In this document: one piece after another, positions 1-64,000 of the stretch | Layout of the letters: every line of letters begins with the position of its first letter | How positions within the stretch are numbered: the first letter of the stretch is position 1 | DNA from: a virus | IMG/VR virus record: IMGVR_UViG_3300043418_000120 | Span: 109,881 to 173,880 of that record | Length of the DNA stretch: 64,000 bases | Direction: 5' to 3' (one strand) | The notes under the pieces: model-generated | Told to the model about the DNA's origin: nothing | The model's database searches: none | What the model saw: only the letters and a program-made list of their open reading frames with translations | Made by a program: the position numbers and the translations under genes

Positions 1-67
1 GCTAAAGCGACCAGCGATGTTGATATCGATGTGCTACCAGCAGAAACAAATTTTCTAGAGTTAAACT

Positions 68-355
68 ATGAATGACATCTTACTAAACACATGGGGATGG
101 ATTAAAGATGACTACCGAACTCACCCTGTTCGATTTTGTATTGAGCTTCTTGCTTGGGCTATCTCTATTGGCTGCTCTCTCACGATGGCAGTCACAGTCC
201 CCAATCCTCCTCTTATCGTATTATATCCTATCTGGATTAGTGGGTGCTCTCTTTACGCTTGGGCTGCTTATAGCAGGAAATCGTTTGGGATGCTTGCTAA
301 CTACATCTTGTTAACAACGATCGACACCGTCGGTCTATTCAGAATGCTATTCTAA
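68..355 (+). CDS. hypothetical membrane protein
   Basis: 95-aa ORF with about three hydrophobic segments. Confidence 0.75.
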   Translation: MNDILLNTWGWIKDDYRTHPVRFCIELLAWAISIGCSLTMAVTVPNPPLIVLYPIWISGCSLYAWAAYSRKSFGMLANYILLTTIDTVGLFRMLF

Positions 356-365
356 GGAGAATCAA

Positions 366-602
366 ATGGCAAAACCAAAACAAAAACGCCCCGAAGGTAA
401 CTGGACACCAACAGTTCTGAAGGCTGACAAAAACTTTCGCATGTCGAAGCAGACAAAGCGCCTGTTGGCTCTGATGTCATTCCCATCTGCTGAGCTGCGT
501 AACAGCTATCGCCGTGCGATGATCAACGCTCAGTTGGCTTCGGAAGCTGCAGCTCGTGCACCTTTGGGTGGCAAGAAAGATCGAGAAGATGTATCCGCAT
601 GA
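366..602 (+). CDS. hypothetical basic protein
   Basis: strong SD AAGGAG upstream; 78 aa. Confidence 0.75.
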   Translation: MAKPKQKRPEGNWTPTVLKADKNFRMSKQTKRLLALMSFPSAELRNSYRRAMINAQLASEAAARAPLGGKKDREDVSA

Positions 603-774
603 GATAGATCATGCCTCGTCGAAAGTTCTTGAAATCGTAGGACTTGACAAAAATACCTTCGACGAGGTAAAATATAAACAGTTGCGAAGTTTCCTAGAGG
701 CTCTCGCAGCTGTTCACTATTCAAAAGGACATGATGATGGCTACTCGCTCTCCGCTGGTTATTCCCGCAAGTAA
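589..774 (+). CDS. hypothetical protein
   Basis: ATG at 589 overlaps the previous gene end; 61 aa. Confidence 0.5.
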   Translation: MYPHEIDHASSKVLEIVGLDKNTFDEVKYKQLRSFLEALAAVHYSKGHDDGYSLSAGYSRK

Positions 775-883
775 ACCAAGAAATTGGATTGCTAAGGATT
801 TGCGCACACCCAAGTATCGTGCACGTATCGAAGAGTGTAAGAAGAAATACACACGCAAGGAGAAGCATCGTGACGCCTATTAA
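731..883 (+). CDS. ArfA-like small basic protein (putative alternative ribosome-rescue factor); not in ORF track
   Basis: SD AAGGA, then MMMATRSPLVIPASKPRNWIAKDLRTPKYRARIEECKKKYTRKEKHRDAY; pattern N-x-I-xxx-L-xx-P-x-[FY]-R-x-R-[VI]-E-xx-KK..Y-x-R-K-x-K-H matches the ArfA core. Confidence 0.6.
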   Translation: MMMATRSPLVIPASKPRNWIAKDLRTPKYRARIEECKKKYTRKEKHRDAY

Positions 884-1163
884 ACAACATGAAATCCATG
901 AGCATCTAGAGATTGATCATGGTAGCATTACAACTTATGTGAACGTCTTTGGCGAAGACGACTATACACACATGATCATCGGTCGTACTGACAATGAAGG
1001 ATTGCACATCCATAATAAGATGGAGTTCTTCTTCGAAGATGAGCAACTCGATGAGCTTCTTTACTTCTTCACGGAATTGTCAAAGAAGGTTCGCGCAAAG
1101 CGTACTCAAGACCAATTAACTGATGTTGTAAAACAATGGGTGGCCACTGATGGAAATGATTGA
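870..1163 (+). CDS. hypothetical protein
   Basis: GTG at 870 after AAGGAG; same frame as track ORF 789..1163. Confidence 0.6.
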   Translation: MTPIKQHEIHEHLEIDHGSITTYVNVFGEDDYTHMIIGRTDNEGLHIHNKMEFFFEDEQLDELLYFFTELSKKVRAKRTQDQLTDVVKQWVATDGND

Positions 1164-1491
1164 AATTCTATTTTTAGTCTTGATCGCGTTCAATGTGTAT
1201 TGGGCATGGGTCAATATTCGCGCAGCCATGGCTCAGAGAGCAGCACGTCAAGAGATTATGGAGAATATTCAAGAAGCCTACGAACGCTTCAAGAATATCA
1301 TCATCATGCGCGTAGAGAAGCATGACGACATGCTCTATGTCTACAATCAACATACCAATGAGTTCATCTGCCAAGGCAAAACCCTTGAGGAAGTGAACGA
1401 GAACTTTGGTATCAAATATCCCAATCGTCAAGCCTTGGTCGACGAGGGATCGGAACTGTTATTTAAGGAGAAGATGAATGTCGCAAAATGA
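1150..1491 (+). CDS. hypothetical protein with N-terminal TM helix
   Basis: overlapping gene chain; hydrophobic N-terminus. Confidence 0.7.
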   Translation: MEMIEILFLVLIAFNVYWAWVNIRAAMAQRAARQEIMENIQEAYERFKNIIIMRVEKHDDMLYVYNQHTNEFICQGKTLEEVNENFGIKYPNRQALVDEGSELLFKEKMNVAK

Positions 1492-1930
1492 GATCGTTGA
1501 TATTGACTTTGATGAGGTTTTGTCAAAGCAAGAAGAGCAACGTATTAAGGATGAGCTGAACCATCCGAACTTTAAAAATTGGTTCAAGGGTTTGCTTCAT
1601 GAATGTGAAGTCAATCTGATTTTCTACAAGAAGTCTGGTGAAGAACGACACATGCGTTGTACTCTTCAGGAGTCAGAAATCCCTGCTGACAAGCAACCAA
1701 AGGGGACTGGTAAAACTACCAGTGGCGATACTGTGTCTGTGTTTGACACTGAGATCCAAGATTGGAGATCTTTCCGCTTCGACTCGATCAAAGAATTCGA
1801 GTACGACTTGCCTGAAGACTCTGAGTATCCTCCACATCCAGAGCCAGTGTTCTTAGACGCTGCTGGTGTTGAGTACGTTTCGGCTGCTGAGTTGTCCGAA
1901 GAAATCAAGAACGCAATTGTTGGGGAATAA
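1478..1930 (+). CDS. WYL_2/DUF2693-like SH3 beta-barrel protein
   Basis: F.KKSGEER.MRCTL and VFD.E.QDWRSFRFDSI motifs. Confidence 0.65.
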   Translation: MSQNEIVDIDFDEVLSKQEEQRIKDELNHPNFKNWFKGLLHECEVNLIFYKKSGEERHMRCTLQESEIPADKQPKGTGKTTSGDTVSVFDTEIQDWRSFRFDSIKEFEYDLPEDSEYPPHPEPVFLDAAGVEYVSAAELSEEIKNAIVGE

Positions 1931-1931
1931 T

Positions 1932-2165
1932 ATGACTGAGAATAACACCATATCAACTATCGCAGGTATCGTAGCGGTTGCTCTGATTGGAAGCCTCACA
2001 TATTTCCATGTTGTTGAAAGTAATAACAACAAAGAAATCATTACTCGCGCAATTGAGCGCGGTCTTGATCCAATCAGCGCAGCGTGCGCATCAAAGATTG
2101 GAACTCAAAGTTCAGCCGAAATTCGTGCTACGTGCGAAAAGATGGCTATCATCAAAGGAAAATAA
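1932..2165 (+). CDS. hypothetical membrane-anchored protein
   Basis: ATG 1932; one TM helix. Confidence 0.65.
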   Translation: MTENNTISTIAGIVAVALIGSLTYFHVVESNNNKEIITRAIERGLDPISAACASKIGTQSSAEIRATCEKMAIIKGK

Positions 2166-2518
2166 TGAAGACTGTAAAAATTAAAGTCAAGGATCTCTTG
2201 GCTCACTTGAAGAAGAACCGTGCTAATCATAAAACACAGTACGAAGAACTGATGACAGATTATCGTACTGCTGTTATTGATGGGTTCAAAGCAAAGCTGA
2301 AGGCTGCGCAAAAGAACGAAGACGTTGACCACACAATTCGTGTTGTTCGCCCAGACGACTTTACATCATCATACGATCAAGCTATCGCGATGTTAGAGTG
2401 GACAACTGACACTGAAGTCGAACTTGATCAACATGAGTTCACACAATACGTCCAAGATAACTGGACATGGAAAGTTGGCTTCGCAGCTACTCAACGTGCC
2501 TACGGCAAAGGAATGTAA
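2165..2518 (+). CDS. hypothetical protein
   Basis: TAATG coupling, SD AAGGA. Confidence 0.7.
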   Translation: MKTVKIKVKDLLAHLKKNRANHKTQYEELMTDYRTAVIDGFKAKLKAAQKNEDVDHTIRVVRPDDFTSSYDQAIAMLEWTTDTEVELDQHEFTQYVQDNWTWKVGFAATQRAYGKGM

Positions 2519-2520
2519 TC

Positions 2521-2700
2521 ATGCAATACGTCTTAATCCTCGTCCTCGCGATCGTCCTGATCATCTGCGGTCCATTGGCTACCATCTGGGCATTGAACAC
2601 TTTGTTCCCAGTTTTGGCCATCCCGTTCACGGTTGACACATGGCTGGCAGCTTTCTTGCTTGGTGGAGCCTTGACTGGCGCGACTTTCAGCAAGAAATAA
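2521..2700 (+). CDS. small two-TM membrane protein
   Basis: ATG 2521; very hydrophobic. Confidence 0.7.
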   Translation: MQYVLILVLAIVLIICGPLATIWALNTLFPVLAIPFTVDTWLAAFLLGGALTGATFSKK

Positions 2701-2705
2701 AACGC

Positions 2706-2734
2706 TTGACAAATAAACTCTTTTCAGGTATAAT
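2706..2734 (+). promoter_or_regulatory. sigma70-type early promoter
   Basis: TTGACA-17 nt-TATAAT. Confidence 0.85.
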
Positions 2735-2756
2735 ATATACTTGAAAGGAGTCTACT

Positions 2757-3857
2757 ATGACTATGAACGCAGCTGAAAAGCGCCAGAAAATTATTGACCG
2801 CGCAAGCGGCAAGACTGATGAACCTATTATCAGTTCGGAAGCCAATTCACGTTATCAGGTACAACTGATGAGTGCGCTGAATTGGTATGCCAAAGAAGCC
2901 GATTCCAAACAGCGAAAGGCTTGGGCTCTCTCTTACTTCAAGAAACAGAAGAATCAAGAGTTGGTCGATCATCTATCAGAAATTGGTGACTGGGAATTCC
3001 ATTCGTTGGGTGTCCTTTGTCGTCTCAAATCTCGTGGCTCGTTCTTGTCTGAACAGCATGAGAAGTACATTGACTCACGCGCAACAGAACTGTTGAAGAT
3101 GCCATTGCCTAAGAAAGTTGTTGTGGCTGCAGCCCCTGTTCCGACAGGTCCATCCATTCAAGAACGCATCCTCGAAAAGTCTAAAGAGATTGCTGGTGAC
3201 ATCGATGGTCAGATTGATGAGTTTATTGCGACAGGTTGTCCAGCAAACTACAAGATGTCATTCAACGGTATGACTGCGCCGATCGCGAAGTATGTGTCCT
3301 CGTACATCAAGCCAACCCTGACTGAAGTTCAGGAAGCCATTGATGGTGAAGACGAGCAGTTGGTTGAGGGCTACTCAAACTTTACAAAGCCACAGTTGAA
3401 GCGATTCGCTAACCTGTTGCAGTCGATTGTTGAGAAGTCTGAACAAGCCAAGAAGATTATCCGTAAGCCTACAGTTCGCAAGGCAAAGCCAGCTGGTGTT
3501 ATCGTTGCTAAGATGAAGTTCAAAGCAGAAGATACCGAGCTTGGTTTGAAGTCAATCTCAGCCCCTTCGATTGTTGGTGCTGACGAGTTGTGGGTCTACA
3601 ACACAAAGTATCGTAAGCTGATGGTGTATCGTGCTGCCTCTGGTTTGTCTCTGACAGTCAAGGGTACTTCGATCCTGAACTACGATACAACTAATTCGGT
3701 CTCTAAGACCCTACGTAAACCGAAGGAACAGTTGACTCCGATGCTTGCTATGACCAAGCGTCCGCTGTCTGCAGCTTTCAAAGCTGTGAAGTGTAAAGAG
3801 GCAACTCCCAATGGTCGCATTAATGAAGAGTGCATTTTGTTTAAGGTATTCCAATGA
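2757..3857 (+). CDS. conserved T4-like phage hypothetical protein
   Basis: 366 aa, SD AAGGAG, directly upstream of rnh. Confidence 0.8.
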   Translation: MTMNAAEKRQKIIDRASGKTDEPIISSEANSRYQVQLMSALNWYAKEADSKQRKAWALSYFKKQKNQELVDHLSEIGDWEFHSLGVLCRLKSRGSFLSEQHEKYIDSRATELLKMPLPKKVVVAAAPVPTGPSIQERILEKSKEIAGDIDGQIDEFIATGCPANYKMSFNGMTAPIAKYVSSYIKPTLTEVQEAIDGEDEQLVEGYSNFTKPQLKRFANLLQSIVEKSEQAKKIIRKPTVRKAKPAGVIVAKMKFKAEDTELGLKSISAPSIVGADELWVYNTKYRKLMVYRAASGLSLTVKGTSILNYDTTNSVSKTLRKPKEQLTPMLAMTKRPLSAAFKAVKCKEATPNGRINEECILFKVFQ

Positions 3858-4747
3858 TTTTACTTGATTACAGCCAAGTGGCACTCGCAGCTATCCTGAC
3901 ATTTCAACGCGACTTGAAGGGCGATGACCAAGAGAAGATTATCAACTTGATTCGACATGTAACCTTGTCGTCAATTAAAACATACAAGAAGAAGTACGGA
4001 AAAGAATATGGCCAAATTGTTATATGTTGTGATGGTCGCAAGTATTGGCGTCGGGACATTTTCGAGCATTACAAAGCCAACCGTAAGAAATCTCGAGACG
4101 CCAGCGATCTACCGTGGAAACTGATCTTCGATACGTTGTCTGCCATGCGCGACGACATCGCTAAGAATTTTCCTTACCGTGTTATTCATCTGGAGAACGC
4201 AGAAGCTGATGACATCATTGCGGTGATGGCTAAGTGGACGCAGACTAACGATCTCGTTGAGCAAGGTTTGTTCACTGAGCCACAGAAGGTTATGATTCTT
4301 TCATCTGACCACGACTTTATCCAACTGCAGAAGTGGGACAACGTCAACCAGTATTCTCCAAATACTAAGAAGTTGATCAAAGCCAACGCAAAGGAATTGC
4401 GTGAGAAACGCATCACTCACATTGTTAAGGCAAGTGATGATGGTATTCCAAACATTCTGAGCGCCGATGACGTGTTTGTCAAGGGCGAACGTCAGAAGAC
4501 TGTGAGCGCCAAGCGTCTTGAGGAATTCCTTGAGAAAGGTATTGACGCATGCCGAAACGATGAAGAGATTCGTAACTGGCATCGTAACGAACGCTTGATT
4601 GATTTTGAATTCATCCCCAAAGAGATTCAAGATTCAATTGTGCAGACTTATCTAAATAATCCACCGACAGGTGATAAGATGACAGCCATGAAATATCTCA
4701 TGGAACATCGTTGCCGTTTACTACTCGAAGAAATTGAGGACTTTTAA
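3854..4747 (+). CDS. rnh: T4-type RNase H / 5'-3' exonuclease
   Basis: LLDYSQ, YWRR...YKANR, EADDII, SSDHDFIQL, DGIPN motifs. Confidence 0.92.
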   Translation: MILLDYSQVALAAILTFQRDLKGDDQEKIINLIRHVTLSSIKTYKKKYGKEYGQIVICCDGRKYWRRDIFEHYKANRKKSRDASDLPWKLIFDTLSAMRDDIAKNFPYRVIHLENAEADDIIAVMAKWTQTNDLVEQGLFTEPQKVMILSSDHDFIQLQKWDNVNQYSPNTKKLIKANAKELREKRITHIVKASDDGIPNILSADDVFVKGERQKTVSAKRLEEFLEKGIDACRNDEEIRNWHRNERLIDFEFIPKEIQDSIVQTYLNNPPTGDKMTAMKYLMEHRCRLLLEEIEDF

Positions 4748-5238
4748 TGAACCGTAATTTGAACTACATGCCAGAGATCCTAGACGCATTGACTAAGGAT
4801 CCAAAGAAAGCAGCTGCATACAAAGAGGACTTTGCTTTTAAGACCATCTTGAAGTGTGCTTTTGACAAAGACTATGCCTTTGCCTTGCCTGATGGAGCGC
4901 CACCATTTAAACCAGCTGAGCAGCCTTTGGGTATGACAACAGCTAACCTGCGTAGCGAAGCTCGTCGTTTCTACATCTTTACAAAGTTCAGTGATGTGCA
5001 GCAACGCCTTCGTCGTGAACAATTGTTTGTTCAGATTCTTGAATCGATCCACCCTTCAGAAGCCAAAATCTTAATCGCTGTGAAGGATCAACAACTTGAT
5101 GCTTTGTATCCAAAGATTACGGCTGAATTCGTCAAGGCCAATTTCCCTGACGTATTGCCAGAAGGAACGGTGGTCGCCGAACCAGCAAAAAAAGCGCCAG
5201 TGAAGAAAGTAGCGAAGAGTGCAACAAAAGTGGATTGA
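4747..5238 (+). CDS. conserved T4-like hypothetical protein (DUF6433-like)
   Basis: LPDGAPPFKP and RREQLFVQILESIHP.EA motifs. Confidence 0.7.
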   Translation: MNRNLNYMPEILDALTKDPKKAAAYKEDFAFKTILKCAFDKDYAFALPDGAPPFKPAEQPLGMTTANLRSEARRFYIFTKFSDVQQRLRREQLFVQILESIHPSEAKILIAVKDQQLDALYPKITAEFVKANFPDVLPEGTVVAEPAKKAPVKKVAKSATKVD

Positions 5239-5653
5239 TGCGTATTTGGACATGGCTGAGAGGTTCGCCCAACTCAGCTATGCCAAGCGACTCCAAGTCG
5301 GAGCAATTGTGGTCAAAGAACATCGAGTTATCTCGATTGGGTATAACGGAACGCCCGAAGGCTGGGACAATGCCTGCGAATTCCAATACACTAACCCACA
5401 ATCTAAAATCACTACTACGCATACGAAAGACGAGGTGATTCATGCGGAAGCGAATGCGATTACGAAGCTCGCTCGCGATGGTCAGTCTGGTCGTGCTGCT
5501 GATTTATTCTGTACTCATGCTCCTTGCATTCAGTGTGCCAAGTTAATTCATGGCGCTGGAATTAAGAAGGTTTACTACAGGCACCAGTATCGCGATGACG
5601 CTGGTATAAAATTCCTTACAAAGGGCGGTGTAGAGGTCGTACAAAGTGCTTGA
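5219..5653 (+). CDS. cd: dCMP deaminase
   Basis: GYNG, HAEANA and PCxxC zinc motifs. Confidence 0.92.
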   Translation: MQQKWIDAYLDMAERFAQLSYAKRLQVGAIVVKEHRVISIGYNGTPEGWDNACEFQYTNPQSKITTTHTKDEVIHAEANAITKLARDGQSGRAADLFCTHAPCIQCAKLIHGAGIKKVYYRHQYRDDAGIKFLTKGGVEVVQSA

Positions 5654-5678
5654 CATTTAATCCAAATTAGGGTATAAT
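5650..5678 (+). promoter_or_regulatory. sigma70-type promoter
   Basis: TTGACA-17-TATAAT; ATG only 6 nt after the -10 box (likely leaderless mRNA). Confidence 0.85.
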
Positions 5679-5684
5679 TACATT

Positions 5685-6968
5685 ATGAAAACAGTGAACT
5701 CCATCCTTGAAGAAGTAGGCGCCAACGCCTCCCGCAACTTTAAAATCGAAAAGCTGACTGAACATGCGGGGAACGAAGTTCTTCGCAATGTTGTTTTTCT
5801 AGCCAACGATCCTTTCACACAATTTTACATTCGTAAGATTCCCGAGTACACTCCCAACACTGGCGAAGGCATTTCGCTCAAGTTCGCACTCGATTCCCTC
5901 TTTGACCTTTCCTCTCGTCTTGTTACAGGCAACGCCGCTATCGCACATCTCAAAGGTATTCTTGAGGCTTTGACTTCAGAAGATGCCAAAGTGATTGAGA
6001 AGGTTATTCAGAAAGACCTGCGTGCTGGATTCACTTCTGGCACGGCAAATAAGATTTGGCCAGGACTTGTGCCTGAGTATCCTGTGATGCTGTGTTCGCC
6101 GTTCGAACAGAAGCTGGTTGACAAAATTAAATTTCCAGCATACGCGCAGTTGAAAATGGATGGTATGCGTTTCAACGCTATCGTTCGTGAAGGTAAGTGC
6201 GAATTCCGCAGCCGTAACGGTAAAGAAATCCTGTTGCTTGGTAACTTGGAACAAGAGTTTATTAAGTTGGCTGGTGACAGCGACATGGTCTTTGATGGTG
6301 AGTTACTTGTCAAGATCGACGGTAAGATCGCCGATCGTCAAACAGGTAACGGCATTTTGAACAAAGCAAACAAGGGCACTATCTCTGCTGCTGACGCTGC
6401 GAAGGTTTGCGCTACTGTTTGGGACTTGATTCCTTACGTTCAGTTTATCAGTGGCCACTGCCCAACGCCTTACCGTGCTCGCTATGCGACTCTGTTAATG
6501 ATGCCAATGCCAGAGAAGATCGCGTTGGTTGAAAGCACAGTTGTTGAAGACTTAGAATCTGCTCGTGCTATCTTCGAGAAGTATCTCGAAGCTGGTCAAG
6601 AAGGTATCATCCTGAAAGACCCAACAGGAATCTGGGAAGACAAACGCTCCAAGGGTCAAATCAAGTTCAAAGGCGAACTCGAATGCGACCTGAAGATTGT
6701 AGGTATCGAAGAAGGTACAGGTAAGTATGCTGGTATGCTCGGCGCTTTGATTCTCGAATCGGACGATGGAGTTATTAAGGTTCGTGCTGGCTCTGGCTTC
6801 TCCGATGAACAGCGTAAGCAAGGTAAGGAAGTTATCGGCAAGATCGCTGCTATTAAGTACAACATGCGAAGTGTTGATAAACAAGGTAAACAAAGCCTGT
6901 TCTTGCCAATCGTACTCGAGATCCGAGACGACAAGGACGAGGCTGATTCTAGCGAGAACATTAAATGA
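5685..6968 (+). CDS. ATP-dependent DNA ligase (gp30)
   Basis: KMDGMR, FDGEL, EGIILK motifs; C-terminal OB fold (GSGFSD, LFLP). Confidence 0.95.
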   Translation: MKTVNSILEEVGANASRNFKIEKLTEHAGNEVLRNVVFLANDPFTQFYIRKIPEYTPNTGEGISLKFALDSLFDLSSRLVTGNAAIAHLKGILEALTSEDAKVIEKVIQKDLRAGFTSGTANKIWPGLVPEYPVMLCSPFEQKLVDKIKFPAYAQLKMDGMRFNAIVREGKCEFRSRNGKEILLLGNLEQEFIKLAGDSDMVFDGELLVKIDGKIADRQTGNGILNKANKGTISAADAAKVCATVWDLIPYVQFISGHCPTPYRARYATLLMMPMPEKIALVESTVVEDLESARAIFEKYLEAGQEGIILKDPTGIWEDKRSKGQIKFKGELECDLKIVGIEEGTGKYAGMLGALILESDDGVIKVRAGSGFSDEQRKQGKEVIGKIAAIKYNMRSVDKQGKQSLFLPIVLEIRDDKDEADSSENIK

Positions 6969-7318
6969 AAGTTGTAATCAACCGTTGTTTCGGTGGCTTT
7001 GGCCTTTCCCATGAGGCGATTATGAAGTATGCTGCCCTTGCGCAGATTGACATGATTGCTGTTGAGAAAGACCCAACCAGCACGATGATGCCGTATGAGT
7101 ATTACGTTGGTAAGGTTTCCGATGAGACCTACTGGAGCGAATATGAACTCTCACGTACTGACCCGAGTCTGATCAAAGTTGTTGAGCAAATGGGCGAAGC
7201 TGCTAATGGATGGGCTGCAGAGTTGACAGTTGTAGAAATTCCTGACGATATCCTGTGGCATTTGAGCGAATATGATGGTATCGAGCATATTGCCGAAGAC
7301 CATCGAACTTGGAGATAA
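6965..7318 (+). CDS. conserved phage hypothetical protein
   Basis: KVVIN.CFGGFGLS, R.DP.L and EYDG.E motifs. Confidence 0.8.
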   Translation: MKVVINRCFGGFGLSHEAIMKYAALAQIDMIAVEKDPTSTMMPYEYYVGKVSDETYWSEYELSRTDPSLIKVVEQMGEAANGWAAELTVVEIPDDILWHLSEYDGIEHIAEDHRTWR

Positions 7319-7319
7319 G

Positions 7320-7541
7320 ATGAACGAAAACGACGAAGTTGAATTTGAGAAACTGTATACCACTATCCGTGGTCAGTTTGATGAGCTTGCCTATAAAGAA
7401 GGCATCAATCCTATGCATATCTTTGGTGTGTATCTAGGCATCATGGCTCAAGAGTTTAAAGAACACGCTTCTAAGGAAGACTTCGACAAATTCTTGACGC
7501 AAATGCTTGATGTTGAATGGACAGAAAGAACGGTGATGTGA
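7320..7541 (+). CDS. hypothetical protein
   Basis: ATG 7320 after GGAG. Confidence 0.65.
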   Translation: MNENDEVEFEKLYTTIRGQFDELAYKEGINPMHIFGVYLGIMAQEFKEHASKEDFDKFLTQMLDVEWTERTVM

Positions 7542-7933
7542 TGGACGAGTTGCAAGAATACGATGAATTTGAGAAGCGCATGACTGAGAAGTATCCACAA
7601 ATGTTCAGTGGATACTACGGTGGTTTTGCCTGCGGCAAAGGCTGGTGGCCAATCATTGAAGTGCTTTGTGCAAATATCCAGTCTCATATTGACTGGCGCA
7701 ATAAGAAAGACCAAGTTGTAGAACAGGTTGTTGTTGCCCAAGTTAAAGAGAAGTTCGGTGGACTTCGTTTCTATTATGATGGTGGCGATGATCACGTTCA
7801 TGGTATGGTTCGAATGGCAGAAGCATGGGCTGATCGCAGCTGCGAAACCTGTGGTAATATTGGTACTCGTCGTGGTGGCGGATGGATCCGCACCCTTTGT
7901 GACGAACACGCGAAGGATATTCCAAGTGTCTAA
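7541..7933 (+). CDS. conserved phage protein with CxxC
   Basis: GW, QVKEKFGGLRFY, CETCG, W..TLC motifs. Confidence 0.8.
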   Translation: MDELQEYDEFEKRMTEKYPQMFSGYYGGFACGKGWWPIIEVLCANIQSHIDWRNKKDQVVEQVVVAQVKEKFGGLRFYYDGGDDHVHGMVRMAEAWADRSCETCGNIGTRRGGGWIRTLCDEHAKDIPSV

Positions 7934-8216
7934 AACAGTATGGGTTCTTGTTGAGACGGTATCTTCATTCCGTCATCGTTACATGGTGGAAGCGCCAGAA
8001 GGATGGCCAGAGTTCGCTCTGGATGATGTTGCTATGGAGACTGCTAAAGAGTTTTCCCAAAAGCACATCGGCGAACTCATCACATCGCATCGTGTTGTTA
8101 CTGAGCAAGAAGCATTGGCTCTCTGCGATATTGACAATGATTATTTTATTGGAAGAACTGCTGAACAAAAGATTAAGGCGTTCTTCACAAAAGAAGGAGA
8201 GACAAGAGATGTCTAA
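7926..8216 (+). CDS. hypothetical protein
   Basis: GTG 7926 after AAGGA; EFSQKHIGE motif. Confidence 0.65.
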   Translation: MSKTVWVLVETVSSFRHRYMVEAPEGWPEFALDDVAMETAKEFSQKHIGELITSHRVVTEQEALALCDIDNDYFIGRTAEQKIKAFFTKEGETRDV

Positions 8217-8586
8217 AGTATTCGATAATGTATCAACATTCCTGAAAGCCTGTGGTCAAGAGTACCCTGATGCTCCAACTGCTGAAGTCACTGACTTGGC
8301 AAACTTGTACAAGAAATTGATCAAGGAAGAAACAGAGGAATTCTGGGAAGCTGTTGAAGCAAATGATGACAAAGAACAACTCGACGCATGCTTTGACATG
8401 ATGTGGGTTATCGTTGGTTACATGCATTCGCGTGGTTGGGATTGTTCGGCTGCATGGGACGAAGGCGCAAAGTCAAACTTGGCAAAGATTGACGCTACCA
8501 CAGGCAAGGTTATCCGCCGCGAAGATGGCAAAATCATGAAACCAGAAGGTTGGCAGAAGCCTGACTTCAGCAAATTTATTGCTTGA
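8209..8586 (+). CDS. MazG/PRA-PH-like NTP pyrophosphohydrolase
   Basis: LIKEETEE, DACFD, SNLAK, REDGKIMKP..W.KP motifs. Confidence 0.85.
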   Translation: MSKVFDNVSTFLKACGQEYPDAPTAEVTDLANLYKKLIKEETEEFWEAVEANDDKEQLDACFDMMWVIVGYMHSRGWDCSAAWDEGAKSNLAKIDATTGKVIRREDGKIMKPEGWQKPDFSKFIA

Positions 8587-8611
8587 CATTAATGCTGCTT
8601 CGAGGTATAAT
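8583..8611 (+). promoter_or_regulatory. sigma70-type promoter
   Basis: TTGACA-17-TATAAT. Confidence 0.85.
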
Positions 8612-8617
8612 AGAGGT

Positions 8618-9130
8618 ATGATAACACTTTACTTAGATATGGATGGAGTCCTCGCCGATTTCCATAAGGCTTACTATCGCGATCGAGTTCGCGACGGTTC
8701 ATGGGATCGCGTGCGTTTCCGTGAAATGGTAATGCAAGGTAAGATTTTTGAAGACCTCGACAAGATGCCTCAAGCAGAATCGCTTCTGAATTTTGCGGTC
8801 GAACTTCAGCAAGACTTTGGTATTGACGTTGAGATTCTTACTTCGGTTGGAACCTTTGATGTCGACCAAGGCGCTGAAGCCAAGATCCAAAAACAGAAGT
8901 GGTTGATGAAGAACGGAATTGGTTGGAAAGCCAACTTCGTTCGCACCAAGCATGAGAAGGCTCAGTATGCCACGCCGAAAACTATTCTTGTTGATGATTC
9001 GATTGGTTGTATCACTCCCTTTACCACAGCTGGTGGTCATGGTATTCTTCATGATGACGAACGTCACGGCGATACCATCTTCACGTTACATCGCACTGTC
9101 CACGCAATTCGAGCATTCAAGTTACTATGA
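8618..9130 (+). CDS. HAD-family 5'(3')-deoxyribonucleotidase-like
   Basis: YLDMDGVLADF, ILTS, K, ILVDD motifs. Confidence 0.85.
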   Translation: MITLYLDMDGVLADFHKAYYRDRVRDGSWDRVRFREMVMQGKIFEDLDKMPQAESLLNFAVELQQDFGIDVEILTSVGTFDVDQGAEAKIQKQKWLMKNGIGWKANFVRTKHEKAQYATPKTILVDDSIGCITPFTTAGGHGILHDDERHGDTIFTLHRTVHAIRAFKLL

Positions 9131-9663
9131 ATATCTTTTATCTTCACGCTAACCCAAAAATTTGCGCTCAACAACACGTAGACAAACACTGCGTAAAAAT
9201 GATTCTCGAGTATGCTCAACTATTATCTACTGCACACCGTTTCCTTGATGGTACTGAGTCTATTGTTATGTCAGAGTCTGGACGAAAGAAAAAGACCTGG
9301 ACTTTACCTGACTTTCGCGATTCTGTACTTTACTCTGCTACTCACATCAATCACCCTAGTGCTATTTGGGCCAGACGAGGTCGCGAAAACTATATGCACC
9401 TCTACAACATGTTCATCGAGTTGTGCGCAGAATACACCCATCGATACCACAAGATCCATAAATGCGAGTCGATGAAAGATACGCTCGCTCTCGTGCCGAA
9501 TAATATTGGTAAAGAGTTCTTCACACAACCAACACCAGCCATGCCTGACTACTGTAAGGTGCCTGGAGATTCTATCGCTTCTTACAGAAATTACTATATA
9601 CAAGAGAAGTCTAGAATGGCTGTTTGGAAAACAAGACCCACACCTGATTGGTATATCACATGA
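9127..9663 (+). CDS. pyrimidine-dimer DNA glycosylase-like (DenV-related) protein
   Basis: MNIFYL, DKH.VKMILE.AQLLSTAH, H.NHPS..W motifs. Confidence 0.75.
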   Translation: MNIFYLHANPKICAQQHVDKHCVKMILEYAQLLSTAHRFLDGTESIVMSESGRKKKTWTLPDFRDSVLYSATHINHPSAIWARRGRENYMHLYNMFIELCAEYTHRYHKIHKCESMKDTLALVPNNIGKEFFTQPTPAMPDYCKVPGDSIASYRNYYIQEKSRMAVWKTRPTPDWYIT

Positions 9664-10325
9664 TTATTGGACCATCATACATTAACAAGCATGATACAAT
9701 GTACCCAAGTTCTGCCTACCTCTTTGATAGAAAAGAGATTGGAGACCTTGGGTCTTTTCACACTAATGCTATCTCAAACACGTACGGATATGTGTTTGAT
9801 GGCGAGCTAACCTTACCGAACAACAAGATTGTTTCGGCTGGTGAATACTTTTCTCTTTGGTCATTGTACGCAGAGCAAATTAGCTACACTGGCAAGGTCG
9901 CGATCTTTGATCGAATCGGTTTCAAAGGTCAGAACGTAATTGGTGGGCCACTAGAAGACAAAGGACGCTTGTCATACATTGATGGCTGTTCAGATTCATT
10001 GCTAATCTATCCTCCACGCATGGGCGACCCTTCGCTCAACATGCTACATTTTCCACCAAACACTAAGCAATCATTCCACACTCACCCAAGCATTCGCTTT
10101 GGTATTGTTGTCAGTGGTTTTGGTTATGCTGCATTGATGGATGGTGAGGAAGAACAAAGCATTCGTCTCGAGCCAGGAATGTTATTCTGTATTGAAGAGC
10201 AAGAGAAGCATCGTTTCGTAACAGACACAAAAGAGATGGTGGTGTTAGCGTATCACCCAGATGGCGATTGGGGTCCAACTGATCACAATCATACTATGCT
10301 AAACCGCACTTACCTGACTAAATAA
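9660..10325 (+). CDS. cupin-domain protein
   Basis: HTHPS.R.G.V.SG.G and later H; cupin motifs. Confidence 0.7.
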   Translation: MIIGPSYINKHDTMYPSSAYLFDRKEIGDLGSFHTNAISNTYGYVFDGELTLPNNKIVSAGEYFSLWSLYAEQISYTGKVAIFDRIGFKGQNVIGGPLEDKGRLSYIDGCSDSLLIYPPRMGDPSLNMLHFPPNTKQSFHTHPSIRFGIVVSGFGYAALMDGEEEQSIRLEPGMLFCIEEQEKHRFVTDTKEMVVLAYHPDGDWGPTDHNHTMLNRTYLTK

Positions 10326-10329
10326 AAAT

Positions 10330-10557
10330 ATGCCTACCTATACTTTTAGAGACAAAAACACTGGTGAAACTTATGACAAGTTCATGAGTATGAGCGCACG
10401 TGAAGAATTCTTACTAGAGAACCCCAACATAGAAACAGTGATCGGAGCAGTAGCAACGATTCGCGACACGCCAAAGTTGGATGGCGGTTTTAGGGAAGTC
10501 CTACAAAAGATTCATGAACGTACAGGTGGCAGCAACCTGAAAGACAGGATCCGATAA
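10330..10557 (+). CDS. FmdB-like small protein
   Basis: MPTYTF..TGE; typical position before phoH. Confidence 0.7.
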   Translation: MPTYTFRDKNTGETYDKFMSMSAREEFLLENPNIETVIGAVATIRDTPKLDGGFREVLQKIHERTGGSNLKDRIR

Positions 10558-10576
10558 CAACTAAACTGGAGTACGC

Positions 10577-11338
10577 ATGGCAAGAAAAGCACCAACAACA
10601 GAAAGTGCCGTGAACGAGGGAAAATTAGAGAAGCGATTACATGTGAACAATTCGCTGAAAGTAAGAATAGACGATCTAAAGACGTTTGATCCATTAACCC
10701 AAAATCAAAAATTATTTTTTGATGCGTACAAAAGAGGAGACTACTTCGTAGCACTACATGGCGTAGCTGGTACTGGTAAAACTTTTTGTGCTTTGTATAA
10801 AGCCATTGAAGAAGTGCTCGATAAGAGCAATCCCTTCAACAAAATTATTGTGGTAAGATCGGCGGTTCAATCCAGAGAGGTTGGCCACTTGCCAGGTGAT
10901 GTGAATGAGAAGATGGAAATCTATCAACAACCATATCGCCAAATCTGCGAAACCTTGTTTGGTCGTAAAGACGCTTGGGATCGCTTAGAAGAACAACATC
11001 ATATCGAGTTCATTTCTACATCGTTCATTCGTGGTATGTCATTTGATGACGCTATCATTATTGTCGATGAGATGCAGAACTTGACCTTTGAAGAAATCGA
11101 TACCGTTATGACTCGTGTCGGATATCGATCTAAAATTATTTGGTGTGGCGACTATCGTCAAACCGATTTGAACAAGAAGAAGAACGACGTCACTGGAATT
11201 TTAAAATTCTTTGACATCGCTCAACACATGAGCGCATTCACTCGTATTGAATTTACGGTTGACGACATTGTTCGTTCATCCCTCGTGAAAGAGTATATTA
11301 TGGCAAAGATAAGATACGACGATTACGAAGGACGATAA
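10577..11338 (+). CDS. phoH: PhoH family ATPase
   Basis: GVAGTGKT, GHLPG, RG.SF, DEMQN, GD.RQ.D motifs. Confidence 0.93.
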   Translation: MARKAPTTESAVNEGKLEKRLHVNNSLKVRIDDLKTFDPLTQNQKLFFDAYKRGDYFVALHGVAGTGKTFCALYKAIEEVLDKSNPFNKIIVVRSAVQSREVGHLPGDVNEKMEIYQQPYRQICETLFGRKDAWDRLEEQHHIEFISTSFIRGMSFDDAIIIVDEMQNLTFEEIDTVMTRVGYRSKIIWCGDYRQTDLNKKKNDVTGILKFFDIAQHMSAFTRIEFTVDDIVRSSLVKEYIMAKIRYDDYEGR

Positions 11339-11965
11339 ATGTCTATTACCCTAGAGCTACTACAAAACATTGCTCCACAAACAAAAGTATCGAAGCTAGA
11401 AGGTTTCGTTGAAGGACTACAAGAAGCATGTGACAAATTTGAGATTAACACTCCAAGTCGTCTAGCATGTTTCCTTGCTCAAGTCGGTCACGAATCTGGC
11501 GGCTTTAATGCTGTTAAGGAAAACCTAAACTACAGCGCGGCTGGTCTTACTGGAACTTTCCATAAGTATTTCCCTACGCTTGAGTCTGCTCATGCTTATG
11601 AGCGTAACCCAGAAATGATCGCCAACCATGTCTATGCTAATCGCATGGGTAATGGTGATGAGCATTCTGGTGATGGATTCAAGTACCGTGGTCGTGGGTT
11701 GATTCAATTGACTGGTCATGACAATTACCATGCCTTCGCTGAAGACTTGGGTCTTGAGATTGACGAAGCGATTGAATACCTTGAGACTTACGAAGGCGCT
11801 GCTATGTCCGCTGCTTGGTTCTGGTGGAAGAATAACCTGAACGATTGGGCAGATAAAGAAGACATGGTAACACTTACTAAGAAAATCAACGGTGGTACTA
11901 TTGGTCTTGAAGACCGCATCCACCACTTCGCTTCTGCGAAACAAGCATTAGAAAACTTAGCATAA
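11339..11965 (+). CDS. glycoside hydrolase family 19 endolysin
   Basis: FLAQ.GHESG, YRGRGLIQLTG..NY, INGG..GL.DR motifs. Confidence 0.92.
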   Translation: MSITLELLQNIAPQTKVSKLEGFVEGLQEACDKFEINTPSRLACFLAQVGHESGGFNAVKENLNYSAAGLTGTFHKYFPTLESAHAYERNPEMIANHVYANRMGNGDEHSGDGFKYRGRGLIQLTGHDNYHAFAEDLGLEIDEAIEYLETYEGAAMSAAWFWWKNNLNDWADKEDMVTLTKKINGGTIGLEDRIHHFASAKQALENLA

Positions 11966-12610
11966 ATGTTCCAACATATACATCATGAACTCGTTAGTCT
12001 ACCGCGAATTGATACACCAGAGGGAAGGTATTACCAGACACCAGACGGTAAAGCCTATCCCTCGGTAACAACTATCACTGGACAACTCGGCAAGGAAGCC
12101 ATCATTGCGTGGCGTAAGAAGGTTGGTAATGAAGAAGCCAATCGTATTTCCTCAAGAGCTGCTGCTCGTGGAACTCGAATCCACAAACTATGCGAAGACG
12201 TTCTTAATAACAAGACCGTCGACGCTGGTTTCTTCGATGCTCCACTTTGGGTAGATATGCGTCCACTTCTCAACGACATTACAGAAGTACATGCTCTTGA
12301 GAAGCCCCTTTACTCGCATCACCTAAGAACTGCTGGCACCGTAGATTGCGTTGCTAAGTATCGAGGGAAGATGTCCATTGTTGACTTTAAGACTTCGAAG
12401 CGTTTGAAGACTAGAGAAGACATTAGCAACTACTTCATGCAATGCGCAGCTTATGCTGTTGCGTTTGAAGAAAGAACTGGCATTGCCGTATCTCAGTTAG
12501 TCATTCTCATGGGAGTTGACGATGAAGCGCCGCTCGTGTTTATTGAGAAGCGTGATGACTGGATCGGTCAATTTTTACAACTCCGTGATTTATTTGAAAG
12601 AAACAAATGA
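11966..12610 (+). CDS. PD-(D/E)XK exonuclease
   Basis: YPSVTT, GT.IH, AGTVD, IVDFKTS, Q..AY motifs. Confidence 0.85.
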   Translation: MFQHIHHELVSLPRIDTPEGRYYQTPDGKAYPSVTTITGQLGKEAIIAWRKKVGNEEANRISSRAAARGTRIHKLCEDVLNNKTVDAGFFDAPLWVDMRPLLNDITEVHALEKPLYSHHLRTAGTVDCVAKYRGKMSIVDFKTSKRLKTREDISNYFMQCAAYAVAFEERTGIAVSQLVILMGVDDEAPLVFIEKRDDWIGQFLQLRDLFERNK

Positions 12611-12855
12611 AAGTATTGAAATTCCAAGCAAGCTGGTGTGGTCCATGCCAAGCATTGAGTATGACTCTTAATGAGTTGACAGAGCAAGCCATTCTTATCG
12701 AACCAGTTGATATTGACGAGAACATGGAGATGGCTCGTAAGTATGGTGTTCGAAGCGTCCCAACCCTTGTGCTGGTGGATGATGCAGGCACCGAAGTTCG
12801 ACGTTCTGTGGGAGCCGTTACACTAGAGGCTTACAAGGCTTGGCTGGCTGAATAA
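12607..12855 (+). CDS. thioredoxin
   Basis: WCGPC active site, VPT. Confidence 0.92.
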   Translation: MKVLKFQASWCGPCQALSMTLNELTEQAILIEPVDIDENMEMARKYGVRSVPTLVLVDDAGTEVRRSVGAVTLEAYKAWLAE

Positions 12856-12862
12856 ATAGTCC

Positions 12863-12891
12863 TTGACATTAATACCGAATACGGGTATAAT
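12863..12891 (+). promoter_or_regulatory. sigma70-type promoter
   Basis: TTGACA-17-TATAAT. Confidence 0.85.
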
Positions 12892-12915
12892 AGTGTCATG
12901 AATAGGAGAAAAGTG

Positions 12916-13218
12916 ATGAAGAAGTTTCTAGTTTTACTGTTGGTTGGTTTGAGTTTTGCGGCTCAGGCTCAGCATTATCATGGTGATCATTTTCATCGCG
13001 GAGCCTACTACAACTGGGCTGCTCCAGCAATCATTGGTGGTGTTATTGGATACAGTATGGCTCAGCGCCCTACTACTGTAGTTGTCCAACAGCCACCAGT
13101 CTACGTTCAACAACAGCCAGTCTATGTTGATCGTCCAGGTATTCCTTACGGATACCGTTATGAGAATGTATTGGATGCGAACTGTGGCTGCTACCGAGTA
13201 GTCCTAGTTCCAAACTAA
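12916..13218 (+). CDS. secreted Pro/Val-rich protein
   Basis: signal peptide ending AQA; QQPPVYVQQQPVYV repeat. Confidence 0.7.
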   Translation: MKKFLVLLLVGLSFAAQAQHYHGDHFHRGAYYNWAAPAIIGGVIGYSMAQRPTTVVVQQPPVYVQQQPVYVDRPGIPYGYRYENVLDANCGCYRVVLVPN

Positions 13219-13221
13219 TTG

Positions 13222-13524
13222 TTGTAATCCCTTCAAAGCGAAGGACTTCTGGACGCGGGTTCGACTCCCGCCATCTCCACCACAAGCGCATTGGCGTAGT
13301 ATGAGTACTCTAAAACTCGACTGCGAAAATCTTAGTTCTAGTGTGCTTTTGATGGGGATGCCATGGTTTCGACAGGGGTAGATAGTAGAGACGGCAACAC
13401 GGTAGGCGATGACCGTTAATCAAGCAAATCAAAATAAATGCAAACGAAAGTTCATTTTTGATGGCAGCCTAATCGGCACCATCTGAGTTTCGGTGGGTGT
13501 ACTTGGAAACAGAAACACCTACCA
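13222..13524 (+). ncRNA. ssrA: circularly permuted two-piece tmRNA; tag ANESSFLMAA
   Basis: acceptor piece with T-arm ending CATCTCCACCA (13282) precedes coding piece GGGGATG (13354); G3.U70; tag frame 13440-13472; outer ends approximate. Confidence 0.92.
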
Positions 13525-13525
13525 T

Positions 13526-13533
13526 TATAAATA
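13526..13533 (+). promoter_or_regulatory. T4-type late promoter
   Basis: TATAAATA. Confidence 0.7.
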
Positions 13534-13583
13534 ATTACTTACATCATGAACACACAACTTGATTTACACACACAGGAGTTTAC

Positions 13584-13859
13584 ATGTCAAACATGTCACC
13601 GTTCGAAATTCGCCTCGAACTATTAAAAATGGCGAAGGAGATGCTCGTCGAGGATTACTACACCAAGAAAGAGCAAATCACAAACAGCTGGGCAACCGCA
13701 GTTGACTCAGCAAAGCAGACTGGTGCTACGCCACCTGATCATCCAGCGATGCCTGCTTATCCAAGCGAAGCCGAGATTATTGCTAAGGCAACTACTCTCA
13801 ACGGGTTCGTCTCTCAAATCCCCACAGCTACACTAGAAAAGACTAAGAAGTCCACCTGA
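13584..13859 (+). CDS. conserved T4-like hypothetical protein
   Basis: PFEIRLELLKMAK, YPSE.EII.KA..LNGFVS; SD AGGAG. Confidence 0.8.
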   Translation: MSNMSPFEIRLELLKMAKEMLVEDYYTKKEQITNSWATAVDSAKQTGATPPDHPAMPAYPSEAEIIAKATTLNGFVSQIPTATLEKTKKST

Positions 13860-13912
13860 TACGGGATCGGCGTGTGCCACAGCACACGCCTTAACTAATT
13901 AAGGAGATTGTT

Positions 13913-14446
13913 TTGAAATATCTAATTTCAATTCTCATTACCATATCATTGTTTGTTATGTTGCTCTTCTCGACAATTCCGTCAAGAGATATATCAACTG
14001 GTATCGTAAGTGTACCTTACCAAAATTTGACTGCTTCTGAAAAGAAAGAAGTCGACTGTCTCGCAGATAACATCTGGTATGAGGCTCGTTCCGAACCTAA
14101 AGATGGCCAAGTGGCTGTCGGTCTTGTCACTCTCAACAGAGTCAAGTCTAAGGTGTTCAACAGTAGTGTTTGCGGTGTCGTACATCAAAAAACAAAAACT
14201 ACTTGTCAATTCACATGGCTATGCGAAGGTAAGAAAACTATCACCGCAAAGCAACGTGAACTGTATGAAGATGTCCGTGACATCGCTCTTTATGTATACT
14301 TCAATCATGCTGTGATTGAGGATCTTACTGGAGGGGCTATATACTATCATGCCGATTACGTGTCTCCTGGCTGGAAAAAGCTGAAGAAGACTACGAAGAT
14401 CGGTCGCCATATCTTTTACACCGACCCGAAAGTGACTAACCTATGA
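13913..14446 (+). CDS. SleB-like cell wall hydrolase (Hydrolase_2)
   Basis: CLA.NI.YEAR.E, AV..V.LNRV, CQF.W, YYHADYV.P.W, IGRHIFY motifs. Confidence 0.88.
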   Translation: MKYLISILITISLFVMLLFSTIPSRDISTGIVSVPYQNLTASEKKEVDCLADNIWYEARSEPKDGQVAVGLVTLNRVKSKVFNSSVCGVVHQKTKTTCQFTWLCEGKKTITAKQRELYEDVRDIALYVYFNHAVIEDLTGGAIYYHADYVSPGWKKLKKTTKIGRHIFYTDPKVTNL

Positions 14447-15003
14447 TGGAAAAACTCAATATCAACCTGAACGCAGGTGGTGATACCAAACAAAACTTCT
14501 TGTTGGTAATGGACGAAATTTCTTTGTCCTCTTGTAAGCAGATGGTCGAATGGATCTTTGCGTGTAACTTCAGCGAAGAGCAGTTTGATATTCTGAACCT
14601 TGTTATCTGTAGTCCAGGTGGCGATCTGAACGCAGCGTTTGCTGTTATCGACACCATGAAGGGCAGCTCTATTCCAATCCGAACTATCGGTCTTGGTCAA
14701 ATTGCTTCTGCTGGTCTATCAATCTTCATGGCTGGTACAGCTGGTCAACGTATCCTGACACCAAACACTTCTATCCTCTCGCACCAATACTCATGGGGAT
14801 CGTTTGGTAAGGAGCATGAACTTATTGCTCAGGTGAAAGAATTTGACTTGACTACGAAACGCCTGATCGCGCACTACAAGAAGTGCACTGGTCTTGAAGA
14901 AGACGTTATCCGTGAGAAACTGTTGCCACCACAGGACGTTTGGCTAAGTGCTGCTGAAGCAAAGAAGCTGGGTGTTTGTGACGTTGTGAAGGACTTATAC
15001 TAA
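14443..15003 (+). CDS. clpP: ClpP-like protease subunit
   Basis: SPGG, IASAG (catalytic Ser), HQ, D.WLSA.EA..LG..D motifs. Confidence 0.85.
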   Translation: MMEKLNINLNAGGDTKQNFLLVMDEISLSSCKQMVEWIFACNFSEEQFDILNLVICSPGGDLNAAFAVIDTMKGSSIPIRTIGLGQIASAGLSIFMAGTAGQRILTPNTSILSHQYSWGSFGKEHELIAQVKEFDLTTKRLIAHYKKCTGLEEDVIREKLLPPQDVWLSAAEAKKLGVCDVVKDLY

Positions 15004-15176
15004 TGAAATGGCTCAAGTACTCTGGCATCTTCATCACCATTGTTGTCAATCCATTCCATTGGCGACTTGGTCTTGACTATGGTAAAGATGAACTGTGTGG
15101 ACCAAACAGCTGGACAGGCAAGTTAAACTTACTGTTCCTTGGTATTCATGTAGTATGGGATGATGGCGACTGGTAA
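15003..15176 (+). CDS. small hypothetical protein (57 aa)
   Basis: TAATG coupling; MKWLKYSG..NPFHW..DDGDW. Confidence 0.6.
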   Translation: MKWLKYSGIFITIVVNPFHWRLGLDYGKDELCGPNSWTGKLNLLFLGIHVVWDDGDW

Positions 15177-15188
15177 GCCACCCAAAAG

Positions 15189-15211
15189 AAAAGCCCCTTT
15201 CGGGGCTTTTT
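15189..15211. terminator. bidirectional intrinsic terminator
   Basis: AAAAGCCCC-TTTC-GGGGCTTTTT between convergent genes. Confidence 0.85.
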
Positions 15212-15216
15212 GTCAT

Positions 15217-15747
15217 TTAGAACCACAACCAAATACCTTGGGTCATCAGTAGTAGGGCTAGTCCACCCACACCCCAAGATCCCCAGTACATTCGCATATC
15301 AACTGCGATGATCGATGCAGACAACAGCACGATCGCAAGCTGGAACAACATACCAGAGAACGTCAGCCATGGGCTGTGTAGCTTGGCTTCATTACGGGCA
15401 TCTTTAAGAGCTTGAGCTTTTGCCAACAATTCTTTCTTACCTTCTTTAGTCTTTGGGTCAGACTCATAACGATCGATCTTCTTTTGTAGCTCTGCTTTAC
15501 GCTTTGGGTCTTTGGCTTCTTCGAGCTGTCCCTCAGCAATAGACTGCTTGATAGACTTAGCTTGGAAGAAGCTGTATGTGTCAGACGCTTCGATCAAGTT
15601 CGTCATCGCTTGACCACTGAACGAGTTAGCATAGTAGGTGTTAAGTGCTAGGAACAGCGCCATCACAACAATCACTAGACCAGCGCGGTCTTTGATAGCA
15701 GCTTCGCGTTCGCTGCGTGTAGGGGTCTTTTTAATTTCTTCTGTCAT
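15217..15747 (-). CDS. DUF4337-like membrane protein
   Basis: three TM helices; ASD.Y.FFQAKSIKQ motif. Confidence 0.7.
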   Translation of the reverse strand: MTEEIKKTPTRSEREAAIKDRAGLVIVVMALFLALNTYYANSFSGQAMTNLIEASDTYSFFQAKSIKQSIAEGQLEEAKDPKRKAELQKKIDRYESDPKTKEGKKELLAKAQALKDARNEAKLHSPWLTFSGMLFQLAIVLLSASIIAVDMRMYWGSWGVGGLALLLMTQGIWLWF

Positions 15748-15748
15748 A

Positions 15749-15922
15749 TCATTCCTTCGGTTTCTTAAACCAGTATGTTGTTTGTAGTACACGCATCACT
15801 GCGTCGCCTGTTGTGTTGTTTAGGCGAGCTGCCCACTCAACGAAATAGCACCAATCGCGTTCTGCGTCTTCTTGACCAGAAGCCCATGCTTGGTACATAT
15901 GTTGTAAGTGACGTGAATCCAT
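15749..15922 (-). CDS. small hypothetical protein (57 aa)
   Basis: MDSRHLQ...WFKKPKE; SD GAGG. Confidence 0.55.
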   Translation of the reverse strand: MDSRHLQHMYQAWASGQEDAERDWCYFVEWAARLNNTTGDAVMRVLQTTYWFKKPKE

Positions 15923-15937
15923 GTCAACCTCTCGTAT

Positions 15938-16087
15938 TTATTTGATGAACATCAAGACTTTGGCTGTCACAACTGCGACCCCAACGACCAACATCATGAA
16001 CACTGCCGCTACTGTTATAACGAAGATGGCAGCAAGCCCAACACCATAGCTCAACAGCGTATTCCATTTATTCTTTAGTTCTTGCAT
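15938..16087 (-). CDS. small membrane protein (49 aa)
   Basis: MQELKNKW... followed by a long hydrophobic helix. Confidence 0.5.
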   Translation of the reverse strand: MQELKNKWNTLLSYGVGLAAIFVITVAAVFMMLVVGVAVVTAKVLMFIK

Positions 16088-16088
16088 G

Positions 16089-16871
16089 TTAGCGCCCTGT
16101 CCAAACTTTCGGTGCAGCCTCTAATCTGCGTTGTTCTTCTGTCTTTGGAATCCACTCTGTTCCAAGCTGTGGATACTTTCTGATACGATCCTCAATAACG
16201 AAAGCAATCATTATACCCACGGCTGCACATACAACCACTGCAGCGATCCCAATGATCATTTCTGCCCACATTTTCTCTATTCTTTTTCGTCTTCTGATGG
16301 CTGCGGAGCGATCATTTCGCATCTGTTTTGCAATCAGGACACGCTGGGTAGCGCCCATCTGTTTCATCATCGCTTCTACTTCAGTGTAGAGAGCGCCAAG
16401 TTCTGGGGGAGATTGGTACACCATCAGCTCGCGAAGGTCAACTGACATCTGTTCTAGCTGCTTACGCATCAGTACGCGCTGAAGAGCACGTTTACCAAGA
16501 GAGGCGTCACCAGTGTATACTTCGTTTTCGGCGCGTCGCTCTTCTTCTTCCATGATGGCTAGGCACTTATAGAAGTTGTCGTAGTAAGCTCCAAGGTGTT
16601 CGCCGATCTCACGGTAGATACCCTCGTGTTCGCCAGAGTTGGCCTTCTTGTTTAGCTCAATGACTTCGTTCTTTTGACGAATGTATTGATTCTTCTGCTC
16701 TACGGTAGCAGGTTTTTCTGGTGGGTGGAGCTTGTGGAACTGATCATCAAGGTCTTTGAGAACGTCTTTGACTTCTCCAGCAGCACTCTTGATGTCTTTG
16801 TATAGCTTACACCCTGCCTTGACGGCAGAGACTGCGCCGTTCGCCAGCGCAAAGAGCGTTAATGGATCCAT
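16089..16871 (-). CDS. coiled-coil membrane-anchored protein
   Basis: MDPLTLFALANGAV start; C-terminal TM helix. Confidence 0.75.
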   Translation of the reverse strand: MDPLTLFALANGAVSAVKAGCKLYKDIKSAAGEVKDVLKDLDDQFHKLHPPEKPATVEQKNQYIRQKNEVIELNKKANSGEHEGIYREIGEHLGAYYDNFYKCLAIMEEEERRAENEVYTGDASLGKRALQRVLMRKQLEQMSVDLRELMVYQSPPELGALYTEVEAMMKQMGATQRVLIAKQMRNDRSAAIRRRKRIEKMWAEMIIGIAAVVVCAAVGIMIAFVIEDRIRKYPQLGTEWIPKTEEQRRLEAAPKVWTGR

Positions 16872-16928
16872 TTTCTTCTTATTGTTATCAGGAATCTCGA
16901 ACATATTTAGGATTGTTCGGACTTTGAC

Positions 16929-17046
16929 TTGACATTAATCCAGTGTAGTTGTATAATAACAGTGTTGGGTTTGATGTTAGGACTAAGTATAACCTTGGAG
17001 TCAGTAGGGTTATCTGCTTGACATTAAACATGAACTGAGGTATAAT
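16929..17046 (+). promoter_or_regulatory. two tandem sigma70-type promoters
   Basis: TTGACA-17-TATAAT at 16929-16957 and 17018-17046. Confidence 0.8.
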
Positions 17047-17052
17047 TGATCC

Positions 17053-17349
17053 ATGATGAATGAAAGACAAACAGAGGTGATGCGAATCGCCCAAGAAGAG
17101 TCAGCTGAAATCATCCAAGCAATCAGTAAGGTTCTGCGTTTCGGTAAAGACAACTGTCATCCAGACAGCACTCAAACGAACGCTGAGCATCTAGCTGAAG
17201 AAGTTGGTGACATGCTGTGTATGATCGAACTACTGATCGAAACAAAGGTTGTTAGTGAGAGTCAGGTACAGAAGGCTGCGAGGTTGAAGCGCAATAAACT
17301 TCGGAAATGGTCAAAAATATTTTCCGAAAAAGATGAAAATTGTGCTTGA
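17053..17349 (+). CDS. MazG-like nucleotide pyrophosphohydrolase
   Basis: EESAEIIQAISK and EEVGD motifs. Confidence 0.8.
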   Translation: MMNERQTEVMRIAQEESAEIIQAISKVLRFGKDNCHPDSTQTNAEHLAEEVGDMLCMIELLIETKVVSESQVQKAARLKRNKLRKWSKIFSEKDENCA

Positions 17350-17374
17350 CTGTTATAAATAAAAGAGGTATAAT
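17346..17374 (+). promoter_or_regulatory. sigma70 promoter with nested T4 late promoter
   Basis: TTGACT-17-TATAAT with TATAAATA (17354-17361) inside the spacer. Confidence 0.8.
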
Positions 17375-17409
17375 AGATACCTCTAAACGAATTAAGGATT
17401 TAATCTTCA

Positions 17410-17529
17410 ATGTTACTCTGTCAAAGTTATCACCAGCCGATGAAAGCCACTTTGTGGTCTGGAGATACACGCACAGCAGTATCATTCGGCTCAAATCCAG
17501 AGATTAGTGTAGGGGTGTTAGAGGTATAA
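17410..17529 (+). CDS. putative attenuator leader peptide containing all 20 amino acids
   Basis: SD TAAGGA; MLLCQSYHQPMKATLWSGDTRTAVSFGSNPEISVGVLEV; 31 distinct codons in 39. Confidence 0.7.
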   Translation: MLLCQSYHQPMKATLWSGDTRTAVSFGSNPEISVGVLEV

Positions 17530-17553
17530 GAAGTCCAAACTTCAAACCAAAGC

Positions 17554-17590
17554 GCCCCAAGAGATGAAAGTCCTTGGGGTTTTTTGTTTT
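17554..17590 (+). terminator. intrinsic terminator of putative attenuator
   Basis: GCCCCAAG-a-GAT-GAAA-GTC-CTTGGGGT followed by TTTTTGTTTT. Confidence 0.8.
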
Positions 17591-17600
17591 GTAGCTTGAA

Positions 17601-17870
17601 TAACCTTACAGTTCGTAAGGTTATCGCTTGACAATAAATTGAATGTCAGGTATAATTGATGTTCTGATGTTGATAAGGTGCTAAAGTTAAAGACCCTACG
17701 GTTCGTAAGGTTACTAAAATTAGTGCTTGACTTAATTGATGACTTCAGTTATAATTGAGGTTCTGATGTGATGTGCTAAGATTGAAGTGCGAAAATTGCT
17801 GAATTGCTATGAACTTCGAAAATAGTGCTTGACATTATAACAGAAATAAGGTATAATTCTTAGTTCTGAT
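17601..17870 (+). promoter_or_regulatory. three tandem sigma70 promoters in about 100-bp units
   Basis: -35/-10 at 17628/17651, 17727/17750, 17829/17852; each followed by GTTCTGATG; palindromes at 17601 and 17693. Confidence 0.8.
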
Positions 17871-17885
17871 GTTCTTTAAAAATTT
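17870..17885 (+). promoter_or_regulatory. rrn-type boxA antitermination element
   Basis: TGTTCTTTAAAAATTT resembles rrn boxA TGCTCTTTAACA; 10 nt before the first tRNA. Confidence 0.65.
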
Positions 17886-17895
17886 ATCGCCATGT

Positions 17896-17970
17896 GCACG
17901 ATTCGTCTATCGGTTAGGACGCTGCCCTTTCAAGGCGGAAAGACGAGTTCGATTCTCGTATCGTGTACCA
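17896..17970 (+). tRNA. tRNA-Glu(TTC)
   Basis: cloverleaf, CT-TTC-AA loop, encoded CCA. Confidence 0.9.
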
Positions 17971-18203
17971 TATTAAAGCGTATTGGGTTACCAATACCAG
18001 TAGGTGGCTATGATGGTTCGAAGATGCTCGACGGAGCACGCTGTCATAGTTACAAGAAAGACGGAAACGCCCTTGCGGTGGAAACAGTAGTCGCGCTGGA
18101 TTAGGTTGGCTTGTAATGTGTTTGATGACCAGTCGCTAGACGTTAGCGTGGTAAGCCTACGGTGTAGGTTGTTGTCATTCATCCCAGTATGTTTTAATAT
18201 GGT
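17971..18203 (+). ncRNA. unknown structured RNA closed by a 21-bp stem
   Basis: ACCATATTAAAGCGTATTGGG pairs with CCCAGTATGTTTTAATATGGT; internal hairpins. Confidence 0.55.
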
Positions 18204-18207
18204 AAAT

Positions 18208-18283
18208 GCGGGTAAGGTGTTTATGGATACACACGAGTCTTCCAAACTTGAGTAGACCAGATCGTTACTGGCTACCCGCTCCA
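18208..18283 (+). tRNA. tRNA-Gly(TCC)
   Basis: CT-TCC-AA loop; variant T-loop ATCGTTA; CCA. Confidence 0.85.
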
Positions 18284-18293
18284 TGTTTTGTAT

Positions 18294-18368
18294 ACCCGAT
18301 TAGCTCAGAGGTAGAGCACTCGCTTGATAAGCGATAGGTGAGTGGATCGTTACCACTATCGGGTACCA
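18294..18368 (+). tRNA. tRNA-Ile(GAT)
   Basis: TT-GAT-AA loop; variant T-loop ATCGTTA; CCA. Confidence 0.88.
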
Positions 18369-18373
18369 TGTTT

Positions 18374-18436
18374 TAGGATAGGTTCTGCAAATAACACTGC
18401 TAACTTTGGATGTCTAGCGACAAAAACTATCCTGTT
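18374..18436 (+). ncRNA. CWGCAA-scaffold ncRNA 1
   Basis: TAGGATAGGTTCTGCAA...AACTATCCTGTT terminal stem. Confidence 0.65.
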
Positions 18437-18442
18437 GATTTT

Positions 18443-18527
18443 GGAAGTGTAGGAAAATTGGTAACCCCAGGAGACTGTAAATCTTCCGCCTCTGGCATTG
18501 TTGGTTCAAGTCCAACCTCTTCCACCA
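18443..18527 (+). tRNA. tRNA-Tyr(GTA)
   Basis: CT-GTA-AA loop, long variable arm, CCA. Confidence 0.88.
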
Positions 18528-18660
18528 ATTTCGCTGTCGAGAGGCAGTGATACGTTCCCAACATTAGGGTTGGGCGTGTTAAAGTTCGGGTCTTCACCAG
18601 AAGGTCTTTTCGGTTGCCACGATAGAGCAACGGCTAAAGTTCGTAATGCCACAAATTCAT

Positions 18661-18736
18661 GCTTCGTTAGCTCAATTGGGAGAGCACTGCACTGTCACTG
18701 CAGAGGTAAGGGGATCGAAACCCCTACGAGGCGCCA
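18661..18736 (+). tRNA. tRNA-Asp(GTC)
   Basis: CT-GTC-AC loop, G73, CCA. Confidence 0.9.
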
Positions 18737-18740
18737 ATTT

Positions 18741-18811
18741 TAGGATGAGTTCTGCAACAAAAATAGAACACCAAACTTTTAATTTGACATGTTCGTCAAA
18801 ATCATCCTGTT
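18741..18811 (+). ncRNA. CWGCAA-scaffold ncRNA 2 with Lys(TTT) anticodon stem-loop
   Basis: TAGGATGAGTTCTGCAA...ATCATCCTGTT; CAAA-CT-TTT-AA-TTTG at 18772-18786. Confidence 0.65.
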
Positions 18812-18817
18812 GTATTT

Positions 18818-18892
18818 GGGGGCAGTAGAGGGCTACGGGTAACCCTTGCAAGGTTGCTGTCTAGATCGGTTCGATACCGACGGTCTCCACCA
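18818..18892 (+). tRNA. atypical tRNA-Ala(TGC)
   Basis: CT-TGC-AA loop, G3.U70, reduced D-arm, CCA. Confidence 0.65.
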
Positions 18893-18979
18893 AGAGCAAA
18901 TAGAAGTCTTGTTTTGATGCATGGCTTCTCAATGTTTGTTAGTTTCAATGGGTGTTATAGAAACTACCACTAATTTTAT

Positions 18980-19054
18980 GCCTTGTTAGCTCAGTGGTAG
19001 AGCTCCCTCCTTACAAGTGGGATGTCGGCGGTTCGAACCCGTCACAAGGTACCA
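18980..19054 (+). tRNA. tRNA-Val(TAC)
   Basis: CT-TAC-AA loop, CCA. Confidence 0.9.
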
Positions 19055-19059
19055 AACAT

Positions 19060-19151
19060 GGAAAGTAATGCAGCTGGGATGGTCCGGCGACCAGCCTTGA
19101 AAACTGGGTTCTCAGAAATGGGATGGGGTTCGACTCCTCTGCTTTCCGCCA
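19060..19151 (+). tRNA. tRNA-Ser(TGA)
   Basis: CT-TGA-AA loop, long variable arm, GCCA. Confidence 0.85.
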
Positions 19152-19156
19152 AAATT

Positions 19157-19231
19157 GCGTTGTAAACTTTGACGATGAAGTCTCGGCTCTTAACCGATGG
19201 GAAGATAGTTTGAATCTATCACGACGCACCA
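19157..19231 (+). tRNA. tRNA-Lys(CTT)
   Basis: CT-CTT-AA loop, CCA; divergent D and T loops. Confidence 0.75.
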
Positions 19232-19293
19232 AAGCCTCGCCATGACACTCGGCGTATAATGAGATAAGTGATGTGTTCCGAAGATTACTTTGG

Positions 19294-19368
19294 GGTGGGT
19301 ATAGTGTAGTGGTAGCACCCAACTCTGTGAAAGTTGTAGTATGGGATCGTTACCCATTATTCACCCCA
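19294..19368 (+). tRNA. tRNA-His(GTG)
   Basis: CT-GTG-AA loop, G-1:C73, T-loop ATCGTTA. Confidence 0.85.
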
Positions 19369-19380
19369 AAGTAATTTTGT

Positions 19381-19456
19381 GCCTCTGTAGTTCAACGGAT
19401 TAGAATACGGTGCTACGAACGCTGAGACGGGAGTTCGATTCTCTCCAGAGGTACCA
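19381..19456 (+). tRNA. tRNA-Arg(ACG)
   Basis: CT-ACG-AA loop, CCA. Confidence 0.9.
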
Positions 19457-19467
19457 AAAAGATTTTC

Positions 19468-19541
19468 GCCCTATTAGTATAATGGCATTACACCTGTTTT
19501 GTAATCAGGTTACGGCAGTTCGATTCTGTCATGGGGCACCA
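19468..19541 (+). tRNA. tRNA-Thr(TGT)
   Basis: TT-TGT-AA loop, CCA. Confidence 0.85.
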
Positions 19542-19550
19542 GTTGACCAT

Positions 19551-19671
19551 TAGGTTCATTTCAGCAATCAAAAATAATCTTTCTGTAAAAAAGAGGGTCT
19601 GGGTTCGAATCCCAGCGGTGAGTTGGTCTTCACTGTGGTGTAATGGTAGCACGAAAAAAGTTGAACCTGTT
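19551..19671 (+). ncRNA. CWGCAA-scaffold ncRNA 3 carrying a complete circularly permuted tRNA-Tyr mimic
   Basis: TAGGTTCA..CAGCAA; anticodon arm (GTA), T-arm, sealed acceptor stem, D-arm; TGAACCTGTT. Confidence 0.75.
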
Positions 19672-19677
19672 TAACAT

Positions 19678-19752
19678 ATCGCATTCGACTTCAGGTGAGG
19701 TCATCAGCCTTTCAAGCTGACTAGACGGGATCGTTACCCGTATGCGATACCA
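19678..19752 (+). tRNA. tRNA-Glu(TTC), second copy
   Basis: CT-TTC-AA loop, T-loop ATCGTTA, CCA. Confidence 0.82.
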
Positions 19753-19760
19753 AGAATTAT

Positions 19761-19839
19761 TCCGTAGAATCCAAGCAAGGTGCAAGGACGTGACTGTTAA
19801 TCACTGATTAGACTGGTTCGATCCCAGTGTACGGAGCCA
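19761..19839 (+). tRNA. tRNA-Asn(GTT), divergent
   Basis: CT-GTT-AA loop, GCCA; atypical D-arm. Confidence 0.72.
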
Positions 19840-19992
19840 GTATTAGTCGGAGTAATTAACCGAAAAGTAAATAGTAGACGATCTCGCCATCTCGGTCGTC
19901 TTTGCAGTGTATACTGCGTCAGCTTGGTTGCACAAGTTGAGAAACACTGGGGTAAGAGTCCCAATTGATCGATGTGCACTAATTGTTTTCGT

Positions 19993-20068
19993 GGGGGTAT
20001 AGCTCATCTGGTAGAGCAGGTGCTTTGCAAGCATCAGGTGGCGGGTTCGAGTCCTGTTGCCTCCACCA
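19993..20068 (+). tRNA. tRNA-Ala(TGC)
   Basis: canonical cloverleaf, G3.U70. Confidence 0.92.
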
Positions 20069-20077
20069 AGTTTTTAT

Positions 20078-20151
20078 CTGGGTATAAGATAGTGGTAGTC
20101 TCCGAGCCTTGGATGCTTGAAGCGGGAGTTCGATTCTCCATTCCCAGACCA
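20078..20151 (+). tRNA. tRNA-Pro(TGG), divergent
   Basis: CT-TGG-AT loop, C1-G72, ACCA. Confidence 0.75.
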
Positions 20152-20160
20152 ATTTTTTGT

Positions 20161-20238
20161 TGGGGTATCGCCTAGTCTGGCCTAAGGCAACGGTCTTTGA
20201 AATCGTCATCATCAGTTCGAATCTGATTACCCCTGCCA
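20161..20238 (+). tRNA. tRNA-Gln(TTG)
   Basis: CT-TTG-AA loop, GCCA. Confidence 0.88.
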
Positions 20239-20257
20239 GTTTTTAAGGAAATTCAAA

Positions 20258-20311
20258 ATGAAAGTATTAAAACGAAAACCCCGAAAGTGTCGAAAGCGCA
20301 TGGGTCTATAG
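20258..20311 (+). CDS. Lys/Arg-rich 17-aa mini-ORF ending inside tRNA-Lys(TTT)
   Basis: SD TAAGGA; MKVLKRKPRKCRKRMGL; stop TAG at tRNA positions 8-10. Confidence 0.4.
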   Translation: MKVLKRKPRKCRKRMGL

Positions 20312-20378
20312 TTTAACGGCAAAAACATCTGGCTTTTAACCAGTAAGACTCTCGGTTCGAATCCGAGTAGACCCACCA
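20302..20378 (+). tRNA. tRNA-Lys(TTT)
   Basis: CT-TTT-AA loop, CCA. Confidence 0.88.
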
Positions 20379-20479
20379 TATAAAAACATACTTGCTGAAG
20401 TTGGTTCAGTTAGACAGGGAGATCCAATTGCCTATGTCGTTGAGTGTGTTTTTATATGGTATATAAGTATATACTACAT

Positions 20480-20554
20480 TCCAGTGTAGCACAGCGGTAG
20501 TGCAGTTGACTGTTAATCAATTGGTCGTTGGTTCGATCCCAGCCACTGGAGCCA
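20480..20554 (+). tRNA. tRNA-Asn(GTT)
   Basis: canonical cloverleaf, GCCA. Confidence 0.92.
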
Positions 20555-20563
20555 AATTTTTAT

Positions 20564-20637
20564 AGCGGGTAGGGTGGTCACCACTCCAGTCTCATAAGCT
20601 CGGAGCATCGGCAGTTCGAATCTGTCACCCGCATCCA
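20564..20637 (+). tRNA. atypical tRNA(CAT), Met/fMet-like
   Basis: CT-CAT-AA loop, A1xA72 mismatch, reduced D-arm, CCA. Confidence 0.6.
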
Positions 20638-20641
20638 TTTT

Positions 20642-20700
20642 TAGGATCCGTCCAGCAAATTACCTAATTCAACTTGTAATTGAAAAATAAGGATCCTGTT
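20642..20700 (+). ncRNA. CWGCAA-scaffold ncRNA 4 with Thr(TGT) anticodon stem-loop
   Basis: TAGGATCCGTCCAGCAA...GGATCCTGTT; TTCAA-CT-TGT-AA-TTGAA at 20668-20684. Confidence 0.7.
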
Positions 20701-20707
20701 GATATTT

Positions 20708-20783
20708 GCCCTTATAGCTCATCTGGTAGAGCAACCGCCTTGTAAGCGGTAGGTGGTCAGTTCGAGTCCGACTGAGGGCACCA
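20708..20783 (+). tRNA. tRNA-Thr(TGT), second copy
   Basis: canonical cloverleaf. Confidence 0.92.
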
Positions 20784-20791
20784 TTTATAAT

Positions 20792-20868
20792 CGGAATGTA
20801 GCGCAGTCTGGTAGCGCACCTCGTTTGGGACGAGGGGGTCCAAGGTTCGAATCCTTGTATTCCGACCA
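20792..20868 (+). tRNA. tRNA-Pro(TGG)
   Basis: TT-TGG-GA loop; canonical. Confidence 0.92.
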
Positions 20869-20885
20869 ACACTTTGAAAGATAAC

Positions 20886-21149
20886 ATGACAACAATTAAC
20901 CCTATTAAGAACAACTTGTACATTGCTCAGAACAAGAAAGAAGATACCACTGAGATGGGCATCATTATTTCTAATGGTCTTGGTAACACTGCCTCTGCGT
21001 ATGTGTTGGCTATTGGTCCTGACATTACAGAATGTAAAGTAGGTGATACAGTTTATGTTGACTGGTCAAAGAGTTACCCAGTAACTATTGACGGTGCGCA
21101 GCGTGCGATGATCAAGATTGATCATGTGATTGCTGTCGTTGAAGAATAA
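20886..21149 (+). CDS. GroES-like co-chaperonin
   Basis: P...L.I, T..GII, VLAIGP, KVGDTV, ..IAVVE pattern. Confidence 0.75.
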   Translation: MTTINPIKNNLYIAQNKKEDTTEMGIIISNGLGNTASAYVLAIGPDITECKVGDTVYVDWSKSYPVTIDGAQRAMIKIDHVIAVVEE

Positions 21150-21150
21150 T

Positions 21151-21226
21151 CTCGCCATGGTCTAACGGATAAGGCAACGGTCTTCTACACCGTCCGATGG
21201 GAGTTCGAATCTCTCTGGCGAGGCCA
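21151..21226 (+). tRNA. tRNA-Arg(TCT)
   Basis: CT-TCT-AC loop, GCCA. Confidence 0.9.
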
Positions 21227-21233
21227 AAGATTT

Positions 21234-21339
21234 TAGGTTAGGTTCTGCAAACAAAATTAGCTGGTTCGATTCCAGCATTATCCACCCAGTCGAAAGACAC
21301 TCGGATGATGTGCCACGGTGGCAATCAAACTAACCTGTT
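21234..21339 (+). ncRNA. CWGCAA-scaffold ncRNA 5 (YrlA-like: T-arm, closed acceptor stem, D-like arm)
   Basis: TAGGTTAGGTTCTGCAA; GCTGG-TTCGATT-CCAGC; ATTATCC/GGATGAT; AACTAACCTGTT. Confidence 0.7.
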
Positions 21340-21348
21340 GTATTATAA

Positions 21349-21425
21349 GCGGATGTGATGGAATTGGTATACGTGTTGGTCTTAGAAGCCAAATTTTGTG
21401 AGTTCGAGTCTCACCATCCGCACCA
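21349..21425 (+). tRNA. tRNA-Leu(TAG), short variable arm
   Basis: CT-TAG-AA loop, CCA. Confidence 0.85.
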
Positions 21426-21436
21426 ATTTTTTTTAT

Positions 21437-21512
21437 GCCTGGATAGCTCAGTTGGTAGAGCGGCAGATTGAAAATCTGCGCGTCGGCGGTTCGATCCCGT
21501 CTCTAGGCACCA
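21437..21512 (+). tRNA. tRNA-Phe(GAA)
   Basis: canonical cloverleaf. Confidence 0.92.
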
Positions 21513-21518
21513 GTTTAT

Positions 21519-21595
21519 TACGGAGTAGTTCCAATTGGCAGAACGGCGGATTCCAAATCCGTTAGTTGGGGGTTCGAGTCCCTCCTCCGTAGCCA
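21519..21595 (+). tRNA. tRNA-Trp(CCA)
   Basis: TT-CCA-AA loop, GCCA. Confidence 0.9.
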
Positions 21596-21601
21596 GATTA
21601 T

Positions 21602-21677
21602 GGTGATGTAGCTCAGTTGGCAGAGCAGCTCCTTCATACGGAGACGGTCGGGAGCTCGGATCTCTCCATCACCACCA
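21602..21677 (+). tRNA. tRNA-Met(CAT), elongator-like
   Basis: TT-CAT-AC loop; variant T-loop CTCGGAT. Confidence 0.82.
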
Positions 21678-21837
21678 AGTTTTGAGATAGACGTTTGGAT
21701 GAGTCCCTTATGTGCTAGTGCCCTATTCTTGAGCATGACACACCAGTAGCGGCATAAGGTTGTTAAACTCTCCTATACGAGACAAGCCCAGCGAGTCCTT
21801 GAGAAAGATAGTTGGAACTCTCAAAAACCTATAATAT

Positions 21838-21911
21838 GCGTGTGTAGTTTAATGGTAAAATCAGACGTTGCCAACGTTTAGTTGAGAGTTCGATTCTCTC
21901 CACCCGCACCA
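21838..21911 (+). tRNA. tRNA-Gly(GCC)
   Basis: TT-GCC-AA loop, CCA. Confidence 0.85.
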
Positions 21912-21923
21912 AACATAGTCATA

Positions 21924-21972
21924 CCCCTACGCAATGTAGGGGCTTTACTTTAATTCAGATTTAAGGTATAAT
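21924..21972 (+). promoter_or_regulatory. palindrome plus sigma70-type promoter
   Basis: CCCCTAC-N5-GTAGGGG then TTTACT-17-TATAAT. Confidence 0.7.
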
Positions 21973-21978
21973 AGAGTT

Positions 21979-22479
21979 ATGACAAAAGAAAACAGATTTA
22001 TTGAAAACGTATCCCGCGATGATGCTCGCAAGGGTTGGCACATGGACGCAGGTCCCAATGCTATGCTGATTCAGATCAGTGACCCAGCAGGTGGATTCCC
22101 CGATCCAACTTACAAGTTCAAAGAGATTCACCAGTTTGAATTCTTGGATGCAGAAGATGGCGATCGTTTCCCTGATGAGTGCATGATTCAAGATGAGCAA
22201 GCTGTTGAGTTGGTTCGCCTTCTGCAACATGCCCTTGATAATGCGATGAACGTAGTTGTTCATTGCCATGCTGGTATCTGTCGTAGCGGAGCAGTGGTTG
22301 AAGTTGGAGTCATGATGGGCTTCACTCCTACTGATCGTTTCCGCCAACCAAACCTTCGCGTAAAGCATCGAATGATGAAAGCCTTGGGATGGACATACGA
22401 CTCTGCCGAGAAGCATAGTTCTACTGGTGGCTACATCTCCAACGATGGGATTTGGTTACCAAACAATTTTGGAGTTTGA
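21979..22479 (+). CDS. CX5R (dual-specificity/tyrosine) phosphatase-like protein
   Basis: VHCHAGICRSG motif. Confidence 0.85.
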   Translation: MTKENRFIENVSRDDARKGWHMDAGPNAMLIQISDPAGGFPDPTYKFKEIHQFEFLDAEDGDRFPDECMIQDEQAVELVRLLQHALDNAMNVVVHCHAGICRSGAVVEVGVMMGFTPTDRFRQPNLRVKHRMMKALGWTYDSAEKHSSTGGYISNDGIWLPNNFGV

Positions 22480-22480
22480 T

Positions 22481-23056
22481 ATGGCTGATGTATTTTTCAC
22501 CAGCGACACGCACTTCGGACACATGGGTGTTTGTAAGTTTATGCGCGACGATGGTGTGACGAAGTTGAGACCATGGGATAGTCCTGAAGAAATGGACGAA
22601 GCCATGGTGAAGATGTGGAATGAAACCGTCAAGCCGACAGACAAAGTTTATCATTTGGGTGACGTAGTCATCAATCGAAAGGCTTTGAAGATTATGTCGC
22701 GTTTGAATGGTGATAAGGTTTTGATCAAGGGAAACCATGACATTTTTAGGTTGGAAGATTACACGGAGCATTTCCGCGATATCCGCGCCTACCATGTCAC
22801 CAATGGTATGATCTTGAGTCATATCCCAGTCCACGAAAGTAACTTGTATCGTTTCGGTACAAACATCCATGGTCATACTCATAGTAACCGTGTGATGACA
22901 ACATCAAGGTTTATGCGTCAAGAAATCATTGACCCACGATACCAATGTGTTTGCGTTGAACAAACAGACTTTAAGCCAATCGCGTTTGAAGATGTTATGC
23001 AACGTATCAAAGATGAAGGTGGTACTGTTGGTTTCAGAACCAAGAGTAACAACTGA
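22481..23056 (+). CDS. calcineurin-like metallophosphoesterase
   Basis: SDTHFGH, LGD, GNHD, SH.P, HGHTH motifs. Confidence 0.9.
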   Translation: MADVFFTSDTHFGHMGVCKFMRDDGVTKLRPWDSPEEMDEAMVKMWNETVKPTDKVYHLGDVVINRKALKIMSRLNGDKVLIKGNHDIFRLEDYTEHFRDIRAYHVTNGMILSHIPVHESNLYRFGTNIHGHTHSNRVMTTSRFMRQEIIDPRYQCVCVEQTDFKPIAFEDVMQRIKDEGGTVGFRTKSNN

Positions 23057-23150
23057 TTTTGCTTGCAAGCTGATCTCGGTGCTTCCGTGCTCCCGAGCGA
23101 GAATAGCTGATATTGTTTCAGCAAGACGGAGCCAAATTTAGGAGAACAGA

Positions 23151-23288
23151 ATGTCGAAAGCAAAAGAGACACTCGAAAAGGCGTACGGCTCTGTTCCCAA
23201 AGAAGTTGGGTTCTATTTCGTAGTGCCCTTCGAGTTTAGAGGTATAAGATTCTATCTTTTGAAAATCAAGAGATGGTTTACAAGATAA
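23151..23288 (+). CDS. small hypothetical protein (45 aa)
   Basis: SD AGGAG; MSKAKETLEKAYGSVPKEVG... Confidence 0.55.
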   Translation: MSKAKETLEKAYGSVPKEVGFYFVVPFEFRGIRFYLLKIKRWFTR

Positions 23289-23290
23289 TT

Positions 23291-23380
23291 GGTGCGGTCC
23301 CATAATGGTATTGGAGCGGTTTGCTAAACCGTCGACTTACGAAAGTAGGTTTCTGAGTTCGAGTCTCAGTCGCACCGCCA
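23291..23380 (+). tRNA. tRNA-Ser(GCT)
   Basis: TT-GCT-AA loop, long variable arm, GCCA. Confidence 0.88.
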
Positions 23381-23385
23381 AGTTT

Positions 23386-23610
23386 TAGGATACATTCAGC
23401 AACACAAAATGCAATGAAAGCCTCGTGTCGGTGGTTCAAATCCATCCCCCTTCACTTACCATACCACCTTGACGGTGATACTCAGAATTTGAAACTCTGC
23501 GGCTAATGGTAAGTTGCGTAACAACCAGTGCCTAAACAAGATAGGAAACGCTGGTGTGGTAAGTGAAGGGGTAGCTCAGTTTGGTAGAGCAGAGTAAAAC
23601 GTATCCTGTT
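23386..23610 (+). ncRNA. CWGCAA-scaffold ncRNA 6 (YrlA-like, greatly extended acceptor stem)
   Basis: TAGGATAC..CAGCAA; T-arm GGTGG-TTCAAAT-CCATC; CCCCTTCACTTACCATACCA/TGGTGTGGTAAGTGAAGGGG; D-arm TAGCTCAGTTTGGTAGAGC; GTATCCTGTT. Confidence 0.75.
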
Positions 23611-23623
23611 GAAAGAGAAAATT

Positions 23624-23860
23624 ATGTGGGAAATTAAATTTGAAAACACAGTGCTGAACGCAAGTCCAACACTGTCTGATGCGATAACTTTTGCGAAAGG
23701 TTATGGTAAGTTCGTTACTATCACTGACGGCACAACAGAGATTGTTGGTGCATTCGGTGTTGCTGCTGTTGAGAATGCGGTTCTACCAGACGGTGAGTCG
23801 TATACTTGGACTATGCGCCGCGACGAAACGCATCGAAGCTGGAAAAAGAAAAGTGTTTAA
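23624..23860 (+). CDS. hypothetical protein
   Basis: ATG 23624; EIVG.FGV and LPDG..Y.W motifs. Confidence 0.65.
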   Translation: MWEIKFENTVLNASPTLSDAITFAKGYGKFVTITDGTTEIVGAFGVAAVENAVLPDGESYTWTMRRDETHRSWKKKSV

Positions 23861-23861
23861 T

Positions 23862-23938
23862 GCGGATGTGATGGAATTGGTATACGTGCTGGCTTCAAAA
23901 GCTAGATTCTGTGGGTTCGAGTCCCACCATCCGCACCA
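23862..23938 (+). tRNA. tRNA-Leu(CAA), short variable arm
   Basis: TT-CAA-AA loop; near-duplicate of the Leu(TAG) body. Confidence 0.85.
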
Positions 23939-23942
23939 AATT

Positions 23943-24017
23943 GGGCTTATAGCTTAATGGTAAAGCAGTCGACTCATAATCGGTTGAGTCTTGGTTCAAT
24001 TCCAAGTGAGCCCACCA
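23943..24017 (+). tRNA. tRNA(CAT), probably Ile2 (lysidine type)
   Basis: CT-CAT-AA loop; GGGCTTA acceptor resembles bacterial Ile2. Confidence 0.75.
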
Positions 24018-24049
24018 AGAAATTAAGGCGATAAATTTTTAAAGAATAT

Positions 24050-24127
24050 GGCTGGATGGCAGAGAGGTCAAATGCAACGGATTGCAAATCCGTAAAGTCG
24101 TCGGTTCAAATCCGACTCCAGCTTCCA
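24050..24127 (+). tRNA. tRNA-Cys(GCA)
   Basis: TT-GCA-AA loop, U73. Confidence 0.9.
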
Positions 24128-24133
24128 AACAAT

Positions 24134-24211
24134 GCGGCAGTAGTGCAATTGGTAGGAGACAAGAGACTTAAACCCTCTACAGTGTGGGTTCGAATCCCAT
24201 CTGCCGCACCA
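24134..24211 (+). tRNA. tRNA-Leu(TAA), short variable arm
   Basis: CT-TAA-AC loop, CCA. Confidence 0.82.
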
Positions 24212-24233
24212 TGGTTTTACAAAGGTGATTGAT

Positions 24234-24716
24234 ATGAAAAGAGAAATCGATATCCAAGAAGTTAAAGCGTTCTTAGAAGACTGCGGTCCCGACACTAAAG
24301 TGTACATCGGCTGCGACTCAGAGCGTTATAAAGTTGGCAACCAATGGTTCGCTGATTACATTCTTGCGGTGGTAGTTCATATCAATGGTAAGAACGGCTG
24401 TAAGATTTTCGGTGCGATCCAAAAGGAAATGGACTACGACAAGAAGTTCAACCGCCCACGTATGCGTCTGATGACAGAAGTGTACAAGATCTCCGACTTG
24501 TACTTGCAACTGGCACAAGAAATCCCTAACGAAATCGAAGTTCACTTGGACATTAACCCAAGCGAAATGCACGGCTCATCATGCGTGGTGAACGAAGCGA
24601 TCGGTTACGTTCGTGGTATGTGTAACGTGATTCCTTTGGTCAAGCCACGCGCGTTCGCAGCTTCATATGCTGCTGACCGTATGAAGGACGTCATGGGTAT
24701 GCAGAAAGCTGCCTGA
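24234..24716 (+). CDS. RNase H-like YkuK (DUF458) family protein
   Basis: YIGCDS, RL..EV, EVHLDIN, KP.AFAAS.AAD motifs. Confidence 0.82.
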   Translation: MKREIDIQEVKAFLEDCGPDTKVYIGCDSERYKVGNQWFADYILAVVVHINGKNGCKIFGAIQKEMDYDKKFNRPRMRLMTEVYKISDLYLQLAQEIPNEIEVHLDINPSEMHGSSCVVNEAIGYVRGMCNVIPLVKPRAFAASYAADRMKDVMGMQKAA

Positions 24717-24898
24717 TGGATCCTAGAAAGATACTTCGCATACAAAAGAAAGCGAAACGTCTAAAGCGCAAGCCGTATCCTTTAACCTATGCTGAAATCA
24801 AATGGTTACTGGATACGGCAATTCTTTTGGTTGACGATCTTAATGTACAACTTGAAGAAGTAACAAGAAAGTGTGAGGAAGAACACCCATGGATGTAG
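24716..24898 (+). CDS. small hypothetical protein
   Basis: TGATG coupling; 60 aa. Confidence 0.5.
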   Translation: MDPRKILRIQKKAKRLKRKPYPLTYAEIKWLLDTAILLVDDLNVQLEEVTRKCEEEHPWM

Positions 24899-26376
24899 TA
24901 ATCCTCAACGATTGTGCAAACCCAGTCGACAAACGGCGAGTCAGCCGTTACATTGGACCGTATAAGATCGCTCACCATTTAAGGCAAGCGGGTTATACGG
25001 TCCAAGTCATTGACTTTGTTGCGTTCATGACAGAAGACGAGGTGCTTAAATACCTTCGCAAGTTTGTTAGCGAAGAAACCTTGATGGTTGCTGTCAGCAC
25101 AACATTCCTTGCACAGCGTATTCATAAACAGTCTGATGGGTTCTGGCGAAGAATGCCAGAGACTATCGTTCGATCTCTTAAGACTATTCGCGCAGAAGTT
25201 TCAAAACCAAAATTCGTTCTGGGTGGTTATTTGGCAGAACATATCGAGGGATTCGGTACGATAGATTATCGTATTACCAGTAATGCAGAAGCTACTGTTG
25301 TTGAACTTGTTGATTATTTGGCGGGTGTTAATGATCAACTACCAACCTATGTGTTGCAAGTTCCGATGTTTGATCCACGAAAGAAATTCGCCAAAGTAAT
25401 CACAGCACCTAAACGCCTTCAGTACAACATTGAGACTGAGAATTTTAAATTCAACATACAAGATTGCATTGTTCCTGGGGAAACCTTGCCTCTTGAGGTG
25501 TCGCGAGGGTGTATTTTTAAGTGCAAATTCTGTCAACATGAGAATATTGGTCGTGGTAAGTTGGACTACTTACGTAGTATGGACTGTATTAAAGAAGAGT
25601 TGATTCACAATTACAACACTTGGGGCACTACACGATACTATATCCTTTGTGATACGTTTAATGACACTGAGTATAAGGTACGTCTATGGTATGATATGAC
25701 CAAGACCTTACCTTTCCAGATTCGTTGGAATTCATATATCCGTGTTGATTTGATTCATCGTTATCCAGAGACAGCTATTCTTTTACAGGACAGCGGTATG
25801 GTTGGCGCTTACCATGGTATTGAATCATTACACTCAAAGGCTTCTTCTATTGTTGGAAAGGCTTGGTCTGGTAAACATGCTAAAGAGTATATCCCAAAAT
25901 TATATCATGATATTTGGGGCGGTAAAGTTCAGCAACATTTGAATTTTATTTGTGGGTTACATCCAGAACCGAGAGAGAGTGTTATGGAAACTGCTGACTG
26001 GTTTATCCAGAACGATTTACACAGCATATTCTTTGAGACTCTTGGTTTAATGGAAAATGGTTACCGCCATCAAAGCGAATTCGAGAGAGACGCCACTAAG
26101 TATGGATACAGTTTCTATACGCATGCGAATGGTGAAAGGCACTGGAAGACCGATTACTGGAATTTTGAAGAGGCAGCCGCGCACGCACTCCTTGCAAATT
26201 CACGTGTCAAACCATACACGAAGTTCTCTGGGTGGAGGACGCTGGCATGTGAGTCTGTAGGTATGTCCATGGAGGACGCTGGAGCCCTTGCCAAGGACTT
26301 CAAATTCAACCTTGAGAAGGAGCTGAACGTTCTTTTTGTTCGGAAATACATGAAACTTTTAGACGAAATCGTATAA
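24889..26376 (+). CDS. B12-binding-type radical SAM protein
   Basis: E.SRGCIFKCKFC (CxxxCxxC), DTFND, GIES; N-terminal Rossmann-like region. Confidence 0.85.
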   Translation: MDVVILNDCANPVDKRRVSRYIGPYKIAHHLRQAGYTVQVIDFVAFMTEDEVLKYLRKFVSEETLMVAVSTTFLAQRIHKQSDGFWRRMPETIVRSLKTIRAEVSKPKFVLGGYLAEHIEGFGTIDYRITSNAEATVVELVDYLAGVNDQLPTYVLQVPMFDPRKKFAKVITAPKRLQYNIETENFKFNIQDCIVPGETLPLEVSRGCIFKCKFCQHENIGRGKLDYLRSMDCIKEELIHNYNTWGTTRYYILCDTFNDTEYKVRLWYDMTKTLPFQIRWNSYIRVDLIHRYPETAILLQDSGMVGAYHGIESLHSKASSIVGKAWSGKHAKEYIPKLYHDIWGGKVQQHLNFICGLHPEPRESVMETADWFIQNDLHSIFFETLGLMENGYRHQSEFERDATKYGYSFYTHANGERHWKTDYWNFEEAAAHALLANSRVKPYTKFSGWRTLACESVGMSMEDAGALAKDFKFNLEKELNVLFVRKYMKLLDEIV

Positions 26377-26412
26377 ATAGTGCTTGACTTTATTGTTGAA
26401 TTAAGGTATAAT
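26372..26412 (+). promoter_or_regulatory. late promoter plus sigma70 promoter for ncRNA 7
   Basis: TATAAATA 26372-26379; TTGACT-17-TATAAT 26384-26412. Confidence 0.8.
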
Positions 26413-26426
26413 TGATACTTGGAAAT

Positions 26427-26694
26427 GGGATGATTACAGCAGCTAACAACTACTGATCTAAGAGTAGCCCCTATACGGAGGAAACGTCGTAAGGCGTCAA
26501 TTTTGGGGATAGGTAAGATACGACTTTTGCATGCTCTTATGCCTCGCAACACCTAGTAGGAGTTGGAAAGTTAGTGCCCGAATGCACACTGAGAGTCCAT
26601 ACTTTGATTGGAATATGCCAGCGAACTGGATGAGTTTGAGTGGTTCAATTGCACTCTGGTTAGATAAACCGAAAATTACAGAACAAACATCCCG
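26427..26694 (+). ncRNA. CWGCA-scaffold ncRNA 7 (long, divergent)
   Basis: GGGATGATTACAGCAG...AACATCCCG; several internal hairpins; own promoter. Confidence 0.55.
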
Positions 26695-26713
26695 ATATTT
26701 TTTGTGAAAGTGC

Positions 26714-26742
26714 TTGACTTTATTCATGAAGTCAGGTATAAT
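26714..26742 (+). promoter_or_regulatory. sigma70-type promoter for ncRNA 8 and the Ro60-like gene
   Basis: TTGACT-17-TATAAT. Confidence 0.8.
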
Positions 26743-26761
26743 TGATAATGTTGAATGAATC

Positions 26762-26928
26762 TAGGATAGGTTCAGCAAACCAAAACCTCACTGGGCTTCA
26801 TGCCTAGTATCGTATGTGGGGATTGGCCAGTTACACGAAAGTCGTAACAGCTCGCTTTAAATAGCAACGATCCTTACAGCTGAGTTTCGTGTTCTCAGTT
26901 GAAACAAAAAGAAGGAAACTATCCTGTT
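26762..26928 (+). ncRNA. CWGCAA-scaffold ncRNA 8, in the leader of the Ro60-like gene
   Basis: TAGGATAGGTTCAGCAA...AACTATCCTGTT, termini nearly identical to ncRNA 1. Confidence 0.7.
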
Positions 26929-26973
26929 GTTTTTAGGCTCAAATCGGAGCCTGTATTTTATGGAGTAATTTGA

Positions 26974-28413
26974 ATGTCTACATTTGTAAACGCAATCGCT
27001 AATCAAGAAGCACGTACTGAGAACGGTATGCTTGCTCGTAAGTCCACAGCTTCGGCTTGTGTTGACCTGTTTTTCAAGGCAGGCGCATCTCGTGGCAAGA
27101 ACATCACTCGCGAATTCACAGCAGCTCTAGTAGAGAACGAAGACGTAGCAATGCGCTTGGCTCTATGGCTTCGTGACGCACGTGGTGGCGCTGGTGAACG
27201 TGAGTTGTTCCGTCAAATCATGGCGCACTTGGAATCTTATCGCCCAGAGTTGGCAGCAAAGCTGTTGGCCAAGGTTCCAGAAGTGGGTCGTTGGGATGAC
27301 TTGTTTGTCTTTAAGACAGAGCCTTTGAAGTCACAAGCCTACACAATGTTGGGCGACGCTCTTCGTGAGAAGAACGGTTTGGCTGCAAAGTGGACACCAC
27401 GTAAGGGTGAGGTCGCTCGCGAAATCCGCGAGTTCTTCGGCATGTCTCCAAAGTTCTACCGTAAGTCCTTGGTCGAAATGACAAAGGTTGTTGAACAAGA
27501 AATGTGCGCAAAGAACTGGGACGAAATCAACTTCTCCCATGTTCCATCCGTGGCGGCTGCTCGTTACAAGAAGGCATTCTTCCGTAACACTCCAGAGTAC
27601 GCGAAGTACGTCGCAGAATTGGTGAAGGATCCAAAGGATCGCGCTATGAATGTGAAGGTAAACGCTGGCGCTGTGTTCCCATACGATGTGTTGAAGGGCT
27701 TGATCGGTTCTTACTCTCGTTTGAACTACAACGCTACTCAAGTAAACCTTGTGCAAGCACAATGGGATGCTATGGAAAACTTCGTTGGTGACGCAAACGT
27801 GTTGCCACTGGTTGACGTATCTGGTTCGATGATGTGTAAGGCAGGTGGTGATGGCTCCCAATCAGCAATATCTTGCCTAGACGTAGCGGTTTCGCTGGGT
27901 CTATACTTGGCCGACAAGAACAAGGGTAAGTTCAAGGATACGTTCCTAACTTTCTCTGGTAACCCAGAGCTCTTGAACTTGAAGGGTAACATCGTTGACA
28001 AGGTCAAGCAAATGTCTTCTTCTAACTGGGGAATGAACACTGACTTGGTGAAGGCAATGGACAAGATCCTGAGTACAGCTAAGAATGGTGGTGTTCCTCA
28101 AGAAGAAATGCCAGAAATGTTGCTGATCCTTTCGGACATGCAATTCGATCAATGTGCTCGTTTCGACGACTCTGCGATGAAGATGATGGCGCGTAAGTTT
28201 GAAGACGCAGGATACGAACTGCCAAAGATCGTGTTCTGGAATCTTAACGCAAAGGACAACGTTCCTGTTAAGTACGACACACGTGGTGTGGCTTTGGTAT
28301 CTGGGTTCAGCCCAGCTATCATGGTGGCGGTTCTAGGTGGCGACACTGATAACTTTACACCAGAAGCAATCATGCTGAAGGCATTGATGAACCCACGTTA
28401 CGATCTAGTGTAA
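26974..28413 (+). CDS. DUF2828-type Ro60/TROVE-like protein (helical domain plus vWA)
   Basis: TENG, DLFF, RD.RGG.GER..FR, GRWDD, AAKW.PR, VPS.A motifs; MIDAS DVSGS..T..SD; IVFWNL, VSGFS. Confidence 0.82.
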   Translation: MSTFVNAIANQEARTENGMLARKSTASACVDLFFKAGASRGKNITREFTAALVENEDVAMRLALWLRDARGGAGERELFRQIMAHLESYRPELAAKLLAKVPEVGRWDDLFVFKTEPLKSQAYTMLGDALREKNGLAAKWTPRKGEVAREIREFFGMSPKFYRKSLVEMTKVVEQEMCAKNWDEINFSHVPSVAAARYKKAFFRNTPEYAKYVAELVKDPKDRAMNVKVNAGAVFPYDVLKGLIGSYSRLNYNATQVNLVQAQWDAMENFVGDANVLPLVDVSGSMMCKAGGDGSQSAISCLDVAVSLGLYLADKNKGKFKDTFLTFSGNPELLNLKGNIVDKVKQMSSSNWGMNTDLVKAMDKILSTAKNGGVPQEEMPEMLLILSDMQFDQCARFDDSAMKMMARKFEDAGYELPKIVFWNLNAKDNVPVKYDTRGVALVSGFSPAIMVAVLGGDTDNFTPEAIMLKALMNPRYDLV

Positions 28414-28462
28414 ACTAGTCGCTTAGGGCGGTCGCTTTGACTGGTGTGCGTAACACCAGTCA

Positions 28463-28873
28463 CTATAATTCAGTATACTTTTAGTCAAATATCAGGCATA
28501 GCCAGCCGTGGCAAGACCTAGTGAGTTAAGGGAGTCATGACCCATACAAGAGTGAGGTAATGGTTACAGGAGGTGACGTCTTCTGGGAGTATATTGAATT
28601 ATGGTTTGTTACATCTGAAAAGAAAACAGTCCCCTCGAAAAGGACTGTATCAGTAAGACAAGATAAGCAGCGATACTAGGTGATAAGGGTAAGGGTTCGG
28701 GTCTCAACGTCCACCACTTGGTCTATTGAGTAAGGCGCACGAAAGATAGGCTGGCTTAACATATCATATAGCAACACATTGAGCTCGGGAGTCGTACTCC
28801 GAGTCGTTTCAGATAAAAATAGTTTGAACACAAAAGCAAGTTCAAAATAATTGGCAGTGTGTTCCTATATGAT
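28463..28873 (+). ncRNA. structured non-coding region with two long closing stems
   Basis: stems close 28463-28604 and 28763-28873; no long ORF. Confidence 0.45.
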
Positions 28874-28907
28874 TTACCTATATACTATTCTTTAACATAA
28901 GCATACA

Positions 28908-29705
28908 ATGATTAAGCAACAGTACGAAGAGCAAGGCTTTTACGGTCCAGTTAAATTTCTGAACCAAATGCAAACTCTGAAATACACGGAACAGATGATG
29001 ACATGCATCAAGGAACATAACTTGATGAATTCTGATTACCGTTGTAAATCCAATGTCCTTTTCCCATGGATTAACGAGCTGACTAAGAACCCGATCATCC
29101 TTGAGCATGTTCGTGAAGTTCTCGGCGACGACTTCTCCTGTTGGGATACCCTTATTTGGAACAAAGAAAAAGAGTCCAAAGAATATGTCTCATGGCACCA
29201 AGACGCAACGTATTGGAATTTCCTTCCAAAGGAAAGAGGCTTGACTGTTTGGGTAACACTATCTGGCGCAACAAAAGAGATGGGATGTATTCAGTACATT
29301 CCTGGATCTCACTTGAAAGGCCAACACAATCATTCCGATGTCAAAGCTGAAGGCAACCTACTAATGCGTGGCCAAACAATTGACAATCGCCCCAAAGAAA
29401 CTATCTACGCCGAATGCGCTCCAGGCACATTCCTGATGCACAACCCATTCATGATTCATGGCTCTGACAATAACACTACAGACACACCTAGACTTGCTCT
29501 TGGTTTAATCTACGTAGCAACTGATGCGAAGCCTTATGTTAAGTTTGCCCCAGAATCTACCATCATGGTATCTGGAACTGACAAATACAACTACATGCTT
29601 CATGACCCTGAACCAATTGGTAACTTTGAATATGACCGCAACGCTTGGCAACGTGCCTACGATCGACAGCATGACAACTACTACAAAGTACCCCAAGTGG
29701 TATGA
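28908..29705 (+). CDS. PhyH-like 2OG-Fe(II) dioxygenase
   Basis: WHQD, W..L, GC..YIPGSH, HGS..N...R motifs. Confidence 0.88.
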   Translation: MIKQQYEEQGFYGPVKFLNQMQTLKYTEQMMTCIKEHNLMNSDYRCKSNVLFPWINELTKNPIILEHVREVLGDDFSCWDTLIWNKEKESKEYVSWHQDATYWNFLPKERGLTVWVTLSGATKEMGCIQYIPGSHLKGQHNHSDVKAEGNLLMRGQTIDNRPKETIYAECAPGTFLMHNPFMIHGSDNNTTDTPRLALGLIYVATDAKPYVKFAPESTIMVSGTDKYNYMLHDPEPIGNFEYDRNAWQRAYDRQHDNYYKVPQVV

Positions 29706-30195
29706 TGCTGACATCAGCCCAACTGATGTATTGAAGAGTATCCATATACCACACATTTGTTTTCTATCAGCAAATGCTTATGGTCTCAAGGGTAAGTTGC
29801 CTGGAGGTAAGCATACGTGGATGTCTGTATTCAACGGTGGCTTCTGGACAACCTATGAGGTAACAGATATGGAAACTCTTAATGTACAGGGTGGATATCC
29901 ATGGCATGGTAAGGTAGACAAACAATCTAGACAGATAATTGTCTCTGATCGCGACCCATCCCAGAAGTGGTTTGGTTCTGAGCCACGACTTGACTACATC
30001 GGTAAGTATGCATCCCAAAGTGTACTGACAAAAGCGATGAACGAATATCCAAAGAATGGCAACTTCAATCTATTGACAAATAACTGTAGCACATTCGTGA
30101 GCTACATGGCATGGAAACTTGGTGAAGATTATCGTGCGCCATACGTTGGGTTTAAGAACAAGAAGTATTGGGAAAAACTTCTTGACAATCAGTAA
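29671..30195 (+). CDS. permuted papain-like (PPPDE/LRAT-type) protein
   Basis: HTW followed by NLLTNNCSTFV; start codon uncertain. Confidence 0.55.
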   Translation: MTTTTKYPKWYDADISPTDVLKSIHIPHICFLSANAYGLKGKLPGGKHTWMSVFNGGFWTTYEVTDMETLNVQGGYPWHGKVDKQSRQIIVSDRDPSQKWFGSEPRLDYIGKYASQSVLTKAMNEYPKNGNFNLLTNNCSTFVSYMAWKLGEDYRAPYVGFKNKKYWEKLLDNQ

Positions 30196-30210
30196 GTAAT
30201 CAGGTATAAT
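30182..30210 (+). promoter_or_regulatory. sigma70-type promoter
   Basis: TTGACA-17-TATAAT. Confidence 0.85.
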
Positions 30211-30234
30211 ATACCTACCTTGAAGGAAAACATT

Positions 30235-30384
30235 ATGGAAATTACAATCACTAAAGTAGTAAACGGTTATATCGTTAAGTATGAACAAGAATCTGAAGAC
30301 GGATTTCATGACGAGACTCATGTGTTCCCGAAATATTTTCAAGTCGTTAAGTTCTTGAAAGAGCACTTGGATACACCCGCATGA
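30235..30384 (+). CDS. small hypothetical protein (49 aa)
   Basis: SD AAGGA; MEITITKVVNGYIV... Confidence 0.65.
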   Translation: MEITITKVVNGYIVKYEQESEDGFHDETHVFPKYFQVVKFLKEHLDTPA

Positions 30385-30656
30385 ACCTTGAGCAAGCCAA
30401 ACGAGAATTCGCAAACTTTGTGAATCTTACCGATCCCTCCGCGAACATCTCTGATATTCACCACGCCTTTATCCTTGAAAAGATGAAGATGGATCTTTTC
30501 TTCTCCAAATTTCTCGACGAGACTGAAGAAGAAATGAACCAATCTGAAAATTATGACAGCCCAGCGTGGAAAACTTACCGAACGAAATTAAAAGAATATG
30601 ATGATGTCTCCCGATTTATCACTCACTCAAAATACTATCTTACTAAACATGTTTGA
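30381..30656 (+). CDS. hypothetical protein
   Basis: ATGA overlap; 91 aa. Confidence 0.7.
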   Translation: MNLEQAKREFANFVNLTDPSANISDIHHAFILEKMKMDLFFSKFLDETEEEMNQSENYDSPAWKTYRTKLKEYDDVSRFITHSKYYLTKHV

Positions 30657-30870
30657 TACTCCAAAACAATTCTCACTACATATTGAGAAGATGGTTAAGG
30701 ATAGACGTATTTCTCATATGGACGCTGTCCTAGAATATTGTAAAGAGAACTATCTAGAACCTGAAGACGTTAAGAAGCTGATCAACAAATCGCTCAAAGA
30801 TAAGATTAAAGTAAATGCTACAGACCTCAACTATTTCCCAAAGCCAGCCTCCCTCGATATCGATGTCTAA
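30649..30870 (+). CDS. late promoter transcription coactivator (gp33)
   Basis: FS..IE, S.MDAV..YC, LINKSLK.KI..A..LN motifs; position before gp59 and gp32. Confidence 0.85.
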   Translation: MFDTPKQFSLHIEKMVKDRRISHMDAVLEYCKENYLEPEDVKKLINKSLKDKIKVNATDLNYFPKPASLDIDV

Positions 30871-31477
30871 CCTGAAAGCGATTAATGCTTACCGTATGTA
30901 TCTTGCTGTCAAGATGCATTTTATGACGGATAAGTATGACATCACTGTTCAGAAAGACCATATCCGCGTTTCGCAAAAGAAGTTCGCCGAGCGCAATCAG
31001 TTTGGATTATACGAGAAGCTGGCTGACAAATTTGACACCAAACAAGAATTGGCTCAGTATCTAGTATCAAACTTTGCGTATGGCGCATGGGGAAACACTG
31101 ATATTGTCTACGGATCGGCTGAGAATGATCAGCTACACTTAGAGTGGGTTCGTAGAAAGCAATCAATCACCCAAATCTTTAAGACCGACTTGAGTCACAT
31201 TCGTCTACACTATGAGACCAACGGCTTGAATTTCAAAGATGATGTTGGTGTGAAGTTCCCCAATATCGCTGCCCTGTTCCACATGTTCTTGGGTGGTCAC
31301 ATTACCCTTGAGACTGTTGTTATCCTTGACAGTTTCCATCCATTCTTGGATTCTTGGAAACAAAGTATGGGTTCATTGTTCGCTGATGAGATTCGTAGAA
31401 TCGTTAAGGCGAAACCCTTTATCAAGTTCGATAAAGCAAAGATGGAAAAAGCATTCATGGAGTTTAGTGAAGAGTAA
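30863..31477 (+). CDS. helicase loader (gp59)
   Basis: Y.MYLA.K.HF...YD, Y.VSNF, ITLET.VILD motifs. Confidence 0.85.
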   Translation: MSNLKAINAYRMYLAVKMHFMTDKYDITVQKDHIRVSQKKFAERNQFGLYEKLADKFDTKQELAQYLVSNFAYGAWGNTDIVYGSAENDQLHLEWVRRKQSITQIFKTDLSHIRLHYETNGLNFKDDVGVKFPNIAALFHMFLGGHITLETVVILDSFHPFLDSWKQSMGSLFADEIRRIVKAKPFIKFDKAKMEKAFMEFSEE

Positions 31478-31480
31478 GAT

Positions 31481-31663
31481 ATGGGACGCACCTACCACAA
31501 AGAGAAGTCTTTCGATGAGCGCAAAAGCAACAAGGGTAAACGCTCAGTTGCTGCTGAACAAGAAAGAAAGTTTAACAAGAACCATCGTTTCATCGACGAC
31601 GTAACCTACGAAGATGATGACGATATTGAGGAAGAAGATGAGTTTCAATCTGATCAACCGTAG
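31481..31663 (+). CDS. small protein, basic N-terminus and acidic C-terminus
   Basis: MGRTY... 60 aa. Confidence 0.6.
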   Translation: MGRTYHKEKSFDERKSNKGKRSVAAEQERKFNKNHRFIDDVTYEDDDDIEEEDEFQSDQP

Positions 31664-32444
31664 TAAGCATTTTGATGCTATCTCAATTAACAAGAAGCTA
31701 GAAGTAGAAACTGTATTCGACAAGGACAGTGGTCTTCGTTACTTCATCATTCGCGATATCTTTGACAACCCTGACCAATTGGTTGAGTTATTGTCACAGC
31801 ATCCAGCATATGGTGGTGACGTAGAAGTTACTACACCTGGACACCGTCAACTGTTGAGCTCGCTAGAGTTGCCTACTCTGACCAAACTGTATTCGCAGTT
31901 GTTCAAAGAGTTTACTACAGTTGAAACGAAGTTCTCCAGCTGGTATTACTCTGGTAACATTTACCAAGACGGTATGATGTCAAGCAACGCCAATCATATG
32001 CCTCGCTTTGAGCCATACCCATTCTCTACACAGCTCTGCCTGACACGCGACACTAACATGGGACTGACCTTCTTTAAGGCAAAGCTCGATGGTGTCCTCC
32101 ATGCTCGTTACAACGAAGCTGTGAAGGATTGCGATGAGGCAGTCTTCAAGCGTTTGTTCCCAGTTTACTCTGGACGAACCGAAGAAGAAGTTGCTAAGTG
32201 GAAGAACTTCGAAGGTAATGATGACTGGACGCCTTACGTAAAGGAAGACTTCAAGTTTAATACCGCTGTAATTTATGATCCACTGTATTTCCATCAGATT
32301 CATTTTGCTGGAAACAAGATCGAGAGTCCTCAGTACTCTTTGGTTGGAATGTTAGATGGTCCAATTGTTCAAGATCCCTTCTGGTATAAAGAACAAGAGC
32401 CTGAAAATATTTCCCAAAAAACTGATGTATCAGACTTCATCTGA
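31638..32444 (+). CDS. DUF6445-like (2OG-oxygenase fold) protein
   Basis: I.DIF.NPD, PG.R, FN.AVIY....FH motifs. Confidence 0.55.
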   Translation: MSFNLINRSKHFDAISINKKLEVETVFDKDSGLRYFIIRDIFDNPDQLVELLSQHPAYGGDVEVTTPGHRQLLSSLELPTLTKLYSQLFKEFTTVETKFSSWYYSGNIYQDGMMSSNANHMPRFEPYPFSTQLCLTRDTNMGLTFFKAKLDGVLHARYNEAVKDCDEAVFKRLFPVYSGRTEEEVAKWKNFEGNDDWTPYVKEDFKFNTAVIYDPLYFHQIHFAGNKIESPQYSLVGMLDGPIVQDPFWYKEQEPENISQKTDVSDFI

Positions 32445-32519
32445 TATAAATAAATGTATATCATGATCATCGTGACATACGACATTTTTAATACACTTTA
32501 ATACGACAAAGGAAATCAT
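32445..32519 (+). promoter_or_regulatory. late promoter and gene 32 leader (putative autogenous translational operator)
   Basis: TATAAATA 32445-32452; short structured segment then TTTAATAC repeats before SD. Confidence 0.55.
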
Positions 32520-33452
32520 ATGGATATCAACACACTACGCAAATCTCGCAACCAAGACTTCTCAAAGATCCTTGGCGAGTTCGACAAAATTGCTAAGCCC
32601 ACTGAAGGTGGCGGCAAATCTTACGAAGACAATCGTTTCTGGAAACTTTCTCCAGACAAAGCAGGTAATGCGACAGCAACGATTCGTTTCCTCCCACGAG
32701 TAGAAGGCGATGAGTTCCCATGGGCTCGCGTATTCAACCACAGTTTCCAAGGTCCAACAGGTAAATGGTACATCGAGAACAGTCTGACGACTCTCGGTGA
32801 GAACGACCCTGTCGGCGAATTGAATTCACGTTTGTGGAATTCAGGTTCAGAAGCCAACAAGGAAATTGCTCGTAAGCAAAAGCGTAAGCTGTCTTACATT
32901 GCGAACATCTATATCGTTAACGATCCTACCAAGCCAGAGAACAACGGCACTGTGAAGTTGTTCAAGTTCGGTAAGAAGATCTTTGACAAGATTATGGATA
33001 AGGCTAACCCAACGTTCGAGGATGAGAAGCCAGTTCTCGTGTTCGACTTGTGGGAAGGTGCTGACTTCAAACTTCGTATGCGCAAGGTTGATGGTTACTC
33101 AAACTATGACCAATCGCAGTTCAACGATCAAACTGAGATCGCTCCAACTGATGAAGAAAAATTGGAAATTGTGTCAAAGCAATTCCCATTGTCTGAATTC
33201 TTGGACCGTAAGAACTTCAAGTCTTACGATGAATTGAAGAAGAAGTTGGAATTGGTATTGAGCGGCGAATCTGCTCCTACTAAGTCTGCCGCTCAAATGG
33301 CAGAAGAGGAAGACCGTCCTGCGGCTCCAGCTCCACGAGTTGGCGCTTCTCGTGACGCCTTCACTCCTACTCGTAGCACACCAGCTCCAGTAGCTGCGTC
33401 TGCTGATGAAGATGACGATTTGTCATATTTCCAAAAGCTGGCTAGCGAGTAA
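32520..33452 (+). CDS. single-stranded DNA-binding protein (gp32)
   Basis: IRFLP, H.FQGP.GKWYIENSLTTLG, FGKKIFDKI, NYD.S.F motifs; acidic tail. Confidence 0.95.
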   Translation: MDINTLRKSRNQDFSKILGEFDKIAKPTEGGGKSYEDNRFWKLSPDKAGNATATIRFLPRVEGDEFPWARVFNHSFQGPTGKWYIENSLTTLGENDPVGELNSRLWNSGSEANKEIARKQKRKLSYIANIYIVNDPTKPENNGTVKLFKFGKKIFDKIMDKANPTFEDEKPVLVFDLWEGADFKLRMRKVDGYSNYDQSQFNDQTEIAPTDEEKLEIVSKQFPLSEFLDRKNFKSYDELKKKLELVLSGESAPTKSAAQMAEEEDRPAAPAPRVGASRDAFTPTRSTPAPVAASADEDDDLSYFQKLASE

Positions 33453-33455
33453 AAG

Positions 33456-33479
33456 AAAGGCTCCTTCGGGAGCCTTTTT
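33456..33479. terminator. bidirectional intrinsic terminator
   Basis: AAAGGCTCC-TTCG-GGAGCCTTTTT. Confidence 0.9.
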
Positions 33480-34081
33480 CATTTCCAGTGTGGACCGCTG
33501 AAGTTAAAATCTAAGTGGTATTTGTACCCAGAGAGAACTGGGTTGATCTGAGCATAGCGGAAAGCTGGGTATACATACAGTAAGCCCTTTGATCGTAGCT
33601 CGGTTGGATTTGGCAAGTCTTTCATTGTGCCAAAGTATAACAAAATGTCACCACCCTCATAGTCCTTCGGATCGGAGAGAACTAGAGACGCGCAGAGTTT
33701 GTACTGCATGTGGTTAGAGATCCAATTAACACGTTGCTGTTTGGACCAATGTGCCTTTTCGGCACCATCGTATTCTGTAATCCATGTTGTCTTGTTCTTC
33801 TCTTGGTAGAAGTGCGCAAAGTTAATGTCAAAGAGGAACATGTCCTCGTTTGCTCTTCTGACTACATCAACTACGCGATTGACAATGGGAGTGAACTTAT
33901 CTTCTGATGGATTGATGAAGAGAACCTTACTTGTGCGTAAGGTGAAGTCAACCTTAGAGTTTGGAGGATAACCAACCGCTGGTCGAATTGCTTCGCCTGA
34001 GTTGGTCTTGAAGTGATCAATCAACATCAAACATTCATCGTCGCTCAGAAACTTGTTCTGATAATAAATTTCACCTAACAT
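33479..34081 (-). CDS. 2OG-Fe(II) oxygenase-like protein, metal ligands apparently lost
   Basis: KL.AS..LSDP.DYEGG and KG...YP motifs, but no HxD...H. Confidence 0.65.
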   Translation of the reverse strand: MLGEIYYQNKFLSDDECLMLIDHFKTNSGEAIRPAVGYPPNSKVDFTLRTSKVLFINPSEDKFTPIVNRVVDVVRRANEDMFLFDINFAHFYQEKNKTTWITEYDGAEKAHWSKQQRVNWISNHMQYKLCASLVLSDPKDYEGGDILLYFGTMKDLPNPTELRSKGLLYVYPAFRYAQINPVLSGYKYHLDFNFSGPHWK

Positions 34082-34088
34082 AATTCCC

Positions 34089-35732
34089 TTATCTTGTTAC
34101 TGGGTAGAATCTTCTATCTAGATACTTATCAAGAGTTGTTTCACGGTTCACTGGATCTTTCGTAGTCTTCTTCTCGGCAGGAGCTGAGCCACCAGATACG
34201 TTTGTCACTGGAGCATTAACAATGGTATTGCTTGCTGGTGTGGGTTGAACCGCTGCTTCTTTCATTGAAGTAACCTGTGTGTTGGTTTGGTTCAATACTT
34301 GACCAGTAGACACAGGGGCAACTGTAGCTGCCGTAGCTGACTGAGCAATCTTCTGAGCAGCAGCAGTTGGCGCCATTGATGCCTTCTGAACAGCTGCTTT
34401 ATGAGCAGTCGCATCATCAGCACCAGAGTCTTTCTGCTTCATGTATTCTTGTTGGTAGGCTGGCGACTGAGTAACCGCATCAACATTCGTAGTTGTCTTT
34501 TGGTTGTTGTTTGTTGTGCTAGTAGAAGTATTACCAGCTGCAGTAGCTGGAGCAGCTGCGGCACCTGGACCTGACAATGCTTGATAACCTTGAACAGCAC
34601 CGCCACCAACTGCTTGACCAGCCTTCTTACCACCCCAGTAACCTACAGCACCACCAATCAAACCACCAATGGCAGTTCCTACAACTGGAACGACAGAACC
34701 AATTGCTGCCCCAGCAGCAGCACCAGCGAGAGCACCACCAGCGCCTCCAACTCCACCGCCCACTGCCTCGCCTTTCTTAACCTGACCTTCTTCTTTAGTA
34801 ATCTCGCCAGATTTGACTTTGTCATCAGCTTCTTTGTAATCACTGTATCCCTCGTATGCGGCAGTACCAACTGCTAGAACACCACCACCGATCTTAGCAA
34901 ACTTACCCAGCTTGCCAGCAGCAGAAGCAAGTTTACCTGCCTTACCTGCTGCCTTACCTTTACCGTTACCAGCTAGATCGCCAGCCATCTCAGCAGCTGA
35001 ACTTAGCAGCCCACCACCTCCACCACCTTCGCCTGACTTCTCGACCAAAGTCTCAAGGGCTTCGACCATCTTGTCAGTACGCTCGGTTTGTTTCTTAAAG
35101 AAGTCGTCAGAGATTGTGTAGAGAGCAGTAAGATCGCTCTCTTGTTTCTTCGTAACTTCCATCTGTTCTTTAGACATCTCAGCTGCTTCGATCTTGGCTT
35201 CGCCAGATTCAACTTGCTGGATAGACTGGTCCTTGGCTTCAGTTTCTTTCTTGCGTGGATCTAGCTTCTCAAGTTCTGCGCCAAGTGCTTTCTGGCGGTC
35301 TAAGTTCTCTTGATCAACCTTATACCCAGCCTCAGTAACTTTCTTCTCTTGAGTTTGAAGCTCAGCCATCTCTTTCTGTTTAGACTGGATTTGCTCAAAG
35401 AGATCCTCACCAACTTGACGTGATGTGTCAAGTGATAGATTCTTACCTGCCGTGGAATGATTCTGGAAATTCTGAACGAACGCCTCTTTGTCTTGGTGAC
35501 GTTGTTCCTTTGCTTCTGCTTTCTTTTTGTATGCCTCAGCTACACCAGTAAGACCAAGCCCCTCGAAGAAAGAAGCGCCACCTGCACCAGCGCCCATCTT
35601 CCCACCAGTAACGGCTGGTCTAATCTTGTTCTCGTAAGATGTTTTCAATGTGTTGGCCAAGTCGCCTGCGAACTGTTTAAGTTTCAGGTTACCTGGATTC
35701 ATCTCTTCGATTTTATCTAGTACTAGTCTCAT
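34089..35732 (-). CDS. tape measure / baseplate hub (gp29-like)
   Basis: coiled-coil plus Gly/Ala-rich glycine zipper; follows gp26/gp51. Confidence 0.6.
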   Translation of the reverse strand: MRLVLDKIEEMNPGNLKLKQFAGDLANTLKTSYENKIRPAVTGGKMGAGAGGASFFEGLGLTGVAEAYKKKAEAKEQRHQDKEAFVQNFQNHSTAGKNLSLDTSRQVGEDLFEQIQSKQKEMAELQTQEKKVTEAGYKVDQENLDRQKALGAELEKLDPRKKETEAKDQSIQQVESGEAKIEAAEMSKEQMEVTKKQESDLTALYTISDDFFKKQTERTDKMVEALETLVEKSGEGGGGGGLLSSAAEMAGDLAGNGKGKAAGKAGKLASAAGKLGKFAKIGGGVLAVGTAAYEGYSDYKEADDKVKSGEITKEEGQVKKGEAVGGGVGGAGGALAGAAAGAAIGSVVPVVGTAIGGLIGGAVGYWGGKKAGQAVGGGAVQGYQALSGPGAAAAPATAAGNTSTSTTNNNQKTTTNVDAVTQSPAYQQEYMKQKDSGADDATAHKAAVQKASMAPTAAAQKIAQSATAATVAPVSTGQVLNQTNTQVTSMKEAAVQPTPASNTIVNAPVTNVSGGSAPAEKKTTKDPVNRETTLDKYLDRRFYPVTR

Positions 35733-35923
35733 TTCTTATTCTTCTCTCTTAATCGTTCTTTTTCTTCTTCTAAGTGATTCAAAAGCATAGTGACGTAGAT
35801 TTCTCTTTCGAAGGGCACCATATTCTCTAGATCCTCAAGCGAGTACTTATGGTGCTGTAACAAACCAAAATTTATTTGATAATGGTTGAACAAGCTGTCA
35901 TGACTAAGGCAAATTAGAAAAAA
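35729..35923 (-). CDS. gp51-like baseplate hub assembly frame, probably reached by -1 frameshift from gp26
   Basis: LICLSHDSLFNHYQINFGLLQHHKYSLEDLENMVPFEREIYVTMLLNHL; slippery T TTT TTC. Confidence 0.7.
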   Translation of the reverse strand, partial: FFLICLSHDSLFNHYQINFGLLQHHKYSLEDLENMVPFEREIYVTMLLNHLEEEKERLREKNKK

Positions 35924-36621
35924 CTTTCGATACCTTCTACAGTGTAGGTGTTATGAGCGCCACACTTTGGACAGTCATACTCAACTACTTGCTGTAGTTT
36001 AGGGGTTGACTCAAAGAATTTCTTCAGCTTCTTAGTAGGAGCAGTCGGTAGGTCTTCAAGGAATTTGATAAGGTCTTCTTCCTTTTGTTCTTTGGCTGGG
36101 TAAACTGACTCAGCGTCATAGATGTAATCTACATGGTGAGCAATCATGCGCAGGATAGCATCGGCATCATTCAGGTCCAGTTTCTGGATCTCTTTCAGCA
36201 TGTCAACGGTAGCGTACTTCATGACAACACCAACGTCCTCAAACAAATCAATCTTGTTTGAGTGGTCATCTTCTTTGACCAGCTTCGGCTCAATCTTGAA
36301 GCCGATCTTTGTTTTCTCACCACAGGCTTTGTCGCGGCATGTAAATAGCAAGTCGACGTTCTCGCCGACAGACTTTGCGCGTAGCTGGGTAAAGATGTAT
36401 TCGATGTCAAAGATTGGCAGTTCGTCAACCTTTGTGTCGCCAAGGATACAGTTAGAGATAACTGCCTTCAATGTGTCTAGCATTGTTACCTCGTCTTCGC
36501 TCTGCTGAGCAAGGAGAAGGTTCTTTTCATCCTTAACGAGGAATGGGCGATACTTAACTTCCTTGCCAGTTGATGGCAGTTTAAGTGTATAGATGGGGTG
36601 TTTGTATTGTGGCAAAGACAT
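35914..36621 (-). CDS. baseplate hub protein (gp26-like)
   Basis: LPSTG..V.YRPFLVK.EK.LL, FDIEYIF..LRAKSVGE, CPKCG motifs. Confidence 0.88.
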   Translation of the reverse strand: MSLPQYKHPIYTLKLPSTGKEVKYRPFLVKDEKNLLLAQQSEDEVTMLDTLKAVISNCILGDTKVDELPIFDIEYIFTQLRAKSVGENVDLLFTCRDKACGEKTKIGFKIEPKLVKEDDHSNKIDLFEDVGVVMKYATVDMLKEIQKLDLNDADAILRMIAHHVDYIYDAESVYPAKEQKEEDLIKFLEDLPTAPTKKLKKFFESTPKLQQVVEYDCPKCGAHNTYTVEGIESFF

Positions 36622-36623
36622 AA

Positions 36624-37043
36624 TTATTCCTTATTCATTTTAGAAATCATTTTATTCAAATCAGCAGTGCTACCCACAAAGATAGCATTGTTATTCGTGA
36701 CTTTCTTGTTACCTTCGGCAGAGCCTTTAGGATTATCAAGTTGTTGTTTCTGTTTGTGCAGATCCATCATTTGCTGGTTCACGTCAGCCATTTGTTTGAT
36801 GAGAGTGCCTACAACTTCAAATGCTCTTGGGTGTTCAGATTGCTTAGCAACCTCAAGCGCGCCCATCAATGCATCTTCGCCTTGCATAAGCAGAAGCTGT
36901 AGATTCTTTCTCGCTTGCTCGAAGTCAGAATCAACTGACTCCTGAGCAACTTCGTCTTTAATAACGAGTTCACGTGTTACCCCTTTCGGGGCATCATTAA
37001 CCTCGATATCGAAAATTTCACTAAGGTTTGTATCAGTCTTCAA
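36624..37043 (-). CDS. terminase small subunit (gp16-like)
   Basis: D.E.AR.NL, SEHPRAFEV, NNAIFVGST.DL motifs; TTG start. Confidence 0.82.
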   Translation of the reverse strand: MKTDTNLSEIFDIEVNDAPKGVTRELVIKDEVAQESVDSDFEQARKNLQLLLMQGEDALMGALEVAKQSEHPRAFEVVGTLIKQMADVNQQMMDLHKQKQQLDNPKGSAEGNKKVTNNNAIFVGSTADLNKMISKMNKE

Positions 37044-37437
37044 TTTTAGCTCTTCCTTTGCTTAATGCAGGTGTAACACTTGAAACAACAGGTGTTACTG
37101 GCATTGGCACAGCTGGGATAGGTGTAGGCGCAACAGGAGCAATTACTGGAGGAGTTGCGTTAGCAGCTGTACCAGCAAGTTTCTCTTGAGTGCGACCGAA
37201 CGCAGCGATACCAAGAACAGCGCCCATCGCTACGTGGAATAAACCAGCGCCTTGCAATGTTAGCGGTTGCCATTGGGTTAGGGTTTGGTGCGTTACTGTT
37301 TGCAGAATACTCCAAAGAATTGGGAACACACCCATATCTAGCGTACAGATAAGCATGTACATCCAGCCCATAGCTGGACGCCATTTCTTCTGCATCCAAT
37401 CTTCATCTTTCTTTTCTACTTGTTGTTCATCAGCCAT
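37033..37437 (-). CDS. 3TM/GTA-type holin-like protein
   Basis: KWRPAMGW.Y and LG...FGRT.EK motifs. Confidence 0.7.
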   Translation of the reverse strand: MADEQQVEKKDEDWMQKKWRPAMGWMYMLICTLDMGVFPILWSILQTVTHQTLTQWQPLTLQGAGLFHVAMGAVLGIAAFGRTQEKLAGTAANATPPVIAPVAPTPIPAVPMPVTPVVSSVTPALSKGRAKIED

Positions 37438-37456
37438 GGTAGTTCCTTTGTTATTT

Positions 37457-38125
37457 TTATTGTGGAGCTTCATCACTTGCTTGGTTAGGCACATCAAGAA
37501 CGTTCTGACCACTCAAGCGAGGATTTAGGTTGGCACTCGACACACCAGAACCAATACTATTTGTTGGAACTGGTGATGCGCGTGGCGCCTCTTGCTTATC
37601 AATGGTCAACTGTCTCCAGTACTTGTACTCAATGGACACAGACAATTTTGTAACATCTTTAGAACCAGAGCTGAAGTTAATGGCAGCTACTGATTTTGGG
37701 AATGCCTCGTACAACTTCATAGCGTACTTCGGCGATTCGTTTTCTGAGAAATCCAGTTGTTGGATTTCAATTCTACCAATGTAGTCTTGGTAGTATCCAA
37801 TCATACGAGAGACTGGATTGACAATTCTAGCTTGCCACTCATCAAAGAACATCTTAATTTCCATCTCTTGATCAAGAATGAACTCGAGATTGACTGGCTC
37901 GAACGAACGGTTATAAACAACCTCTCGCTGTTCACCAAAGGTGTTTGTTGGATTCGATAGCAGGTTCATACCTGGCATAGATACCGAGTCGCAATAGAAT
38001 GTCAGTTTGTCATCAGGCGCATCTGAGATTAGAGACGCAGGTGGTGTGATGATTACTAAGTAACGATTGCTTCTTGCTAAGCCTTCGCCCTTTACTAACG
38101 CAATGAATTCGTTGATCGATGCCAT
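37457..38125 (-). CDS. baseplate tail tube initiator (gp54-like)
   Basis: G.AR.NRY.V, C.SVS.PG, L.EAFPKSV, Y.YW motifs. Confidence 0.8.
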   Translation of the reverse strand: MASINEFIALVKGEGLARSNRYLVIITPPASLISDAPDDKLTFYCDSVSMPGMNLLSNPTNTFGEQREVVYNRSFEPVNLEFILDQEMEIKMFFDEWQARIVNPVSRMIGYYQDYIGRIEIQQLDFSENESPKYAMKLYEAFPKSVAAINFSSGSKDVTKLSVSIEYKYWRQLTIDKQEAPRASPVPTNSIGSGVSSANLNPRLSGQNVLDVPNQASDEAPQ

Positions 38126-38718
38126 TAAAATGCCTTTCTTGAATCTCGCCAGACTTGTTCTTTGTTTGCTTTCGCGAAGCGTTCAACTGGTAACATCATT
38201 GCAGTTACCCAATGTTCTGGTTCAATTTTAGCGAAGCGACTTTTTACATGATCATTCAAGTACATCTTAACGCAGGGCTGTGCCCATCCAAACTTGGCAC
38301 TACCAGCAATCAACTGATACTTGAATTTCAGTCGAGTGCTTTCGCTAATGCCTTTGGTGTTGGAGAATACCATCAATCTGTCCAGCAGCTTTACGCGAAG
38401 CAATGGTGGAAGATAGTGGAAGTTCAATCCATAGAAGCCACCCTTGACCTTACGGAATGGGATGACTAGAGGAAAACGGTCAAAGTATGGGAGTGTGTCC
38501 TTATGCTTTGGGTCATAGTAAAACAGGTACATATCTCCAGGCATCAGCGTACTGACGAAGTTAGCTGAGTTCAGCAACTTGTTTGGTGTAACTGCTGATA
38601 GTCCTCTAACCTGAGCAGAGAACCACGACTGCGACTTCTTGGCAGCTGTGATGTCATAGGCTCTTGCGGCGAAGACGTCTTCTAAAGATTTTGCGGAGAT
38701 GATTTTATTTTCGTTCAT
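38125..38718 (-). CDS. DNA end protector (gp2)
   Basis: YDPKHK.TLPY.D.FPL, GLNFHYLP, C.K.YL..HV motifs. Confidence 0.9.
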   Translation of the reverse strand: MNENKIISAKSLEDVFAARAYDITAAKKSQSWFSAQVRGLSAVTPNKLLNSANFVSTLMPGDMYLFYYDPKHKDTLPYFDRFPLVIPFRKVKGGFYGLNFHYLPPLLRVKLLDRLMVFSNTKGISESTRLKFKYQLIAGSAKFGWAQPCVKMYLNDHVKSRFAKIEPEHWVTAMMLPVERFAKANKEQVWRDSRKAF

Positions 38719-38723
38719 AGAAC

Positions 38724-39182
38724 CTATTTATTCTTATACCAGCTGGCGGTAATCCCCAGATGCTTCTCGGTCAGGATAATAAATTCCCAACCACGATCCT
38801 TTGCATAAGCATCTGCAGCTTTCCATTTTGCTTCATTCTTACCCCAAGTCATAACTTCATTGAGGTAACGCTTGGTCAAACGCTTCTTTACAGCTGGTGG
38901 TCTTGTCTGAGCTTCTGGCTTAATCTCGATGAGGTATGTCTTCAGCTGCCCACTCTTGGTTCTTATCTGAATCTGGAAATCCACAAAGTAACGGTGGACT
39001 CTGTTGTCTACTGGTGAAACATAGGGTACAACTGTCTCCTCCGAGCGCCATTTAAGGACACTTGGCTTCTCGTCAGCCCAGTTCATAAAGCGTAGCTCCC
39101 AACTCGAACGGTAAATGATGTTCGTCGGATCTCCACTATATTTCTCTGGATTCTTCGGTTTGAACTTTCCCTTGTAGAACAT
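38724..39182 (-). CDS. head completion nuclease (gp4)
   Basis: P.NP.KY.GD..NI.YRSSWE, RYFVDF, EIKP..QT, N.AKW motifs. Confidence 0.92.
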   Translation of the reverse strand: MFYKGKFKPKNPEKYSGDPTNIIYRSSWELRFMNWADEKPSVLKWRSEETVVPYVSPVDNRVHRYFVDFQIQIRTKSGQLKTYLIEIKPEAQTRPPAVKKRLTKRYLNEVMTWGKNEAKWKAADAYAKDRGWEFIILTEKHLGITASWYKNK

Positions 39183-39227
39183 GAATAAATATAACTAAAT
39201 AACAACCATCTTCTATTTAGGACAGAT

Positions 39228-40484
39228 ATGGCAGATACAAACGGCAGTGCGAATACGTCGAAGCAAGCGAACTCGCCCCAAACAGCTGGGATTAAGAGAG
39301 AGAAACGTCTCGACTTCAGCAAATACAACATCGAGAACCTTCATTACCCAATCGACCTGTTTAGCAGCCAGCCGAGCGCATCTGGACGCGCAAGTAGCAG
39401 TGAATCGTTCAACCAACAATACCTGAACTACGTGGTGTTTTACATCAACGTATCCGATCAGTCGCGTGTGTTTACTGAAGGTAAGGCTGAGATTGTTGGT
39501 GATGTGGATAAGTCCAGCCAGAACACCATCCAAGGTAAGCAAGCCTCTCTTGGTTCTGCTACAGGCGCAGCTGCTACAGGTGGCGCAGCGGTTGGTGCTG
39601 TAGTTGGTGCTGGTCAAGGTGTCGCTAACGGAGCTGGTGGTCTTGGTAAAGAAGGTGGCGCAGCGACATTCGTCAAAGGTACACTCGGTTCTTCTGCCGC
39701 TGGTGCGGTAAAGGGTGGTGCCGTTTCTGGTGCTGCTGTTGGTGCTGGTGGTAAGTCTCTTGAACTTGCTACTGGTGGTGACCTCAAGGCTACTAACAAA
39801 ATCAAACGACTGAAGAGCGCGATTGCTATGCACGTACCAAACGAAGTGTCTGTTGGATATCGTGCTACTTATGGCGAAGAAGAACTTGGCGCTATCTTTG
39901 GTGCCGCTGGCGAAGCTGCTACTAACAAGAACGTCAATGCCGCTACTGCTGGTGGACAAGGCGCCATCATGAAAGGTATGGAAGTAAACCCTGCTCGTGC
40001 TCTTCTGTCTGCTATGTACAAAGCTGCGCCAAACCCACGTAAGGAACAGTTGTTCAAGTCGATGGAGTTCCGTCGCTTCTCGTTCAACTATCAGTTCGCT
40101 CCTCGCTCTCCTCGTGAAGCGCAAAACGTCAAGCGCATCATTAACACTTTCAAATTCCACATGCATCCTGAGTTTCAGAACAACGTAAACAAGATGCTGT
40201 ATTTATTCCCATCAGAATTCGATATCGTTTACTACTTCGGCGACAAAGAACATCCTCACTTGAACCGTATCTCAACTTGTGTGTTGACCGACCTTCAAGT
40301 AAACTATGCACCTAACGGACAGTTGGCTACATTCGCTGACGGTTTCCCTACTCAGATTAACGTGCAAATGTCATTCCTTGAAATGGAAACAATGTCCAAA
40401 GAACGTTTCTTGGGAGAATCGCCAGATGGTTCTGTGTCGTTCAAGAACCAAGATTACAACGATCCTAACCTACCAGCGTTCTAA
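39228..40484 (+). CDS. baseplate tail tube cap (gp48)
   Basis: NP..EQLF....FR.FSF.Y.F.P.S..EA, FK..M.P, F.E.E motifs. Confidence 0.85.
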   Translation: MADTNGSANTSKQANSPQTAGIKREKRLDFSKYNIENLHYPIDLFSSQPSASGRASSSESFNQQYLNYVVFYINVSDQSRVFTEGKAEIVGDVDKSSQNTIQGKQASLGSATGAAATGGAAVGAVVGAGQGVANGAGGLGKEGGAATFVKGTLGSSAAGAVKGGAVSGAAVGAGGKSLELATGGDLKATNKIKRLKSAIAMHVPNEVSVGYRATYGEEELGAIFGAAGEAATNKNVNAATAGGQGAIMKGMEVNPARALLSAMYKAAPNPRKEQLFKSMEFRRFSFNYQFAPRSPREAQNVKRIINTFKFHMHPEFQNNVNKMLYLFPSEFDIVYYFGDKEHPHLNRISTCVLTDLQVNYAPNGQLATFADGFPTQINVQMSFLEMETMSKERFLGESPDGSVSFKNQDYNDPNLPAF

Positions 40485-40486
40485 TC

Positions 40487-41005
40487 ATGTCATACTTCAC
40501 AAACCTACCAAAGACTGTTATCGACTTCTCCAAATACGGAGAAGAGCCAAGACTATACTTGGTTACAGACATCATCACCAACGTTCGTGTCAAGATGGAA
40601 CTGTTAAAGAACATCGTGTACTATGAAGAGTACGATATTCGCGACGGTGATACACCAGAAATTATTTCTGAGCTGTTCTATAACACGCCACAATATCACT
40701 GGATTGTTATGCTCATCAATGAGCGTTTCGATTACATCAACGATTTCCCAATGGCGCAGTCTGCTCTTGAATCTTACATTCAAGCCAAGTACGGCGACAA
40801 CCTTTACGATATCCACCACTACGAAACTGTCGATGGATATGTTGTCAACTCAGACTACGTAAACCCACAGGGTCAAGCCGATGCTACACCAATGACTAAC
40901 TATGATTACGAAGTCGCTGTTAATGAATCAAAGCGCAGCATCAAAATGATTCCACCAAATATCCTTGGCGAAGTGCTAAGCCAATTCAGAGAGATTCTTA
41001 AGTGA
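40487..41005 (+). CDS. baseplate wedge protein (gp53)
   Basis: YF..LP, Y.I.DGDTPE.I, HWIVM..N, IHHYET, NE.KR.I motifs. Confidence 0.88.
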   Translation: MSYFTNLPKTVIDFSKYGEEPRLYLVTDIITNVRVKMELLKNIVYYEEYDIRDGDTPEIISELFYNTPQYHWIVMLINERFDYINDFPMAQSALESYIQAKYGDNLYDIHHYETVDGYVVNSDYVNPQGQADATPMTNYDYEVAVNESKRSIKMIPPNILGEVLSQFREILK

Positions 41006-42300
41006 CTACAACAGCCGATCAAGCAATTAAGTTTGCTGGTGATTACCAACTCATTGACGTGAAGTTGGGTTCAGCCAGAGGACTAATCTTCGACGTCTTT
41101 AACTTTGTTACTGACATCGCTATCTACGAGAACATCTTTTCGCCAACCATGTCTGGTTACATCGAACTTAACGATGCGCAAGACTTGGTGAATTTGATGC
41201 CAATGATCGGCGAGGAGAAATTGTTGATCACTTTCAAGTCACCATCTATGACTGACTCTGACGGTTTGTTCGAGCAAGCGTTCTACGTTTACAAGATGAC
41301 CGACCGCGAGTACACTGCCGAGCGCGCAGTTTCTTACAAGCTACACTTCGTTTCCTTCGAAACTATCCGAGACTTGAACTCTAAATTGAGCAAAGGTTTC
41401 TCTGGCACAATCAGTGATGTTGTTGCTAAGATTCTGCAGAATGACCTGAAGACAGAGAAGCCAGTGAACGTAGAGTCGACAAAGAACACAACAATGTATG
41501 TGTCCAACTACTGGTCGCCATTCACCAACGTGAACTACTTGGCCAAGCGTTCAATCTCAAACGTAAACGACTCAGCTAACTACGTGTTCTTCGAGAACAA
41601 CCGTGGGTTCAACTATACATCAATCGATGGCTTGCTTGAGAAGACAGCTGTGTCTCGTTACATCTATGACAATAACACACGTAAGCCATCCTCTGGTGGC
41701 GGCGGTGCTGGTCGTACTATTGCCAAAGACCTAGAGCGCATTAACACCTACAGAATCGACACTGCTTATGATTACATCAAACGCATTCAATCTGGTATGT
41801 ACGCTTCTCGTTTGATTACTCATGAGCTTGTGACCAAGACTTACAATGTACAGACTATGTTGTACCAAGATGAGTTCAAGAAACATAACCACTTGAACCC
41901 ACACCCAATGTCAACTCTTGGCTTACCTGCTAAGACATTCGCCACACTTGATGTGCAACCAAGAGCTCTTGAAACATACAACAACTTCAAGACCGATGGT
42001 ATGAAGAACTGGCGCTTGAAGAACGCAATGCAAATGAGTGAGATTAGCGCATACGCAATGGACATTACTGTTCCTGGACGTACTGATATTTGTGTTGGCG
42101 ACGTTGTTGAAGTGTTCATCTATCGTCCAACACCAATCAGTCAGAAAGACCAAGAAGAAGATATCATCGACAAGACATTCTCAGGTCGCTACTTGATCAC
42201 TGCTCTTTGCCATAGTCTAAATAGAGAAAAGCATGAGATGCATATGACACTCGTAAAAGATTCACTGATTATCGATCTAGCAAAAGAAGGCACCAAATAA
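41002..42300 (+). CDS. baseplate hub protein (gp27-like)
   Basis: IYE.IFSP.MSG, GEE, FFEN..GF, SGRYLITA..H motifs; between gp53 and gp5. Confidence 0.7.
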   Translation: MTTTADQAIKFAGDYQLIDVKLGSARGLIFDVFNFVTDIAIYENIFSPTMSGYIELNDAQDLVNLMPMIGEEKLLITFKSPSMTDSDGLFEQAFYVYKMTDREYTAERAVSYKLHFVSFETIRDLNSKLSKGFSGTISDVVAKILQNDLKTEKPVNVESTKNTTMYVSNYWSPFTNVNYLAKRSISNVNDSANYVFFENNRGFNYTSIDGLLEKTAVSRYIYDNNTRKPSSGGGGAGRTIAKDLERINTYRIDTAYDYIKRIQSGMYASRLITHELVTKTYNVQTMLYQDEFKKHNHLNPHPMSTLGLPAKTFATLDVQPRALETYNNFKTDGMKNWRLKNAMQMSEISAYAMDITVPGRTDICVGDVVEVFIYRPTPISQKDQEEDIIDKTFSGRYLITALCHSLNREKHEMHMTLVKDSLIIDLAKEGTK

Positions 42301-45213
42301 ATGAACGGAATTTTCTATACGGGTGTAGTTGAGAACCGTGGCGACCCAATGCGCTTGGGTCGTTGTCAAGTACGTATCGTTGGCCTGCACTCAGAAAACA
42401 AAACAGAACTACCAACGGATATGCTACCATGGGCATATCCAATGCAGCCAGTCACATCTGCTGCTATGAACGGTATCGGCTACAGCCCTGTTGGTCCAGT
42501 TGAAGGGACATGGGTTGTAATCTTCTTCCGCGATGAAGAATGCCAACAACCAATTATGATTGGTACGTTCGGTGGTATCCCACAAGCTAAAGGTATTGAC
42601 TCAAACTACGTCAATGATGGCAGTGATTATCTGATTAAGACCGACGGTGGTCTTACTGAAGCTGCTCAAGCAACACCAACAGACAAGTCAGGAACAAACA
42701 CAACAGCTCCTGTTCAAGAAGACGCAGCAACTGCCACTGAGCAGCATCTTGGCCCACTATCCGAAGAAGAATTCGAGAAGTACAAGATTAACATGGCTAG
42801 ACTTGAGACTACATCGGAGCCAGGAGGCGTCTTAGAATTTAGTATTAAGGGTGTCGTTGGTGGCCAGAACTATGGTGTTGTGAACGCTGAAGGTAACGTT
42901 GGTAAGTATCAACTAAATGGTATCGCGCTAAACAGCACTGGTTATGTGTCGAACGTTCTTAACGCTAATGGCGAATCAACAGCGCCATCAAACTACAAAC
43001 TAGCTGACGATGCCGTATGGCTAGGAAAGAACGGAGTTAACTCTGTTACCTTGTTCTTGACAACAGCTGAATCGCAAGAACAAGCAATGTACGATTACAC
43101 ATTGTTCAACTACATGGCGCTGATGCGTCTTGGTGTAATTGATAGTGGCACTGATCACAAAACAATCCTTGGCTATCTTGCTGCTTCGCATCCTGATGGT
43201 CCAAACCGTGCGTTGGCTCTGAAACAAGGTCGCGATATTCAAGACGGTTACGGCAATACAACAACTGACTTGTACAAAGTAGGTTACTCTGCGATTGACG
43301 GCGATCAACCTAAGACACTACCACAAAACGTTCCACCTGGAGTTGATAACTCAACAGTTCCTCTTGGTGAGAAACGCCCAGATGGTTCGATTAGCGATGG
43401 CACAAAACAAGATGGTGGTATCGTGTTTGGTTTCTCAGATCCAAACAAGAAATATCCACTGGCTCAGTTTATGAATGAACCAGACACCAACCGTCTTGCT
43501 CGCAACGAACAGATCGAGAAGACATCGGTTGGTTTGAAAGACGCGACTCGTGCTCAGAAGATTCCAGTTGCTGTAACAGGCGCTACTTGGAACCAGCCAG
43601 AATCTCCATACAACACACAGTATCCATTCAACCACGTTTACCAATCAGAGTCTGGTCACTTACAAGAATTTGACGACACGCCAGAGAATGAGCGTGTGCA
43701 CTTGTATCACACCAAAGGCACGTTCATTGAGATGGACGCCAACGGCACACAGGTTAACAAGATCGTTGGCGATGGGTATCAGATTATCGACAGAAACGGT
43801 TACGTCTATGTCAAAGGCGCTCTAAGCCTGACGGTTGATGGTGAGACGAATGTCTTGATGCGCTCTAACGCGAACATCGAAGTTATCGGCGATGCAAAGG
43901 TTTACGTTCGAAACAATGTAGATATGCGCGTATCTGGTAAGATGGATCTATCTGTTCTTGAGGATTTGAATATTGAGTGTAAGAATCTACACATCAATAC
44001 CCGCGAGAATGGTTACATCAACTCCAATCAAAACTTGTATGTTACAACAATTGCAGATATGCACCACTACTCGAAAGCGAGTATGTTCCATACTGCTGAT
44101 GGCAACATCGCAACATATGCGAAGGCTAACTTGTTCTTACGCAGCGACTTCTCTACCAACGTATTGTCGAAGTCTAACCTAAACTTGACATCCGATGGTG
44201 GTGTTATGAGTTTGTTCGGTAATGGTAACATCAACGTTCAAACAACTGCGACCTTAAACATGCGTGGGTCACAAGTCGCTCAACGTTCTAGTGGTCGTTT
44301 TGATGTAATTAGTACTGGTGGTACACTAACGCTGACTGGTGGACCATCGCTTGCTATGCAAGGCGCAGGTGGCACACCACCACCAAGTAACGTTGTTAAT
44401 GCTGAAGCTGCCGAGGCTGCGACACCGCAAGATGCGGTCGATCTTGAGGATCCACCAGAACGTCTAACACCCATCAACTCGTTCTTCCCACACTTGACAA
44501 CACCACCTCGCCTAATCTCTGGTGGCTCTCAGTTTGAATCACCAGACGAAGGCGATCCTTCGAAGTTCAACCAAGCACGTGCGGAGCAAGGCGTGGAAAC
44601 AAGTAAACAATCACAACCAGTGGACGTTGCTCTACCAGCAATCAAACCACCACCAGCTGGAACAGCTATCTCTTGTGAAGCATTCAAGAGCATGACCGAG
44701 TTCCCACTGTCGACTAAATTATCAGCGAACTTCTATCTTGGCGACTTTATCCCAGGTGGTGGTTCAGGTTATATTTGCGTTGCGTCTTCGCCACACAAGT
44801 TGATGGATCAAGCTGGCTTGACAAAGGCTCAGATTGTATGTAACTTGAAGAACTTGGCAGAGAACGTTCTAGAGAAATTGATTACGATTGTACCAAAATC
44901 AGAAATCATTATCACTTCTGGCTATCGTCAGAAGGGTTTGGTTGGTGTAGAAAGCCCAACGTCTCAACATCCTTTGGGTATGGCATGTGACGTTGTGTTG
45001 AAGAAAACGCCACGCGATCGTAAGAAACACTTCGACTTGATCCAACAGATTGCTTCTGCAGTTCCACATGATCAATTGATTCTGGAATACGAAGGCGCAG
45101 CTACAGTATGGATCCACATGTCGTTCAATGCTTCAGCAAGTAAGCAACGCAACATGAACTTTACAATGAACAACCACAGAAAGGTCGCCGACGGTTATCA
45201 ATTGTTGGTGTAA
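42301..45213 (+). CDS. baseplate hub / central spike (gp5) with lysozyme-like insert and C-terminal M15 peptidase
   Basis: GVVE.R.DP..LGR.QVR (OB fold); YPFNHV..SESGH..EFDDTP; SGYR..SQH..G.A.D..WIH. Confidence 0.88.
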   Translation: MNGIFYTGVVENRGDPMRLGRCQVRIVGLHSENKTELPTDMLPWAYPMQPVTSAAMNGIGYSPVGPVEGTWVVIFFRDEECQQPIMIGTFGGIPQAKGIDSNYVNDGSDYLIKTDGGLTEAAQATPTDKSGTNTTAPVQEDAATATEQHLGPLSEEEFEKYKINMARLETTSEPGGVLEFSIKGVVGGQNYGVVNAEGNVGKYQLNGIALNSTGYVSNVLNANGESTAPSNYKLADDAVWLGKNGVNSVTLFLTTAESQEQAMYDYTLFNYMALMRLGVIDSGTDHKTILGYLAASHPDGPNRALALKQGRDIQDGYGNTTTDLYKVGYSAIDGDQPKTLPQNVPPGVDNSTVPLGEKRPDGSISDGTKQDGGIVFGFSDPNKKYPLAQFMNEPDTNRLARNEQIEKTSVGLKDATRAQKIPVAVTGATWNQPESPYNTQYPFNHVYQSESGHLQEFDDTPENERVHLYHTKGTFIEMDANGTQVNKIVGDGYQIIDRNGYVYVKGALSLTVDGETNVLMRSNANIEVIGDAKVYVRNNVDMRVSGKMDLSVLEDLNIECKNLHINTRENGYINSNQNLYVTTIADMHHYSKASMFHTADGNIATYAKANLFLRSDFSTNVLSKSNLNLTSDGGVMSLFGNGNINVQTTATLNMRGSQVAQRSSGRFDVISTGGTLTLTGGPSLAMQGAGGTPPPSNVVNAEAAEAATPQDAVDLEDPPERLTPINSFFPHLTTPPRLISGGSQFESPDEGDPSKFNQARAEQGVETSKQSQPVDVALPAIKPPPAGTAISCEAFKSMTEFPLSTKLSANFYLGDFIPGGGSGYICVASSPHKLMDQAGLTKAQIVCNLKNLAENVLEKLITIVPKSEIIITSGYRQKGLVGVESPTSQHPLGMACDVVLKKTPRDRKKHFDLIQQIASAVPHDQLILEYEGAATVWIHMSFNASASKQRNMNFTMNNHRKVADGYQLLV

Positions 45214-45216
45214 AAT

Positions 45217-45489
45217 ATGGCAGCAATCGCATTAACAGCAGGCATTAGTACAGCGGGTGGCGGTGCGTTATTCGCATCACCAAATACTGACGTCACCATC
45301 GGTGGGTATCCGATCGCAGTTGTTGGGACAAAGGTCGCCAGTCATGGCACTGCGCCGCACACCACATCTACATGCACTCAAGGCAGTTCTACTGTAACAA
45401 TTGGCGGGCGTGGTATTGTTCGAGCGGGCGACCTAACAACATGTGGACATCCAGTTGTTGGTGGATCGTCAGATGTGTCAATTCCATAA
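45217..45489 (+). CDS. PAAR spike-tip protein
   Basis: V.IGG.PIA..G, H...H, R.GD...CGH...GS..V motifs. Confidence 0.82.
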   Translation: MAAIALTAGISTAGGGALFASPNTDVTIGGYPIAVVGTKVASHGTAPHTTSTCTQGSSTVTIGGRGIVRAGDLTTCGHPVVGGSSDVSIP

Positions 45490-45830
45490 TGCCAGTAGAG
45501 TCTCTAAGTAAACTAAAGCTAGAAAAGATCCAGCGTTACACCACACGTGATTTGTTCGACTTGGTCTTCACAGACTACAAGGACTATCCTAGCGAACTGG
45601 CAAAGATCCCCAACTTGGAAACATATGCCAAGCGACAGATTGCTCAGATTATCAATGCGATCGGTCTCCAACCAGTGTCGACTCTACAAGAATTCTTCTT
45701 GGTTGTGAACGAAGTAGCTCAGGAAATAACTACAACTGGTGGCGTCACAACAGAACAAATCAACACATTCATCGACTCGGCAGGTACAGCTGCGGCTGAT
45801 ACTGGTGTTAGTTTTGGTGGCGGTGGATAA
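45489..45830 (+). CDS. hypothetical protein
   Basis: TAATG coupling. Confidence 0.6.
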   Translation: MPVESLSKLKLEKIQRYTTRDLFDLVFTDYKDYPSELAKIPNLETYAKRQIAQIINAIGLQPVSTLQEFFLVVNEVAQEITTTGGVTTEQINTFIDSAGTAAADTGVSFGGGG

Positions 45831-45847
45831 ACCGAATAAATAAAGAT

Positions 45848-46249
45848 ATGGCTACAATTACAAGAACAACCCAAATTTTTAGAGACCTCGATCTCGCATT
45901 CGCAGCTCACCCAAACACTAAAGACGTGGTGAGAAAACGTGATGGCGACGCAATCAAACAGTCTGTCCGCAACCTAATCCTAACAAATTACTTTGAGCGT
46001 CCATTCCATAGCGAGATTGGCTCTCCAGTAAGATCGTTGCTATTTGAACTAGCAACCCCAATGACAATCCACAGCATGAAGCGTGGTATCATTGACGTTA
46101 TCGAAAACTTTGAGCCGAGAGTTAGACTAGATGATGTGATTATTATCATGAATGAGGATGACAATTCTTGTAATATCACAATTCAATACACAGTTATTGG
46201 CTTACAAACAACCCAACAACTAGACATCACTCTAGAGAGAACAAGATAA
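45848..46249 (+). CDS. baseplate wedge subunit (gp25)
   Basis: AIKQSVRNL.LT...ERPF...GS..LLFE, FEPRV motifs. Confidence 0.92.
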   Translation: MATITRTTQIFRDLDLAFAAHPNTKDVVRKRDGDAIKQSVRNLILTNYFERPFHSEIGSPVRSLLFELATPMTIHSMKRGIIDVIENFEPRVRLDDVIIIMNEDDNSCNITIQYTVIGLQTTQQLDITLERTR

Positions 46250-46250
46250 A

Positions 46251-48023
46251 ATGGCTGATTCAAGTAAACTACGCGTAACCGAACTAGACTTCGACCAGAT
46301 CAAAAGCAACCTGAAGACATACCTTCAGTCGCAAGCTGAATTCACTGACTACGACTTCGAAGGTTCAGCCCTTGCTGTTCTTCTAGATACACTGTCATAC
46401 AACACCCACTACAACGCTATCTACGCAAACCTAGTGGCGAACGAAATGTTCCTGGACAGCGCAAGCAAGCGCTCTTCAGTTGTGTCATTGGCTAAACACT
46501 TCGGCTATACTTCTCGCTCAACGATTTCTCCAAGAGCCAAAGTCAATCTGACAGTTACAACTACTGGCGCACCACAATCGTTGATGCTGCCAAAGTACAC
46601 TACATTCACAACATCAATCGATGGCGTTGACTACACATTCTATAACCTAGCCAACATCACAACAATTCCTTCCTCAACAAACGTATTCAACTTCACTGAT
46701 GTTGAGATTGTTGAGGGTACACCGCTGGTGTATTCTTACACAGTTCAGGCTGGGCAATCTAAGTTCATGATCCCTAACGCGAACGTGGATACTTCAACAC
46801 TGACAGTTGAAGTTCAGAACAGTGGTACTGATGCTACTCGTACGACATTCAAGTTGGCTGGCGCTGGCGACTTCACGACTGTATCTGGAACCGATCCAGT
46901 ATATTTCCTTGAAGAAACACGCGATGGTTTCTATCAGCTAGTCTTCGGCGATGGTAACATTGGTAAGAAGGTTATCGATGGTAACATCGTACAGATTACA
47001 TATCTGATGAGCCATGGTACTGCTGCTAACAATGCAACGACATTTACTCTTGGCGCTATCTCTACATTTACAGTAACGAACTTCTCTATGACATTGGCAG
47101 AGAAGGCGAACGGTGGACGTGATCAAGAATCGGTAGACTCAATTCGTTACAACGCTTCTAAGTTCTTTGTGACTCAGAACCGTGCCGTGACTGCTGAAGA
47201 CTACAAGAACATCATCGTTAAAGAGAACCCAGACATTGATGCGGTAAGTGCATGGGGTGGCGACACAGCTACACCACCAGTATATGGTAAGGTGTTTATC
47301 TGCGCGAAACCAAAGAACGGCGTCGTTCTAACTGATGATGCGAAGAATAAATTGACAACAATTCTTGGTCGCAAGAACGTTGTTGGTATCACACCAGAGT
47401 TTGTTGATCCTGAGTACCTGTACTTGATGATCGCAGCTAACTTCTATTTCGACCCATCGAAAACAAACACACAGAAGTCGACTCTTGAGGCAAACGTGCT
47501 GGCAACAATCCAGCAGTTCAAGGAGACTGAACTAAACAACTTCGATTCTATCTTCCGTAAGAGTCGCCTGTCCCGTCAGATTGATTATACAGACAAATCA
47601 ATCCTAAACAACAACTTGATTGTTTCGATGTACAAGTTTTTGAATGTTAACTCAGAATCTAATCTGAACTACACAATCAACTTCATGAACCCAATCGAGC
47701 GCATTCGAAGCACAGAGTTCCGTCTATCAAACGACTCAACTGTGTACTATCTTGATGATGATGGTGATGGTAATATCCGTCGCTTCCACATCAACCATAC
47801 ACAGAAGGTCATCGACTCACCAGCTTTTGGTGTTGTAGATTACTCGTCTGGTAGAATTCTGTTGCCATCAGTTGCCTTCTCTATGCTGACAAACAATTGT
47901 AAGATTATTGCTGACCCAGTAACACCTGACGTTATTGCGGTACAGAACCAAATTATCACGCTGGTCGATGCAGACACAAGCGTAACAGGAATTGTAGATA
48001 CAAGAAAACCATTGGTAAAATAA
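46251..48023 (+). CDS. baseplate wedge subunit (gp6)
   Basis: LDFD.IK, F.DYDFEGS, E.FLDSA, FGDG..GK, QNRAVT.EDY, WGG motifs. Confidence 0.93.
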   Translation: MADSSKLRVTELDFDQIKSNLKTYLQSQAEFTDYDFEGSALAVLLDTLSYNTHYNAIYANLVANEMFLDSASKRSSVVSLAKHFGYTSRSTISPRAKVNLTVTTTGAPQSLMLPKYTTFTTSIDGVDYTFYNLANITTIPSSTNVFNFTDVEIVEGTPLVYSYTVQAGQSKFMIPNANVDTSTLTVEVQNSGTDATRTTFKLAGAGDFTTVSGTDPVYFLEETRDGFYQLVFGDGNIGKKVIDGNIVQITYLMSHGTAANNATTFTLGAISTFTVTNFSMTLAEKANGGRDQESVDSIRYNASKFFVTQNRAVTAEDYKNIIVKENPDIDAVSAWGGDTATPPVYGKVFICAKPKNGVVLTDDAKNKLTTILGRKNVVGITPEFVDPEYLYLMIAANFYFDPSKTNTQKSTLEANVLATIQQFKETELNNFDSIFRKSRLSRQIDYTDKSILNNNLIVSMYKFLNVNSESNLNYTINFMNPIERIRSTEFRLSNDSTVYYLDDDGDGNIRRFHINHTQKVIDSPAFGVVDYSSGRILLPSVAFSMLTNNCKIIADPVTPDVIAVQNQIITLVDADTSVTGIVDTRKPLVK

Positions 48024-51000
48024 ATGAAAGCAAATCCATCAATTGTTGTCAATAGCCAAGTCCCAGAGTTTATTCGCTCGGACTATGCTAAGTTTATCAC
48101 ATTCCTACAGAAGTACTACCAATACTTGGAGTCTTCTGGTAATGCGCTAGACGTTATCCGCAATCTAGACACATTCAATGACATCGATGAACAGACTGAC
48201 CAAGAGATTCTAAGCGTATTCTACAGCTTGTTCTTGCCAGACTTCCCGCAAGTTGTATCTGTTGACAAACGATTCGTCCTTAAGAACATCGCTGAGTTCT
48301 ACAACTCAAAGGGTTCTATTGATTCTATCAAAGCGTTCTTCCGTATTATCTACGGCGAAGAAGTGCAGGTGTATCTACCAAAGGTGGACATCCTAAAGCT
48401 AGACGCTGGTGTTTGGAACAAGGTCTTCAAGATCAAAATCCACAACCTAAGTGCTGGCGAGATCAAACAACTCAACGGCTCAGAAGTATACCAAGTAGAC
48501 CCAATCAATGGTAACAAGACAGTCAAGGCGCGTGTCGTTGACTACACACCAGAGACTGGCACACTGTTCCTGTCGGCAGACAACGTTGTTCTGAACTTCA
48601 ACAACGCATATCCTGTTTACGCAACGAACAGCGAAGGTATTGCCGTTACGTTCTATCTTGAAACACAACTAGCATCAGCATCAGTTACCACTACTGGCCA
48701 AAACTATTCTGCTGGTGAAGCAGCAATTACTCTTGCTGCTGACACCAATGGTGAGAACATTGTTATTGATGGCATCAAGAATGGTGTCATCACTGAGATT
48801 AAAGTACTTGATGGTGGTAAAGACTATTCAATCTACGACACAATCAGCTTCGGTGTAGGACGCGAAGGTGAGATCCCAGCTACAGCTAGAATTGCTATCA
48901 CAGACAACGATGAACTTACATCAGAGACTGACGCTTTCCAGTGGCTAGAACCAGAAGACCGTCTGACATATGATGATGGCTTTGACATCCGTCAAGAGAT
49001 GGGTGTGTTTGGTAACGAAATCTCTTCACCAAACATCAAGTTGAGCGACGAGTCTACAACAAATATGAACTCAGGTTCTATTTCTTCTGGCGAGTTTGGT
49101 ATCGCAAGTGAGAACCAAACTAACGACACAATCACATACTCTCGCGCCAGCTATACATACAACCAAGGCTTGTTCCGTCCAATCGTTCCACGTGTTGGCG
49201 CAGTATCAAACTACTCGATCAACTATGCTCGTGGCGAAAACGTATCGGTTCTTTTGAACGACGAAGAACTATGGATCGGCTCTATCGCCTGCGAAGAAGG
49301 CACACCAGCAAATCCTGGCACTGTGATCATTCAGTTCGACACTGACGAAGATTACAACAACATGACTGGCTACGAGTTAACCGACCGAACAAGCAACAAG
49401 GCAACAGCTCCAACTGTTGGTGTTGTTAACACCAAGTCAAGCGACGAACGTGTTCTAGATTCCAAGATTGGTGGTCTATCTCTACAACAACAGATTGGTA
49501 TGTATGACTATGGTCAACAAACCCTTTCTCCTCTGTACCCATTCTGCGAGAACAACGCATCAACAAGCACAACTGGTCCAGCAATCTACATCCGCGAATC
49601 AAGTCAGCTATGTGGCCACGACTTGAACTCTTCACGACCATGGGAATATCGTTTCAAGTTCAAGAAGAACAGCACAGTCAAGGCCAAGATCTATATCATG
49701 CCAGTGCAGTATGACCTACGAAGCACTAAGATCCTTGGCGAAGACGGTGTTGATATCATCGCCGAGTCTGATGACACTAACCTGTTGATTCAAGAAGTGT
49801 ACGATGGCACAATCAACCGTGTTGAGTTTGACCCAACAACTGTATTTGCCAATACAATCACATCTCCAGCACATGGCTTCTCAGAAGGCGAAATCATTCG
49901 CTTCGAAGAACCTACATACTCACCAGACTTGACACCATTCCAACTACCACAATACAAAGTTGGTGGTTTGTCTGATCAGAAACTGTATTTCTGTCACGTT
50001 GTTAATGATGATCAATTCAAACTAATGCCCTACGGCAGCAACAGCGAAGCGTTGAACTATGGTTTGTTTGAGTCGCTAACACCAGCTGCATACCCAGACT
50101 ATCCTGGTCATTTCCACTCATTCGTTGGTGCTCACGTAACTAACGGCGCTGACTACACATCATCTGATGTTCAACAATCAGCAATCTCGATTAATGCTAA
50201 GAAGATTACCATCGGCGCTCGCGACCCATCGTTGAACTACAACGTCGACCCGTTGATTCCAGTTGATGCTGACACGGGTCTTAAGACTTCTTACCCATAC
50301 ACAGTTGACAACAAGATCTATCTGTTCCAGTCTATTTTGGAAGAGACCGATTACATCAAGATGGAGCGTGACGTTTACGCAGCCAGCGAAGAAGTTACCT
50401 TGGCTCTTGAGACAGACACATCAAGCGCGAATGAACAAGAAGAGTATATCACTCATCCATTCCTTGCTCTTGAGAACTCATCAGTAACAACAATCCAAAA
50501 CAACAACGACATCGAGATCCCTGACTTCGCAAGCGTTCGTGTTATGGTTGAACGTAAGTCTCTACAATCAGTAGATGATATCAACCGTGGTTCACAACGT
50601 CTGATTAAAGCATGGAACGACTACGCTGATATCAGCACTGCCCAAGAACTATTCAACATCGCTGAACCAAAGTACTACGACGAATACGATGGTGTTCCAT
50701 ATGTGAACGGCGTATTCCCAGAAGGAACATCTGACTTCGTATCAGGACCAGCTGAGTTTGCCAACATGGGTTCTACCATGTTCGTTGCTTCTTCAAAGAA
50801 CAATTCAGTCTACTATACTGATGGCTCTGGTCTTGGTAACTACATTTATGCTGCTGAGTTCAGCGACCAACGTCGCGTGAGCTTTGTTGAAACGAATTAC
50901 TACGATGGCGTTTCGTCATATAAAACAGCGCAGAATGGACCACTCGGTGTAACATTCGCAAGCTCTGGCGCATATAACACAAACTCGAAGCGTTACTTCA

Positions 51001-53819
51001 CGATCAACTTCTCATTGCCTCAGGAAATGAACAATGGTCTTGACATGCCGTTCGAAGTAAACTTGACGAATATTATCAAGTCTTCTAACATCGGTTCGTC
51101 ATACTATGAAACAGAACTGAACGAAGTTATCACAATGGAGGGTGCTCCATTCCCTGGATCTGACGTGTTCATGTTTGAAGATGGCGCAACATCAGTTGGC
51201 GCTGAGGTGAACAAGTACGGTTACAACTCATTCGCTCGCGGTAAGCTATCAACAATGACACCAACGATTGTCATTGACTTCTTCTCACCATCATTGCCAG
51301 AGTCTAATCCAAAGAAACATATGGTGTTCTACTGTAACAAAGCTGAGTACACTGATGTGTCAAGCGATGTGACTAAGACTATCTACTCGTTCTTCAACTG
51401 CTGGTCTCCAGCGTTTGGTCTAGTGCCAGATACTACTGTGCGCGATTACACAATTTCAATCCGCTCAGTTCAGAAGTCCGATTACATCATCGAGAAGTTA
51501 TCGGACACTCAACTGTTGGCATCCGATCCAGCAACGTCATCAGTTAACAACATCTACACATCCCCATTCGTGAAAGAAGCGTTTGTTAGAACATACCAAA
51601 ACGAATACGGTAAATACATCAAGCTATACCCAACGTATGCTGACGCAGTTGCACAGACAAATTCATTGGTCCCATTCTCATTAGGTTCTGACTTTGGATC
51701 TAATTTGCCAGGCAATGAAATGTTCTATAATCCGATCACCAGCGGAACAACAGTTACCTCTGCTTACTCTAACCCACTGTCTTCTGCTAACAACAAGATG
51801 CCATTCTTGGGTGCTGTGAAAGACACAAACTTATCACTGGCTCGTTACTTCGACCCACAGACTGACGTTGGTGTAGAAGCAATCACAATCAACAACCATG
51901 GATTCGTTAGTGGATCGTGGGTACGATATCGCGCTGACTTTAATGGTATGGGTCCAGACGGACTAGTAGATAACACATCTTACTACATCAAAGTTGTCGA
52001 CGAGAACGTGATTATGCTGGCAGCTTCTAAGCCTGACTACGATAACAACATTTTCGTACAACTCACACCACACACTATGCCAGAAATGACATGTGCACTA
52101 CAGACAATTCCTCAGTCTTTGTCATACAGTTCTGTGAAAGAGTTGTCATTCGACATCAAGAAGTATATCGACAAGCTGGACATCATTAATGTCGACCTAC
52201 CAAACTCGGTCATCACAACTGATGGTGCGCATACATTGTCTTCCTTTAACACCTTTGTGTACATTAACGATGACCAACCTATCGGTGGTCTAATCTCTAA
52301 CAAGACTTACTATGCTCTATACGTAAGCAATGATCAACTGCGTGTATGTAATACAAAAGAAGATGCTGTGAATGGCAACTTTATTGTGTTCGACTCTGTT
52401 GGTTCTGGCGCAAGTGAGATTAGCGTTAAAGGTAACAACGGCAACATGTTACCACAGTTCGGTTCACATATGGAACAGGAGTTCTTTACTGCTGGACAAT
52501 ACTATAACATTCTACATAATGGCGACCAAGTTACTGTATACAACCAACGAAAGATTAGTCCAGACATCGACTCTGGTCAGCTAGTCTACGTTCGTTCTTC
52601 TGAAACTGATACATCAGAGTCGTTCAGTTTGACAATCAACTCTGACTTGACAACAAGCAACTTCGGTTTCGCCGATGTTCTTTCTTCTAACGTCAACCTA
52701 ACATCTAACTCGGTTTACCACGCTGACCAATTCTTCTACACAGGAGAACAGCTAAACTACACAGCAGTTGACCCAATCACTACTGCTGGCGCAACACCAC
52801 TACCTACAGTTGTGTACGCTATCCGCGTTGATGGTGACAACTTCAAGCTGGCATCGACATTCGAAGACGCTATTGCTGGTGTTGCTCTAGATCTTGTAAC
52901 ACAAGGAACAGGCGTTCATTACTTCAACCGAACAAACCTTGACACAGCTTCTGAGATTGCTGAAGTAATTCCTTACTCATCTCAACCAAACTACGCTGCA
53001 GTGTTTAACCCAAGCGTAACTGGTACTGGTTATGAAGAGTTCACTATCTCTTATGGATTGACTCTAGAGACTGAGACTGGTGCTATCGACACTATCCAAG
53101 TTACTTCGCAAGGTTCTTACAAGCATATCCCAGAAACAATGGTCATCACAACTGACGGTCGTGCTGGTGCTGGCGCTGACATTTACCCAATCACACGCGA
53201 CATTGGTGCGCTTCGTAGTCTTGAAATTTTGGACGGTGGTATCCACCAGACATCGACTCAGCTATATCTACCATACTCATTCTTGTCGGAAACAATTGTT
53301 GGTGACTTCATTGACGGCGAAGATATGTTGGTCGGCTCAGTTGTTATCGGCTCATTGATCAGTAAGACTGGCCACTACTTCAAGGTGTCTAAGAATGCTA
53401 CCAACTCATACGCTCTGGTAACTAATGACGTTGTTACTGGCGCATCGTCAGGCGCTACTGCTACAGTAACTAAGAACCTAACTGCTTCTGCTGTTGCTGC
53501 TCCTGCCTCAATTACTACATCGACAGAGAGTGGTTCGACAAACAACTACAGTGGTGACAAGGGTCTATTGAACACTTCGTCTAAGCTACAAGACTCAAGC
53601 TACTACCAAGATTACTCATACGTAATCCGTGGCGCGAACTCTCATGATGACTGGAAACCTTACTTCAACAAGTTGGTTCACCCAGCTGGTATGGCTGTGT
53701 TCGGCGAGGTCGACTACTTCACCGAAAGCATTGCGAACCAGAAGTTGGGTAACACAACGGTTGTTGGAACGTCAATAAATAATACGAACACCGCAATTAC
53801 AACGGAAATGACTACCTGA
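48024..53819 (+). CDS. large baseplate wedge initiator (gp7-like)
   Basis: Q.PEF....Y..F..FL..YY, FY.SKGS..S...FFRI.YG, LQDS.YYQD.SYV, VHPAG..FG motifs. Confidence 0.8.
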   Translation: MKANPSIVVNSQVPEFIRSDYAKFITFLQKYYQYLESSGNALDVIRNLDTFNDIDEQTDQEILSVFYSLFLPDFPQVVSVDKRFVLKNIAEFYNSKGSIDSIKAFFRIIYGEEVQVYLPKVDILKLDAGVWNKVFKIKIHNLSAGEIKQLNGSEVYQVDPINGNKTVKARVVDYTPETGTLFLSADNVVLNFNNAYPVYATNSEGIAVTFYLETQLASASVTTTGQNYSAGEAAITLAADTNGENIVIDGIKNGVITEIKVLDGGKDYSIYDTISFGVGREGEIPATARIAITDNDELTSETDAFQWLEPEDRLTYDDGFDIRQEMGVFGNEISSPNIKLSDESTTNMNSGSISSGEFGIASENQTNDTITYSRASYTYNQGLFRPIVPRVGAVSNYSINYARGENVSVLLNDEELWIGSIACEEGTPANPGTVIIQFDTDEDYNNMTGYELTDRTSNKATAPTVGVVNTKSSDERVLDSKIGGLSLQQQIGMYDYGQQTLSPLYPFCENNASTSTTGPAIYIRESSQLCGHDLNSSRPWEYRFKFKKNSTVKAKIYIMPVQYDLRSTKILGEDGVDIIAESDDTNLLIQEVYDGTINRVEFDPTTVFANTITSPAHGFSEGEIIRFEEPTYSPDLTPFQLPQYKVGGLSDQKLYFCHVVNDDQFKLMPYGSNSEALNYGLFESLTPAAYPDYPGHFHSFVGAHVTNGADYTSSDVQQSAISINAKKITIGARDPSLNYNVDPLIPVDADTGLKTSYPYTVDNKIYLFQSILEETDYIKMERDVYAASEEVTLALETDTSSANEQEEYITHPFLALENSSVTTIQNNNDIEIPDFASVRVMVERKSLQSVDDINRGSQRLIKAWNDYADISTAQELFNIAEPKYYDEYDGVPYVNGVFPEGTSDFVSGPAEFANMGSTMFVASSKNNSVYYTDGSGLGNYIYAAEFSDQRRVSFVETNYYDGVSSYKTAQNGPLGVTFASSGAYNTNSKRYFTINFSLPQEMNNGLDMPFEVNLTNIIKSSNIGSSYYETELNEVITMEGAPFPGSDVFMFEDGATSVGAEVNKYGYNSFARGKLSTMTPTIVIDFFSPSLPESNPKKHMVFYCNKAEYTDVSSDVTKTIYSFFNCWSPAFGLVPDTTVRDYTISIRSVQKSDYIIEKLSDTQLLASDPATSSVNNIYTSPFVKEAFVRTYQNEYGKYIKLYPTYADAVAQTNSLVPFSLGSDFGSNLPGNEMFYNPITSGTTVTSAYSNPLSSANNKMPFLGAVKDTNLSLARYFDPQTDVGVEAITINNHGFVSGSWVRYRADFNGMGPDGLVDNTSYYIKVVDENVIMLAASKPDYDNNIFVQLTPHTMPEMTCALQTIPQSLSYSSVKELSFDIKKYIDKLDIINVDLPNSVITTDGAHTLSSFNTFVYINDDQPIGGLISNKTYYALYVSNDQLRVCNTKEDAVNGNFIVFDSVGSGASEISVKGNNGNMLPQFGSHMEQEFFTAGQYYNILHNGDQVTVYNQRKISPDIDSGQLVYVRSSETDTSESFSLTINSDLTTSNFGFADVLSSNVNLTSNSVYHADQFFYTGEQLNYTAVDPITTAGATPLPTVVYAIRVDGDNFKLASTFEDAIAGVALDLVTQGTGVHYFNRTNLDTASEIAEVIPYSSQPNYAAVFNPSVTGTGYEEFTISYGLTLETETGAIDTIQVTSQGSYKHIPETMVITTDGRAGAGADIYPITRDIGALRSLEILDGGIHQTSTQLYLPYSFLSETIVGDFIDGEDMLVGSVVIGSLISKTGHYFKVSKNATNSYALVTNDVVTGASSGATATVTKNLTASAVAAPASITTSTESGSTNNYSGDKGLLNTSSKLQDSSYYQDYSYVIRGANSHDDWKPYFNKLVHPAGMAVFGEVDYFTESIANQKLGNTTVVGTSINNTNTAITTEMTT

Positions 53820-53820
53820 T

Positions 53821-55821
53821 ATGGCACAGTACGCAATCATCAAACAAAAGACAAAGGCACAGTCTGCTAAGAATTACGTATCTCGTATTCAAGCAGACGA
53901 TGCGTCATTGTACTTCTACTTCGGCAATCCTGTTTCATGGGCTGCTGTTCCAGGTGGGTCGTTTAACGACACCGCACCACCTCAACCAACAGATACACTG
54001 AAGAATGAGAAACAAATTTGGGATGGTATTATCGGTTTAAAGAAAATCGGTAATGGCGACGTGGCTCTTGGATTCAAACGTGTTGACTGGGTGTCTGGTC
54101 AGTACTACGACATGTACCGTGATGACTACGATGGTTCGTCAGTAACAGGCGTATCTCTTGTTAACGCACAAACTAAACCATTGAACCTTGCTAACTCAAC
54201 AAGCCTTGTTGTTGTTGAGAGCAGTGGAACATATAGAGTCTACCGCTGTATCGACAATCGAGACACAGCTACTGGCTATGCGCTTGCTTCTACAGTTAAG
54301 CCAACGTCAATCTTGAGTAGTATCCAAACAACATCTGATGGATACAAGTGGAAATACATGGGTCAACTATCATCGAACGATGCTAGCGAATTCCTAACAG
54401 CTAACCACTGCCCAATCCCATCAACAGTATCCACAACAACAGCCAATGGTGAAGTTGTTTCTGTTGTCTTGCTGAGTCGTGGCAATGGTTACTTGACTGC
54501 TCCTACAGTTACAATCAAGGGCGATGGCACTGGTCTTGTTCTTGGCACACCAGTTCTTGTTGGTGGTGGCGTATCATATATCCCGATCGTGAACAGTGGT
54601 GCTGGTTACACTTACGTTGAGCTGTCTATCTCTGGTGGTACTCCAACAACACCTGCAGTTGCTCGAGCAATTCTTGCTCCAACTGGTGGCTTCTGTTCTG
54701 ACTTCACGAAAGAAGTTGAAGCGAACTATATGATTGCTCGTGTTAACAACATCAATACAGACAATTACTTTGCCGCTCGTGGCAATGCCCCAGTGTCATA
54801 TGCTACTGATGGCGTACTTGGTCTTACATACAGAACAGTTGGTTTGATCGAGAACCCAGTTGAGACTGGCGCTCTGCTAACCAACTTCACAGAATACCGC
54901 TGCAATTTGATGACTGGTTCTATCAGCTACGGCGACAAACTAACATCACCAACAAGTGGTCTTGCTAATCCGATCGCAACAGTTGTTGGCGTCCGCAAAG
55001 ACAGCTCTTATGTGGCAACGGTTCTAACAATCAATGCTGCAACTGCAGTAAACAACACTACTCATGCCATCAATAAGATTGGCCATGCTCTAGTTACTGG
55101 CGATGCTGTGTCTTATAGCAACGGCGGTGGCACTTCCATTGGTGGTCTAACTAACGGTTCGACATACTATGTTGTCAAGGTGGATGCTGATAACTTCAAG
55201 TTGTCGCAGTCCCAAGCTGATGCTAACAACAACATCTTCATCTCTATCACAACTGGTATCGGCGCATCCCATACATTGACAGAGACTGTTGTTAAGACCT
55301 ACGTGTCTTTGGCACAAACTACTGAGCAATTGATTGAAGATAACCCTCTGGTTGCGGGCAGTCTGTTGACAACTACAACATCTTCTGGTAGCCTATACCT
55401 TGGACCATTCGCTTCGTTTAATGGTTCTTCTGGTTCAGTTGTTGGCGTTTCTTCTAACATCATCACAATCAATGGTCACCCGTTTACGACTGGTGACAAA
55501 GTAACATATAGCAACGGTGGTGGAACAACGATTCCATCGGTTCTAAATGCGTTGGTATCGGGTGGCACATTCTATGTCATTCGTGTTACATCAAACGAGA
55601 TTAAGTTGGCGACTTCTTACACAAACGCATTGGCAGGAACAGCAATCGACTTCACAGGATTGGGTTCTGGTTCAGCGCACACAATTACCTATACTGGTAC
55701 AGATTCAGTTGACTCTCCAGCAGTCACAAAGTATTCTGGAAATATCATCTTCACAGAGTATAGAAACGCAGTAACGAGATCTACTTCGAAAGAAAAGTTT
55801 AGATTCGTTCTGGAGTTCTGA
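53821..55821 (+). CDS. baseplate wedge subunit (gp8) with inserted repeat domains
   Basis: R.DW.SG..YD.Y, VYRCIDN, DGYKWKYM, YSG.II..E.R motifs. Confidence 0.82.
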   Translation: MAQYAIIKQKTKAQSAKNYVSRIQADDASLYFYFGNPVSWAAVPGGSFNDTAPPQPTDTLKNEKQIWDGIIGLKKIGNGDVALGFKRVDWVSGQYYDMYRDDYDGSSVTGVSLVNAQTKPLNLANSTSLVVVESSGTYRVYRCIDNRDTATGYALASTVKPTSILSSIQTTSDGYKWKYMGQLSSNDASEFLTANHCPIPSTVSTTTANGEVVSVVLLSRGNGYLTAPTVTIKGDGTGLVLGTPVLVGGGVSYIPIVNSGAGYTYVELSISGGTPTTPAVARAILAPTGGFCSDFTKEVEANYMIARVNNINTDNYFAARGNAPVSYATDGVLGLTYRTVGLIENPVETGALLTNFTEYRCNLMTGSISYGDKLTSPTSGLANPIATVVGVRKDSSYVATVLTINAATAVNNTTHAINKIGHALVTGDAVSYSNGGGTSIGGLTNGSTYYVVKVDADNFKLSQSQADANNNIFISITTGIGASHTLTETVVKTYVSLAQTTEQLIEDNPLVAGSLLTTTTSSGSLYLGPFASFNGSSGSVVGVSSNIITINGHPFTTGDKVTYSNGGGTTIPSVLNALVSGGTFYVIRVTSNEIKLATSYTNALAGTAIDFTGLGSGSAHTITYTGTDSVDSPAVTKYSGNIIFTEYRNAVTRSTSKEKFRFVLEF

Positions 55822-55860
55822 TAAATAAAGAAGATAGAAAATAAATTCGGAGAAAATTAA

Positions 55861-58800
55861 ATGAATTTCAACGCATCGCCATACTACGATGACTATAACG
55901 AGGATAAGCGATTCCTCCGTGTGTTGTTCCGTCCTGGATATTCAGTCCAAGCACGTGAACTGACACAAGCACAAACAATTCTTCAGAAGCAAGTCTCTAG
56001 AATTGGCGATTATATGTTCAAGAACAAGTCCAGAGTTATTCCTGGCGAACTTGTTACAACAACTTGTCACTCTATCAAACTAGAGCCAACTGAAATCGAT
56101 ACCAGCGCATTGCTGGACACATTCATTCCAGCTCTAGACAACATCACAATCAAGGGCGAAACTAGCGGCATCCGCGCTACTTTGATTCTTGCTGAAGCCT
56201 CAACTACAACTGGTGATCCAGCTCTGTTCCACATCAAGTATGTGACAGAAGGTTTGAATGGCGAAAAAGAATTCCTCCAAAATGAAATTCTATCTTTCAC
56301 AGTAAGCTCTGTTGAACAAACAACTACAACTGGTGGCTCTAGCCCAAGCGATCCTGTCATCACGACAACTACAAACGTTCCTCCAACGTACACAGATCCA
56401 CGCACTGGCGAAGTTATTACTGCCAACACTGGCGACTACCGTGTTCGTATTCAGAACGTAACTGATTATACAAACTACTCGACAGTAGCTCAGATTACTC
56501 ATGGTATCTTCTATGTTAACGGCGCGTTCGTTAAGGTTGATACGCAACGTATCTCTATCTCTAAGTATACAAACACTCCAACTCTATCAGTTGGTCTAGA
56601 CATTGTTGAAGAGATCGTTACACCAGAACAAGATATCAGCTTGCTTGATAACTCTTCTGGCACACCAAACTACACAGCTCCAGGCGCGCACCGCTACAAG
56701 ATGTCTTTGGTATTGACTGCTAAGGACATTGGTTACAGCAGCGAGAACTTCATTCTTCTGTCAACATTCCGTAAGGGTGGTCTACAGTTCGAAGCTAAAG
56801 GTACTGACCTTGCTGAACTAGAAAACCTATTGGCTCGTCGTACATTCGACGAATCGGGTGACTACACAGTTCGTCCATTCGAACTAGAAATGCGCGAGCA
56901 CCGTAACTCTGACCAAAGTCAGTGGACAGGTCTTGCTAACTACCAAGAAGGCGACGTTGTCTTCTACACAAATCCAACATCAAACAAGGTAAACTACTAC
57001 GTTTGTTTGGATAGTGGTGTTTCTGGTACTGCTCCACCAACACACGTATCTGGCGCTGTTAGCGACGGTGGCGTTCGTTGGAGATACACAACATCACCGA
57101 TGTATGACTACGGTGTTTACAATGATGCTGATGGTGGCGACACTGATAAGTTGGCATTCGGTCTTAAGAACGGTAAAGCATACATCAAAGGCTACGAGTT
57201 TGAAACTCATGGCGTTCGTTACGTATCAGCACCAAAGGCTCGTTCATACAGCAAGATTAAGAACACTGGTATCTCTACCAATCTTGGTAACATGATTGAC
57301 GTTATCCCATTCGGCGTACCAAACGTTGACGGATACCAAATTGTTGACTTGTATCGCGTTGATACACCACCAAACGCTGGTCAAAGTATGGGCACTATCG
57401 CTGCCTCTATCGATGCGTCAGGTACAGCAACTCCAAACAACGCAGTAGCTAAGTTAAACTATGCGATCGTTGGCTATCAAGCATCAGCAACAAGCGCAAC
57501 TGAATATCACGTTGCTAAGTTGCTAGCGAACAACGCAACAACTACAACATTCCCAGTTCCTATGGCAACATGGGCTGGTTTGAGTGGTGCTTCTCAAGCA
57601 TACGGTTCATACCTAACAACATCTAAGATCGGTACTGCTCGTCTTCGTTACTTCGAAGCTAACGATCCAGTAAACGGCAGAGCAACTGCTAAGGTTTCTC
57701 TGATGGACGTTCAGATGGATCCAGGGCAAGACTTCCGTAAGGTTCGTGTTATTGGCACACCGTTGAGCCAAGGCTCTACTTCTGCTGGTGGCGACCCAAC
57801 ATGTTTCCGCGCACTGGTTATCCCAACAACATACAACTCAGTAAGCATCGGTCAATCTACCGTAGCTACTTCAGGCACAACTGGCAACAACGTTGACTTG
57901 ACTGGTCTTGGCACTAAGTGGTTGTCAGCTGGTAACGTAAGTGCTGGCGATATGGTTTGGTTCCCTAACTCACCAACTCAATTCTTCTTCGTTCGCGACT
58001 TGCAAGGTTCCGACCGTGGTATGAAGGTGAACACATGGGCTAACTTCTCAGTGTCTGGTCCACTACAACGTGCTGATTGCGTATATCAATTCCCAGAAGA
58101 TGGCGACTCTATCTTCGACATGCCAAAGCATGACGTGCTAACTATCCGTGGTGGTGAAACTCTACAGGAAAACAACACAACATATACAACACTGGAAAAG
58201 TTTGTTGTTACTGGCGATGCTGGTGCGACATTCGTTACACTGAACTTCTCAGTTCCAGATCCAGACCAAGTTGTTATCTCTGATCGTAACTCATACATCG
58301 TTGCGAACAACACAACAGGCGAAATGGTTCTGCCATATGACGTTACCTTGACATCAGTGAACACTGGCGCTATCCGTTTGAACGCAGCTTCAACTCGCTC
58401 TGGTGATATCGCTAAACTACAGAACGACTCGTACACAATCTTTGTTCCTTCTTTGAAGCGTCTAACAAACGCCAAAGAAAAGGTTAAGTCATTGTTGTCT
58501 ACATCAATCGACTTGACACTACAAACAACTGTTGAACTTGACACAATCAAGTTGGCTAAAGCTGACGTGTTCCGTATCTTGAAGATTGAAATGTTCCCGA
58601 ACGTGATTTTCGGTAACGACATCTCTTCACAAATTACTGGCACTGGTATTGACATCACATCGAACTATGAGTTCGACAACGGTCAACGCGACACACACTA
58701 CGACTTGGCTCGCTTGATTAAAGGTAAGGCTGTTCCTTATCCATCAGGTCCAATCCGCATTACCTTTGAATACTTTGAACACACATCAGGCGACTACTTC

Positions 58801-61800
58801 TCAGTAGACTCTTACCCTGACTTGTTGTACGCAGAAATCCCTAACTACTTCAGTAAGGTGACTGGTCGTACCGTAAGCATGCGCGATGTGCTAGACTTCC
58901 GCCCACGTGTTAACGATGGTGGTACGTTCGATGGCGGTAACGCTTCTCTAACTGCTCTACCACAACGTAAGTATGGTCTACAATGTGACTTCGCTTACTA
59001 CTTGCCACGTAAGGACAAGATTGTTCTGAACAAGGCTGGTAACTTCGTAGTCATCCAAGGTGTTTCTTCTGACAACCCACAGTTGCCACAAGCCCCATCT
59101 GATTCTATGGAATTGTATGACGTTGAATACAAACCATACACATATGCTGCGAACACAAGCAACATCTCTATCAAACCAATCGACAATCGCCGCTTCACTA
59201 TGCGCGATATCGCTAAGATCGAGAAACGACTAAGCACTCTTGAGCAACAAACTGCTCTGACATTGCTTGAGCGCACTACAGCTGCCTTCTCCATCAAAGA
59301 CCAAGACGGTCTTGATCGTTTCAAGAATGGCTTCGCTGTTGACAACTTCTCTGGCCACTCAGTTGGTAACGTTCTAGATGCAGATTACGAATGCTCTATC
59401 GACATCGTTGATCGCTTCTTGCGCCCATCATTCAACACTGTTGGTGTTGACTTGGTCGAACAAGCAAGCTCTGTTGTTGAACGCAATGCTGCTGGTTACC
59501 GTATGCACGAAGGTAACATCATTACCCTACCATACTATACTGGTGCTCAGTACTTCTACAAGAACAAGAACGAAATTCAGGCAATCATCAACAAGGGTAC
59601 TGCTGCTACAGCTGCTGACTTGAGCCGTAAAGAAACATTGATTCGCGATAACAACGATATGTGTGTTCTTGAGCAACCATACGCCACTGACGCAATTGCT
59701 ATTGCTGCTTTGACAACTGGTGGTGCTTCTGGTATCATGTCTCTGTTCCCATCTTCTGACATCTGGTTGGAATCAAACGTTCCAGCTGACTTGGTGATCA
59801 ACGAAGGTGGTACATTCGACAGCGTTGCTGCTCAAGCCGATGCTCTTGGTATTGACTTCGGCACAATCTGGAACAGCTGGCAAATCGCCTCTCTAGGCAA
59901 GCCAGTTACAACAGTAAGCTCTGCTTCTTGGAGAGCTGATGGTGGTACATATACAGCTACGACTTCTGTTGTTACTCAACAAGTCAATGAAGCAGCTACT
60001 GGTACTGTTACATCGCTAAATGAATCGGTTGGCTTCACGCAAGTGTCTGGTCGCTTGACTGCTCGCCAGTCTGTGTCATACATTCGTTCACGCCCAGTCG
60101 TGTTCGTTGCTACTGGTATCAAACAGTCTACTCGCCTATACTCATTCTTGGATGAGACTGACGTAACTAACTACTGTACCCAAGCTACACGTTTGTACTT
60201 GGCTGCTCGTTCGTTTAACTACTCAACTGTTCCATTCCAGTTTGGCTCATCTACAACTGAGCGTCAAGTGTTCTTGACATTCAATACTGACAACGTACAG
60301 TCAAGCAATGCTTCGAACTTCGAACGTACATTCAGCGGTTCTATCCTGAACGACAAAGTTACTCCAACTAACACGTTCACGTCTATCCGTTCAAGTACTG
60401 ATACTTCTTCTACAACAGCCGTTACAACTACAACGTTGAACGACCCAGCAAGAAACATCATTGCCCCTAACGCAGAAATTACAGCGTTCAACAAGGGTGA
60501 AGTTATCCGTGGCGCTAAGTCTGGTGCTACTGCTATCGTTATCTTGCACGAGCAATCAACTGCTGCTGCTACTGGCCAACCAGACGGTGTTCTTGACACT
60601 CTACACGTTGTTAACGTGCGTGGTACTTTCATTGCTGGTGAACAGCTGATCGGTACATTGAAGCGCGACGACCTAAACGGTGGCGTTCTAACATTGTCTC
60701 TACGCGCTTCTAACTCTATCGAAGTTAGCGCTCCAGGCGTTCTAGTGTCAACTGGTACTGGTCGTATCGCTGGTACATGGATGATCACTTCTGGTCAAGT
60801 TATCAACAACGTGGCTTCACCTAAGTTCTTGACTGGCAACCGTATCTTCTCTGTACAAGATACAACATCTAACGCGCCTACTTCTAACGGTCGTATCAAC
60901 CGTACTACTTACGCTGACTGTATCTACTCAGCAACTGGTATTATCGATGCTGGCTCTGGAACAACAGTTGGTGTGCGTCTTGGTTCTATTGGTGTGGGTG
61001 ACGTTACTCGCGACCGCTCTTACATCCAACAGTTGTCTTCAAATACTAAGACAACTTACTTGGCGGATCCTCCTCCTCCAGCTCCATCAAACGACCCATT
61101 GGCCCAGACATTCATTGTGTCTAGCGGCAACTTCGAAACTGCTGAAGGTAGCTTCATCACTGAAGTCGAGTTGTTCTTCCAATCAAAAGACTCTGTACAA
61201 CCAGTGTCCGTTGAACTACGCACAACATCTAACGGCTACCCAACAAACGACACACTTCCGTTCGCTCAGAAGTATGTTTACCCATCAGAAGTATTGACTT
61301 CTGCTAACGGTAGCGTTGGTACTACAGTTCGTTTCCCAGTTCCTGTCTACGTAAAAGAAGGCACGATGTACTCGGTGATCGTTACAACAGCCAGCCCACA
61401 GTACAAACTATGGGTATCTACGCTTGACGGCACCGACCAAAGTAACGCCAAGTTGGGTAAGGTTCTGAAGAACCCAGCAGTTGGTTCGTTGTTCAAGTCA
61501 CAGAACTCTTCAACATGGCAAGAGTCGCCAACGCAAGACTTGAAGATTAACATCTTCCGCGCTGTGTTTAACACAACTACAACTGGCACTACAGCTGCTA
61601 CGCTTGGTACTGCCACTGGCGCAAGCTATGTTACAATGAAGGCTGCTGACATTTCTCCATTGAGCAATACTCAGCGTTCTACTAAGTACACATCTCTTGC
61701 TCTGAACGCATTCCGCGCTAAGTTGGGTCAGTCTGAAATTATTGTTCGCCACCCTAACCACGGTATGTCTGTTGGTTCTAGCGTGTCGTACATGAACGTG

Positions 61801-64000
61801 ACTGGTGCTGATCAATTCGGCTTCGCAAACAGCCAACTAAACACTGGTACGTTTACTGAAACTCAGTATGACATCAAGACTTCTACATTCGTATCAACTG
61901 GTACGATGGTTAAGCACAATGTGTACAAAGTTTACAGCCATGACATCTACAGCATTCGCTTGTACGATGCTCAAGGTGCTGCTCGTCTAGCAACATCTAG
62001 TGGTCAGTTCGGTGGTGACCAGATGATGGCTTCACGCAACGTTCCGTTCACAGTTCTACACCCTGCGGTAAACGTATTGAACTTCCAATCAACATCGACA
62101 GATGCTGAAGTTCGTACATCATCAGGACGTAGCCCAACAGGTAACGAAACACCTTACTTGAAGGACAGCAACTGGACTCCAGTTACACTGAACGACAACA
62201 ACTACTTCAATAACCAACGCGTAATCTTTAACAAGCAAAACGAAATCGACAAGCTCGATCGCGCTAACTCGTTCGACCTACGTATTCAAATGAAGACGTC
62301 TAACCGTTTCGTGTCGCCAGTGATTGACATGGACCGCGCAATGGCTATCTGTACAGAGAACCGTATCGACGATCCAGTATCAACTAAGAACATCAACGGT
62401 AACTACTACTCTGCTTCTGGCAAGTACGATGGTACTGATATCTACTTCACTGAATATGACGACCGTCAAGGTGGCGCTCAGATGGGTTACATTACACGTA
62501 AGCTACAGTTCCAAAACACTTCTAAGTTGTTGAAGATCCAGATGGCTGCGTCTATCCCATCTAACTGCGGTATCGACAAGTCTACACCATCGGTAACATT
62601 GCCTGTTAAGTTCCAAGCTGGTTCGCGTACTTCTGAACACCCAGCGATTATCACGCAACGTTCTGCTATCACAACTGCTTACCCAGTTAACACTACTGCT
62701 ATTACTATGCAGGCTGTGACTAACTTGGTTGACGGTATGTATGTTTATGGTCCAGGCATCCAGACTGGTACTCGTATCAACGGTATCTCTGGTGTGATTG
62801 TCACTTTGGATAAAGCTACTAAGGCAGCTATCCCATCGACAAGTGCTGGTTCTGTGTTCTACTTCACATCGTTCGACATTACCCAACAAGATAAGACCCG
62901 TCAAATCGACGTTGGCGACTATGTAACTTACACTGGTTCAGGTAACGTTCTAGCAAGTGGCACATATGTGACATCTGCTCCAAAGAACTCTTACTTCACT
63001 AAGCAAGTTGGTTCGTACTCAACAGGTAAGTTTGTCCTAGCAACAGCTGCTAACCCAGTAACTTTGACAAACACTACTGTTGGTGGTATTGACCCAACAA
63101 CAAACAACATGACTATTGCTGTTGATGATATCTCGAATATCAAGCAAGGTATGTACTGCTATGTTAAGTTCTACAACTCGAATGATGGTACATTCGACTG
63201 GGCTCCAGCAACTATCCGTCGCGTTCTTCGTGTCAACACTGACTCTAAGAGCATTACGCTACAGAACATTGCTACTGGTGACGAATTCGCCACTTCAGGT
63301 TACAGCCCTAACTTCTTCTTCAACGCAAACAACAACGTGATCACGTTCTTCAACCCTGTGATCAAGTTGAACCAAGCTACTTTGGGTGCGATTGACTCAA
63401 CAATGACTGGACGTGTCCAATCTAACTTGTTGACATTCACTTCTCCACCTAATGCTGAAGTTGAAGTGTACGCGAAGATTTCGAATGGTGGTTCTGCTTC
63501 TTCAACAGCAGCTCTACAGTTCTACTCTAACGAGTACAACGCTAGCACAAACCCTTACGGTGTTGATAGTACAAACGATATCATCTACTTCCCAGTAGCC
63601 CACAACTTGAACACTGGTTCTCCAGTTCTATACAATGCTCAGGCTAACACGGTTGGTGGATTGGTAACTGGTACTGTGTACTACGCAGTGTTCGTGTCTA
63701 CAACTTCTATCAAGTTGGCTGTTGATGCTGCTACTGCTGCAGCTGTTGCGAAAGGTACTGTGGGCTTCAACCCTATGAACTTGGCTGCTACTGCTGTGCA
63801 AGAATCGCACACAATCACTGACGTGAACCAGAAGAACCAAGCTAGCATCGAAGACAGCCTATACTTCCGTATCCTTCCAGATACAACTATCGGCGGTGAT
63901 GCTACAACTTATGGTGGCAACTATCCTCTGGCAACAGGTAAGGGACAGTTGACATACAGTGACGATGACACTAAATACATTGACCACTCGTTTACTGTTG
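55861..64000 (+). CDS. very large VrlC/DUF4815-like virion structural protein, truncated by window end
   Basis: MNFNASPYYDDY...LFRPG.SVQARELTQ.Q; APGAHR, RRTFDESG.Y, RFKNGF.VDNF, DPLAQTF motifs; absent from track because no stop occurs in the window. Confidence 0.85.
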   Translation, partial: MNFNASPYYDDYNEDKRFLRVLFRPGYSVQARELTQAQTILQKQVSRIGDYMFKNKSRVIPGELVTTTCHSIKLEPTEIDTSALLDTFIPALDNITIKGETSGIRATLILAEASTTTGDPALFHIKYVTEGLNGEKEFLQNEILSFTVSSVEQTTTTGGSSPSDPVITTTTNVPPTYTDPRTGEVITANTGDYRVRIQNVTDYTNYSTVAQITHGIFYVNGAFVKVDTQRISISKYTNTPTLSVGLDIVEEIVTPEQDISLLDNSSGTPNYTAPGAHRYKMSLVLTAKDIGYSSENFILLSTFRKGGLQFEAKGTDLAELENLLARRTFDESGDYTVRPFELEMREHRNSDQSQWTGLANYQEGDVVFYTNPTSNKVNYYVCLDSGVSGTAPPTHVSGAVSDGGVRWRYTTSPMYDYGVYNDADGGDTDKLAFGLKNGKAYIKGYEFETHGVRYVSAPKARSYSKIKNTGISTNLGNMIDVIPFGVPNVDGYQIVDLYRVDTPPNAGQSMGTIAASIDASGTATPNNAVAKLNYAIVGYQASATSATEYHVAKLLANNATTTTFPVPMATWAGLSGASQAYGSYLTTSKIGTARLRYFEANDPVNGRATAKVSLMDVQMDPGQDFRKVRVIGTPLSQGSTSAGGDPTCFRALVIPTTYNSVSIGQSTVATSGTTGNNVDLTGLGTKWLSAGNVSAGDMVWFPNSPTQFFFVRDLQGSDRGMKVNTWANFSVSGPLQRADCVYQFPEDGDSIFDMPKHDVLTIRGGETLQENNTTYTTLEKFVVTGDAGATFVTLNFSVPDPDQVVISDRNSYIVANNTTGEMVLPYDVTLTSVNTGAIRLNAASTRSGDIAKLQNDSYTIFVPSLKRLTNAKEKVKSLLSTSIDLTLQTTVELDTIKLAKADVFRILKIEMFPNVIFGNDISSQITGTGIDITSNYEFDNGQRDTHYDLARLIKGKAVPYPSGPIRITFEYFEHTSGDYFSVDSYPDLLYAEIPNYFSKVTGRTVSMRDVLDFRPRVNDGGTFDGGNASLTALPQRKYGLQCDFAYYLPRKDKIVLNKAGNFVVIQGVSSDNPQLPQAPSDSMELYDVEYKPYTYAANTSNISIKPIDNRRFTMRDIAKIEKRLSTLEQQTALTLLERTTAAFSIKDQDGLDRFKNGFAVDNFSGHSVGNVLDADYECSIDIVDRFLRPSFNTVGVDLVEQASSVVERNAAGYRMHEGNIITLPYYTGAQYFYKNKNEIQAIINKGTAATAADLSRKETLIRDNNDMCVLEQPYATDAIAIAALTTGGASGIMSLFPSSDIWLESNVPADLVINEGGTFDSVAAQADALGIDFGTIWNSWQIASLGKPVTTVSSASWRADGGTYTATTSVVTQQVNEAATGTVTSLNESVGFTQVSGRLTARQSVSYIRSRPVVFVATGIKQSTRLYSFLDETDVTNYCTQATRLYLAARSFNYSTVPFQFGSSTTERQVFLTFNTDNVQSSNASNFERTFSGSILNDKVTPTNTFTSIRSSTDTSSTTAVTTTTLNDPARNIIAPNAEITAFNKGEVIRGAKSGATAIVILHEQSTAAATGQPDGVLDTLHVVNVRGTFIAGEQLIGTLKRDDLNGGVLTLSLRASNSIEVSAPGVLVSTGTGRIAGTWMITSGQVINNVASPKFLTGNRIFSVQDTTSNAPTSNGRINRTTYADCIYSATGIIDAGSGTTVGVRLGSIGVGDVTRDRSYIQQLSSNTKTTYLADPPPPAPSNDPLAQTFIVSSGNFETAEGSFITEVELFFQSKDSVQPVSVELRTTSNGYPTNDTLPFAQKYVYPSEVLTSANGSVGTTVRFPVPVYVKEGTMYSVIVTTASPQYKLWVSTLDGTDQSNAKLGKVLKNPAVGSLFKSQNSSTWQESPTQDLKINIFRAVFNTTTTGTTAATLGTATGASYVTMKAADISPLSNTQRSTKYTSLALNAFRAKLGQSEIIVRHPNHGMSVGSSVSYMNVTGADQFGFANSQLNTGTFTETQYDIKTSTFVSTGTMVKHNVYKVYSHDIYSIRLYDAQGAARLATSSGQFGGDQMMASRNVPFTVLHPAVNVLNFQSTSTDAEVRTSSGRSPTGNETPYLKDSNWTPVTLNDNNYFNNQRVIFNKQNEIDKLDRANSFDLRIQMKTSNRFVSPVIDMDRAMAICTENRIDDPVSTKNINGNYYSASGKYDGTDIYFTEYDDRQGGAQMGYITRKLQFQNTSKLLKIQMAASIPSNCGIDKSTPSVTLPVKFQAGSRTSEHPAIITQRSAITTAYPVNTTAITMQAVTNLVDGMYVYGPGIQTGTRINGISGVIVTLDKATKAAIPSTSAGSVFYFTSFDITQQDKTRQIDVGDYVTYTGSGNVLASGTYVTSAPKNSYFTKQVGSYSTGKFVLATAANPVTLTNTTVGGIDPTTNNMTIAVDDISNIKQGMYCYVKFYNSNDGTFDWAPATIRRVLRVNTDSKSITLQNIATGDEFATSGYSPNFFFNANNNVITFFNPVIKLNQATLGAIDSTMTGRVQSNLLTFTSPPNAEVEVYAKISNGGSASSTAALQFYSNEYNASTNPYGVDSTNDIIYFPVAHNLNTGSPVLYNAQANTVGGLVTGTVYYAVFVSTTSIKLAVDAATAAAVAKGTVGFNPMNLAATAVQESHTITDVNQKNQASIEDSLYFRILPDTTIGGDATTYGGNYPLATGKGQLTYSDDDTKYIDHSFTV

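Follow-up and report, generated by a model that had tools for sequence, protein, structure and literature searches.

A candidate ribosome-mediated attenuator whose leader contains all 20 amino acids, at the head of a phage tRNA array

Why phages carry sets of tRNA genes, and how these sets are controlled, is a long-standing question. The titles and abstracts of three papers link phage tRNA sets to the replacement of tRNAs that are depleted or cleaved during infection (PMC10264068, PMC11555353, PMC11464382). Judged by those titles and abstracts, the work concerns the tRNAs themselves, and no attenuator is mentioned there. A search of the literature likewise returned no attenuator described for tRNA genes or for phage tRNA arrays.

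The question of control is raised by a locus in an uncultured freshwater phage of ~174 kb. The window, meaning the whole stretch of DNA that was analysed (64,000 nucleotides), forms the last 64 kb of a viral metagenome record (173,880 bp; complete according to CheckV). Between a MazG-like gene and a tRNA array that covers all 20 amino acids stands a compact element of ~250 nt with a promoter, a short ORF and an intrinsic terminator (Table 1). An earlier note, made from the letters of the window, had read this arrangement as an attenuator, and comparison with homologous loci, which fall into two sub-families, supports that reading. We consider it probable (about 0.66) that the element is a ribosome-mediated transcription attenuator heading the phage tRNA array, with a leader in which all 20 amino acids, or nearly all, are maintained.

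Table 1. Features of the locus, in window positions.
Feature	Position	Strand	Score or basis
Two consensus sigma70-type promoters	16929-16957, 17018-17046	+	12/12 matches each
MazG-like pyrophosphohydrolase gene, 98 aa	17053-17349	+	PF03819, E 1.6e-4
Leader promoter: TTGACT 17346-17351, 17-nt spacer, TATAAT 17369-17374	17346-17374	+	11/12 matches
Palindrome AGAGGTAT-N5-ATACCTCT over the -10 box	17364-17384		conserved in sub-family 1
Shine-Dalgarno TAAGGA, 11 nt 5' of the ATG	17393-17398	+	sequence
Long imperfect hairpin inside the ORF	17409-17486	+	-21.4 kcal/mol, z -1.4
Leader ORF, 39 codons + stop	17410-17529	+	all 20 amino acids by codon 32
Antiterminator hairpin	17512-17558	+	-18.9 kcal/mol, z -4.78, 0/200 shuffles match
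Intrinsic terminator, A-tract/U-tract extension, U-rich tail	17548-17591	+	-19.7 kcal/mol, z -4.79
Three more consensus promoters, terminator-to-first-tRNA gap	17628-17656, 17727-17755, 17829-17857	+	consensus match
tRNA array, first gene tRNA-Glu(UUC)	17896-24211	+	ARAGORN

The leader and its hairpins in the window

The earlier note had placed a promoter, the Shine-Dalgarno sequence TAAGGA and a 39-codon ORF ahead of the array, and all positions that were checked are correct. The leader is also entered from further upstream, as transcripts from the two promoters that drive the MazG-like gene run on into the leader and its terminator. Downstream, the array had been counted at 33 tRNAs; ARAGORN gives 29, and one tRNA-Ser(UGA) was read separately at ~19060-19150. 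Three promoters follow the terminator in the window, so that only a share of the transcription entering the array can be under the control of the switch, whose regulatory weight there may be modest. A nested late promoter had been suggested as well. The string TATAAATA is present at 17354-17361, yet it occurs four times in the window against 1.4 expected, and a late-promoter class for it was rejected as being without support.

The region of the leader promoter has features of its own. Its spacer, TATAAATAAAAGAGG, is conserved among relatives, and together with the palindrome over the -10 box it suggests a candidate protein operator. Transcription of the leader probably starts at ~17379-17382. 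Depending on this start, the 3' half of the palindrome could engage in an alternative pairing with the G-run of the antiterminator.

The leader ORF contains 29 distinct codons in its first 32 and 31 among all 39, and a recount agrees with these figures and with the complete set of amino acids first reported. To obtain a base rate for such completeness, the 173,880-bp genome was read in six frames, which gives 1,629 ORFs that reach 32 codons or more. The leader is the single one to have a full set within its first 32 codons, and 4 of the 1,629 have one within the first 39, a base rate of 0.06-0.25%. At the 39-codon cut this amounts to roughly one chance match per window. Completeness in a single window could therefore be luck, and its significance comes from the homologues. 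The codons of the leader are readable by the phage tRNAs in 35-37 of 39 cases, compared with 81-95% genome-wide, and a codon matching of the leader to the phage tRNAs was rejected since there is no excess over the genome average.

Two hairpins that share a segment lie at the end of the ORF. The 8-bp pairing predicted earlier between GGGGTGTT (17512-17519) and AGCGCCCC (17551-17558) was found, with two G-U pairs, and forms the base of a three-part antiterminator hairpin. The 5' half of this antiterminator consists of the last five sense codons and the stop codon of the leader ORF, while its 3' arm, AGCGCCCC, includes the CCCC of the 5' arm of the terminator. In the terminator, a core stem joins 17555-17561 to 17573-17579, and the U-tract runs to 17591. 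Folding of the whole transcript gives the antiterminator form as minimum free energy structure and the terminator form as centroid.

Within the ORF, a further hairpin joins the region of the start codon to codons ~24-26 and excludes the antiterminator arm. Its covariation score is 0.135 against 0.057, and 10 cells are changed on both sides where 3.7 are expected; 0 of 500 shuffles reach the observed covariation. This internal hairpin may limit translation to the first ribosome, allowing no re-initiation, or it may act as a pause hairpin. A clear 1:2 anti-antiterminator hairpin was looked for in the leader and was not found, and an untranslated leader should for this reason give read-through and not termination. 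A search of positions 17346-17600 against Rfam, with E values up to 1, gave no match, either to leader models or to the T-box.

From these parts a mechanism can be proposed. Transcription from the leader promoter, or from the two promoters upstream of it, would produce a transcript carrying the 39-codon ORF. The last codons of the ORF would pair with a segment ~30 nt downstream and thereby form an antiterminator that holds the CCCC which the terminator needs. The antiterminator is transcribed first and would form by default. A ribosome that reached the end of the ORF in time would unwind the 5' half of the antiterminator, upon which the terminator would form and transcription would stop. A ribosome that came late, stalled at any upstream codon or never loaded would leave the antiterminator in place, and the tRNA genes would be transcribed.

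Since the codons ahead of the antiterminator arm represent every amino acid, read-through would be expected to rise whenever almost any charged tRNA ran short. The unwinding edge of a ribosome lies ~11 nt beyond the first base of the P-site codon. With such an edge, stalls up to the Ile of a P-E-I motif in the leader peptide would leave the arm wholly or mostly free. The element would then serve as a general gauge of decoding capacity, with feedback on the phage's own full tRNA set. We infer the translation of the ORF, its kinetic coupling to the switch and the response to tRNA shortage from this arrangement.

Homologous loci and the conservation of the switch

Searches of GenBank phage records with the DNA and the peptide found no similar leader. 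When the leader was compared by BLAST with the records of 50 relatives, only generic terminators matched, and two of these matches were later assigned to sub-family 2. Metagenome contigs searched with the MazG-like protein gave a first relative (L103), in which MazG, a promoter, a 39-codon ORF, an identical terminator and tRNA-Glu follow one another in that order. Further members came from matching DNA patterns, from a profile run against 1.8 billion proteins, from a word-based search and from exact look-ups. The element is present at 26 loci with DNA and in L137, and its members occur only in uncultured phage contigs. A 421-aa repeat protein (P0006) that was matched by the profile was rejected as spurious. 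A weak match was also seen in G007 (E 0.017).

Distinct peptides number 15 in sub-family 1 (37-40 aa) and 28 in sub-family 2 with the L137 branch included (49-54 aa). Peptide identity between the two sub-families is ~30%; they have in common an N-terminal pattern, a Trp, D-x-R-T, P-E-I and a Gly. At the level of sequence, comparison of these loci establishes a conserved ORF, mutually exclusive helices that covary, a kept amino-acid set and the placement of the element. The leader ORF is open in every member, its start codon is kept throughout, and its stop codon always lies inside the 5' half of the antiterminator. The promoter, the Shine-Dalgarno sequence and the ATG are all retained in the homologues; across sub-family 1 the Shine-Dalgarno is of the AAGGA type, at a similar spacing to the ATG.

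The earlier note had suggested that regions upstream of tRNA arrays in related phages be surveyed for such leaders, and in every related locus with DNA the leader indeed stands ahead of a tRNA array or inside one. In the loci with DNA, tRNA genes lie 33-521 nt 3' of the element, with the exception of L130, whose contig stops 330 nt beyond the terminator. In L137, the element is positioned inside the tRNA array. On the 5' side, the MazG-like gene is the conserved neighbour of the leader across sub-family 1. The phages of five relatives were checked and encode tRNAs for 19-20 amino acids. Distant MazG relatives (L004-L007) carry the MazG gene followed directly by a tRNA, with no leader between them, so the element is not universal in phage tRNA arrays.

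The two alternative hairpins recur in both sub-families. With arms taken from RNAfold outputs, antiterminator energies range from -14.8 to -20.5 kcal/mol in sub-family 1 and from -23 to -28 kcal/mol in sub-family 2, and terminator energies from -13 to -20 kcal/mol across the family. Every member of sub-family 1 has the three-helix antiterminator, mostly at about -19 to -20.5 kcal/mol (-14.8 in L126), with an apical loop that varies in length and sequence. The terminator is invariant across this sub-family, its loop included (~-19.3 kcal/mol). Helix P1 is paired in 73 of 73 cells. Its single double change replaces A:U by G:C in the window, and two further changes affect one side only; within sub-family 1 alone its covariation is weak, being reached by 52 of 500 shuffles.

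Sub-family 2 uses other letters for the same arrangement. There, AGGGUCC(UU) of the ORF pairs with (AA)GGACCCU, and ACCCU opens the terminator stem, the distal part of which covaries among L090, L091 and L128. Between the sub-families, CCCC of the common segment becomes CCCU, and GGGG becomes AGGG in each of its two partners. This three-way change is what would be predicted of two competing helices. The covarying antiterminator/terminator pairs that the earlier note had proposed to look for are thus kept through compensatory changes in two sub-families.

Whether the switch gates the tRNA genes depends on the promoters that follow it. The caveat raised earlier, that three promoters beyond the terminator could bypass the attenuator, holds for the window. 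Between the terminator and the first tRNA, L113 and L119 have two consensus promoters and most of sub-family 1 has one, with a weaker -35 box there in L103 and L114-L116. The caveat does not extend to L120, in which the terminator and tRNA-Glu are 33 nt apart with no promoter between them, or to most of sub-family 2, in which 5 of 6 loci have no promoter between the terminator and the tRNAs. For instance, L128 has three tandem promoters 5' of the leader, and the next promoter lies 1.7 kb downstream. L120 and these five loci show no evident way into the first tRNA block other than read-through of the terminator.

The amino-acid set and alternative explanations

A stronger form of the attenuator reading holds that selection keeps all 20 amino acids in the leader, and that depletion of any host tRNA raises the output of the full phage tRNA set. 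We would give this claim an even chance. Depletion could result from starvation, host shut-off or a tRNA-cleaving defence, and the element would then be a self-adjusting counter-defence sensor built on the trp-attenuator principle. A link to anticodon-nuclease or other tRNA-cleaving defence may exist. The claim has to be weighed against a translation-coupled attenuator that reports only the timely arrival of a ribosome, as a signal of general coupling or translation stress, and in which the complete set is not itself selected. Completeness would in that case be inherited from an ancestor complete by chance and held by RNA structure or peptide motifs.

Of the 43 distinct peptides (37-54 aa), 39 have the complete set. 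The existence of four natural peptides that lack one amino acid, Val in P0011 and Cys in P0018, P0031 and L137, fits an unselected set. If only the residues up to P-E-I are counted, an end that lies 7-9 nt 5' of the antiterminator arm, 32 of 41 peptides are complete, and the remainder are short of one residue (Val in six, Cys in two, Trp in one). Val is absent upstream of the arm in six sub-family 1 peptides; in five of these (the L118 clade, L125 and L120) it occurs only within or right at the arm, and in P0011 it occurs nowhere in the peptide. The Val at codon 38 is set by RNA helix P2 and so is not evidence of redundancy or sensing, which again suits an unselected set, and so does the large part of the ORF that is tied up in RNA helices. 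The idea that a missing amino acid mirrors a missing tRNA was rejected, since tRNAs for both Val and Cys are encoded by the phages that were checked, and the L137 phage encodes tRNA-Cys although its leader has no Cys.

The evidence against an unselected set comes from the way in which rare residues move. In sub-family 1, 9-12 amino acids are singletons and no residue occurs more than ~five times. Nevertheless A, P, Q, K, Y and F change column while almost never being lost. L113 has shifted both Ala and Pro, the L118 clade Ala, the window Tyr and P0011 Phe; Lys is always found in at least one of two Lys/Arg columns, and Gln is retained at one of two sites. Shuffling within columns for 7 clade representatives of sub-family 1 leaves all seven complete in only 2e-5 of cases. 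A second null kept the sharing pattern of derived states fixed and redrew the identity of the derived residue with BLOSUM62 weights. Under this relabelling, sub-family 1 gives P 3.5e-4 (13 of 13 complete) and P 6e-4 (14 of 15), and for the joint set the observed 38 of 41 is reached by 0 of 10,000 trials.

Taken alone, sub-family 2 is not significant under the same relabelling (P 0.19), because its rare residues occupy conserved columns; here completeness is explained by those columns, as an unselected set would have it. Between the sub-families, however, Cys, Tyr and Phe are placed differently, and both are complete at ~30% identity. This, the repeated loss-with-replacement of singletons in sub-family 1 (P 6e-4 to 2e-5) and the low base rate in the genome argue against inheritance from a chance-complete ancestor, and we regard an attenuator that reports only the arrival of a ribosome, with an unselected set, as unlikely. 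The above-chance diversity of amino acids that the earlier note had predicted for homologues is borne out by the 39 complete peptides and by the compensated moves of singletons.

Another possibility is that the ORF is an ordinary small protein gene with a strong promoter and a terminator of its own, and that the hairpin at its stop codon is incidental or stabilises the mRNA. Gene callers list the ORF as a hypothetical protein, most loci of sub-family 1 have a promoter beyond the terminator, and the short motifs W, D-x-R-T and P-E-I persist across sub-families, though they are not required by a pure composition sensor. The product, however, matches no Pfam family, and it drifts: pairwise pN/pS in sub-family 1 is 0.5-1.4, a range inflated because RNA structure constrains synonymous sites. 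Through a deletion of one base and a later insertion, L120 and L126 read their last five codons in a frame other than that of the L103 type. The RNA string around the G-run is kept, with the stop codon in the same place in the hairpin despite the altered frame. Other indels in the leader are in frame, and frame-breaking ones come in compensating pairs. Poor conservation of the peptide had been predicted in the earlier note; this is right for the drift and the frame differences, and wrong for the persistent motifs. A simple protein gene is also hard to reconcile with a hairpin whose 3' arm is common to the terminator and covaries three ways, or with the tRNAs of L120 and most sub-family 2 loci that have no other promoter. 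We therefore hold an ordinary protein gene to be very unlikely.

Least probable of all is that the ~210-nt terminated transcript is a stable small RNA, possibly with a dual function like rnTrpL, an attenuator-derived precedent (PMC6614838), or that the terminator only insulates the tRNA promoters from upstream transcription. The structured transcript and the invariant terminator of sub-family 1 would suit either idea. Both leave the open frame, the complete set and the antiterminator covariation unexplained, Rfam offers no match, and sub-family 2 does not conserve the loop of the terminator.

Relation to known regulators and meaning for phage tRNA arrays

The proposed attenuator resembles trpL, hisL, leuL, thrL, pheL and ilvL in its promoter-proximal short ORF and in an antiterminator that shares a segment with an intrinsic terminator. 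As in the trp/his class, the position of the ribosome would pick the hairpin, and a ribosome at the stop codon would favour termination. The distance from the stop codon to the terminator is ~60 nt here, similar to trp. Leaders of the trp/his type are enriched in codons of one or a few regulated amino acids. In contrast, the phage leader has no run and no enrichment, with each of the 20 amino acids present about once or twice, and the downstream genes are phage tRNAs instead of biosynthetic enzymes.

A T-box riboswitch binds one uncharged tRNA directly and needs no ORF. The phage element would share with it the coupling of tRNA charging to terminator read-through ahead of translation-related genes. 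Unlike the T-box, for which Rfam gave no match, the phage leader would sense through the ribosome.

The published system closest in logic is the uORF of mycobacterial whiB7, to which, as far as we know, the phage leader has no sequence relation. In M. smegmatis, 19 of the 20 amino acids are present in this uORF, and without its single Trp codon the response to Trp starvation is blunted (PMC10274678). One codon per amino acid can thus suffice. The whiB7 uORF attenuator acts as a general sensor of translation stress, and the composition of the uORF decides which starvations are sensed (PMC10274678). It contains 25-40% alanine, is variable in its amino-acid content and controls a transcription factor in Actinobacteria (PMC10274678). 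The phage leader is similar in combining an ORF of broad composition with an antiterminator and a terminator, and would respond in a comparable manner. It differs from whiB7 in that its set is complete and seemingly maintained, in that it gates tRNA genes, and in having no Ala bias (Ala makes up 1-3 of 37-40 residues in sub-family 1). The likely cargo, a full phage tRNA set, is of the kind discussed for counter-defence in the three papers cited at the outset, as their titles and abstracts present it.

If the attenuator reading is true, phage tRNA arrays gain a built-in demand sensor. A textbook mechanism would be extended from the control of single pathways to a gauge of translation as a whole. 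The leader would also be a rare case of a peptide whose composition, and not its sequence, is apparently under selection.

Elements of the leader promoter and transcript start

The leader promoter carries a palindrome over its -10 box that recurs at the equivalent position in the related phage loci L103, L112-L127 and L133, where the promoter spacer, TATAAATAAAAGAGG, is likewise conserved. Together, palindrome and spacer look like the binding site of a dimeric repressor that acts on this promoter specifically. A different repeated palindrome adjoins two of the promoters between the leader terminator and the first tRNA (Table). At the inferred transcript start lies a further conserved string, with which short ORFs begin in varying frame; in P0002, a homologous leader peptide, its frame is that of the leader.

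Table. Positions of the accessory features
Feature	Location	Remark
Palindrome GAGGTAT-N5-ATACCTC	window 17364-17384	7-8 bp; over -10 box of leader promoter
Conserved string CGATGAATGAAAA	L103 2704-2727; matching region in L112, L118, L120	at inferred transcript start
Repeated hairpin/palindrome CC(C/T)TAC-N5-GTAAGG	window 17601-17622, 17693-17712	immediately 5' of two post-terminator promoters
Conserved ~54-aa ORF	L128 3233-3397	after terminator
Apparently structured RNA	L128 3400-3700	follows the ~54-aa ORF
Cys-rich ~51-aa ORF	L091 1800-1960 (minus strand); also L011	adjoins tmRNA
Permuted tmRNA	window 13158-13563	betaproteobacterial type; Rfam 146 bits
ClpP-like protease gene	window 14443-15003
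tRNA-Ser(UGA)	window 19060-19150	long variable arm; anticodon loop CUUGAAA

Small ORFs and structured RNA

In sub-family 2, whose leader peptides are longer, a Shine-Dalgarno sequence and a conserved ORF directly follow the terminator (L128, also L090, L091, L131 and L137). Between this ORF and the first tRNA lies a 150-300 nt RNA that is likewise conserved and seems to be structured. Neither the ORF nor the RNA has a match in Rfam. Elsewhere, a zinc-ribbon-like, Cys-rich ORF by happenstance also contains all 20 amino acids, a reminder that such completeness is much commoner at 50 residues or more.

tRNAs and translation quality control

The window phage encodes its ClpP-like protease less than 1 kb from the tmRNA, which suggests that it invests heavily in translation quality control. 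Its tRNA-Ser(UGA) is missed by ARAGORN and bears a weak likeness to tRNA-Sec by Rfam (33 bits). Among the 49 tRNAs of G023, a 320-kb phage (loci L142-L144), one with anticodon CUA is labelled Pyl by ARAGORN and could be an amber suppressor. If so, it would hint at TAG recoding in this phage.

What the first reader, a model, noticed from the sequence alone, without database searches (positions are those of the whole stretch)
18374..28413. Family of eight scaffold ncRNAs displaying tRNA parts, linked to a Ro60-like (DUF2828) gene
Seen: eight elements (18374, 18741, 19551, 20642, 21234, 23386, 26427, 26762). Seven share TAGG-stem, a short linker, C(A/T)GCAA and an A-rich tract, closed by the complementary stem plus CCTGTT; element 7 is a variant (GGGATG..CAGCAG..CATCCC). 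Stems covary (GGATAG/CTATCC, GGATGA/TCATCC, GGTTCA/TGAACC, GGATCC/GGATCC, GGTTAG/CTAACC, GGATAC/GTATCC), indicating conserved structure. Cargo differs: bare anticodon stem-loops (Lys TTT, Thr TGT), permuted T-arm/acceptor/D-arm bodies (3, 5, 6) or multi-hairpin domains (7, 8). Elements 7 and 8 have their own promoters immediately upstream of a helical-plus-vWA(MIDAS) protein. Established: Ro60/Rsr binds Y RNAs through a terminal stem, and YrlA RNAs carry permuted tRNA-like domains. These elements lack the canonical Y RNA bulged-C helix. Inference: a parallel RNP system in which DUF2828 binds the stem/CWGCAA handle and presents tRNA mimics, as decoys for anticodon nucleases or tethers for RNA repair/decay enzymes.
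Basis: partly seen in the sequence, partly recalled or inferred. Interest (0 to 1): 0.92.

Follow-up and report, generated by a model that had tools for sequence, protein, structure and literature searches.

The report
Phage Ro60-like protein's partner RNAs
This T4-like phage encodes eight small RNAs that share one short "handle" but carry different pieces of tRNA, next to a ring-shaped Ro60-like protein; the pairing recurs in phages, bacteria and an archaeon, so it is probably an undescribed relative of the Ro60/Y-RNA particle, most likely tied to tRNA damage.

Summary
Seven elements match AGGWTNNNTYCWGCAA exactly. They are the only matches in the 173,880-bp genome, all on one strand, and each is closed by the complementary 7-8 bp stem plus G. 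Element 7 is a conserved variant. The general rule is: 7-bp stem, 3 nt, CWGCAA, cargo, complementary stem, G.

Cargo is of three kinds: anticodon stem-loop mimics, circularly permuted tRNA bodies, and large multi-hairpin domains.

The adjacent gene (DUF2828+DUF7788) folds as Ro60 (pLDDT 94; Z 21.8 to Xenopus Ro60), although Pfam TROVE does not match it.

The handle follows this gene widely. It is found in 70 of 75 close relatives, in 10 of 11 phage lineages with the gene (counting this one), and in 55 of 79 bacterial or archaeal loci. It is absent from 7 tRNA-rich phages that lack the gene. RtcB RNA ligase is the commonest other neighbour.

No Rfam family reaches threshold. The handle has the same build as Dictyostelium Class I RNAs (RF01414, sub-threshold hits).

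Protein-RNA binding and the biological function are inferred, not shown.

This scan has reported the same system before, in at least 13 other genomes. I found no paper describing it.

The parts
18374..18436 (+). Element 1: handle RNA, 63 nt, small hairpin cargo. Starts 5 nt after tRNA-Ile and ends 6 nt before tRNA-Tyr.
   Evidence: Exact motif; closing stem; CM R1 40.1 bits, E 1e-7; spacing
18741..18811 (+). Element 2: handle RNA, 71 nt. Cargo is a Lys-like anticodon stem-loop (CUUUUAA) plus a second hairpin.
   Evidence: R1 48.4 bits
19551..19671 (+). Element 3: handle RNA, 121 nt. Cargo is a complete circularly permuted tRNA: Tyr-like anticodon stem-loop, T arm, loop-closed acceptor, D arm.
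   Evidence: fold. Same design and identical D arm in E. coli phage wV8, L089:8403-8532
20642..20700 (+). Element 4: handle RNA, 59 nt. Cargo is a Thr-like anticodon stem-loop (CUUGUAA).
   Evidence: R1 55.1 bits, E 1e-11; RF01414 23.5 bits, sub-threshold
21234..21339 (+). Element 5: handle RNA, 106 nt. Cargo is a T arm, an acceptor-like hairpin and a D-like hairpin.
   Evidence: R1 29.4 bits, E 1e-4, not in the training set
23386..23610 (+). Element 6: handle RNA, 225 nt. Cargo is a T arm, a long extended acceptor helix enclosing an inserted domain, and a canonical D arm.
26384..26412 (+). Sigma-70-like promoter of element 7
   Evidence: TTGACT-17-TATAAT, 11 of 12
26427..26694 (+). Element 7: variant handle RNA (GGGATG, ATTA, CAGCAG ... 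CATCCC, G) with about 250 nt of multi-hairpin cargo.
   Evidence: Orthologs in 11 relatives, mostly with CAGCAA.
26714..26742 (+). Sigma-70-like promoter of element 8
   Evidence: 11 of 12
26762..26928 (+). Element 8: handle RNA, 167 nt, multi-hairpin cargo. Ends 46 nt before the start codon of the DUF2828 gene.
   Evidence: A handle element lies within 400 nt upstream of the gene in 70 of 75 relatives.
26934..26953 (+). Terminator-like hairpin between element 8 and the gene. Its stem (AGGCTC/GAGCCT+G) looks like a handle stem without CAGCAA.
   Evidence: sequence
26974..28413 (+). Ro60-fold protein (DUF2828 helical ring plus DUF7788 vWA domain with an intact MIDAS site), 479 aa.
   Evidence: Pfam; PHROG 850 'RNA-binding protein'; AF2 pLDDT 94.2; Foldseek top 12 all Ro60; Z 21.8; D281/S283/S285/T356/D388 invariant

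Best explanation
The eight elements are small non-coding RNAs of one family. Each has a 7-8 bp helix joining its 5' and 3' ends. Three nucleotides later comes an unpaired, invariant CWGCAA, then variable cargo, and an invariant G follows the 3' strand of the helix.

I propose that this 'handle' is the binding site of the Ro60-fold protein encoded at 26974-28413. The proposed particle would resemble Ro60 with its Y RNAs, in which a terminal stem plus a conserved internal-loop motif docks on the ring and the rest of the RNA is exposed.

How the RNAs would be made:
- Elements 1-6 sit in the tRNA array in the place of tRNAs. They would be cut out by the same enzymes that mature the flanking tRNAs.
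- Elements 7 and 8 have their own promoters. Element 8 forms the leader of the protein gene, so the protein may also control its own synthesis.

The cargo shows parts of tRNA: anticodon stem-loops, or T arm plus D arm with a sealed acceptor. The particle would therefore engage proteins that recognise tRNA. My most likely reading is a role in the contest over tRNA cleavage during infection: bait or inhibitor for anticodon nucleases, and/or a platform that works with RNA ligases to mend cut tRNAs.

Shown here: the RNA family, its structure, the Ro60 fold of the protein, and the co-occurrence. Inferred: binding, processing, autoregulation and the biological role.
For: RNA family:
- 7 of 7 exact motif hits are closed by a complementary stem.
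- 266 unique elements were found across loci.
- In the cross-lineage alignment A3, only C-G-C-A-A of the motif and the 3' G are invariant. All 7 stem pairs change on both sides while staying 99% paired.
- The 7-bp-stem rule gives 297 forward-strand versus 32 reverse-strand hits in 1.24 Mb of IMG/VR loci.

Protein:
- AF2 model with pLDDT 94.2 and pTM 0.92.
- The 12 best Foldseek matches are all Ro60/TROVE over the full length; the next matches are generic vWA domains only.
- Z 21.8, 413 residues aligned to Xenopus Ro60.
- A profile search against PDB sequences also puts Ro60 first, weakly (E 0.02).

Linkage:
- An element lies within 400 nt upstream of the start codon in 70 of 75 relatives.
- 2-8 elements lie beside the gene, on the same strand, in Synechococcus phage BUCT-ZZ01, E. 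coli phage wV8, Listeria LP-125, mycobacteriophage JoeDirt, Campylobacter CP39, Staphylococcus 6ec, Enterococcus iF6 and Bacillus BcoS-136. phiM12 has a minimal one.
- In whole-genome CM searches the hits lie only beside the gene in wV8, JoeDirt and 6ec. There are none in T4, T5, Sealy, S-H25, Bacillus phage G, Xoo-sp13 or CRP-738, all of which lack DUF2828.
- In 80 bacterial or archaeal loci the density is 1.08 per kb next to the gene versus 0.064 per kb elsewhere, and 55 of 79 loci are positive.
- DUF2828 is the only protein family shared by all 95 neighbourhoods.

Function:
- 53 of 118 short cargos have a CUNNNAA anticodon-type loop.
- 52 of 88 mid-size cargos have a T-loop consensus.
- RtcB is the commonest neighbour (18 of 95 loci) and often lies directly downstream, with WYL/WCX regulators upstream. 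This matches the layout of the Salmonella rsr-yrlBA-rtcBA operon (PMC7790460, PMC4201824).
- A Felix O1-type phage Ro60-like gene upstream of the tRNA array counters a defence system (PMC11482910).
Against: - No experiment shows that the RNAs accumulate or that the protein binds them.
- In Dictyostelium, RNAs with the same handle are bound directly by an RRM protein, Rnp1A (PMC7919456), so another binder is possible.
- Vibrio phage nt-1 has the gene but only an unclosed ACAGCAA in its leader.
- 24 of 79 cellular loci have no hit under the strict rule.
- Own genome: no RtcB; an Rnl2-type ligase lies far from the locus.
- Bas63 gp130 counters ppl, a system its authors suggest degrades DNA rather than cutting tRNA.
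- The covariation counts were made on elements that I selected for pairing.
- The phage lineages compared were hand-picked.
Confidence: 0.62

Rival explanations
1. The handle RNAs are real small RNAs, but their direct partner is another protein, from the host or the phage: for example an RRM, La or Hfq-type binder, or an RNA ligase or repair enzyme. On this view DUF2828 is only co-regulated with them, or acts on the same pathway.
For: Dictyostelium Class I RNAs, which have the same handle architecture, are bound directly by the RRM protein Rnp1A (PMC7919456). RtcB is a frequent neighbour.
Against: DUF2828 is the only protein family present in all 95 neighbourhoods; the next is found in 18. The pairing holds in hosts as different as Mycobacterium, Listeria, Campylobacter, E. 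coli and a Woesearchaeote, where no single host factor is shared. The protein has the fold of a known Y-RNA binder.
Confidence: 0.15
2. The elements are mainly cis-acting. They would be operators through which the protein represses its own mRNA, together with processing or stability signals in tRNA precursor transcripts. The 'cargo' would have no function in trans.
For: An element or a bare motif lies 17-60 nt before the start codon in most relatives. phiM12 has a cargo-less 36-nt handle 15 nt before the ATG, and nt-1 has ACAGCAA in its leader. Elements are spaced like tRNAs in the array.
Against: There are up to 8 copies per genome far from the gene, with their own promoters. Cargo types are conserved across relatives: the Thr, Lys and Asn loops, and the same permuted tRNA design in this phage and in wV8. 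In JoeDirt and 6ec the elements lie downstream of the gene.
Confidence: 0.12
3. The elements are remnants or insertions of a small mobile or intron-like RNA element that targets tRNA genes. Their linkage to DUF2828 would then only reflect shared residence in tRNA arrays.
For: In BUCT-ZZ01, two tRNAs carry a nearly identical insert of about 41 nt, with a closed mini-handle, in the anticodon stem.
Against: Handle RNAs accompany DUF2828 where there is no tRNA array (JoeDirt, 6ec, bacterial WYL-DUF2828-RtcB operons). They are absent from seven tRNA-rich phages without the gene. Stem sequences differ between copies, which is unlike recent transposition.
Confidence: 0.04

Closest known systems
Ro60 (Rsr) with Y RNAs, especially YrlA (Rfam RF02553; Chen et al. 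2014, PMC4201824; phage phiLo Ro60 with Yrl1/2, PMC12135203)
   Same: - Ring-plus-vWA protein fold (Z 21.8).
- RNAs encoded within a few kb on the same strand.
- A terminal stem formed by the 5' and 3' ends, with a conserved motif on the 5' side of an internal loop.
- A module made of T arm, loop-closed acceptor and D arm in elements 3, 5 and 6.
- Operons with RtcB in bacteria.
   Different: - The protein is not matched by Pfam TROVE.
- The RNA motif is CWGCAA, not GNCGAA or the bulged-C helix.
- No element in the window reaches even a weak YrlA score; the best anywhere is 37.7 bits against a threshold of 69, in L122.
- Many copies per genome, and many cargos that are bare anticodon stem-loops, which are not described for Y RNAs.
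Class I RNAs of dictyostelid amoebae (Rfam RF01414; Kjellin et al. 2021, PMC7919456)
   Same: - Size of about 60 nt.
- A short helix joining the ends.
- A conserved motif ending in ACAGCAA directly after the 5' strand.
- A variable remainder, and a 3' end reading CUGU.
- The Rfam consensus aligns over its full length to phage elements, with CUUACAGCAA identical in Staphylococcus phage 6ec.
- Sub-threshold hits fall only on handle elements.
   Different: - All scores are below the gathering threshold (19-32 bits against 41.5).
- Class I RNAs are held to be unique to Dictyostelia, have a eukaryotic upstream promoter element, and are known to bind the RRM protein Rnp1A.
- No tRNA-like cargo is reported for them.
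- I did not test whether dictyostelids have a DUF2828 protein.
Phage tRNA arrays and stable RNAs of unknown function (T4 rnaC/rnaD, T5 RNAI/RNAIII)
   Same: Small stable RNAs embedded in phage tRNA clusters and released by tRNA processing.
   Different: T4 and T5 lack DUF2828 and have no match to the handle model.

Membership tests
Ro60/TROVE protein family | Helical-repeat ring followed by a vWA domain (Ro60 fold) | tested here: met
   AF2 pLDDT 94.2. Foldseek top 12 are all Ro60, E 2e-7 to 6e-5. VIA-align Z 21.8, 413 of 479 residues, rmsd 4.1.
Ro60/TROVE protein family | Match to the Pfam TROVE model (sequence-level membership) | tested here: not met
   Only DUF7788 and DUF2828 are found at E<=0.1. 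The profile search against PDB puts Ro60 first, but at E 0.02 and over the vWA part only.
Ro60/TROVE protein family | MIDAS motif (DxSxS...T...D) in the vWA domain | tested here: met
   D281, S283, S285, T356 and D388 are invariant in 132 homologs.
Ro60/TROVE protein family | Binds Y RNA on the outer surface of the ring and single-stranded RNA ends in the central hole | not testable with these tools
   Needs binding assays or a solved structure.
Y RNA / YrlA (RF02553) | 5' and 3' ends paired in a terminal stem, and encoded near and on the same strand as the Ro-type gene | tested here: met
Y RNA / YrlA (RF02553) | GNCGAA(N)G motif or bulged-C Ro-binding helix | tested here: not met
   The invariant motif is CWGCAA.
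Y RNA / YrlA (RF02553) | tRNA-like module: T arm, loop-closed acceptor, D arm | tested here: met
   Met for elements 3, 5 and 6 only. Elements 1, 2 and 4 carry hairpins; 7 and 8 carry other domains.
Y RNA / YrlA (RF02553) | Rfam gathering score (69 bits) | tested here: not met
   The YrlA hits in the window fall on tRNA-tRNA junctions, not on the elements. The best related element scores 37.7 bits.
Dictyostelium Class I RNA (RF01414) | Short terminal stem, then a conserved motif ending in CAGCAA next to the 5' strand, a variable middle, and a 3' CUG(U) | tested here: met
   Alignment to the Rfam consensus; description in PMC7919456; window elements end in CCUGUU.
Dictyostelium Class I RNA (RF01414) | Rfam gathering score (41.5 bits) | tested here: not met
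   Element 4 scores 23.5 bits and element 3 scores 19.2. Phage 6ec scores 22.4. An archaeal MAG scores 32.4.
Dictyostelium Class I RNA (RF01414) | Length of 42-65 nt | tested here: inconclusive
   Elements 1 and 4 fit (63 and 59 nt). Element 2 is 71 nt. Elements 3 and 5-8 are 106-268 nt.

The most novel reading that the evidence does not exclude
The CAGCAA-handle RNAs and the Class I RNAs of Dictyostelium would be one ancient RNA family, and its conserved partner would be the DUF2828 Ro60-like protein. DUF2828 plus handle RNA would then be a second, nearly universal Ro/Y-type particle, present in phages, giant viruses, bacteria, archaea and eukaryotes. It would display interchangeable tRNA parts to sense, bait or repair damage to tRNA anticodon loops. 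The long-unexplained Class I RNAs would gain a testable protein partner and function.
Probability: 0.3. Interest if true: 0.93.

Novelty: new variant of a known kind. Interest (0 to 1): 0.85.

Why it matters
DUF2828 proteins are very common. They occur in 711 of 50,697 phage records, including Felix O1-type, Listeria, Staphylococcus, Enterococcus and Campylobacter phages and mycobacteriophages. The family has more than 6,000 sequence clusters at 50% identity. Even so, it has no described RNA partner or mechanism.

The handle RNAs would give it one:
- They would explain many unannotated gaps and 'pseudo-tRNAs' in phage tRNA arrays.
- They would extend the Ro60/Y-RNA principle to a new protein family with a new RNA recognition motif.
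- They would provide a tractable E. coli model in the Felix O1/Bas63-type phages, where a Ro60-like gene already has an anti-defence phenotype.

The anticodon-loop cargos suggest a new way for phages to deal with tRNA-cutting defences. The likeness to Dictyostelium Class I RNAs challenges the view that those RNAs are unique to social amoebae.

Tried and rejected
- Rfam at gathering thresholds, on the window and on 8 cross-lineage loci, gave only tRNA and tmRNA.
- The Rfam YrlA hits in the window are artefacts spanning two adjacent tRNAs.
- A single-sequence search of PDB sequences gave nothing useful.
- Megablast of the region against phage records matched only tRNA genes.
- Literature searches for DUF2828, for Ro-like or Ro60 in phages, and for decoy or anticodon terms found no description of these RNAs.
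- T4 rnaC/rnaD and the T5 stable RNAs were considered as relatives. There is no model hit in either genome.
- A ribozyme or riboswitch reading was rejected. Only six nucleotides are invariant and the cargo is freely variable.
- An Rfam run with too strict an E-value cut-off gave no information on RF01414.
- Staphylococcus phage SA1 is an unverified, Felix O1-like record and was not used.
- The CM R1 misses the long-cargo elements 6-8. They rest on the stem-plus-motif rule and on orthologs.
- I did not confirm directly that Bas63 gp130 is the DUF2828 ortholog. This rests on the paper's description and on the gene being present in 251 Felix O1-type records.
Full report
**Setting.** The window is the last 64 kb of a 173,880-bp IMG/VR virus record. 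The phage is T4-like: gp32 and gp59 homologs lie at 30.8-33.5 kb. Positions 17.9-24.2 kb hold 29 tRNA genes, and a permuted tmRNA lies at 13.2 kb.

**The observation.** The pattern AGGWTNNNTYCWGCAA has seven exact matches, all on the + strand. They are also the only matches in the whole genome.
- Each match is closed 60-225 nt downstream by the exact reverse complement of its 7-nt stem followed by GTT. By my estimate a chance closure would occur at about 2% of sites.
- Stem sequences differ between copies while pairing is kept.
- Element 7 (GGGATG / CAGCAG / CATCCC+G) has orthologs in 11 relatives, and eight of them have the canonical CAGCAA.
- Elements 1-6 begin 4-9 nt after a tRNA 3' end. 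Four of them end 6-9 nt before the next tRNA.
- Elements 7 and 8 each follow a near-consensus promoter. A terminator-like hairpin separates element 8 from the start codon at 26974.

**Anatomy.** In 80 related IMG/VR loci (protein 57-88% identical) and in distant phages, the elements follow one rule: 7-bp stem, 3 nt, CWGCAA, cargo, complementary stem, G.
- In a cross-lineage alignment of 69 short elements, only C, G, C, A, A of the motif and the 3' G are invariant.
- All seven stem pairs change on both sides, and 99% of cells remain paired. These elements were selected for pairing, so the stronger test is strand asymmetry: 297 forward versus 32 reverse hits in 1.24 Mb.
- Among 266 unique elements, 118 are short. 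Of these, 53 carry a CUNNNAA anticodon-type loop, most often Thr UGU, Lys UUU or Asn GUU.
- 88 are mid-size, and 52 of them have a T-loop consensus. 60 are long.
- Element 3 folds as a complete permuted tRNA with a sealed acceptor, as does an element of E. coli phage wV8.

**The protein.** ORF 26974-28413 matches DUF2828 and DUF7788 and PHROG 850 'RNA-binding protein'.
- With 132 diverse homologs, AlphaFold2 gives pLDDT 94.2.
- The 12 best Foldseek matches are all Ro60 structures over the full length.
- VIA-align gives Z 21.8 with 413 residues aligned. Generic vWA domains follow at about Z 10.
- The MIDAS residues are invariant.
- Pfam TROVE does not match, so this is a Ro60-fold protein outside the TROVE family as defined by sequence.

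**Linkage.**
- In 70 of 75 relatives, an element ends within 400 nt upstream of the start codon.
- Two to eight elements lie beside the gene, always on its strand, in BUCT-ZZ01, wV8, Listeria LP-125, mycobacteriophage JoeDirt, Campylobacter CP39, Staphylococcus 6ec, Enterococcus iF6 and Bacillus BcoS-136. phiM12 has a minimal 36-nt handle in the leader. nt-1 has only an unclosed motif.
- A covariance model (R1) searched over whole records hits only beside the gene in wV8, JoeDirt and 6ec. It hits nothing in seven tRNA-bearing phages without DUF2828: T4, T5, Sealy, S-H25, phage G, Xoo-sp13 and CRP-738, about 1.4 Mb in all.
- This gives 10 of 11 lineages with the gene (this phage included) against 0 of 7 without it. 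My arithmetic gives Fisher p of about 2.5e-4, but the lineages were hand-picked.
- In 80 loci from bacterial and archaeal assemblies (32-71% identity, including a Woesearchaeote) the rule gives 146 forward and 13 reverse hits. The density is 1.08 per kb next to the gene versus 0.064 per kb elsewhere, and 55 of 79 loci are positive.
- DUF2828 is the only protein family common to all 95 neighbourhoods. The next is RtcB ligase in 18, often directly downstream, with WYL/WCX regulators upstream.

**What is known.**
- Chen et al. 2014 found YrlA RNAs only beside TROVE-annotated proteins, with a GNCGAA motif.
- The phiLo study describes the same stem / internal-loop / motif logic.
- No Rfam family reaches threshold on any handle element.
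RF01414, Dictyostelium Class I RNA, gives full-length sub-threshold alignments to element 4 (23.5 bits), to 6ec elements (22.4) and to archaeal-MAG elements (32.4). CUUACAGCAA, the terminal stem and the 3' UG are all shared.
- Kjellin et al. describe exactly this build and regard it as unique to Dictyostelia.
- One mid-size element scores 37.7 bits with the YrlA model.
- A preprint reports that the Ro60-like gp130 of a Felix O1-type phage, just upstream of its tRNAs, counters a defence system, and guesses that some of those 'tRNAs' are Y RNAs.
- Mycobacteriophage annotators already call the homolog 'Ro-like'.

**Interpretation.** Three things are established here: the RNA family, the Ro60 fold, and their co-occurrence across phages, bacteria and an archaeon. 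Binding of the handle by the protein is a strong inference. A role in tRNA-damage conflicts (decoy, repair platform or both) is a reasonable reading. It rests on the anticodon-loop and tRNA-body cargos, on the RtcB operons, and on the anti-defence phenotype, but it is not shown.

This scan has reported the same system in at least 13 other genomes. I found no publication describing it.

Noticed in passing
window 13158-13546: Phage-encoded permuted (two-piece type) tmRNA. RF04321 scores 146 bits, and ARAGORN gives the tag ANESSFLMAA. BUCT-ZZ01 has one too (L001:4737-5137).
   Followed up: no
window 19060-19147: tRNA-Sec-like sequence, 33 bits (threshold 47), not called by ARAGORN. Other CCA-ended tRNA-like stretches lie in the uncalled gaps at about 18817-18893, 19160-19233 and 19762-19840.
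   Followed up: no
window 18208-18368, 19295-19368, 19678-19752: Several phage tRNAs have an unusual T loop reading GGATCGTTACC instead of GGTTCGAATCC.
   Followed up: no
window 21979-26376: Genes lie between the RNA elements: a Cys-type dual-specificity phosphatase, a metallophosphoesterase (PHROG 547), an RNase H-like PF04308 protein and a 495-aa radical SAM protein. They may take part in RNA end-healing or modification.
   Followed up: partly
L001:10583-10698 and L001:10712-10828 (Synechococcus phage BUCT-ZZ01): Two tRNAs (anticodons CAU and GUU) carry a nearly identical insert of about 41 nt after nucleotide 29 of the anticodon stem. The insert holds a hairpin plus a closed mini-handle (GAATGA ATT CTGCAA TCC TCATTC). 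It is a tRNA with the handle attached where the permuted elements are opened. ARAGORN misses both; Rfam tRNA scores 50.7 bits for the second.
   Followed up: partly
L098:1937-2061 (Bacillus phage vB_BcoS-136): A handle element whose cargo is a non-permuted tRNA body (Rfam tRNA model positions 6-65). Here the handle stem replaces the acceptor stem.
   Followed up: no
L091:3471-4022 (Listeria phage LP-125): A ROOL-like large RNA (87.4 bits, threshold 99.1, E 3e-16) lies 1 kb upstream of the DUF2828 gene. RtcB and another RNA ligase lie 3-5 kb downstream.
   Followed up: no
L181:745-6717 (Ruminococcus MAG) and about 10 similar loci: An operon-like row: two WYL/WCX regulators, six handle RNAs, DUF2828, RtcB. 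It is a cellular counterpart of the Salmonella rsr-yrlBA-rtcBA operon.
   Followed up: partly
L122:3701-3814 (Gammaproteobacteria MAG): A handle element with tRNA-like cargo scores 37.7 bits (E 9e-5) with the YrlA model. This is the only overlap seen between the two RNA families.
   Followed up: no
window 26934-26953: The terminator-like hairpin before the DUF2828 start codon has a handle-type stem (AGGCTC/GAGCCT+G) but no CAGCAA. It could be an attenuator, or a second protein-binding site.
   Followed up: no

What the first reader, a model, noticed from the sequence alone, without database searches (positions are those of the whole stretch)
18741..20700. Minimal anticodon-stem-loop cassettes (Lys UUU and Thr UGU)
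Seen: ncRNA 2 holds CAAA-CT-TTT-AA-TTTG and ncRNA 4 holds TTCAA-CT-TGT-AA-TTGAA. Both have exact 7-nt C32-U33-NNN-A37-A38 loops and no other tRNA arms. ncRNA 4 sits 7 nt upstream of a real tRNA-Thr(TGT). ncRNA 1 has a weaker CT-TTG-GA candidate. Established: tRNA-Lys(UUU) is cleaved by PrrC and PARIS AriB. Inference: nuclease sponges or sensors.
Basis: partly seen in the sequence, partly recalled or inferred. Interest (0 to 1): 0.72.

Follow-up and report, generated by a model that had tools for sequence, protein, structure and literature searches.

The report
Anticodon-loop mimics on phage Y-like RNAs
Two small RNAs tucked between the tRNA genes of a T4-like phage each hold out a bare copy of a tRNA anticodon hairpin (lysine, threonine) on a conserved "handle" that most likely docks on the phage's Ro60-like ring protein. 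They look like baits for proteins that read or cut anticodons, but that use is untested.

Summary
They are the variable cargo of a family of eight RNAs. Each RNA has a covarying 7-bp terminal stem, then NNN-CWGCAA inside the 5' strand and GUU after the 3' strand. These RNAs sit in fixed slots between tRNAs or just upstream of a DUF2828/DUF7788 gene, whose AlphaFold model matches only Ro60/TROVE structures over its whole length.

In 80 related viral contigs, 76 of 279 distinct elements carry a hairpin of at least 4 bp with a CU-NNN-AA loop. Shuffles give 2.2 and the reverse complement gives 1. Stems covary, position 34 avoids A, and the triplet changes within one orthologous slot.

Caveats:
- The stems are AU-only. 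Thermodynamic folding and RNAalifold do not predict them.
- The ncRNA 1 candidate is not an anticodon arm.
- The position next to tRNA-Thr is coincidental.

The commonest bare loops are Thr-UGU, Lys-UUU and Asn-GUU, the three main targets of the PARIS nuclease AriB. That is suggestive only; the decoy role stays an inference.

This scan has seen the same handle RNAs and anticodon cargo in other phage genomes. I found them in neither Rfam nor the papers searched.

The parts
18742..18808 (+). Handle RNA copy 2: terminal stem AGGATGA/TCATCCT, then GTT-CTGCAA, cargo, and GTTG after the 3' strand
   Evidence: It lies 6 nt after tRNA-Asp.
18772..18786 (+). Anticodon-arm mimic of copy 2: CAAA-CTTTTAA-TTTG ('Lys UUU')
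   Evidence: Its homologues carry CTTTTAA, CTCTTAA, CTGTTAA or CCGTTAA, with one compensatory stem change (CAAT/ATTG in L025). Pair probability is below 1% in ViennaRNA.
20643..20697 (+). Handle RNA copy 4: terminal stem AGGATCC/GGATCCT, then GTC-CAGCAA, cargo, and GTTG after the 3' strand
   Evidence: It lies 6 nt after tRNA-Met and 11 nt before tRNA-Thr. It gives a sub-threshold Rfam RF01414 hit of 23.5 bits.
20668..20684 (+). Anticodon-arm mimic of copy 4: TTCAA-CTTGTAA-TTGAA ('Thr UGU')
   Evidence: The CTTGTAA loop occurs in 23 distinct homologous elements on 4 different stems (for example TCAAA/TTTGA and TACAA/TTGTA).
19552..19668 (+). Handle RNA copy 3: circularly permuted tRNA-like body (anticodon arm 19578-19594 with CTGTAAA, then T arm, closed acceptor stem and D arm)
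   Evidence: minimum-free-energy fold
18375..18433 (+). Handle RNA copy 1: cargo is a GCTA/TAGC hairpin with a 12-nt loop ACTTTGGATGTC, which is not an anticodon-type loop
21235..21336 (+). Handle RNA copy 5: YrlA-like cargo (T arm, closed acceptor stem, D arm)
23387..23607 (+). Handle RNA copy 6: T arm, long extended helix and D arm
26427..26693 (+). Divergent handle RNA copy 7 (GGGATG...CATCCC, with TTACAGCAG) behind its own TTGACT/TATAAT promoter
   Evidence: read directly from the sequence
26763..26925 (+). Handle RNA copy 8 (AGGATAG/CTATCCT, with GTTCAGCAA) behind its own promoter, 48 nt upstream of the Ro60-like gene
26974..28413 (+). Ro60-like protein gene (Pfam DUF2828 + DUF7788; vWA MIDAS motif DVSGS)
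   Evidence: Pfam. (AlphaFold model: pLDDT 72, pTM 0.72). (top 13 PDB hits are all Ro60/TROVE, E 3e-9 to 5e-6, over the whole length). (invariant D281, S283, S285).

Best explanation
Copies 2 and 4 are small RNAs of about 60-70 nt from a phage family related to Y RNAs.

Anatomy and release. A conserved handle brings the 5' and 3' ends together. It consists of a 7-bp terminal stem, NNN-CWGCAA just inside the 5' strand, and GUU after the 3' strand. The RNAs sit in fixed slots of the tRNA array, so ordinary tRNA end-processing would release them (inferred).

Likely protein partner. The handle is most likely the docking site for the Ro60-like ring protein encoded at 26974-28413. This is inferred from conserved gene-RNA linkage across distant phages.

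Cargo. The variable interior of copies 2 and 4 is an anticodon-arm mimic: a short AU-rich stem with a 7-nt loop that keeps C32, U33, A37 and A38 and varies the triplet. This is shown by comparative analysis.

Proposed role. The particle presents the loop to a protein that recognises anticodon loops. My leading guess is a host tRNA-cutting defence nuclease, which the RNA would bind or absorb so that real tRNAs are spared. This bait role is inferred and untested.

Sub-claim odds:
- Real, selected anticodon-loop mimics: about 0.8.
- Y-like partners of the Ro60-like protein: about 0.75.
- Bait for anticodon nucleases specifically: about 0.3.
For: Family:
- The whole 173,880-bp virus record has 7 exact handle matches. 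All are on the + strand and all lie inside this window.
- The 80 related loci plus the window gave 336 + strand elements and 40 - strand elements.
- The terminal stem has compensatory changes at 6 of 7 pairs. Pairing itself was a search criterion.

Fixed slots: the stem starts 6-7 nt after the upstream tRNA in 96 elements and ends 10-12 nt before the next tRNA in 84.

Anticodon mimicry:
- 76 of 279 distinct elements carry a CU-NNN-AA hairpin, against 2.15 in shuffles.
- The triplets take 17 different values.
- On an alignment not selected for hairpins, 76.6% of helix cells pair, against 55% in shuffles (0 of 500 reach it) and at most 59% when the partner columns are slid.
- A34 occurs in 3 of 82 loops, in sequence that is 46% A.
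- One orthologous stem, TTTCA/TGAAA, carries CTGTTAA, CTGTCAA, CTGAAAA or CTGCAAA in different phages.

Protein:
- The fold matches only Ro60/TROVE over its full length, and the MIDAS motif is kept.
- The gene occurs in 711 GenBank phage records, some annotated 'Ro-like RNA binding protein'.

Linkage. CAGCAA handle RNAs lie directly beside this gene in four distant phages:
- E. coli phage wV8: 4 copies.
- Mycobacteriophage JoeDirt: 3 copies, one with TTTCA-ATGGTAA-TGAAA.
- Listeria phage LP-125: 3 copies.
- Synechococcus phage BUCT-ZZ01: one copy with TTTCAA-CTTTTAC-TTGAAA.

Bait idea:
- In 36 loci with at least 25 tRNAs, the loops seen are UGU in 23, UUU in 11 and GUU in 6. These are AriB's three main targets (PMC12409363).
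- Phages with a mimic nearly always also carry the matching real tRNA, so the mimics are additions and not leftovers.
Against: - ViennaRNA gives the anticodon-like pairs less than 1% probability in copies 2 and 4, and the isolated hairpins have no predicted stability.
- RNAalifold predicts only the terminal stem, even on a subset chosen for the hairpin.
- The stems contain almost no G-C pairs, unlike real anticodon stems.
- The copy 2 hairpin overlaps a second conserved hairpin.
- The elements are related by descent, so raw counts overstate the number of independent events.
- Triplets are limited to U36 or A36, which AU-rich composition could partly explain.
- AriB needs determinants outside the anticodon loop. 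The host and its defences are unknown.
- There are no expression or binding data.
- Felix O1-like and Cronobacter phage copies mostly lack CU-NNN-AA cargo.
Confidence: 0.4

Rival explanations
1. Adaptor or gate instead of decoy. As with known Y RNAs, the cargo tethers the Ro60-like ring to a partner that handles tRNA (a modification enzyme, synthetase, repair ligase or exonuclease). Alternatively it acts as a pseudo-substrate that gates the ring's access to damaged or misfolded tRNAs. On this view the particle looks after the phage's own large tRNA set.
For: - Known Y RNAs tether Ro60 to PNPase, and YrlA tRNA-like domains are substrates of TruB and DusA (PMC4201824; PMC12135203).
- Sister copies 3, 5 and 6 carry whole tRNA-like bodies.
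- All triplets end in U36 or A36 followed by A37. From general knowledge, this is the class of tRNAs that receives t6A or i6A at position 37.
- Listeria phage LP-125 has an RtcB ligase 1.3 kb from the gene.
- This phage has an Rnl2-type RNA ligase.
Against: - No partner enzyme is linked in this window.
- A bare AU-rich hairpin is a poor substrate for most enzymes that read the whole tRNA.
- This rival does not explain why the triplet changes between close relatives.
Confidence: 0.25
2. Evolutionary leftovers. The hairpins are remnants of anticodon arms from permuted tRNA-like cargo (as in copy 3) that lost the rest of the body. They are kept only as a spacer that holds the handle in shape.
For: - Short and long elements share arms. 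For example, CTTTT-CTGTAAA-AAAAG occurs in short elements of L074 and L075, and a CTGTAAA arm occurs in copy 3.
- The stems are weak.
Against: - C32, U33, A37 and A38 are kept while the stems covary and the triplet changes.
- A34 is avoided.
- The loop size is 7 nt far more often than any other size.
- A neutral spacer should not keep these features across proteins only 57-88% identical.
Confidence: 0.12
3. Processing punctuation. The elements are spacer hairpins that guide RNase cleavage of the polycistronic tRNA transcript and have no function once released.
For: - They have fixed distances to the flanking tRNAs.
- They all lie on the tRNA strand.
Against: - Copies 7 and 8 have their own promoters away from tRNAs.
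- In JoeDirt and LP-125 the RNAs sit beside the Ro60-like gene and not between tRNAs.
- The CAGCAA handle is conserved across phages of four bacterial phyla together with the protein.
- Most tRNA junctions in the array have no such element.
Confidence: 0.05

Closest known systems
Bacterial and phage Y RNAs (YrlA/YrlB, Yrn1; phiLo Yrl1/2) with Ro60/Rsr (PMC4201824; PMC12135203; Rfam RF02553)
   Same: - The ends are joined in a terminal stem, with a short conserved motif on the 5' strand next to it.
- The second module is variable.
- At least one RNA per genome carries a T arm, a closed acceptor stem and a D arm.
- The RNA genes lie next to a gene for a ring-shaped TROVE + vWA protein.
- Yrn1 was already drawn with an anticodon-like arm (5 bp, 6-nt loop).
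   Different: - The motif is CWGCAA, not GNCGAA/CGAA.
- The protein matches Pfam DUF2828/DUF7788, not TROVE, and resembles Ro60 only by fold.
- The Rfam YrlA model does not hit any of the eight copies. Its weak hits are junctions between neighbouring tRNAs.
- There are up to eight copies, placed in tRNA-array slots.
- Some copies carry only a bare anticodon arm with a proper 7-nt loop. I did not find this described.
Class I RNAs of dictyostelid social amoebae (Rfam RF01414; PMC7919456)
   Same: - About 60 nt long, with a short stem joining the ends.
- A conserved 11-nt motif ending in ...C..CAA lies next to the 5' strand.
- The interior is variable and the 3' end reads CUGU.
- RF01414 is the only Rfam family that aligns end to end with the short elements: 23.5 bits on copy 4 and up to 33.9 bits on homologues. 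All such hits are on the + strand and all fall on my elements.
   Different: - All scores are below the gathering score of 41.5.
- Class I RNAs are eukaryotic, have their own DUSE promoter, and bind an RRM protein (Rnp1A).
- No anticodon-like cargo is described for them.
- Common descent is not shown.
Nuclease-resistant phage tRNAs that defeat tRNA-cutting defences (T5 tRNA-Lys/Thr/Asn against PARIS AriB; PMC11464382, PMC12409363)
   Same: - Both are phage-encoded RNAs in a tRNA array.
- They carry the same three anticodons: UUU, UGU and GUU.
   Different: - The T5 RNAs are complete, chargeable tRNAs that replace the cut host tRNAs.
- Copies 2 and 4 cannot be charged. They could only bind or absorb a nuclease.

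Membership tests
Y RNA / Ro60 particle (YrlA type) | A Ro60 (TROVE HEAT-repeat ring + vWA) protein is encoded beside the RNA genes | tested here: met
   The top 13 Foldseek PDB hits are all Ro60/TROVE over about 520-560 columns, and the MIDAS motif DVSGS is invariant. At sequence level only DUF2828/DUF7788 match, and a profile search of PDB sequences finds no Ro60.
Y RNA / Ro60 particle (YrlA type) | 5' and 3' ends paired in a stem, with the conserved GNCGAA/CGAA motif on the 5' side | tested here: not met
   The stem is present and covaries, but the motif is CWGCAA in all copies.
Y RNA / Ro60 particle (YrlA type) | Reaches the Rfam YrlA (RF02553) gathering score of 69 bits | tested here: not met
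   None of the eight copies is hit. The weak hits of 20-31 bits are junctions of adjacent tRNAs.
Y RNA / Ro60 particle (YrlA type) | tRNA-like domain (T arm, closed acceptor stem, D arm) in at least one RNA of the genome | tested here: met
   Present in copies 3, 5 and 6 and absent from copies 2 and 4.
Y RNA / Ro60 particle (YrlA type) | The RNA is physically bound by the Ro60 protein | not testable with these tools
   Only conserved linkage across distant phages is available.
tRNA | Anticodon arm: stem of about 5 bp and a 7-nt loop with U33 and a purine at 37 | tested here: met
   Copy 4 has 5 bp and CUUGUAA. Copy 2 has 4 bp and CUUUUAA.
tRNA | Acceptor stem ending in NCCA, plus D and T arms; detected by tRNA scanners | tested here: not met
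   Copies 2 and 4 are not called by ARAGORN or Rfam tRNA models. The 3' tail is GUUG, and there are no T or D arms.
Dictyostelid Class I RNA (RF01414) | Reaches the Rfam gathering score of 41.5 bits | tested here: not met
   23.5 bits on copy 4 and 24.5-33.9 bits on six homologous elements.
Dictyostelid Class I RNA (RF01414) | Short terminal stem, conserved motif ending in CAA beside the 5' strand, about 60 nt long, 3' CUGU | tested here: met
   Read from the sequences and compared with the description in PMC7919456.
Decoy for anticodon nucleases (no established family) | Is bound or cut by a tRNA anticodon nuclease and competes with its tRNA substrate | not testable with these tools
   Only the overlap of triplets with AriB's targets is available.

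The most novel reading that the evidence does not exclude
Phages with large tRNA arrays carry an RNA-based anti-defence kit. A Ro60-like ring holds a set of interchangeable handle RNAs, and each bare anticodon loop neutralises, or reports on, one host anticodon nuclease specificity (for example a PARIS-like Lys/Thr/Asn cutter). Point changes in the triplet would re-aim the bait as host defences change.
Probability: 0.25. Interest if true: 0.9.

Novelty: new variant of a known kind. Interest (0 to 1): 0.7.

Why it matters
- tRNA-cutting enzymes are now recognised as a major class of anti-phage defence. The known phage answers are replacement tRNAs and RNA repair.
- A protein-held RNA that shows only the anticodon loop would be a third answer.
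- It would also give the long-puzzling bacterial and phage Ro60/Y-RNA particles a concrete job.
- The Ro60-like gene is in 711 GenBank phage records.
- Handle RNAs sit beside that gene in four culturable phages: wV8 (Felix O1-like, on E. coli), Listeria phage LP-125, mycobacteriophage JoeDirt and Synechococcus phage BUCT-ZZ01. The idea can therefore be tested directly in laboratory strains.
- If the loops turn out to bind modification enzymes or synthetases instead, they would still define a new kind of modular tRNA mimic.

Tried and rejected
- Minimum-free-energy folding of copies 2 and 4 gives other pairings. The alternative pairing in copy 4 (AAUUAC/GUAAUU) is absent from its homologues, so I did not adopt it.
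- RNAalifold predicted only the terminal stem, both on 103 short elements and on a 45-sequence subset chosen for the hairpin.
- I tested whether the mimic matches its neighbouring tRNA. The triplet equals the downstream tRNA's anticodon in 3 of 59 cases and the upstream one in 4 of 59. The Thr-next-to-Thr arrangement of copy 4 is therefore coincidental.
- I tested whether mimics replace lost tRNA genes. They do not, because the real tRNA is nearly always present as well.
- ncRNA 1 as a Gln-like anticodon loop is rejected, because its loop is 12-14 nt.
- Megablast of the region against GenBank phages matched only tRNA genes.
- A profile search of PDB sequences with the protein alignment found no Ro60.
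- The DUF2828 literature search returned only plant and tardigrade papers that merely mention the domain.
- RtcB was not found in the genome. The Rnl1 search was uninformative because its control did not ring.
- Vibrio phage nt-1 and Cronobacter phage S13 showed no short anticodon-type copies in the stretches I fetched.
- My first own-genome pattern was mistyped and found nothing. It was corrected.
Full report
**Setting.** The window is the last 64 kb of a 173,880-bp IMG/VR virus record. The phage is T4-like: Pfam finds gp32, gp59, gp5, gp6, a T4 baseplate protein, T4 RNase H and PhoH. Between 17.9 and 24.2 kb lies an array of 29 tRNA genes called by ARAGORN, and a permuted tmRNA lies at about 13.2-13.6 kb.

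**The observation.**
- Copy 2: CAAA-CTTTTAA-TTTG at 18772-18786.
- Copy 4: TTCAA-CTTGTAA-TTGAA at 20668-20684.
- Neither element is called as a tRNA, and neither has a T, D or acceptor arm.
- tRNA-Thr(TGT) begins at 20708.
- A third anticodon-like arm (CTGTAAA loop, 19578-19594) sits in copy 3, which folds as a complete circularly permuted tRNA body.

**What carries the hairpins.** Repeat finding and a pattern search show a family of elements with one layout: a 7-nt arm, three bases, C(A/T)GCAA, an A-rich linker, variable cargo, an A-rich linker, the complementary arm, then GTT.
- The whole virus record holds seven exact matches. All are on the + strand and all are inside this window.
- A divergent eighth copy lies at 26427-26693.
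- Copies 1-6 occupy slots in the tRNA array. Copies 7 and 8 each have their own TTGACT/TATAAT promoter and lie just upstream of the 479-aa ORF at 26974-28413.

**The protein.**
- Pfam finds DUF2828 and DUF7788 in that ORF.
- A profile search against PDB sequences finds nothing meaningful.
- An AlphaFold model built on 22 homologues (pLDDT 72, pTM 0.72) matches only Ro60/TROVE structures in its top 13 Foldseek hits. These include Thermus phage phiLo Ro60, Xenopus and human Ro60 and Deinococcus Rsr, over the whole length, at E 3e-9 to 5e-6. Isolated vWA domains come next.
- The vWA MIDAS motif DVSGS is invariant.
- tblastn finds the gene in 711 GenBank phage records. Some are annotated 'Ro-like RNA binding protein'.

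**Linkage of RNA and protein.** I fetched the gene's neighbourhood in distant cultured phages and searched for 'arm-NNN-CWGCAA ... arm'.
- E. coli phage wV8 has four copies (AGACCnnn...nnnGGTCT-GGT) in the first kilobase of the tRNA array, which starts right after the gene. One copy is a permuted tRNA-like body.
- Mycobacteriophage JoeDirt has three copies directly downstream of the gene. One has a T arm, closed acceptor stem and D arm, and one has TTTCA-ATGGTAA-TGAAA.
- Listeria phage LP-125 has three copies directly upstream, and an RtcB ligase lies 1.3 kb away.
- Synechococcus phage BUCT-ZZ01 has several copies, including TTTCAA-CTTTTAC-TTGAAA.

The handle therefore travels with the protein across phages of four bacterial phyla. 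That is the basis for calling the RNAs its likely partners. Binding itself is not shown.

**Are the anticodon-like hairpins real?** Eighty related loci were fetched through the protein, at 57-88% identity.
- A script found 336 elements on the gene's strand and 40 on the other strand, giving 279 distinct sequences.
- 76 distinct elements contain a hairpin of at least 4 bp with a CT-NNN-AA loop. Shuffled interiors give 2.15 (maximum 8), reversed sequences give 1 and reverse complements give 1.
- Seventeen different triplets occur in such loops. The leaders are TGT (23 elements on 4 different stems), TCT, TTT, GTT and GTA.
- Among 104 short elements, 7 nt is by far the commonest loop size for the longest hairpin.
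- In the 82 short elements with a 7-nt loop, the frequencies are C32 65%, T33 82%, A37 77% and A38 83%. The interiors are 15% C, 28% T and 46% A. A34 occurs in only 3 of 82.
- On a MAFFT alignment of 103 short elements not selected for any hairpin, the five stem columns pair in 76.6% of cells. Shuffles give 55% (0 of 500 reach the observed value) and slid partner columns give at most 59%. All five pairs show double changes.
- Within one orthologous slot, the same stem TTTCA/TGAAA carries CTGTTAA, CTGTCAA, CTGAAAA or CTGCAAA in different phages. The triplet moves while the frame of the loop stays fixed.
- In the six-member copy 2 group, the loop reads CTTTTAA, CTCTTAA, CTGTTAA or CCGTTAA, and the stem has one compensatory change.

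**Weak points.**
- The stems are almost purely A-U.
- ViennaRNA gives the pairs less than 1% probability in copies 2 and 4 and no stability to the isolated hairpins.
- RNAalifold predicts only the terminal stem.
- The copy 2 arm overlaps a second hairpin that also has a compensatory change.
- Perfect pairing of the terminal stem was a search criterion, so only its covariation counts as evidence, not its 100% pairing.
- The elements are related by descent, so the counts are not independent events.
- The ncRNA 1 candidate fails: its conserved loop is 12-14 nt.
- Sitting beside tRNA-Thr is not a general feature, since the triplet matches the downstream tRNA in 3 of 59 cases.

**How it probably works.** The elements start 6-7 nt after the upstream tRNA and end 10-12 nt before the next one. 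Normal tRNA end-processing would therefore free them as RNAs of about 60-70 nt (inferred).

By analogy with Y RNAs, the handle would dock on the Ro60-like ring and the cargo would meet a second protein. In known Y RNAs the terminal stem and an adjacent 5' motif bind Ro60, and the other module tethers a partner such as PNPase (PMC4201824; PMC12135203).

Sister copies carry whole tRNA-like bodies, so the family displays tRNA parts. For the bare anticodon loops I favour a bait role against proteins that act on anticodon loops, with host anticodon nucleases as the leading candidate. Two observations point that way:
- In 36 loci with at least 25 tRNAs, the loops are UGU in 23, UUU in 11 and GUU in 6. 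These are the three main substrates of PARIS AriB, and the mimics keep the U36-A-A-U39 string near the AriB cut site (PMC12409363).
- Phages with a mimic also keep the matching real tRNA, so the mimics are additions and not remnants.

Against this reading:
- The same paper shows that AriB needs contacts beyond the loop.
- The host is unknown.
- The overlap of triplets was noticed after the fact, in AU-rich sequence.
- A tethering or gating role in tRNA care fits the data almost as well.

**Comparison with what is known.** The closest system is Ro60 with YrlA-type Y RNAs, but three defining tests are not met:
- The 5' motif differs (CWGCAA, not GNCGAA).
- The Rfam YrlA model does not hit any copy.
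- The protein is not a Pfam TROVE member.

The only Rfam family that aligns end to end with the short elements is the dictyostelid Class I RNA. It always scores below threshold (23.5-33.9 bits against 41.5) and always falls exactly on my elements. Its published description matches the handle layout: a short terminal stem, an adjacent conserved motif ending in CAA, about 60 nt, and a 3' CUGU (PMC7919456). I do not claim common descent.

Literature searches found phage Ro60/Y RNA work and genome notes that name a 'Ro-like' protein. They found no description of handle RNAs with bare anticodon loops.

Earlier notes of this scan report the same handle RNAs and anticodon cargo in other phage genomes. 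I treated those notes as leads. Here I re-tested the Ro60 fold, the linkage of handle and gene, the loop bias and the Class I resemblance.

**Verdict.** The 'minimal anticodon stem-loop' reading is supported by comparative evidence despite weak predicted stability. The 'nuclease sponge' reading is plausible and testable but unproven. It is a new variant of the Ro60/Y-RNA kind of particle.

Noticed in passing
window 18820-18892, 19060-19150, 19155-19237, 19760-19840: Four tRNA-sized stretches end in CCA and have T arms and anticodon-type loops (CTTGCAA, CTTGAAA, CTCTTAA, CTGTTAA), yet ARAGORN and the Rfam tRNA model do not call them. 19060-19147 scores 33 bits with the tRNA-Sec model. They are probably odd or decaying tRNA genes.
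   Followed up: partly
window 17869-17891 and 24027-24049: A 23-nt inverted repeat, 96% complementary, brackets almost the whole tRNA array, with the arms 6135 nt apart. Its meaning is unknown. It could mark a cassette boundary or form a long-range RNA pairing.
   Followed up: no
window 18399-18418 (copy 1) and homologues; L092 2665-2720: A second recurrent cargo is a hairpin whose loop contains UUUGG(A/U)U. It is conserved in the copy 1 group. Similar UUGGA loops occur in other slots and in a Listeria phage LP-125 handle RNA. It is not an anticodon-type loop, and what it imitates is unknown.
   Followed up: partly
window 13158-13563: A two-piece (permuted) tmRNA gene with tag ANESSFLMAA. It scores 140 bits with the betaproteobacterial tmRNA model, a possible hint to the host.
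   Followed up: no
window 17626, 17725, 17827, 21942, 26384, 26712: Repeated near-consensus promoters (GCTTGAC-N17-TATAAT) occur three times in tandem ahead of the tRNA array, once inside it, and once each ahead of handle RNAs 7 and 8.
   Followed up: no
window 20874-21149, 21979-23056, 24225-24716, 24889-26376: Protein genes are interleaved with the tRNA and handle-RNA region: a Cpn10-like ORF, a dual-specificity phosphatase-like ORF, a calcineurin-like phosphoesterase, an RNase H-like PF04308 protein and a 495-aa radical SAM protein. The phosphatase and phosphoesterase could be RNA end-healing enzymes.
   Followed up: no
L092 (Listeria phage LP-125) 5855-7066: An RtcB-like RNA ligase lies 1.3 kb downstream of the Ro60-like gene. 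This echoes the rsr-yrlBA-rtcBA operon of Salmonella.
   Followed up: no
L090 (E. coli phage wV8) 13755-14529: Four unannotated CAGCAA-handle RNAs lie in the tRNA array of a Felix O1-like coliphage. Some are overlapped by annotated hypothetical ORFs or gaps. This is a tractable model for the family.
   Followed up: partly
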